A stretch of 15,599 bases of DNA, taken from positions 1 through 15,599 of the forward strand of contig JBFMGU010000251.1 of NCBI GenBank assembly GCA_040752415.1, written 5' to 3'. The DNA comes from Myxococcota bacterium. GTDB taxonomy: Bacteria; Myxococcota; JACRCW01. This document shows positions 1 through 15,599 of this stretch, in pieces. The first letter of the stretch is position 1, and the number at the start of each line of letters is the position of its first letter. The notes below the pieces were generated by a model. The model made no database searches, was not told the origin of the DNA, and saw only the letters and a program-made list of their open reading frames with translations. The position numbers and the translations under genes were made by a program.

Positions 1-203
1 GCCACCGCGACCGCGAGGACCAGCGCCACCGCGAGGCACGCGGCGGGGCCCGGCGCGCGCATCCCCGGCGGGCCCCCGACCACGGTCCGCGCCAGGCTCT
101 CGTCGTCCGTGCCTGGCCACTTGCCCCCGGCCGCCCAGTAGACGTGGAGCGCCGCGACCAGCGCGAGAGCCACGGCGGTCGCCAGCGCGAGCACGGCGCT
201 CAC
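1..203 (-). CDS. DUF3995-like membrane protein (partial, runs off the left edge)
   Basis: Not in the ORF track. Manual translation from GTG at 203 gives MSAVLALATAVALALVAALHVYWAAGGKWPGTDDESLARTVVGGPPGMRAPGPAACLAVALVLAVAV. The LHxYWAxGG motif after a hydrophobic helix is typical of DUF3995. The start overlaps the upstream stop (GTGA, 200-203), implying translational coupling. Confidence 0.8.
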   Translation of the reverse strand, partial: MSAVLALATAVALALVAALHVYWAAGGKWPGTDDESLARTVVGGPPGMRAPGPAACLAVALVLAVAV

Positions 204-769
204 GACGAGCCCCCTTCCGCTTCGGGCCGCCACTCCCCACCTTCGTGCCGGAGCTTCGCCGACGCGAGCCCGAAGGGCTCCGGCGTGATGCGCCGCGACG
301 CGTCCCACACCTCGAGGCGGCGCGGCTCGAAGCGGAGCAGCACAAAGTCGTCCCCCTCCGGCCCTTCGGGGAAGAAGGCCCACCACGAGCGCATGAAGTG
401 GGCGCGCCGCGCGCCGACGTCCTCCACCACCTCGACGTCGCCCGAGAGCGCCACGCACGCGCCGCGGCGGTCGTCCTCGTACACGAGGGTGGCCCGTGGA
501 TCGGCACGGAGCTCCGCGACCTTGCGCGAACGCGGGCTGGTCCCGAGCCACACCCGGAGCTCCTCGTCCGGGGGGAAGGGCTGGAGCACGCGGGCGTGTG
601 CCCCCTCCGGGCTTGTGGTGACGAGCAGGCAGTAGGGCTTCCGTTGCATGGTGGAGCGTGCCGCGGCGAGCACGGCGCGCGGGTGGGTGGAGAGATCACG
701 GGCCTGGCCGAAGCGCCGCCAGAGGAGCGCCAGCCGGCGCAGGAGGCGGTCGGGAAGTGAGGCGTCCAT
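200..769 (-). CDS. Pyridoxamine 5'-phosphate oxidase-like FMN-binding split-barrel protein (general stress protein 26-like)
   Basis: Motifs CLLVTT..GAHARVLQP, VWLGTSPRSRKVAELRADPRATLVY, WWAFFPEGP and DFVLLRFEPRRLEVW match the PNPOx/GSP26 FMN-binding family. Confidence 0.85.
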   Translation of the reverse strand: MDASLPDRLLRRLALLWRRFGQARDLSTHPRAVLAAARSTMQRKPYCLLVTTSPEGAHARVLQPFPPDEELRVWLGTSPRSRKVAELRADPRATLVYEDDRRGACVALSGDVEVVEDVGARRAHFMRSWWAFFPEGPEGDDFVLLRFEPRRLEVWDASRRITPEPFGLASAKLRHEGGEWRPEAEGGSS

Positions 770-803
770 GACCGAACCATACCGTACAGTATGGTTTGGT
801 CAA
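769..803 (-). promoter_or_regulatory. Sigma70-type promoter (TTGACC-N16-TATGGT-N6-ATG, apparently leaderless) overlapped by a 34-bp palindromic repressor operator
   Basis: The minus strand reads TTGACC AAACCATACTGTACGG TATGGT TCGGTC ATG. Plus-strand arms TGACCGAACCATAC (769-782) and GTATGGTTTGGTCA (789-802) are a 14-bp inverted repeat with one mismatch around a central GTAC. It is an AT-rich island in GC-rich DNA, and no Shine-Dalgarno precedes the ATG. Confidence 0.75.
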
Positions 804-921
804 CGGCTCGTCATCTCCCTCGCTCCGGCCCGCCAGCATCCGCGTCGACGCCACCGCGCGCAAGCGTGGACGGTCGACCGCGATGACGCACAGGTTGCGG
901 CGCGGGCGAGAGGCGCCTGCT

Positions 922-1851
922 TCAGGCCTCGTTCTTCTTGCTCAGCACCTTCTTGAGCAGGGCGCCAATGGCCAGCACGGCAACGAAGAGCAGCTTCTTG
1001 GCCTTGATGGCAACCGCGGCCAGGCCGGCGAGCAATCCCACCTTGGAGGCCACCTTGCCCGCCACCAGCGCGCCAATGCCGTAGGCCGCCACCTCGTCGA
1101 CGGAAGCGTCGAACTCCGCGTAGGTGTGTCCCTTGTTGAACTCCACCGCCTTCACCACGTCGGGCATCCGGGCCTTCACGGTTGCCAGCGCATCCATGCC
1201 TGCCACCGCCTGCATCACCAGCACGCCGCGTCGTCCCAGCGCGCGGATGTCGTAGTTCAGCGTGTGGGCGCTATCGCCGCCGAACACCAGCTCCTTGGCC
1301 CAGTGCAGCTTGCGCGTCTGCGCGTCGTAATGCGGCGGCTCCGCCCAACCCACCAGCTCCACGGTGGGATAGCCCTCGGACTTCCGCGCCTCGCTGGACT
1401 TGGCGGTGTCGGCCTTCATCTCCTTGAGGAGCTCGTCGTAGTTGATGCTGGCCGCGTCGTCGTCCTTGACGTGCCCGTCCTCCTCGTAGGTCACCACCAC
1501 GCCCCAGTTGTCGTCGTCCACCGGGCCCACGTCCGCGGGGAAGATCATGCCCAACGTCAGCTCACCGGGCGGGTTGCCCCACAGGTCCTCCAACACGTAG
1601 CGCGCGCTCTCCGGGTCCAGGTAGCGAAGGTCCTTGCCCAGTTGGAGCGTGGCCAGGCCGTTCTTGATGGTCACGTCGCCCTGCTGCCACTTCAGGCGCG
1701 CTTCCACGGATTTCTTCAATGCGGCCAGCTTCTCGTCGTCGGAGGGCTCGGCGGGAGGCTCCTCCGCCAGCGCGGGTGCCGCGGGGAGGAGCAGGAGGAG
1801 CGCAACCAACGCGCCAAGTGCTTCACGACGGGGGCTCAAGGGATTGTGCAC
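922..1851 (-). CDS. DUF2167 domain membrane-anchored protein
   Basis: Signal peptide (ALGALVALLLLLPAAPALA). Motifs WGNPP, YEEDGHVKDDDA..INYDELL, LVGWAEPPHYD...KLHWAKEL, TLNYDIRALGRRGVL and a C-terminal VAAYGIGALVAG hydrophobic tail. Start placed at GTG 1851 behind a GGAGA RBS; the ORF track extends to 1902. Confidence 0.9.
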   Translation of the reverse strand: MHNPLSPRREALGALVALLLLLPAAPALAEEPPAEPSDDEKLAALKKSVEARLKWQQGDVTIKNGLATLQLGKDLRYLDPESARYVLEDLWGNPPGELTLGMIFPADVGPVDDDNWGVVVTYEEDGHVKDDDAASINYDELLKEMKADTAKSSEARKSEGYPTVELVGWAEPPHYDAQTRKLHWAKELVFGGDSAHTLNYDIRALGRRGVLVMQAVAGMDALATVKARMPDVVKAVEFNKGHTYAEFDASVDEVAAYGIGALVAGKVASKVGLLAGLAAVAIKAKKLLFVAVLAIGALLKKVLSKKNEA

Positions 1852-1968
1852 GGTGTCTCCGGTGGTCTTGTCCAGCCTACGTGGGAGGGGCATACGCGCC
1901 ATGGCCGTGCGGCACCCGCCGCGACCAATCCTCCCCTCCGCAGTTGATAGGCTCCGTTAGACTTTGCT

Positions 1969-3909
1969 TCAAGTGTCGCGCTTGCGCGGTCGCGGCAGGC
2001 CGTACTCCTCGAGCCGGTTGACCAGCGCACGCCGCGACATGCCCAGCACTTCCGCCGCGCGCGACTGGTTGCCCCCGCACGCGTTCAGCGCTTCCAGGAT
2101 GCGCTCCCGCTCCACGGCCTTCAGCGCGTCCTTCAATTGGCGCGGAGAGGCCGGAGCCTGCGGGCCCGTCGACGACGGAGGCACGGGCGCCGGGGTGGGC
2201 AGGCGGAAGGCGGGCACGGTGGGGTTGGGGATCCCGGTGCGCATGGCGCTGGGCGCGGTGGGCAGCGTGGGTGAGGTGATGATCGGCTCGAACACCGACG
2301 GACGCGGCACCCGGGGAGGCGGCGCGGGGCTCGGCGTTGGCACGGGTGTCGACGAGGAAGGGGACACCGCGGACTGCAACATCATCCCCATCTTCTCCAC
2401 CGGCAGGTGGTCGAGCGAGATGACCTCGCCAGTGCACAACGTCACCGCGCGCTCCACCACGTTGCGCAGCTCCCGCACGTTTCCGGGCCAGGCGTAGGAG
2501 CGCATGAGCTGCAGCGCCAGGGGGTCCACGGTGGGAAGGCGGGTCTTGCCCTCCGCCCGCGCGAACTGCTCGACGAACGTCCGCACCAGGCCTTCCAACT
2601 CGTCGGTGCGCTCCCGCAGCGGCGGAATGCTGAGGGTGATGCCGTTCAGGCGGTAGATGAGATCCTGGCGGAACCTGCCGTGCGCCACCATCTCCTCGAG
2701 ATTGCGGTGCGTGGCGGTGAGCACGCGCACGTCAATGGGCCGCGGCTTGACGGCGCCCACGCGCACCACCGCGCGCTCCTCCAGCACCCGCAGCAGCTTC
2801 ACCTGCAGGGCCGCGGGCATCTCGCCCACCTCGTCCAGGAAGATGGTGCCGCCGTCCGCGGTCTCCAGCAGACCGGGCTTGGCCTTCACCGCGCCGGTGA
2901 ACGCGCCCCGCTCGTGACCAAACAGCTCGCTCTCCAGCAACGCCTCGGCCAGCGCGCCGCAGTTGATGGCCACAAAAGGCTTGTCGCTCCGACGGGAGAA
3001 GCGGTGGATCATGCGCGCCGCCACCTCCTTGCCCACGCCGGTCTCGCCCTGGAGGATCACGCTGATGGTGCTCTGCGCCACCCGCTCAATCAGCGCGCGC
3101 AGCCGCTCCATGGGACTGCCGTCCGCCGCCACCGCCTGCTCCGCCGTCACCAGCGGCGTGGTCCCGCGCAGCGCCGCGCCCGCGCGGTCCATGAGCTCCG
3201 CCGCGCTCCTTCCGTCGTCGGGATGGACCGCCACGCCGGTGGCCACCGCGCCGCCCTTGAGCCGCAACTGCACCTGCTCGCACAACTGCCGCGCCGCGGC
3301 CGCGCCTGCGTCCTCGAGGAGCAGCTCGTAGTCACGCGGGCTGAAGTTGGCCACCAGGCTCGTGGCCTTGAACACCACGTCCAGGGCGGACTCCACCTGC
3401 TCGTCGGTGACCTCGGGCGGGAACCGCATGCGCACCACGGCAAAGCTGCGTCCGGTGCGTTGTGCACGCAGGCATTCCTCCTCGAGCCGCGCGTCGAAAT
3501 AACCGTGGGGCCACAACCGCCGCGGCGCGCGCGGGACCTCGGCACGTTGCACAATCACCATCACCGAGCCCAGCTCGATCACGTCGCCGGGGTTCACCTC
3601 CACGGGCTCATTGGCCGTGAGCCGCGCGCCCCGCACCCGCGTCCCATTGAGGCTGCCCAGGTCCTGCACCTGCACCCGCGGGCCCACGGTGATCATCGCG
3701 TGGCGACGGGAGAGCGAGGGCTCATCCACCTGGATGTCCGTCTCCGCGGACCGGCCAATGAGCGCGTTCCCCTCCGGGAGCACGTGGCTGAGCGGCGTAC
3801 CCTCGCCCACCACCACGAGGCGGTAGCGCGCGGTCCCCGGCGGCAGCTCCACCGCGGGCACCGGGCGTGTGGCCTCCGTGGCTTCGTCGGCGTCGTCGAA
3901 CATGGCCAT
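1969..3909 (-). CDS. Sigma54-dependent enhancer-binding protein: FHA + degenerate GGDEF-like + AAA+ + Pro-rich linker + Fis-type HTH
   Basis: FHA motifs (IGRS...SLSRRHA...DLGSLNGT); Walker [24 protein letters not shown]; Walker [55 protein letters not shown]. Start probably ATG 3909 or 3903, with a TATCCT -10-like hexamer at 3925-3920. The ORF-track extension to 4323 overlaps other features. Confidence 0.93.
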
Positions 3910-4012
3910 GACGGCCGGCAGGATAGTGGCGCGGGCGGGGGTGGCGGAATCTCCGGGGTTCCCACCGCCCGGAGGAACGAAAGTGCCAGGCCCTTCGCGG
4001 TGTTGTGCGGGC

Positions 4013-4207
4013 ATGCACGCTCGCTCTCCCCTGCCCAGCACGGCGGCCGCGCCCCACGGCGCCACCTCCCTCGTACCGCGCCACGGTGGGCCCGACCTCG
4101 CCATCCTGGTGCTCAGCGCGGTCCTGGGCAGCGGGGTGATGTTCGTGGTGGCGTGCGGCTTCTGCGGGATGTTGACGTGGTTGATGGTGGCGCTGTTGCA
4201 CCGTTGA
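4013..4207 (+). CDS. Small hypothetical membrane protein (64 aa; alternative GTG start at 3983)
   Basis: The C-terminal ~35 codons are strongly hydrophobic ([37 protein letters not shown]) and almost all end in G/C. GGAGG at 3971 lies 7 nt before the in-frame GTG 3983. A hairpin follows the stop. Confidence 0.55.
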
Positions 4208-4214
4208 GGCCACC

Positions 4215-4246
4215 AAACACGAACGGCGCCCTCTCGGACGCCGTTC
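4215..4246 (-). terminator. GC-rich hairpin, probable intrinsic terminator (possibly bidirectional)
   Basis: The minus strand reads GAACGGCGTCC-GAGA-GGGCGCCGTTC (11 bp, one G-U) followed by GTGTTT. It lies between the convergent small ORF and the structured minus-strand segment. The U-tract is weak. Confidence 0.55.
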
Positions 4247-4620
4247 TCGAAGCAACTCCTCGCCGGTTTTCCGTTCGTTCCGACTCCCGTCGTCAATCTG
4301 CGGCAAGGCTCCTCACGGAACACTCACCGTCGACCCCTCCGGGAACCATGGCAACCACACCCTTTCGGGCCACGTTGCTGGCTTCACGTCTTCCAACCGA
4401 GGAACCACTTCGGATGAACCAGGTGATCACCAACGCCCCAAGACGTCGACAACAACCCGATCCATCACGCAACGCACCTCCCTCGCAGGAAACCCGTTGC
4501 GTCGTCACCGGAGATGTCCCAGGGCGCAAGCGCCACGGGAAACATCAGGTCCGGCAACCGGGAAGACACACCCTCTCGAGCATCTCTCCCGTCGTGGCGA
4601 GCACCCTGTAGGTCCACGTC
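4215..4620 (-). ncRNA. Candidate large structured non-coding RNA, family not recognised
   Basis: No convincing ORF. On the minus strand there are consecutive stems at 4561-4590 (GAGA loop), 4504-4558 (CUUG loop), 4467-4502 (GCGA loop), 4351-4378 (GAAA loop), 4309-4320 (GUGA loop) and 4221-4246 (GAGA loop), plus a long-range helix 4445-4455/4324-4334. Many pairs are G-U and work only on the minus strand. Boundaries are approximate. Confidence 0.55.
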
Positions 4621-4732
4621 ACACGCATTCTTGTAACCGCGCCCCGGAGCGGAGCAAGTTGATCACCCGCGCGCTCCCGACGTGGGCCACGGCGCCACGC
4701 CGCCCCGGACGTGGGTGTTTCCCGCCTGGTCT

Positions 4733-5983
4733 TCAGCCCGGAGGCGCGGGGGGCAGGCGGGGCGCGGGCTGCCGGGTCAACCGCCACAAACCCAGGATGC
4801 GACGCTGCACCTCGTCGGGAAACAAGGTGATGCGCTGCGGGAGCGCATCCAGCGGGTCGGGCACCACCGGTGCTTCCACGTCCTGGAGCGCGTACGCCCG
4901 ACGCAACGCGGCCACGTGACGCACCAGGCACTCGCGCGCGGTGCCGGTGGCGGGACGGACCTTGACGCACGCCTCGTAGTAGCGCGGGTGCAGCAGGCGC
5001 GTGTCCGCCACACCCAGCAGCTCATAGGCCTGGCCCAGCAGGTGGAAGGCCTCCTGCTGCATGCGCGTGTCCTGCGGCGTGGCATTGATGACGTCGTGGA
5101 GGAGCGTGGAGGAGCGCAACAGCTGGACCCAGGCCACGCCGGGGACGGGACCGCGCTGCTCGGCCACACGTGCGCGCTCCAGGAGGCTCTCGGCGCGGTC
5201 CAGCAACGTGCTGGCGTGATCCACGGCGCCCGCCACCGGCGGCTCGTTGCTCCACTGGAACAGGTCGCCGCGCCACGCTGTCGCCAGCTCGTGCATCACC
5301 GAGGGAGCGGAGGGGTTGGCCTGGATGGCGTCGGTGAGCTCCAGGGCCAGCTCCGGGCTGCGCAGGGACCGCACCGCCAGCGCCAGCGCCGTGCCGGAGG
5401 TCTGCTGCCACTCCACCGTCTCCCGCAAACCCAACCCCCGCGCCAGCACCACGCGGTAGCGCGCCAGGGCGTCCTGGAACCGACGCGTGGCGGCCAGCAG
5501 CGTGGCGTGCTCCAGGGGCGTGAGCGTGGGGTCGTTGGTGACGTGGGTGAGCGAGGGAAACATCACGCCCTCGTCGTTGCGGGAGTGACAGGAGATGCAG
5601 CCCTCCGCCACGTTCAGCAATGCGGCGCGCGCGTACGCGGTGTGCCCCTCGCGCAGGGCCGACTGCGCCTCGCGCGCGTCGGAGCGCAACGACTGCAGCA
5701 ACCAGTCCATGGCGGGGTCCGCCTGCGGCTTGTCCTTCCGCTCCAGGTCATGGGCCAGGTTGGCCAGCGTTTCCACGTCGTGGAGGACGCGCTCCCGGTT
5801 CCCCGGTGCGTTGAACCGCGCCGCCGAGGAGAGGTCCAGCAGCACGCGCGACAACGTGGCGGCGAGCTGTTCCATCCGGACGCGCCAGTCCTGCACGTCG
5901 GCGCTCCGGACCACCGTGGGCGCGCCCAGCGCCACCGCCAGCGCCAGCACGCTCCCCAGGATGCCCACCCGGTTGAGACGCAT
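4733..5983 (-). CDS. Exported monoheme c-type cytochrome (cytochrome c'-like helical N-domain) with TPR-like helical C-terminal region
   Basis: AGGAGG RBS before ATG 5983; signal peptide MRLNRVGILGSVLALAVALGAPTVVRS; a single CISCH heme-attachment motif (5585-5599) at the end of a ~100-aa helical region; later TPR-like segments (FQDALARYRVVL, EAFHLLGQAYELLG) and a YYEAC..ARECL Cys pair. Confidence 0.75.
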   Translation of the reverse strand: MRLNRVGILGSVLALAVALGAPTVVRSADVQDWRVRMEQLAATLSRVLLDLSSAARFNAPGNRERVLHDVETLANLAHDLERKDKPQADPAMDWLLQSLRSDAREAQSALREGHTAYARAALLNVAEGCISCHSRNDEGVMFPSLTHVTNDPTLTPLEHATLLAATRRFQDALARYRVVLARGLGLRETVEWQQTSGTALALAVRSLRSPELALELTDAIQANPSAPSVMHELATAWRGDLFQWSNEPPVAGAVDHASTLLDRAESLLERARVAEQRGPVPGVAWVQLLRSSTLLHDVINATPQDTRMQQEAFHLLGQAYELLGVADTRLLHPRYYEACVKVRPATGTARECLVRHVAALRRAYALQDVEAPVVPDPLDALPQRITLFPDEVQRRILGLWRLTRQPAPRLPPAPPG

Positions 5984-6173
5984 GGGACACCTCCTGGCGG
6001 CGTGCACAGCAACGCGCGTGCCCGCACCGACGCGGGAAACACCGCGGAAACTCGGCCTGATTTGCGCAAGCGCTGCGCTCGCCGGAGCATGATTGCGCCA
6101 CCCGCGGACCTCGTCGCTTTGCCCGATGGCAAGTGCGAACGGCGCGCGCACCCTCTTGATCCGGGGAGGCACC

Positions 6174-8414
6174 ATGGCCCGTATTTCCGCGCTGTTCTTC
6201 CTCGCGCCGCTGCTCATCTCCTCGCGCGCGTCTGCGTCGCTGGCGGAGGAGGGCGCCACTGGCGCACCGTATTTCCTGGTACCAGACGCCACGAGTTCCC
6301 TGGTGCTCGACGACGTCACGGCGCACGTGGAGATCTCCGCCCACGTGGCGCAGGTGCATCTCGTCCAGCGCTATCGGAACCCGTCCCATCGTCGCGTCGA
6401 CGCGCTGTACGTGTTTCCCGCCTCGACCCGAGCGGCCGTCCACGACATGACCATGACCGTGGGAGATCGTGTGTTGAAGGCGGAGGTCCAGGAAAGGGGT
6501 GTGGCGCGGGACACCTTCGAGAACGCGCGGCGCGCGGGTCACACGGCGTCGCTGCTGCAGCAATACCGACCCAACGTGTTCCAGATGGAGGTGGGGAACA
6601 TTCCCGCGCTCGGCACTGTGCTGGTGGAGCTGGACTACGTCGAGGAGCTGCTGTTCCACGACGACACCTACGAGTTCGTGCTCCCGGGCGTGGTGGGCCC
6701 CCGCTACGGCGGCGAGGCCTCTGGACCCTACGAGCGCGCTCTCGACGCGCCGAACCTGCCGCTCGTCCGGGCGCAGGTGCGCTTGTCCGCCGGCATGCCC
6801 ATCCGGGAGGTGCAGTCCTCCACCCATCGCATCACCGTGCGCCATGCGCAGGACGCCGACGACGTGGAATTGCTGGAGCCGGTGGGCCAGCGTGACTTCG
6901 TGTTGCGTTACCGCCTCACGCAGGATGCGCCGCGCGCCGGAGTCCTCCGTTACCAGGATGAGGACGGAGGACATCTCCTGCTCAGCGTGCAGCCACCGGA
7001 GCTGTCGTCGGAAGGCCTGGCACCGCGCGAGTATCTCTTCGTCCTCGACACCTCCGGGTCCATGGGGGGCCAGCCGGCGGAAATCGCCGAGGAGCTCATG
7101 CTCGCGCTGCTGGGCAACCTGCGGGAGGACGACTGGTTCAACGTCGTGTTCTTCGACAGCACGGTGCGGCTCTTGTCGTCGGAGAGCCTGGGCGTCACGC
7201 CGGAGTCGGTTTCCGCGGCCATGGAGCGCGTGGCCAGCGAATACGGCGGAGGTGGCACCAACGTGCTGCACGCGCTGCGCGCCGCGGTGGACCTGCCGCG
7301 TCCCAGGGTGGAGGGTCTTTCCCGCAGCCTCATCCTCGTCACCGACGGGCTTGTGACCGTGGACCGGGAAGCAGTGGAGCTCCTGCGGAGTCACCCCGGG
7401 GTGGACAACGTGTTTGCGTTCGGCGCCGGGCACCGGGTCAACCGGCATCTCATCGAGGAGCTTGGGCGGGTGGGACGGGGTGAAGCGTTCGTCGCCGCCA
7501 CGTTGCCGGATGCCCACGAGCAGGTCCGGCGTTTCCGGAACATCGTGGAGGCGCCGGTGCTCACCGACGTCCAGGTTCGTTTTGAGGGCCTGGAGGTCCA
7601 GGACGTGGATCCGGAGGTCCTGCCAGACCTGTTTGCGCATCGTCCGCTCTTCGTCACGGCGCGGTACCGCGCGGGAGCGACGGGGACGGTGGTGGTGCGT
7701 GGCCGTGCGGGCCAGCGGACCTGGGAGCAGCGGATTGCCCTCACCCGTGACGACGAGTCGAGCCACCACGGTGCCGTGAAGTACCTGTGGGCGCGGCGCC
7801 GCATTGCCGCCCTCACCGACCAGGTCAGCATCTCCAACAGCGCCGCCGCCAAGCGTGAGGCCACCGACCTGGCACAGCGCTACAACCTCGCCAGCGAGTA
7901 CACGAGCTTCGTGGCGGTGGATGACGCCGTGGTGCAACCACCCGAGGCAACGCACCCACCGCCCCACGTCCTGAAGCCGACCATCATCGACTTCAGCGGA
8001 GCCACCATCGAGGGCGAGCGGGCGCGGGCGGAGGGTTCCCATCTCGTCGATTGTCGCCGCAGCGCTTTTCGCTCGCTTGTCTCTCCACGAACGGACTTCG
8101 AGGCTGAGCTCCTGGCCAGCGCCCCCGCCGTGGTGGCGGTGGAACCTTCTCCTCCCGTGCGGCTGCGCGTCGTCTCCGTCGCGGGAGCGAGTGCTACCGA
8201 CGTGGAACGTGTGCTGCTTCCCGTCGCGGAGGCGTTGCACCGCGCGCTGGGGCGACCGCAGCGGGCCGAGCTGGAGGTCGTCCTGGATGAGAACGGTGAA
8301 GTGGCCGCGGTGCATCACCCCACCCGGGCAGACGCGCTGCGCAGGATCCTGCAGCGGGTGCGCTGGCCTCGGACGGGAAAGCACGTCGTGATTCGGGTGG
8401 AGCTGAAGCGCTGA
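6174..8414 (+). CDS. Exported VIT (vault/inter-alpha-trypsin) + VWA domain protein with a CglF-like insert and a TonB-C-like C-terminus
   Basis: GGAGG RBS before ATG 6174; signal peptide; VIT motifs (VQRYRNP..DALYVFP...[13 protein letters not shown]...[17 protein letters not shown]); VWA with intact MIDAS ([18 protein letters not shown]); LWARRRI..L and [12 protein letters not shown], typical of this family. Confidence 0.9.
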
Positions 8415-8457
8415 GCGGACCCTGGCGCGGGCGCCGGTGCCCGGGCAGGATGACCGC

Positions 8458-9039
8458 ATGAAGAGCGTGTGCGTGTTCTGTGGTTCCAATTTCGGCGCGA
8501 AGCCGGTCTACCGGGACGCCGCGGTGCGGATGGGTCGGGCAGCGGCGGAGCGGGGGCTGACGCTGGTCTACGGCGGCGGAAGCGTGGGCCTGATGGGCTC
8601 GGTGGCCGACGCTGCGCTGCAGGCGGGCGGGCGGGTGGTGGGCGTCATCACGCGTGTGTTGTGGGACCGGGAGGTGGGCCACCGCGGCCTGAGCGACCTG
8701 CGCATCGTCGAAACCATGCATGAGCGCAAGGCCATCATGTCCGAGCTTGCCGACGCGTTCGTCATCATGCCCGGCGGCATTGGCACCATGGAGGAGTTCT
8801 TCGAGGTGTGGACGTGGGGAATGCTGGGCATCCACCGCAAGCCCTACGGCCTGCTCGACATCGAGGACTATTACACGCCGCTGAAGGGCTTCATGGACCA
8901 CATGGTCACGGAAGGCTTCCTGCGCGCGGAGGTGCGCACCGCGGTCAGCGTGGCCAGCGACCCCGCGATCCTCCTCGACACGCTGGCCCGCGCCGTGGTC
9001 CCCCCGACGGAGAAGGTGCTGGACGCCGACAAGGTCTGA
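8458..9039 (+). CDS. log: LOG family (TIGR00730) nucleotide/cytokinin riboside 5'-monophosphate phosphoribohydrolase
   Basis: [27 protein letters not shown] and the PGGxGTxEE signature (PGGIGTMEE), plus GIHRKP. Start at ATG 8458. Confidence 0.95.
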
Positions 9040-9143
9040 GGCTCACGAAGCGGGTGGGCGCGTCACCGTCGCCCCGGAGTGCGGTGCGCCCGCGTGCGAC
9101 CGTGCCACGTCGTGAAGCACCGCCCTGTTCCGGTGTTCCGACG

Positions 9144-10082
9144 TCACCGCGTGCTCTCGAAGACGAACGGGTAGGTGACCACCACCACGCCACCGCCCAG
9201 AGGCTCGGGGAACTGGAGCTGTCGCAGCGTCTGCAGCACGCACTCGCGCGTCTCCTCGCTGGGCAGGGAGCTCTCCTCGGCCACGGTCTCCGCCTCGCGC
9301 ACGCCCCCCGTGGCCACGACGACGAAGTTGGTGGCCAGCTTTCCGGCGAGCGCGGGTTGCAGCAGCAGGCGCACCTCGAAGCACCGCTTCACCTCGTCCA
9401 GCGCCGCGGCAATGACCTCCCGGATCTGCGCCTTGGACAACCCACCGCGGACCTCCACCTCCGCGGTCGTCTCGAGGACATCCGGCACCGGCGCATCCGG
9501 CTCCCACGCCACCGCCGTCCCGCCGCGCGTGATGTTGGACCACGTCCCGGTGCGTTTCCCCAGCGCGTAGGCGCCCTCGGACTCCCGGTTCCCGTCGGGA
9601 TAGAACGTGCGCCACGCTCCGTCGCGCAGGCCCGCCAGGTAGCTGCCGCGCGCCTTCACCGCGCCGTTGGGATGCCAGTAGGTCCACGCGCCTTCCTTGC
9701 GGCCGCCCAGGTACGCGCCCTCCGACTCGCGCCCACCGTCGGGATACCAGGTTCCCCACGCACCCTCCCGAGCGCCCTGCACGTAGGGCCCCCGCGCGCG
9801 CTGGTGTCCGTCGGGATACCACTCGGTCCATTCCCCCACCGGCAGGCCCGCCAGCAGGTTGCCCTGCAGCCAACGCGGGTCGGCGCGCGTGCCGTGCCAC
9901 ACCGTCATGCGCTGCATGGCGGGCTGCGCCTGGTCCTGCGCGGACACGAACTCGTGCGCCCACTTCCAGTCCGCCTGGGCGCGGGACGACGCCGGACGGG
10001 CCGCGCCGCGACACGCCAGCAGCGGGACCACCAGCAGGACTGCCAGCACCACCGGCCGCCGGGCTGCCATCACGCGGGACAT
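9144..10082 (-). CDS. Putative lipoprotein with MORN-variant (YwqK-like) repeats and an AgmX/PglI (TonB-C-like) C-terminal domain
   Basis: Signal with lipobox (AARRPVVLAVLLVVPLLA-C); four ~24-aa GxWxxWYPDG..xxGxY repeats; C-terminal GGLSKAQIREVI...VKRCFE...PALAGKL...ECV...FPEPLGGGVVVVTYPFVF. The start may instead be 10073 or 10070. Confidence 0.85.
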   Translation of the reverse strand: MSRVMAARRPVVLAVLLVVPLLACRGAARPASSRAQADWKWAHEFVSAQDQAQPAMQRMTVWHGTRADPRWLQGNLLAGLPVGEWTEWYPDGHQRARGPYVQGAREGAWGTWYPDGGRESEGAYLGGRKEGAWTYWHPNGAVKARGSYLAGLRDGAWRTFYPDGNRESEGAYALGKRTGTWSNITRGGTAVAWEPDAPVPDVLETTAEVEVRGGLSKAQIREVIAAALDEVKRCFEVRLLLQPALAGKLATNFVVVATGGVREAETVAEESSLPSEETRECVLQTLRQLQFPEPLGGGVVVVTYPFVFESTR

Positions 10083-10259
10083 GCTAGCAGCAGCCGGGAC
10101 GTCGCCTGCGCGGCGTGACGGTGACGACGGAGCCTGCGGTGGTCCCCCGTCGTGGCTACGCTCTTCCCGCAACCGCGCCCGGGGACGACAGGGTTGCGCG
10201 CAATTTCCCCGCCCCAGCACTTTCTGCGCGCCGGACCGCCACGGCAGGCAGCTTTCGCG

Positions 10260-10275
10260 TGGCACCGGTCTTGCG
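10260..10275 (+). promoter_or_regulatory. Sigma54 (-24/-12) promoter
   Basis: TGGCAC-CGGTC-TTGC-G matches the TGGCAC-N5-TTGC consensus exactly, 16 nt before ATG 10292. A TTGCGCGCAA palindrome at 10194-10203 is a candidate upstream activator site. Confidence 0.8.
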
Positions 10276-10291
10276 CTGGCGAGCCGGAACC

Positions 10292-11230
10292 ATGAGCTGT
10301 CCGCGCCACACGCTCGCACGTCTGCCCTGGCTGGTGGGGCTGGTCCTCGCCGCGTTCCTCGTCGGGGAGCGGCCGGCGCGCGCCTCCGCGTGTTGCGGGA
10401 GCTCCTACGGGTTGGGCTCGCGGCTGGCGCCGGCGGAGACGGGAACGGTGACGCTGCTTTTGCGGGGCGCCGCGCCGTACGCCAGCTGGTCGCGCACCAC
10501 CGAGGTCAAGCCGAGCAGCGTGCTGACCCAGGAGCTGCGGCTGGACGTGGGCGGCATCATCCGCGCCACCGAGCACCTGCAGCTGGGTGCCAGCGCGCCC
10601 CTCGTCGTCACGCGACGCGCGGGGCCCAAGGGAAGCAGCGTGGGTGGTGGGCTGGGGGATGCCACCCTGTTCGCCCGCTACGACGTCATCCCCGTGGGCG
10701 GACAAGCGGGTCTGCCCGGGGTGGGCCTGGTGCTGGGCGCCACCATCCCCAGCGGCCGCGCCGGGCGTGACGCCACCGACGTGCTCGGCGCCGACGCCAC
10801 CGGGCAGGGACTGTGGGAGCTGCGTCCCGGCGTGATGTTGGAGCGCGTGTGGCTCAACGGCTTCTTCGCCGTGCTGGGCGCGTCGCTGGCGTTGCGGGCG
10901 CCGGTCACCGAGGGGGGACAGCGCGTGGTCATGAAGCCGCGGTTGCAGCTGGTGGCCGCCGCCGGGCCCACGTTGGCGCGCAAGGTGTCGCTGGCCCTGG
11001 GCGTCATCCACGAGCAGGAGCCCGGCCCGGAGATCAACGGCGTGGTGGCCCCCCTGTCCGAGCGGATGAAGACCTCGCTGCTCGCGGTGTCGTCGGTGGA
11101 GCTGGGCCCGCACTGGTCGCTCATCTTCACCGCGCAGGCGGAGCCGCCGCTGCGCGCTTTCGGTCGCAATGAGGACGTGGGCTTCGCGGTGGCCGCGGGG
11201 CTGCGGCACGTCTGGCTGGAGTTTGAATGA
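10292..11230 (+). CDS. Putative outer-membrane beta-barrel 'transporter' (MetA-pathway/SphA-like) with an N-terminal Cys-Cys motif
   Basis: Signal peptide ending ARA-SACCG; GGLGDATLFARY, GLVLGATIPSG and TGQGLW motifs typical of this barrel family; alternating amphipathic strands; ends in GLRHVWLEFE. Confidence 0.7.
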   Translation: MSCPRHTLARLPWLVGLVLAAFLVGERPARASACCGSSYGLGSRLAPAETGTVTLLLRGAAPYASWSRTTEVKPSSVLTQELRLDVGGIIRATEHLQLGASAPLVVTRRAGPKGSSVGGGLGDATLFARYDVIPVGGQAGLPGVGLVLGATIPSGRAGRDATDVLGADATGQGLWELRPGVMLERVWLNGFFAVLGASLALRAPVTEGGQRVVMKPRLQLVAAAGPTLARKVSLALGVIHEQEPGPEINGVVAPLSERMKTSLLAVSSVELGPHWSLIFTAQAEPPLRAFGRNEDVGFAVAAGLRHVWLEFE

Positions 11231-11241
11231 GGAGGATGCGC

Positions 11242-11658
11242 ATGCGGATGGCGTGGTGGAGCGGTTTGCTCGTCGTGGGAATGGGATGTGGCGGCACCAC
11301 CACCGGCGGCACGGATTCCTCGCCGGGCTCGCAGGAGCAGGCGGTGGAGGGCCAGCACGGGCAGATGACCTTCGCGCTCACCCCCGAGGGCACGCCGCAG
11401 CAGGGCGCCAACACCTTCCACCTGGACCTGGCCACCACCTCCGGAGACGCGGTGGCGGGCGCGGCCATCAGCGTCTCGGTGGTCATGCCGGCCATGGGCC
11501 ACGGCTCCTCGCACCAGCCCAGCGTCGTGGACGAGGGCGCGGGCCGCTACGCCATTGGCAACGTGGTGTTCACCATGGCCGGCACCTGGGAGGTCACGCT
11601 GGAGGCCACTGCGGGCGCCAGCTCCGACCAGGCCACCTTCACCTACGAGATCGAGTGA
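11242..11658 (+). CDS. YtkA/FixH-like Ig-fold lipoprotein, putative copper chaperone
   Basis: Lipobox LLVVGMG-C; MPAMGHG motif; GRY...FTMAGTWEVTL. GGAGG at 11231-11235 favours ATG 11242; ATG 11227 overlapping the upstream stop (ATGA) is an alternative. Confidence 0.85.
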   Translation: MRMAWWSGLLVVGMGCGGTTTGGTDSSPGSQEQAVEGQHGQMTFALTPEGTPQQGANTFHLDLATTSGDAVAGAAISVSVVMPAMGHGSSHQPSVVDEGAGRYAIGNVVFTMAGTWEVTLEATAGASSDQATFTYEIE

Positions 11659-11671
11659 CGAGGGAGAAACC

Positions 11672-11950
11672 ATGATGCGGATGCTGGCGGGCGCGGTACT
11701 CGCGTTGACCTTGGGGACGGAGACGGCCATGGCGGCGGTGGTGACGAAGGACTTTGGCGTGCAGGGCTGGAGCTGTGGCGGCTGCGCCAACAAGACGGTC
11801 TCGGCGGTGAAGAAGCTCCACGGCGTGAGCGACGCGCGCGCCGACGTGGACCGCGCCACGCTCACGGTCACCTACGACGACGCGGTGATTGCCGCCGGCG
11901 ACATCGCCCAGACCGTCAAGAAGCTGGGCTACTCCTGCCCGGTGCCCTGA
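11672..11950 (+). CDS. Exported heavy-metal-associated (HMA) domain protein, MerP/CopZ-like
   Basis: GGGAG RBS; signal peptide MMRMLAGAVLALTLGTETAMA; VQGWSCGGC (CxxC), GVSDARAD, VTYD and KLGY match the HMA fold. Confidence 0.9.
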   Translation: MMRMLAGAVLALTLGTETAMAAVVTKDFGVQGWSCGGCANKTVSAVKKLHGVSDARADVDRATLTVTYDDAVIAAGDIAQTVKKLGYSCPVP

Positions 11951-12134
11951 GCGACCCGACGGGCGTGACGGCGCGCACAGGCGTGGTGGCGGCGCGAGCG
12001 GTGGTCCGCGCGGTGGGTGGGCCATGCTTGGGCGGGACGTGGAGCGCCGGGGAGGGCTGGTACCTGGCGGCCGAGTAGGGAAGGATGGGCGCCCTCGGGT
12101 GGGCCTGGTTGTTCGGGCAGGTGGAGGGCAAGCA

Positions 12135-13706
12135 ATGGCGTCCAAGAAGAACCGCACGCAGACGCGCATGTCGGCCGTCCCCCCCAAGGAGCCGGAGGCG
12201 TCCCGTTCCGAGGACACGCCCGAGGACAACGTCGAGATCACGCTGGCCACCGGCCTGTGGCAGATCAATCCCCTGACCGGCCAGATCAGCAACGCGCGGG
12301 CCGGCGCTCCCAGCGCACCCGCGCCCGCCCCGGTTCCCGTCCCCACGCCGGTGGCCGCGGCGGAGGTGCCCGGGCTGGAGCTGGTCCCGGTGGCGGCGGA
12401 GGTGCCCGGGCTGGAGCTGGTCCCGGTGGACGACAACGTCAACGCCGCGGCCATCCCGGCGCTGCCCGGTCCCAACAGCGCGGGCGTCTCCGCCTCACCC
12501 AACCCGCCGGCGGCGGCGTCCTCCTGGGTGTCGCTGATGGCGCCCACGCCCGTGGCGGTGCCCCCCGCCGGTCCCGACGGGAGCCCGGGGGTGGACACGC
12601 TGCAGCAGCAGCTGGCCATCCTGCAGGAGGAGCATGCCGCCAGCGTCGACGAGACCGCGCGGGAGATGGCGCAGCTGCGCAAGGACCTGGCCGCCATGCA
12701 GGACGCGCTGGAGCGGGCGGAGGTCTCCGCGCAGGAGGCTGACGCGCTGCGCCGCGCGGTGGAGGGCGCGCGCGACGAGGCGGTGCGTGAGCTGGAGGTG
12801 CTGCGCCAACAGACGGCCCAGGCCGGGGAACGCATCCTGCGCCTGCAGGCGGACTGCGAGTCCATGAACACGCTGGTCACCGACCTGGCCAACCGTTGCA
12901 CCGCCGCGGAGAACGACCGCGAGCGGCTGACGGCGGAGGTGACGTCGTTGCAGGTGGCGAGCGCGCAGGCCCGTCCCGGTGAGTCGGCGCCGCCCCCCGC
13001 GGACCCGCGTGGCGTGCGCGCGCGGCTGGAGGAGGAGCTGGCGGCGGCCCGCGCGGAGGCGGTGGCGGCCAAGAGCCAGGTGGCGGAGCTGGAGGGGAAG
13101 GTGGCGCTGGAGGCGCAGCTCCGCAGCACCGCGCTGTTGCAGGCGGAGGAGGAGACCGCGCGGGCGCGCCAGGAGGCCGCGGCGGCCAAGGCGCGTGTGT
13201 TCGAGCTGGAAGGTGAGCTGGGCAAGGAGCAGCAGTCCCGCCGCACCGCGCAGCTCCGCGCCGACGAGGAGGTGGCCCGCATCCGCGCCGAGTCCGCCAC
13301 CACCAAGGCCCGCCTGGCCGAGGTGGAAGGCGAGCTGGCGCGCAAGGCGCAGGGCCTGCAGAGCAGCGTCATCCAGGCGGAGGAGGAGCTGGCCGTCTTG
13401 CGCGGCACGCTGGCCCAGGAGACCGCGCGACGGGAGCAGCTGCAAGCGGAGCTGGCCGCGTTGCAGGGCACCGCCGCGCAGGACGCCGCGCGCGTCGAGC
13501 AGCTCAAGGCGGAAGTGGCCCAGTCGCTGGAGATGATCGACCAGGAGGCCGCCCGTCGTCAGCAGCTGGAAGGTGAGCTCTCCGCGCTGCGTGCCGAGCT
13601 GGCCGCGCGCGCCGAGCAGGAGGCGCAACGGCAGCAGGCCCTGCGTGAGATGGGTGAGGCCGCCGCAACGCTGGCGGAACGCCTCAAGGCGCTGCAGGGC
13701 AGCTGA
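12135..13706 (+). CDS. Hypothetical long coiled-coil protein with a Pro/Ala-rich N-terminal region
   Basis: GGAGG RBS before ATG 12135; about 370 aa of E/A/L/Q/R heptad-rich sequence; strong G/C third-position bias; no catalytic motif, signal peptide or TM helix seen. Confidence 0.8.
   Translation: MASKKNRTQTRMSAVPPKEPEASRSEDTPEDNVEITLATGLWQINPLTGQISNARAGAPSAPAPAPVPVPTPVAAAEVPGLELVPVAAEVPGLELVPVDDNVNAAAIPALPGPNSAGVSASPNPPAAASSWVSLMAPTPVAVPPAGPDGSPGVDTLQQQLAILQEEHAASVDETAREMAQLRKDLAAMQDALERAEVSAQEADALRRAVEGARDEAVRELEVLRQQTAQAGERILRLQADCESMNTLVTDLANRCTAAENDRERLTAEVTSLQVASAQARPGESAPPPADPRGVRARLEEELAAARAEAVAAKSQVAELEGKVALEAQLRSTALLQAEEETARARQEAAAAKARVFELEGELGKEQQSRRTAQLRADEEVARIRAESATTKARLAEVEGELARKAQGLQSSVIQAEEELAVLRGTLAQETARREQLQAELAALQGTAAQDAARVEQLKAEVAQSLEMIDQEAARRQQLEGELSALRAELAARAEQEAQRQQALREMGEAAATLAERLKALQGS
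12357..12428 (+). repeat. Perfect 36-bp tandem duplication, in frame (AAEVPGLELVPV x2)
   Basis: GCGGCGGAGGTGCCCGGGCTGGAGCTGGTCCCGGTG occurs at 12357-12392 and 12393-12428. Confidence 0.95.
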
Positions 13707-13951
13707 CTCCGACAACAACCGGATGCGTGGCGCAACCACGGGGTGCGACCGCGTCGCGCGCTCGTCGTGTCTCATCGCGGTCACGACGTGAGGCGCGTAC
13801 TCCGCGCGCTGGAGCTTCCGACCGTGTCACGGGGGATGGCGGCGGGCGCGCCGCACGTTTTCCCTGAGAGGTCACCAACCGTCGTGTTAGCGTGGCGCCA
13901 CCGGAGAGGCGTGTCTGCCCGGTCCACGCGGCGCGGACGTTGGGAAAGAGG

Positions 13952-15343
13952 ATGCCGCTGGCCGCTTCAACCGTCGTCGGTGTGTTTGTGTTGTTGGTGT
14001 TGGGTGCTGCCCCAACCCCGGACGGGGGGCTCACCGTCGCGGACGCGGCCCTTCCCCCGGCGGCGGACGGCGTGCCCGACGGCGGAGACGGCGGCGTGCT
14101 CCCCGAGGACGCGGACGACGAGGACGAGGACGAAGGGGACGAAGACGGCGACGTGGACGACGGGGAGGTGGAGTCGGCGGGGGAGCCGCCGGCGCCCACG
14201 GGTGGCCCGGTCTACCGCTACACCGCCGACCTCTCCGACGAGGAGGTGGAACGCCTGTGGCGCACCGACCCGGCGGCGCTGGGGAGCATCTCGGTGGGGT
14301 TCGCCGACCAGGGGCGGATGATCAACGCGGTGCAGATCAAGGACGGCGAGGGCTGGGTGGTGGTGGACCCCGCGGCGGCGTGGGGCGTGCAGGAGACGGT
14401 GGACGCGGTGATGGTGGCGCTGCGCGCGGTGCACCAGCAGTTCCCGGAAAGCGCGCCGCTGCGGGTGAACCACATCAGCAAGAAGGACGGCGGTTACCTG
14501 CGGCCGCACCAGTCGCACCAGGCGGGCCGCGACGTGGACCTGGCGTTCTATTACAGGTCGGACGTGCCGCCGGGATTCCGGGGACGTCGTGAGCACCTGA
14601 TCGACCCGGCGCGCAACTGGGCGCTGGTGCGCGCGCTCGCCACGCTCACCGACGTGCAGGTCATCCTGGTGGACCGTCGCATCCAGAAGGTGCTGTACGA
14701 CCACGCGCTCTCGATCGGCGAGGACAAGGCATGGCTGGACAGCATCTTCCGCGCGGGCAGCAAGGCGCTGGTGAAGCACGCCCGTCGTCACCGCGACCAC
14801 TTCCACGTGCGCTTCTACGCTCCGCGCGCGCAGGAGCTGGGGCGCCGCATCCAGCCGCTGCTGGCGCAGCGCCCCGACCAGAACCTGCTGGTGCACCGCA
14901 TCCGCTCGGGCGAGACGCTGGGTCACATCGCGCGGCGCTACGACACCAGCGTGCGGGCCATCATGAAGGCCAACCACATGCGTCGGACGTTCCTGCGCGT
15001 GGGGCGGACCATCGTGGTGCCGCTGCGGGGTCCGTGCACGCACTGCCCCTTGCCGCCGGAGGTGGTGGTGCCGCCCCGTCGGCTGCCGCCGCCCAGGCTG
15101 GACGGAGGAGCCGCCGCCCCGTCGCCACCGGATGCCGCGGTGGAATCCGCCCCGCGCGACGCCGCCGTCGACCTCGCCGCCCCCGACGGCGCCCGCGAGA
15201 TGACCGCGCCCGACGGCGGACCGGACGCCGCGACACCGGATGACGCCGGCGCGCCCCCCGACGCCGGGCCGGGAGAGAACGCCGGCACGCTCCCCGACGA
15301 CGCAGGCGGGGCCAACAACGGTGACCCGCTCGAGTCCGGCTGA
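13952..15343 (+). CDS. mepA: Penicillin-insensitive murein endopeptidase (MepA/M74 family) with a LysM domain
   Basis: Hydrophobic N-terminus; acidic tract; SISVG...GRMINA; WG..ETV; HQSHQAGRDVD and HRDHFHVR Zn-ligand motifs; LysM HRIRSGETLGHIARRYDTSVRAIMKAN; Pro/Asp/Ala/Gly tail. Start is ATG 13952 or GTG 13892. Confidence 0.85.
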   Translation: MPLAASTVVGVFVLLVLGAAPTPDGGLTVADAALPPAADGVPDGGDGGVLPEDADDEDEDEGDEDGDVDDGEVESAGEPPAPTGGPVYRYTADLSDEEVERLWRTDPAALGSISVGFADQGRMINAVQIKDGEGWVVVDPAAAWGVQETVDAVMVALRAVHQQFPESAPLRVNHISKKDGGYLRPHQSHQAGRDVDLAFYYRSDVPPGFRGRREHLIDPARNWALVRALATLTDVQVILVDRRIQKVLYDHALSIGEDKAWLDSIFRAGSKALVKHARRHRDHFHVRFYAPRAQELGRRIQPLLAQRPDQNLLVHRIRSGETLGHIARRYDTSVRAIMKANHMRRTFLRVGRTIVVPLRGPCTHCPLPPEVVVPPRRLPPPRLDGGAAAPSPPDAAVESAPRDAAVDLAAPDGAREMTAPDGGPDAATPDDAGAPPDAGPGENAGTLPDDAGGANNGDPLESG

Positions 15344-15480
15344 GCCCCGGGATTGGGCCGATGAGGCTGTCGCAGACCGGCTTTCACCGAGAATCCCGCT
15401 GGATACCGGCTTCATGCGCGAACTGTGGACTGCCGCTTCCACCGCTGGGCCGCTTCAAAGTCCACAGCATTCCTGGGCGT

Positions 15481-15599
15481 AAGCCCCGTCGAGCAAAGCT
15501 CTCCGGGGCTTCTTCCGTTGGGATGCGCTTCGCAGCCGTTCTCGTCGTCGACACGCTTTCCACAATGTAAGAAGCCCCGGAGAGCTCCGCTCGACGGGG
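15481..15599. repeat. Inverted doublet of a 31-bp self-palindromic unit (REP/REPIN-like or paired terminators), cut by the window edge
   Basis: 15484-15514 CCCCGTCGAGCAAAGCTCTCCGGGGCTTCTT versus the reverse complement of 15569-15599, CCCCGTCGAGCGGAGCTCTCCGGGGCTTCTT (29/31 identical), with a 54-nt spacer. Each unit folds as AAGCCCCG-NN-GAGC-loop-GCTC-NN-CGGGGCTT. Confidence 0.85.

Follow-up and report, generated by a model that had tools for sequence, protein, structure and literature searches.

The window, i.e., the whole stretch of 15,599 nt that was analysed, belongs to one MAG of 11 Mb in 520 contigs with 4.3% contamination. Its minus strand carries a secreted-protein gene and an FHA/sigma-54 activator gene, and between them, on the same strand, lies a candidate structured noncoding RNA (ncRNA), followed by a likely small ORF of the opposite strand (Table 1). 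One DNA sequencing run contributes low-depth fragments only, leaves 4316-4617 uncovered and is uninformative on expression.

The secreted-protein gene has a homolog in one of 60 relatives (G027) and two paralogs in its own genome, on C79 and C335, neither of which adjoins a sigma-54 activator. The small ORF is regarded as context and not as part of the RNA. It displays in-frame codon periodicity over 4045-4210 (GC3 0.93-1.0, GC2 about 0.47); no paralog of it was found in the genome, and its exact sequence is present in the Atlas without a family. A pattern search with the sigma-54 consensus returned two matches in the window versus 0.09 expected, at 3988-3974 (minus strand) and 10260-10274 (plus strand), and none upstream of the RNA. 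The first match (TGGCACTTTCGTTCC) suggests that, downstream of the RNA, the activator has a promoter to itself.

Table 1. Features of the locus and of its surroundings, in window positions
Feature	Position	Strand	Basis and remarks
Secreted-protein gene	4733-5983	-	Upstream of the RNA
Promoter-like pair, TTGCTC (4657-4652), 16 nt, TACAAG (4635-4630)	4630..4657	-	Sequence; weak, inferred
Candidate ncRNA, ~400-415 nt	4212..4625	-	z-scores, GC dip, no codon periodicity, no Rfam match; 5' end inferred from the promoter-like pair, 3' end at the U-tract after the terminator hairpin
P1 hairpin, GAGA loop	4559..4591	-	MFE fold
P2 hairpin, G(CUUG)C loop	4504..4558	-	MFE fold
P3 hairpin, GCGA loop	4467..4502	-	MFE fold
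P4 hairpin, 24 pairs, G-U-rich, UUGG loop	4413..4466	-	MFE fold; part of model R3
P5 multibranch domain, 19-pair closing stem	4248..4412	-	MFE fold and RNAalifold structure
P5 closing stem	4412-4394 with 4266-4248	-	MFE fold
P5a, GCAAC..GCCC[GAAA]GGGU..GUUGC hairpin (GGCCC-GAAA-GGGU)	4382-4345	-	MFE fold
P5b, GUGA loop, includes UUCC[GUGA]GGAG	4344-4285	-	MFE fold
P5 purine-rich strand containing GGA	about 4290-4267	-	
Terminator-like hairpin and tail	4213..4246 (hairpin 4246-4221)	-	Terminator scan, MFE fold
Small ORF, likely, 64 aa, one long hydrophobic stretch	4013..4207	+	Codon periodicity
Sigma-54-type promoter motif	3974..3988	-	Pattern search; about 95 nt upstream of the activator ATG
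FHA/sigma-54 activator gene	1969-3879	-	ATG at 3879; co-oriented, downstream of the RNA

Fold and ends of the candidate RNA

Read from 4620 to 4215, the minus strand reaches an MFE of -207.6 kcal/mol, compared with -167.6 +/- 5.9 kcal/mol in 100 dinucleotide shuffles (z -6.74), none of which folds as well, whereas on the plus strand of 4215-4620 the z-score is -0.36 and 36 of the 100 shuffles are equally good. The MFE fold contains the minus-strand helices that an initial annotation of this DNA had recognised, its five GNRA loops and one CUUG loop, and the many G-U pairs on which it had fixed the strand (38 of the 162 MFE pairs). Its choice of strand also stands, the excess structure being found on the minus strand only in the shuffling comparison that it had called for. 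In 5' to 3' order, the loops are GAGA, CUUG, GCGA, UUGG, GAAA, GUGA and GAGA, and folding the entire 871-nt intergenic gap returns identical helices. The multibranch domain was likewise recovered, whereas the long-range helix UUGUUGUCGAC/GUCGACGGUGA that had been proposed to close it is absent from the fold. Instead, positions 4466-4413 fold locally as P4, and a second copy of the element in the same genome, at C2, supports both P4 and P5.

The composition of the region differs from its surroundings, as GC falls to 0.61-0.64 and the minus strand has G>C and U>A. Codon periodicity was not found over 4232-4556, where a conserved protein ORF would have contradicted the RNA reading. At the DNA level, the terminator is the only inverted repeat detected, and the element has no internal repeats.

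The 3' end is formed by the 11-bp GAGA hairpin already noticed by the initial annotation, which appears both in the fold and in a terminator scan. Its 11 pairs, 8 of them G-C, enclose a 4-nt loop and are followed by GUGUUUGG. A G+C-rich hairpin followed by a U-run is thus present at 4246-4221, the U-run in the tail (GTGTTTGG) being short and interrupted; over 3700-4900, the scan gives 2 such sites versus 0.5 expected. In other Myxococcota genomes, hairpins of this kind also terminate transcription units that are unrelated. The promoter-like pair indicated before is present upstream of the 5' end; it is rated weak because a sigma-70 scan of 3700-4900 lists no promoter.

Known families and genomic background

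None of the 4227 models of Rfam 15 matches the window at the gathering score, and the novelty proposed for the element is therefore not removed. Over 3800-4800, at E <= 10, just two microRNA models are returned with 15-17 bits versus thresholds of 60-90, and the C2 copy receives five weak matches of 14-16 bits, far under threshold.

Stable folding as such also occurs elsewhere in this genome. Strands rich in G and U generally fold better, about 10% of the noncoding regions of the genome lie at z <= -4.9, and the raw strand asymmetry of the region, ranked 18th of 1318, is equalled elsewhere. The element could accordingly be a chance or compositional artefact, namely a G+U-rich spacer of lower GC that folds well, which we consider extremely doubtful. 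Indeed, the dinucleotide shuffles control for composition, and 0/100 match the fold. Among 90 random low-periodicity regions, all 9 that reach z <= -4.9 are symmetric foldbacks, structured on both strands, and the one-strand pattern occurs in 0/90, whereas the same survey gives -4.9/-0.9 for the window locus and -5.0/-2.0 for C2. Finally, the fold is shared by a second, independent locus to an extent outside the range of 174 and 200 controls for consensus structure and retained pairs, respectively.

Foldback inverted repeats fill the noncoding DNA of the genome (at least 62 regions, 57 of which match one another), and one of them directly follows the C79 paralog of the secreted-protein gene. 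Since the element also occupies two unlinked places, it might be a decayed DNA repeat or mobile relic (a palindrome or foldback, or the scaffold of a retron, intron or guide RNA) with no present function. A foldback or MITE-like repeat was rejected: foldbacks are equally structured on both strands and match one another, whereas the element is structured on one strand (plus-strand z -0.36), is single-copy by BLASTN and nhmmer in its own genome and has no significant match to any of the 62 foldback regions. Neither copy has an intron, retron or other Rfam match at threshold, genes for a reverse transcriptase, transposase or nuclease are absent from the window and from the neighbourhood of the C2 copy, and phage and plasmid collections scanned in 'distant' mode yielded no hit. 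Neutral decay down to the 45% identity of the two copies would moreover have erased their shared pairing, which is kept. With two copies only and no internal repeats, a relic is quite improbable, and the remnant of a mobile element offered by the initial annotation received no support.

A diverged second copy in the same genome

Model R3, a covariance model for which 4467-4248 of the window locus (C170) was the sole input, terminator excluded, was searched against the 11-Mb genome. It matched C2:74406-74619 over its full length with 28 bits and an E-value of 3.5e-5, such E-values being rough owing to a short calibration. A model with the terminator included (R1), for which the RNAalifold structure was used as for R3, recovers the same place. 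By sequence alone, nhmmer and word-7 BLASTN on the genome yield a weak lead at C2 and nothing more, and BLASTN of 4200-4660 against the genome and 60 relatives returns the self match alone. The copy lies at about 74790-74365 on the minus strand (G000:C2), in a region with z-scores of -4.5 on the minus and -1.4 on the plus strand. It ends in the same terminator as the window copy: 18 nt of 3' arm and tail are identical, with two exact matches in the whole genome. Another place, C79:63791-63968 (R3 E-value 0.077), consists of about 130 nt enclosed by a perfect 22-bp stem and was not counted as a member.

Aligned with MAFFT on sequence alone, the two copies are 45% identical, which is the level of controls, and yet keep the fold; this combination is what marks selection on RNA structure. 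The consensus energy of the pair is -113 kcal/mol with an SCI of 0.486, versus -50.5 +/- 10.7 kcal/mol and 0.236 +/- 0.048 (maximum 0.356) in 174 control alignments; on the plus strand, the values are -62 kcal/mol and 0.356. As many as 93 of the 162 MFE pairs of the window copy are canonical in C2, versus 56.8 +/- 9.9 in 200 controls (maximum 85). Compensatory pairs number 30 in the sequence-only alignment, versus 14.7 +/- 4.6 in controls, one of which reaches 34; these pair changes are counts from a two-sequence comparison.

Retention varies along the RNA. P3 keeps 11/15 pairs, six of them via changes on both sides, and P4 keeps 17/24, nine of which are compensatory. In the sequence-only alignment, 36/60 pairs of P5 are retained, the own MFE topology of C2 being the same, and 7/12 pairs of P1 are canonical, with GCAA as the loop of the aligned C2 hairpin. 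P2, with only 7/22 pairs, is not conserved and neither is the 5' stem. The purine-rich, GGA-containing strand of P5 and the GNRA caps at P1 and P5a are retained in both copies. Apart from P2, which is not shared, the two loci thus have the helix order in common and keep pairs through sequence change, as two members of one family do. It is likely, on these comparisons, that the element is a genuine RNA with a fold maintained by selection.

The homolog search advised by the initial annotation succeeded within the genome, where R3 found the diverged copy, and returned none outside it. Outside, about 200 Myxococcota genomes and two collection scans were covered, mostly at low sensitivity, with one further genome of the same family and two more of the same class in the search set. 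On 150 relatives, model R2 detected generic terminator hairpins and nothing else, and R3 returned no homolog, a weak negative as its stricter filters miss even the C2 copy. The best R3 E-values were 0.0066 in 11 genomes of family f18, for alignments that resemble coding sequence, and 0.11 in the nearest three genomes (G001-G003); strict filters left nothing in 41 genomes of family f11. Contigs selected by pattern gave the same outcome: 80 pattern matches in metagenome contigs with the upstream protein (0 confirmed), 80 of more than 118 stretches of genome contigs with a 17-nt terminator word (R3, no real match) and 73 stretches of metagenome contigs with a two-part pattern (R2, no real match).

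The neighbours of the C2 copy differ from those of the window copy, tblastx between the two loci revealing no common gene. Upstream of the C2 copy lies a divergent ABC-transporter gene and downstream a convergent GNAT gene (about 300 aa), so that this copy depends on a promoter of its own, and no co-oriented gene is there for it to regulate. This bears on three cis-acting alternatives. In the first, the element is the structured 3' UTR, or a processing product, of the secreted-protein gene and stabilises its mRNA; it starts about 110 nt past the stop, on the same strand and with no clear terminator between. The C2 copy cannot be a 3' UTR, since its upstream neighbour is divergent, and the C79 and C335 paralogs of the gene are unmatched by the RNA models save for a weak, different hairpin 3 kb off at C79, which makes such an origin very improbable.

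In the second alternative, the activator gene has the element as a giant 5' leader or an attenuator, and transcription could run past the element's terminator. The position that the initial annotation had given, upstream of this gene and co-oriented with it, is correct. The link between both is only positional, as about 335 nt with the terminator at one end, the likely plus-strand ORF and the sigma-54-type motif intervene before the ATG. Since the two copies have different flanking genes and no co-oriented gene follows the C2 copy, the RNA is not read as the leader of the activator. In addition, the best activator homolog found in G027 (53% identity) is preceded by a short gap, about 100 nt long, that lacks the element. 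A leader is the least probable of all the readings weighed here.

The third alternative comes from the other side of the terminator. At each locus, a gene converges on the RNA, and its 3' end faces the terminator: the small ORF stops at 4207 opposite the hairpin 4221-4246, and the GNAT gene stops at C2:74341, near the RNA end at 74365. The RNA could thus be a convergent antisense regulator, its 3' end overlapping that of the gene whose mRNA it controls, in the manner of a type I toxin-antitoxin pair with a shared bidirectional terminator, and type I toxins are small and hydrophobic, as is the partner in the window. Such RNAs, e.g., par RNA I/II, RatA/TxpA and SR4/BsrG, are convergent and share a terminator with their partner. 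The candidate resembles them in facing a small hydrophobic ORF, whereas it is 2-4 times longer than type I antitoxins and structured throughout. The two partners have no relation to each other, one being a small membrane peptide and the other an acetyltransferase of about 300 aa; C2 is without a small hydrophobic ORF, and the putative pair is therefore not conserved. Convergent neighbours at 2/2 copies are expected by chance about once in 4, the small ORF belongs to no known family, and the plus-strand reading of the hairpin lacks a U-tract. As the possible overlap is limited to the hairpin, about 370 nt of conserved structure would be left unexplained, and antisense control of this kind appears improbable.

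Proposed role and comparison with known RNAs

The preferred reading is that 4212-4625 of the minus strand is an independent gene for a stand-alone structured ncRNA of about 400 nt, one of two diverged paralogs, to which we assign a probability of roughly 0.6. The initial annotation had favoured a stand-alone large ncRNA as well, and this reading is supported by the one-strand fold, the lack of codon periodicity and of an Rfam match, the terminator-like end and the C2 copy. The two sequences, both from a single MAG, probably represent a lineage-restricted family of structured ncRNAs that was undescribed before. Transcription would start at the weak sigma-70-type promoter-like pair 4657-4630 and stop at the terminator hairpin. 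The RNA would not serve as the leader of a neighbouring gene and may act in trans, its fold serving as a scaffold or decoy to which one or several proteins bind, like 6S, Ms1, CsrB-type or OLE-type RNAs; the purine-rich GGA strand of P5 and the GNRA caps at P1 and P5a would be the best candidate contact sites. The scaffold or decoy mode in particular is drawn by analogy and is a tentative, rather doubtful proposal. More speculative and still less likely, the two loci might be the founding pair of a class of large, ornate RNAs that is restricted to this lineage and of a standing similar to OLE, ROOL or GOLLD. Such an RNA would function as a ribonucleoprotein core or as a catalytic or architectural RNA, in which the P1 and P5a caps would make tertiary contacts and the GGA strand of P5 would provide a binding platform.

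Bacterial RNAs that are large and structured but have no assigned function are, to our knowledge, rare, and several of them were the starting point for new biochemistry. The drifted second copy provides an internal control that most single-genome predictions are without. If transcription is confirmed, the pair offers a ready mutational map, with P3, P4 and P5 conserved and P2 free, and a reason for sequencing more of this barely sampled Myxococcota lineage. If the locus is not transcribed, it is a warning that GC-rich genomes can produce strand-specific folding signals.

OLE, GOLLD, ROOL, HEARO and raiA are orphan large structured bacterial ncRNAs, and long invariant nucleotide stretches are typical of such classes. 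The candidate resembles them in its length of several hundred nt, its many helices with stable tetraloops, its putative own transcription unit, the lack of an obvious coding or cis role and its narrow phylogenetic range. Unlike them, it matches no Rfam 15 model and is represented by two copies in one genome, and unlike OLE, which has associated proteins, it is without a conserved protein neighbour. In CsrB/RsmZ-type sponges, many hairpins present GGA in the loop, whereas GGA occurs here in one strand of P5 and not in loops, and this class was rejected.

Myxobacteria have big genomes and complex regulation. We know of very few myxobacterial ncRNAs that have been described, and a literature search for this group gave Pxr only. 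Pxr of Myxococcus and Cystobacter is an RNA of 108 nt with two or three stem-loops, located downstream of nla19, presumed to have a sigma-54 promoter and with diverged paralogs in some genomes (PMC5568312). The candidate is similar in being a myxobacterial stem-loop ncRNA that adjoins a gene for a sigma-54-dependent regulator and has a diverged paralog. It differs by its size of about 400 nt, its six helical units and its position upstream of the activator; the sole nearby sigma-54-type motif is downstream of it, and the C2 copy is near no such regulator. Set against this description, the candidate was not identified as Pxr, as size, helix count and position differ.

The initial annotation had also been unable to match the region to RNase P RNA or 6S RNA, and this holds: the genome encodes them at C327:3975-4383 (RF00010, 282 bits) and C473:1033-1248 (RF00013, 58.8 bits), respectively, and the window matches neither model. 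6S RNA is one long helix of about 180 nt with a central bubble, whereas the candidate is a row of separate hairpins, and RNase P RNA has one essential copy per genome; both identities were rejected. The candidate shares with these RNAs the nature of a stand-alone structured RNA with, presumably, its own promoter, and with RNase P RNA a similar length. A CTTGYY...GGTTAYMA element, spaced comparably to the promoter-like pair of the window, precedes the C2 copy; this motif, defined post hoc and not used as a test, occurs 11 times in the genome, 4 times in a noncoding-like context. A related element precedes the RNase P RNA of the same genome, outside these 11 occurrences because its spacing falls outside the pattern, and both copies of the candidate thus have upstream of them a promoter-like element that resembles the one of RNase P RNA.

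Strand-specific folding of the element

Read as RNA, the minus strand from 4620 to 4215 has a strand-specific and unusually stable fold. Its energy is -207.6 kcal/mol against -167.6 +/- 5.9 for 100 dinucleotide shuffles, none of which was as good (z = -6.74), whereas the plus strand of the same stretch (4215-4620) gives z = -0.36, with 36 of 100 shuffles folding equally well. The initial annotation, which had assigned the RNA to the minus strand and proposed such shuffle scores for each strand, is thereby borne out. The architecture is a series of local helices (see table), and P1-P5 and the terminal hairpin recur when the entire intergenic gap is folded. The helices and loops first read from the sequence are found in the computed fold, including the final 11-bp GAGA hairpin, which the terminator scan also lists; the exception is a long-range closing helix, in whose place the fold has the local hairpin P4 and closes P5 with another stem. 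In agreement with a minus-strand RNA, G-U pairs account for 38 of the 162 pairs. The element coincides with a GC dip (0.61-0.64 versus 0.72-0.75 in the flanks), its minus strand has more G than C and more U than A, and no codon periodicity is present over 4232-4556.

Features of the element and its surroundings in the window
Feature	Position	Strand	Details
DUF2167 gene	922-1902	minus	Pfam and ORF reading
FHA/sigma-54 activator/HTH_8 gene	1969-3879	minus	Pfam and ORF reading
Sigma-54-type motif TGGCACTTTCGTTCC	3988-3974	minus	~95 nt upstream of activator ATG
Likely 64-aa ORF	4013-4207	plus	one long hydrophobic stretch
11-pair terminal hairpin	4246-4221	minus	GAGA loop, then GUGUUUGG; fold and terminator scan
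P5 multibranch domain	4412-4248	minus	contains P5a (GAAA loop) and P5b (GUGA loop)
P4	4466-4413	minus	UUGG loop
P3	4502-4467	minus	GCGA loop
P2	4558-4504	minus	CUUG loop
P1	4591-4559	minus	GAGA loop
-35/-10-like pair, weak	4657-4630	minus	TTGCTC, 16 nt, TACAAG
Gene for 416-aa protein	4733-5983	minus	hydrophobic N-terminus, without Pfam family; Pfam and ORF reading
VIT-VWA gene	6093-8414	plus	Pfam and ORF reading
Second sigma-54-type match	10260-10274	plus	

For comparison, 1318 stretches of the genome that lack codon periodicity and measure 250 nt or more were folded on both strands in their central 250-nt window, and shuffle z-scores were computed for 90 of them taken at random. By raw energy the element is not extreme (141st of 1318 after GC correction); by strand asymmetry it ranks 18th. 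Nine of the 90 reached z <= -4.9 on the better strand, all nine also with z <= -2.9 on the other; these are near-perfect foldback repeats, a class separate from the element. Strong structure on one strand only was seen in 0/90, the two strands scoring -4.9 and -0.9 in the window of the element (contig C170) and -5.0 and -2.0 in that of a second locus on contig C2 of the same genome.

A second locus with a shared fold

BLASTN and nhmmer on the genome found the element once, and both gave a weak lead at C2. R1, a covariance model derived from 4413-4212 only, aligned end to end with C2:74367-74566 (28.2 bits; E = 2.4e-4, a rough value because calibration was short), with part of the score contributed by the terminator. 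The terminator 3' arm and tail are identical over 18 nt at the two loci, the sole exact matches in the genome, and GAACGGCGCCC...GGGCGCCGUUC hairpins also terminate unrelated units in other Myxococcota genomes. A terminator-free model, R3 (4467-4248, C170 alone), was therefore built; its full-length match at C2:74406-74619 (28 bits; E = 3.5e-5 for the 11-Mb genome, equally rough) lies immediately upstream of the C2 terminator. The C2 copy spans G000:C2:74365-74790 (minus strand; G000 is the genome under study), and folding of the region 74355-74870 gives minus- and plus-strand z-scores of -4.5 and -1.4, respectively. Near-identical GAACGGCGCCC-loop-GGGCGCCGUUC hairpins followed by a U-run occur in relatives at G034:C8, G073:C74 and G114:C222, the source of all matches of model R2 outside the genome. 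A third, weak R3 match, C79:63791-63968 (plus; 17.3 bits, E = 0.077), was not counted as a family member; it forms a perfect 22-bp stem around ~130 nt and sits where two genes converge across a 250-nt gap, ~3 kb downstream of a paralog of the gene upstream of the element.

The fold is conserved between two loci that have diverged to background sequence identity. Aligned by the model, the two loci show both-sided changes at 14 of 71 pairs, with 94.9% of cells pairing; as such an alignment is biased towards structure, the test was redone with sequence-only MAFFT alignments, in which the copies are 45% identical, the same as C170 and unrelated noncoding regions (mean 45%). The RNAalifold consensus is -113 kcal/mol, with a structure conservation index (SCI) of 0.486, against -50.5 +/- 10.7 and 0.236 +/- 0.048 (maximum SCI 0.356) for 174 control alignments, drawn from both strands of 87 further noncoding regions, each 400 nt or longer. 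On the reverse complement of the alignment, the values fall to -62 kcal/mol and 0.356. The C2 sequence can form canonically 93 of the 162 minimum-free-energy pairs of C170 (200 controls: 56.8 +/- 9.9, maximum 85), and 30 pairs are compensatory versus 14.7 +/- 4.6 in 200 controls, a count not decisive alone because one control reached 34. Chance is placed last of five alternative explanations.

The signal is carried by P3 (11/15 pairs), P4 (17/24) and P5 (36/60); P2 (7/22) and the 5' stem show none, and MAFFT misaligns the terminator owing to its unequal loop lengths. Both copies share the order P1 (GNRA loop), variable P2, P3, P4, P5 and terminator, with a long, G-U-rich P4 capped by a YUUG-type loop and a P5 combining a GGCCC-GNAA-GGGU hairpin with a purine-rich, GGA-containing strand.

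Gene setting and independence

The window is an entire 15.6-kb contig of an 11-Mb, 520-contig genome (completeness 96.8%, contamination 4.3%), and the element sits within the 850-nt gap between 3880 and 4732. The ATG at 3879 is likely the activator start; the frame stays open upstream to 4323, the extension being without gene-like codon bias. Past the terminator, the plus strand has clear codon periodicity (GC3 0.93-1.0 over ~4045-4210), and the likely 64-aa ORF converges on the terminator hairpin. This ORF lacks both a genomic paralog and a family assignment; its exact sequence is present in Atlas. The sigma-54-type pattern TGGCAC-N5-TTSC matches the window twice against 0.09 expected, and the match nearer the activator hints that this gene may be controlled by a sigma-54 activator, possibly itself; such activators are numerous in this genome and its relatives. 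The activator's best homolog found in the relative G027 is 53% identical over its full length, with an upstream gap of only ~100 nt. That homolog (G027:C142, 3032-4834 of the retrieved stretch, minus) reportedly carries a single in-frame TAG within the open frame that was matched.

The C2 copy lies between a GNAT gene (plus, convergent on its terminator) and an ABC-transporter gene (plus, divergent), and the two loci have no neighbouring genes in common. A role as leader of the activator, the fourth-ranked alternative, is rejected on account of the intervening likely ORF and sigma-54-type motif, the C2 neighbours and the short G027 gap. An origin as 3' UTR of the upstream gene, ranked third, is impossible for the C2 copy, whose flanking genes are convergent and divergent and which thus needs its own promoter. 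The upstream 416-aa protein has two paralogs in the genome (C79:59764-60825 and C335:8650-9600; 41% and 29% identity) and one homolog among 60 relatives searched (G027:C31:84268-85257, 34%).

The element has a terminator-like 3' end and is independent of neighbouring genes, and its context argues for a stand-alone gene. Its own promoter would drive transcription into a ~400-nt RNA. The promoter-like pair pointed out initially is present in the sequence, and an element with similar spacing lies upstream of the C2 copy, but the pair is absent from the promoter scan listing; it also resembles an element upstream of the genome's RNase P RNA, a motif defined after the fact. The foremost alternative is a convergent antisense regulator of the facing gene: both copies point at the 3' end of a gene, at C170 the small hydrophobic ORF, but the convergent partners are unrelated between loci and the possible overlap is tiny.

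Identity, distribution and possible role

Rfam gave no family for either copy, in line with the earlier failure to match a known class. RNase P RNA and 6S RNA were both located elsewhere in the genome, and the window holds no tRNA or tmRNA. Pxr, a known sRNA of myxobacteria encoded next to a sigma-54 regulator, is described as 108 nt long with two or three stem-loops, downstream of nla19, and thought to use a sigma-54 promoter (PMC5568312); on that description, size, architecture and position all differ from those of the element. Literature listings and the beginnings of abstracts, a narrow basis, contained no description of such a myxobacterial RNA.

Homologs were not found outside the genome, in a sparsely sampled lineage: the relatives available for comparison include one genome from its family and two from its class. 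Sensitive model searches took in the genome itself, those three and 11 genomes of family f18; model searches of 150 and 41 genomes are weak negatives, because their stricter filters missed even the C2 copy. Three collection scans gave chance matches only, and the sole sequencing run that matches part of the window, a DNA run, leaves the element uncovered.

As a new structured-RNA candidate, restricted to its lineage and accompanied by an informative paralog, the element is credible. The RNA may work in trans, offering proteins a folded scaffold or a decoy. Trans action is preferred on two grounds: what is conserved is the architecture (P3, P4, P5 and the GNRA caps at P1/P5a), not an extended single-stranded seed, and a conserved cis target is absent; the scaffold or decoy mode is tentatively set at about 0.3, as no partner is indicated.

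Ranked second among the alternatives is a remnant of a repeat or of a mobile element, the latter raised initially beside a stand-alone ncRNA. The stand-alone candidate is supported by the two loci and the element's own 3' end; the mobile remnant is not, no mobility gene lying near either copy and phage and plasmid collections giving no match. The only DNA-level inverted repeat in the element is the terminator, its hairpins are not copies of each other, and the foldback repeats of the genome are unrelated to it in sequence. The latter, long and near-perfect, occupy at least 62 noncoding regions (e.g., C470:44282-44621, C412:4634-5084 and C79:60864-61178). In the two examples folded the arms span roughly 130-150 bp, and both strands reach 250-nt minimum free energies as low as -243 kcal/mol. 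The repeats look like a multicopy MITE-like family, 57 of the 62 matching one another by BLASTN and 61 being self-inverted, and one copy directly follows a paralog of the window's upstream gene.

Follow-up and report, generated by a model that had tools for sequence, protein, structure and literature searches.

Does the 50-residue segment that follows the VIT-VWA core of the protein encoded at this locus derive from the gliding protein GltF/CglF, and if so, what might it do there? The window, that is the whole stretch of 15,599 nucleotides of a Myxococcota contig that was analysed, carries the gene of this protein (Table 1), and a preliminary description of the DNA had read the segment as a gapless counterpart of mature CglF/GltF. 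M. xanthus GltF, as PMC3169522 presents it, has 89 aa including a signal peptide, is required for gliding and localises to focal adhesions. The Glt adhesin CglB is, according to the account in PMC9946355, a VWA protein.

The enclosing open reading frame spans positions 6093-8414, and translation probably starts at the ATG at position 6174, with a GGAGG lying 6-7 nt ahead of it. An identical 746-aa database entry, P0003, has the length expected from this start, and we use its name for the protein. Over the whole protein, a 19-residue Kyte-Doolittle window exceeds 1.5 only in the signal-like segment at the N-terminus, and the signal region has no Cys. In a 20-row alignment (A1), the MIDAS residues D292, S294, S296, T362 and D391 are invariant. 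The core ends with ...EYTSFVAVD and is followed, as the preliminary description had it, by a Pro-rich stretch, which stands where homologs usually have 'VKQPLPLPxGVS', and then by the module; bases 7974-8123 of the forward strand translate letter for letter into the 50 residues that had been quoted. The module occupies residues 601-650 of 746, which leaves 96 residues after it. Upstream of the gene no sigma-54 promoter was found above chance, and the GC content is uniform across the window (0.67-0.75).

Table 1. Features of the VIT-VWA locus and of its neighbour, in positions of the window.
Feature	Position	Strand	Basis or remark
VIT-VWA protein gene with GltF-like module and TonB/GltG-type CTD	6174..8414	+	746 aa, stop codon counted in
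Probable Sec signal peptide, without lipobox	6174..6236	+	judged by eye
VIT domain	6309..6638	+	PF08487, E 1.7e-31, 109 bits
VWA domain, MIDAS pattern intact	7035..7499	+	PF13768, PF13519, PF00092; DTSGS at residue 292
Pro-rich linker after core end FVAVD	7923..7973	+	sequence and alignments
GltF/CglF-like module, strand-type N-terminal half and helix-type C-terminal half	7974..8123	+	translation, NF033764, stand-alone-only profile, gapless alignments
Predicted helix closing the module	8097..8129	+	AF2 model 2, fragment residues 67-77
Module-to-CTD linker, 15 residues	8124..8168	+	profile coordinates
TonB/GltG-type CTD, degenerate, without Cys pair	8169..8405	+	homolog-tail profile, alignment, AF2 fold
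Lipoprotein-like MORN-repeat protein with AgmX/PglI (GltG-type) CTD	9144..10319	-	domain 9156-9440

We looked at the relationship of the module with GltF at the level of profiles and alignments. The NCBIfam model NF033764 (gliding_CglF) matches the 50-mer with an E-value of 1.8e-5 (24.6 bits, profile positions 36-84 of 88) and the whole 746-aa protein with an E-value of 3.2e-4 (20.7 bits); in a six-frame search of the host's own genome the module ranks 5th of 7 matches (E 1.6e-4, 24.9 bits). The curated cut-off of this model, 90 bits, is reached in none of the three cases. A profile made of 22 stand-alone GltF-like sequences, with the P0003 protein and all fused forms excluded, detects the module over all 50 profile positions with 48.2 bits and an E-value of 2.8e-12 among the 98,897 six-frame ORFs of the host genome. 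The alignment to stand-alone GltF copies contains zero gaps, and identity reaches 48% with the host's own GltF copy on contig C374 and 52% with the best stand-alone copy. Like GltF/CglF (MXAN_4868), the module keeps the T-I-I-D-F-S...I-E-G-E start and the F..L...R.dF..EL..S end. Of the eight near-invariant columns, conserved at 90% or more in a 30-row alignment (A5), five have the consensus residue in the module (D, G, L, R, F); the other three carry substitutions (L to R, P to A, Y to H), which are confined to the central EGELxKPEGSY stretch. The strand half retains its hydrophobic pattern, and the helix half is retained in full. Judged on these sequence comparisons, the likeness to mature CglF/GltF is one of true homology and the module is a diverged copy.

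The module had also been taken for the last feature of the protein, and this proved wrong: a TonB/GltG-type C-terminal domain (CTD) follows 15 residues further on, and such a tail is common in this VIT-VWA family. The Pfam and NCBIfam models, including PF03544, TIGR01352 and NF033768, gave no match to the CTD of P0003. It aligns, however, with the TonB_C and AgmX/PglI tails of VIT-VWA homologs, tails that themselves match those models, and a profile of 20 homolog tails, from which the P0003 tail was excluded, recognises it with 37.9 bits and an E-value of 6.8e-9. AF2 folds the CTD as beta-alpha-beta-beta-alpha-beta with a pLDDT of 90-97. The top Foldseek rows are TonB and FusB C-terminal domains, 2gsk_B among them, with weak E-values of 0.11-0.7, and VIA gave Z-scores of 5.5 for TolA and 4.4 for TonB, below the tool's own caution line. 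The CTD is homologous to the tails of the family and appears to be of the TonB-type fold class. As to the module, its helix was predicted at H67-77 in AF2 model 2, which used the deeper alignment (pLDDT of 86 and 71 in 10-residue blocks), and at H67-73 in model 1, which used the shallower one. The strand half stays at a pLDDT of 51-60 in both models, so that no confident docking in cis is predicted.

The preliminary description had suggested looking for the combination of VIT, VWA and CglF, and this combination does recur. Seven further proteins have the motif followed by the CTD (P0090, P0124, P0131, P0134, P0141, P0179 and P0246); all are metagenomic, all carry VIT and/or VWA domains, and none is named CglF. 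Their motifs reach E-values from 1.5e-22 to 1.2e-5 with the stand-alone-only profile. The linker between module and CTD measures 35-105 residues in these seven, and the one in P0003 is the shortest of the eight. The motif score is 47 bits in P0003 versus 64-80 in P0124, P0131, P0134 and P0141, and among the fused proteins the P0003 copy is the most degenerate. In P0124, what comes after a canonical GltF motif resembles the periplasmic Gly-rich region and CTD of GltG (compared with the GltG ORF of locus L009).

The assumption that CglF/GltF is as a rule exported as a small protein of its own agrees with the M. xanthus protein and with the lengths of the motif-bearing sequences: when 149 rows of a 150-row profile search were re-scored for the motif, 68 representatives bore it, 63 of which have at most 160 aa, and the remaining five (more than 160 aa) are all VIT/VWA proteins. 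Most of the 150 rows were domain-only matches, because two full-length rows had brought the CTD into the 197-position profile. In one search, four of the five motif proteins above 152 aa were VWA proteins, the fifth being a stand-alone copy with a long called start. Among the 120 homologs listed, the motif is shared only by P0090. A survey of 400 other genomes sampled from the phylum gave no ortholog that combines motif and CTD, and P0003 itself was the sole match when its C-terminal 172 aa were compared with proteins of 410-1306 aa. Scans with P0124 over 66 genome loci and 61 metagenome loci gave no further fusion, and P0124's own contig was not recovered. The preliminary description had named absence of the segment from orthologs as evidence against its reading, and such absence is seen in part: neither the closest homologs, taken from the three nearest genomes, nor the VIT-VWA paralog on contig C57 of the same genome has the segment, although it is present in the seven distant VIT/VWA proteins. 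Some 'long ORF' matches in relatives were considered as fusions and rejected, as they were gltE-gltF-gltG clusters read through stop codons. In a second, unrelated VWA family (YfbK type), the strand half stands at the N-terminus, in this genome and at least one other. The fusion of a GltF-like module into a VIT-VWA protein is real, and within the fused group the P0003 copy counts as degenerate and lineage-specific. The literature consulted contained no description of such a fusion, and the preliminary description was likewise aware of none.

How often the fusion arose was addressed with two trees of the core. With FastTree and 59 of the 118 non-fused homologs, 3 changes are needed for the 8 fused rows, a number that 0 of 500 shuffles matched. 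With a quick IQ-TREE run on 40 non-fused rows, from which P0134 and P0246 were left out as long branches, the 6 fused rows require 4 changes (10 of 500 shuffles need no more), and a single clade of fusions is not rejected (p-AU 0.35). FastTree pairs P0003 with P0124 and P0141 (support 85), and IQ-TREE instead pairs it with the non-fused P0028. The end branch that leads to the P0003 core is long (1.05 versus a median of 0.32-0.37).

The host genome does have glt genes, in keeping with the preliminary description: two gltF-gltG-cglE clusters are present, on contigs C349 and C374, and gltF precedes gltG in the host and its relatives. The VIT-VWA gene itself lies outside any glt cluster; its neighbours code for a heme-motif protein, a LOG-family protein and the MORN/CTD protein of Table 1. 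The latter has a MORN_2 match, and its CTD reaches 79.4 bits with NF033768 (cut-off 40) and aligns with positions 540-647 of the GltG profile (E 4.7e-25). One may speculate that this neighbour is a trans partner of the module; its AgmX/PglI-type domain is one of 28 in an 11 Mb genome, and no pairing with a CTD-protein neighbour was seen beside the VIT-VWA homolog loci. Six loci with two CTD-bearing ORFs, considered as instances of such a pairing, were discarded: they are gltG-type clusters matched via the tail only and not VIT-VWA loci.

We then compared P0003 with the systems it resembles. The gltF/cglF gene, located between gltE and gltG, codes for an independent protein of some 90 aa that brings its own signal peptide, and stand-alone copies end 1-5 residues past the motif, whereas the module of P0003 is internal, has no signal peptide of its own and is followed by 96 residues. 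With the unnamed family of VIT-VWA proteins that bear a TonB_C or AgmX/PglI tail, P0003 shares the VIT domain, the MIDAS VWA domain, the core end ...TSFVAVD and the small beta-alpha-beta-beta-alpha-beta CTD, at 37-46% core identity; in most members core and tail are joined by a Pro- or Gly-rich linker alone, whereas P0003 has the insert, and its tail is degenerate, very short and devoid of Cys. Members of this family are annotated as 'VIT domain-containing', 'AgmX/PglI C-terminal domain-containing', 'TonB family' or 'Ca-activated chloride channel family' proteins. The likeness to GltG (PglI; NF033760, NF033768) concerns the tail: 10 of the 20 chosen homolog tails match NF033760 (best E 5e-58), and the P0003 tail is homologous to such tails. 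Unlike GltG, P0003 has neither FHA domains nor a transmembrane helix and shows no match to the GltG N-terminus, and lacking the first two it is unable to make the connection to the AglRQS motor that is proposed for GltG. A motor-coupling helix of the TonB/TolA/GltG type is absent, the sole hydrophobic stretch being the N-terminal signal-like segment. CglB (NF033757), which like P0003 is a VWA/MIDAS protein and comes from a gliding myxobacterium, belongs to a different VWA family; P0003 has a VIT domain but lacks a lipoprotein signal, and the 4 matches that NF033757 gives in the host genome at E 1e-10 or better do not include it. The membrane-tethered vWA 'force transducers', as PMC12204202 describes them, also join a vWA domain to TolA/TonB-type envelope logic; in these a TolA/TonB-like transmembrane helix and linker bear a YfbK-like vWA that replaces the TonB CTD, whereas P0003 is a soluble VIT-VWA head ending in a TonB-type domain.

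What the module could bind is suggested by the one structural model in print, an AlphaFold model in PMC11761067, whose described contacts for GltF are periplasmic GltC, GltD and the C-terminal domain of GltG, not the outer-membrane barrels GltA/B/H to which the preliminary description would have docked it. In the same model, a GltF beta-strand runs parallel to a strand of the TonB-type CTD of GltG, and the C-terminal helix of GltF lies in a crevice of GltC; its authors note that there is no biochemical evidence for the modelled periplasmic complex (PMC11761067). The GltF-GltG contact underlying a docking model for P0003 is an AlphaFold contact only.

With the module followed by the CTD, the tail of P0003 unites the products of the adjacent gltF and of the C-terminal part of gltG in a single chain that follows the gene order. 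Our preferred reading, to which we give an even chance, is that module and CTD form a periplasmic docking tail built like the modelled GltF-GltG contact. P0003 is a probably Sec-exported MIDAS protein in which a diverged mature GltF/CglF peptide is placed between the VWA core and a TonB/GltG-type CTD. The strand-type half would pair with the sheet of a GltG-type CTD, either its own, 15 residues away, or another, while the helix-type half would pack on a GltG-type CTD or in the TPR groove of a GltC-like protein; the metal-binding VIT-VWA head would thereby be tethered to a Glt-like envelope scaffold. The TonB box binds the C-terminal domain of TonB by strand addition. The principle proposed here would be comparable to that of BtuB:TonB (2gsk), a short strand added to a TonB-type sheet, except that the partner peptide is in the same chain and that the strand pairing is without a confident prediction. 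In favour of a docking tail are the homology of the module, that of the CTD and its predicted fold, the recurrence of motif and CTD in seven other VIT/VWA proteins, the gltF-gltG gene order, the AlphaFold contact, and the strand half at the N-terminus of the YfbK-type VWA family; we infer the contacts, the compartment and any gliding link of P0003. Against it count the low pLDDT of the strand half, the degenerate motif and a CTD that the library models miss, the lack of the insert in the closest homologs and the paralog, the negative searches for an ortholog in the 400 genomes and the scanned loci, and the place of the gene outside the glt clusters. Furthermore, the GltF helix forms a free C-terminus in the stand-alone protein and is followed by 96 residues in P0003, and the structure matches of the CTD are weak (E of at least 0.11, Z of at most 5.5).

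The same divergence of module and CTD could mean that P0003 is a decaying relic, whose ancestor had a working GltF-like module and GltG-type tail (compare P0124 and P0141) and in which both are drifting, the segment being now a mere linker. This would account for the alteration of 3 of the 8 near-invariant motif positions, for the low motif score relative to P0124, P0131, P0134 and P0141, for a CTD that has lost both Cys and escapes the library models, for the long end branch of the core, and for the failure to find an ortholog in the sampled genomes of the phylum or in the protein search. The frame is nevertheless intact over 746 codons, the strand-half pattern and the whole helix half persist with no indel relative to stand-alone copies, the stand-alone-only profile still finds the module at 2.8e-12, and the CTD is predicted to fold with a pLDDT of 90-97; moreover, a joint divergence of module and CTD is also compatible with co-adaptation of a cis pair. 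We regard decay as the less probable course, although it deserves to be kept in mind.

The reading given in the preliminary description, in which the module would attach the MIDAS protein in trans to a Glt/Nfs outer-membrane platform (GltA/B/H) as an alternative adhesin or cargo, seems unlikely to us. The two glt clusters of the host, the VWA nature of the adhesin CglB (as given in PMC9946355) and the fusion of GltF-like motifs to two different VWA families are all in its favour, but the AlphaFold model, as set out in PMC11761067, locates GltF on periplasmic proteins and not on the barrels. P0003 moreover shows no lipobox or other surface-export signal and is absent from the CglB-profile matches of the genome at E 1e-10 or better, its gene stands apart from the glt clusters, its central motif is degenerate, and its own CTD is the nearer partner. 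It is very improbable that the finding is an artefact, whether a match due to chance or composition or a cglF gene fused to a VIT-VWA gene by chimerism or a frameshift in the assembly. The source assembly does consist of 520 contigs with 4.3% contamination, and the NCBIfam score is far under its cut-off; the independent profile nonetheless recognises the module, no signal-peptide remnant is found between core and motif, the order core-motif-CTD recurs in seven independent proteins from other sources, and the GC content does not change across the window.

A more tentative idea, which we hold to be possible but on balance doubtful, is that the GltF-like peptide and the GltG-type CTD form a portable plug-and-socket pair, which myxobacteria would have tied repeatedly to MIDAS proteins, at the C-terminus of VIT-VWA proteins and at the N-terminus of YfbK-type VWA lipoproteins, so that metal-dependent heads might ride on, or compete for, a periplasmic Glt/Nfs-type transducer. 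For the window alone the stakes are modest, as it holds a single diverged gene of an uncultured genome. Were the plug-and-socket idea true, the natural fusions would amount to Rosetta-stone evidence for a GltF-GltG contact so far drawn from AlphaFold alone. That a family of natural fusions unites a GltF-like peptide with a GltG-type domain in gene order is independent sequence-level support for this contact. The fusions also connect VWA/MIDAS proteins beyond CglB and CglD with gliding-type docking elements, which could hint at new passengers or regulators of the machine. They provide ready-made constructs for testing the GltF-GltG contact, for which P0124 and P0141 are better suited than the degenerate P0003.

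The 50 residues described preliminarily as a CglF/GltF-like module are the exact translation of their stretch of the window and belong to the VIT-VWA protein P0003, whose likely start is preceded by GGAGG and gives 746 aa, as in its protein-collection entry. Against the NCBIfam model gliding_CglF (NF033764) the 50-mer scored 24.6 bits (E 1.8e-5) over profile positions 36-84 of 88, and P0003 in full length gave an E-value of 3.2e-4, both scores being far under the curated 90 bits. For an unbiased figure, a second profile was built from 22 stand-alone GltF-like sequences, P0003 and all fused forms being excluded; in a search of the genome's 98,897 six-frame ORFs, the segment matched this profile over all 50 positions (48.2 bits, E 2.8e-12). 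It aligned without gaps to stand-alone copies, with 48% identity to the paralog on contig C374 of the same genome, and showed three changes at near-invariant motif positions. By both profiles the proposed likeness is one of real homology to GltF/CglF.

Coordinates of the features, in the window unless a contig is named.
Feature	Position	Strand	Remark
FHA + sigma-54 activator gene	1969-4323	-	
Divergent ORF	4733-6319	-	528 aa
VIT-VWA gene ORF	6093-8414	+	Segment after ...EYTSFVAVD and a Pro-rich stretch
Likely ATG of P0003	6174	+	
GltF-like segment	7974-8123	+	50 residues
MORN-repeat protein gene	9144-10319	-	
ORF without family match	10115-11230		
Sigma-54 type -24/-12 element	10260-10274	+	TGGCAC-N5-TTGC
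Paralog P0015	C57:27594-29963	+	
GltF-like gene L022	C138:4076-4729	+	
Small GltF-like ORF	C158:62-343	+	
GltG-like gene	C158:347-1801	+	485 aa
YfbK-type protein P0125 (L023)	C500:5729-7702	-	

In P0003, Pfam identified the VIT domain (E 1.7e-31) and three models identified VWA; the VWA domain retains an intact MIDAS pattern (DTSGS at residue 292), whose positions D, S, S, T and D are invariant across 20 homologs. The sole hydrophobic stretch is an N-terminal segment, signal-like as read by eye and without a lipobox. Of 8000 proteins scored in a whole-protein search, 1222 reached E <=1e-20; the best matches other than P0003 itself share 43-45% identity over about 75-79% of the query, which corresponds to the VIT-VWA core. 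Among the 120 homologs listed, many are about 790 aa long, nine have a precomputed TonB_C domain (PF03544), two are named 'AgmX/PglI C-terminal domain-containing protein' or 'TonB family protein', and P0090 (836 aa) is the only other motif carrier (NF033764 E 1.3e-10).

The preliminary description was right about the segment but had missed a domain downstream of it. The last ~85 residues of P0003 align with the C-terminal domains of 20 homologs, a set biased by its selection, since its members had to show high coverage or carry a TonB_C label; 11 of these match tonB_Cterm, 10 myxo_SS_tail (the AgmX/PglI domain) and 10 the GltG model (best E 5e-58). The tail of P0003 matched none of the library models, and it scored 37.9 bits (E 6.8e-9 genome-wide) with a profile of the 20 homolog tails from which P0003 was excluded. 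AF2 predicted a beta-alpha-beta-beta-alpha-beta fold, with pLDDT of 83-94 (27 rows) and 90-97 (43 rows). The top Foldseek rows were TonB and FusB C-terminal domains, yet with E-values of 0.11-0.7, and VIA-align gave Z scores (TolA 5.5, TonB 4.4) under the tool's own caution line; these structure matches are consistent with a TonB/GltG-type domain without deciding it. From its sequence relationships, we take the tail, which is Cys-free, to be a degenerate TonB/GltG-type C-terminal domain.

The VIT+VWA+CglF architecture was looked for elsewhere, and seven further VIT/VWA proteins were found in which the motif is followed by this C-terminal domain; the order is the same in all eight fused proteins, with a gap of 15 (P0003) to 105 residues. 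A motif-alignment search limited to proteins >152 aa gave five matches: P0124 (885 aa), P0003, P0090, P0125 and a stand-alone copy that reaches 184 aa through a long called start. An exhaustive representative search listed 150 proteins; since its profile also spanned the C-terminal domain, 149 were re-scored for the motif, which was present in 68 (63 of <=160 aa and five longer ones, P0131, P0134, labelled partial by its source, P0141, P0179 and P0246). All five long proteins contain VIT and/or VWA. The other fused forms matched the stand-alone-only profile with E-values of 1.5e-22 to 1.2e-5; they are of metagenome or MAG origin throughout and none is named after CglF. The clearest fusion is P0124, in which a canonical motif precedes a tail resembling the periplasmic Gly-rich region and domain of GltG. 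As judged from its sequence, with the three near-invariant changes, a low motif score (47 bits vs 64-80 for the canonical four fusions) and the Cys-free domain, the P0003 copy is the most worn of the eight.

Fusions of this kind were rare in the searches. With the C-terminal 172 aa of P0003 as query, only P0003 itself was retrieved among 410-1306-aa proteins, and motif plus domain was found outside its own genome in none of 41, then 401, genomes of the phylum; three other genome matches at E <=1e-9 had the motif only, across stop codons or in small frames. The motif profile as such was present in 364 of the 401 sampled genomes (a tally that counts G195, a genome flagged as unpublished that contributes to no other result). 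The nearest VIT-VWA homologs (45-46% identity), from one same-family and two same-class genomes, have Gly-rich linkers and canonical domains, with no motif detected by eye. Likewise, the paralog P0015 has a Gly-rich linker of the canonical kind and an AgmX/PglI domain with Cys, and gave no score with the stand-alone-only profile. Scans with P0124 covered 66 and 61 loci, none of them with another fusion. Five loci picked up via its GltG-type tail (L072, L073, L074 and L078 on genome contigs, L135 from a metagenome) contain a tandem of gltF-like genes, of which the one is canonical and the other diverged. When trees were built from the core without the tail, the fused forms grouped together more than in shuffled sets; one and several origins were not separated.

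The host does possess glt genes, and the refuting condition of their absence does not hold. The window is the entire contig C170 of an 11 Mb genome (520 contigs, 96.8% complete, 4.3% contamination), in which C349 carries CglF (104.5 bits, over the cut-off), then GltG, matched in full length (551 bits, positions 1-649 of 650), and also CglE (75 bits; the cut-off is 70); C374 carries a second gltF-gltG-cglE set with weaker matches. A third, more distant stand-alone GltF-like gene, on C138 (36-38 bits on NF033764), directly follows the type III secretion export-gate gene sctV (832 bits), with no glt cluster there. Outside the main clusters, C158 carries a gltF-gltG-like pair: a small ORF whose pattern weakly resembles GltF (E 2.5e-4, stand-alone-only profile) and, directly downstream, a GltG-like protein that combines an AgmX/PglI domain with a Gly-rich region. 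Another VWA protein of the host, P0125, also carries the strand half (KKTVIEFSDKSIDGDLRKPDGEYLE) of the motif, close to the N-terminus (E 1e-8); P0125 is lipoprotein-like (LAGC) and of the YfbK type (vWF_A + VWA + YfbK_C). A similar N-terminal motif occurs in YfbK-type proteins of other genomes of the phylum (G212, E 2e-7; G286, E 2e-3; G124, weak, E 3e-2).

What the tail might do can be approached through the only model of GltF contacts that we found, an AlphaFold study in which a beta-strand of GltF and a strand of GltG's TonB-type domain run in parallel, the GltF C-terminal helix occupies a crevice of GltC, a TPR protein, and GltD is a further contact of GltF (PMC11761067); its authors note that biochemical evidence for the periplasmic complex is lacking. 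If the two GltF numberings, 147 residues (PMC11761067) and 89 aa (PMC3169522), differ by an N-terminal extension, the strand would correspond to the first ~18 residues of the segment and the helix to the last 11. In the fused chains, peptide and GltG-type domain follow each other as gltF and gltG do, and the joining of two such parts in one chain, in gene order, is a classic sign of interacting partners. Together with the AlphaFold model, this layout suggests that the tail of P0003 may be a docking unit: the peptide would pair with a domain of the GltG type, the simplest candidate being the one 15 residues further along its own chain, and would thereby anchor the MIDAS head on a periplasmic scaffold of the Glt kind.

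Against docking counts the AF2 result for the strand half of the module, with pLDDT of 51-60 in both models; only the helix gained confidence with a deeper alignment (pLDDT 86). A serious rival is that segment and domain are a relic, as the altered motif positions, the motif score below those of the canonical four and the absence of Cys from the domain would suggest. Docking to the outer-membrane barrels GltA/B/H as an alternative adhesin, as initially proposed, is unsupported: the modelled partners of GltF are periplasmic (PMC11761067), P0003 has no lipoprotein signal and is outside the CglB family, and its gene is outside any glt cluster. The observation is confirmed and its interpretation supported in part.

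Listings, abstracts and selected passages of the literature contained no description of a GltF-like motif fused to VIT-VWA, and the membrane-tethered vWA 'force transducers' described in 2025 differ in layout, as far as the passages of that paper show (PMC12204202). P0003 combines features of two known kinds of protein, GltF and the VIT-VWA proteins that end in a TonB-type tail. The fusion family would gain importance if used to test the GltF-GltG contact.

On the opposite strand, 0.7 kb downstream of the VIT-VWA gene, lies a gene for a lipoprotein-like MORN-repeat protein ending in an AgmX/PglI (GltG-type) domain (NF033768, 79 bits; GltG profile positions 540-647, E 4.7e-25). The genome carries 28 domains of this type in 11 Mb, which makes such proximity an improbable coincidence (about 1% by a rough estimate); this is a single post hoc observation, though, and no such neighbour was found beside VIT-VWA homologs elsewhere. 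Near matches to sigma-54 sites were not above chance in the window (21 vs 20.7 expected). One exact element lies inside the 5' part of an ORF, just ahead of a plausible internal start, and the window also carries a sigma-54 activator gene. The divergent 528-aa ORF has no Pfam family, weak cytochrome c551/c550 matches (E 3e-3 and 6e-3) and one CxxCH heme-binding-type motif, and its called 5' end overlaps the start region of the VIT-VWA gene.
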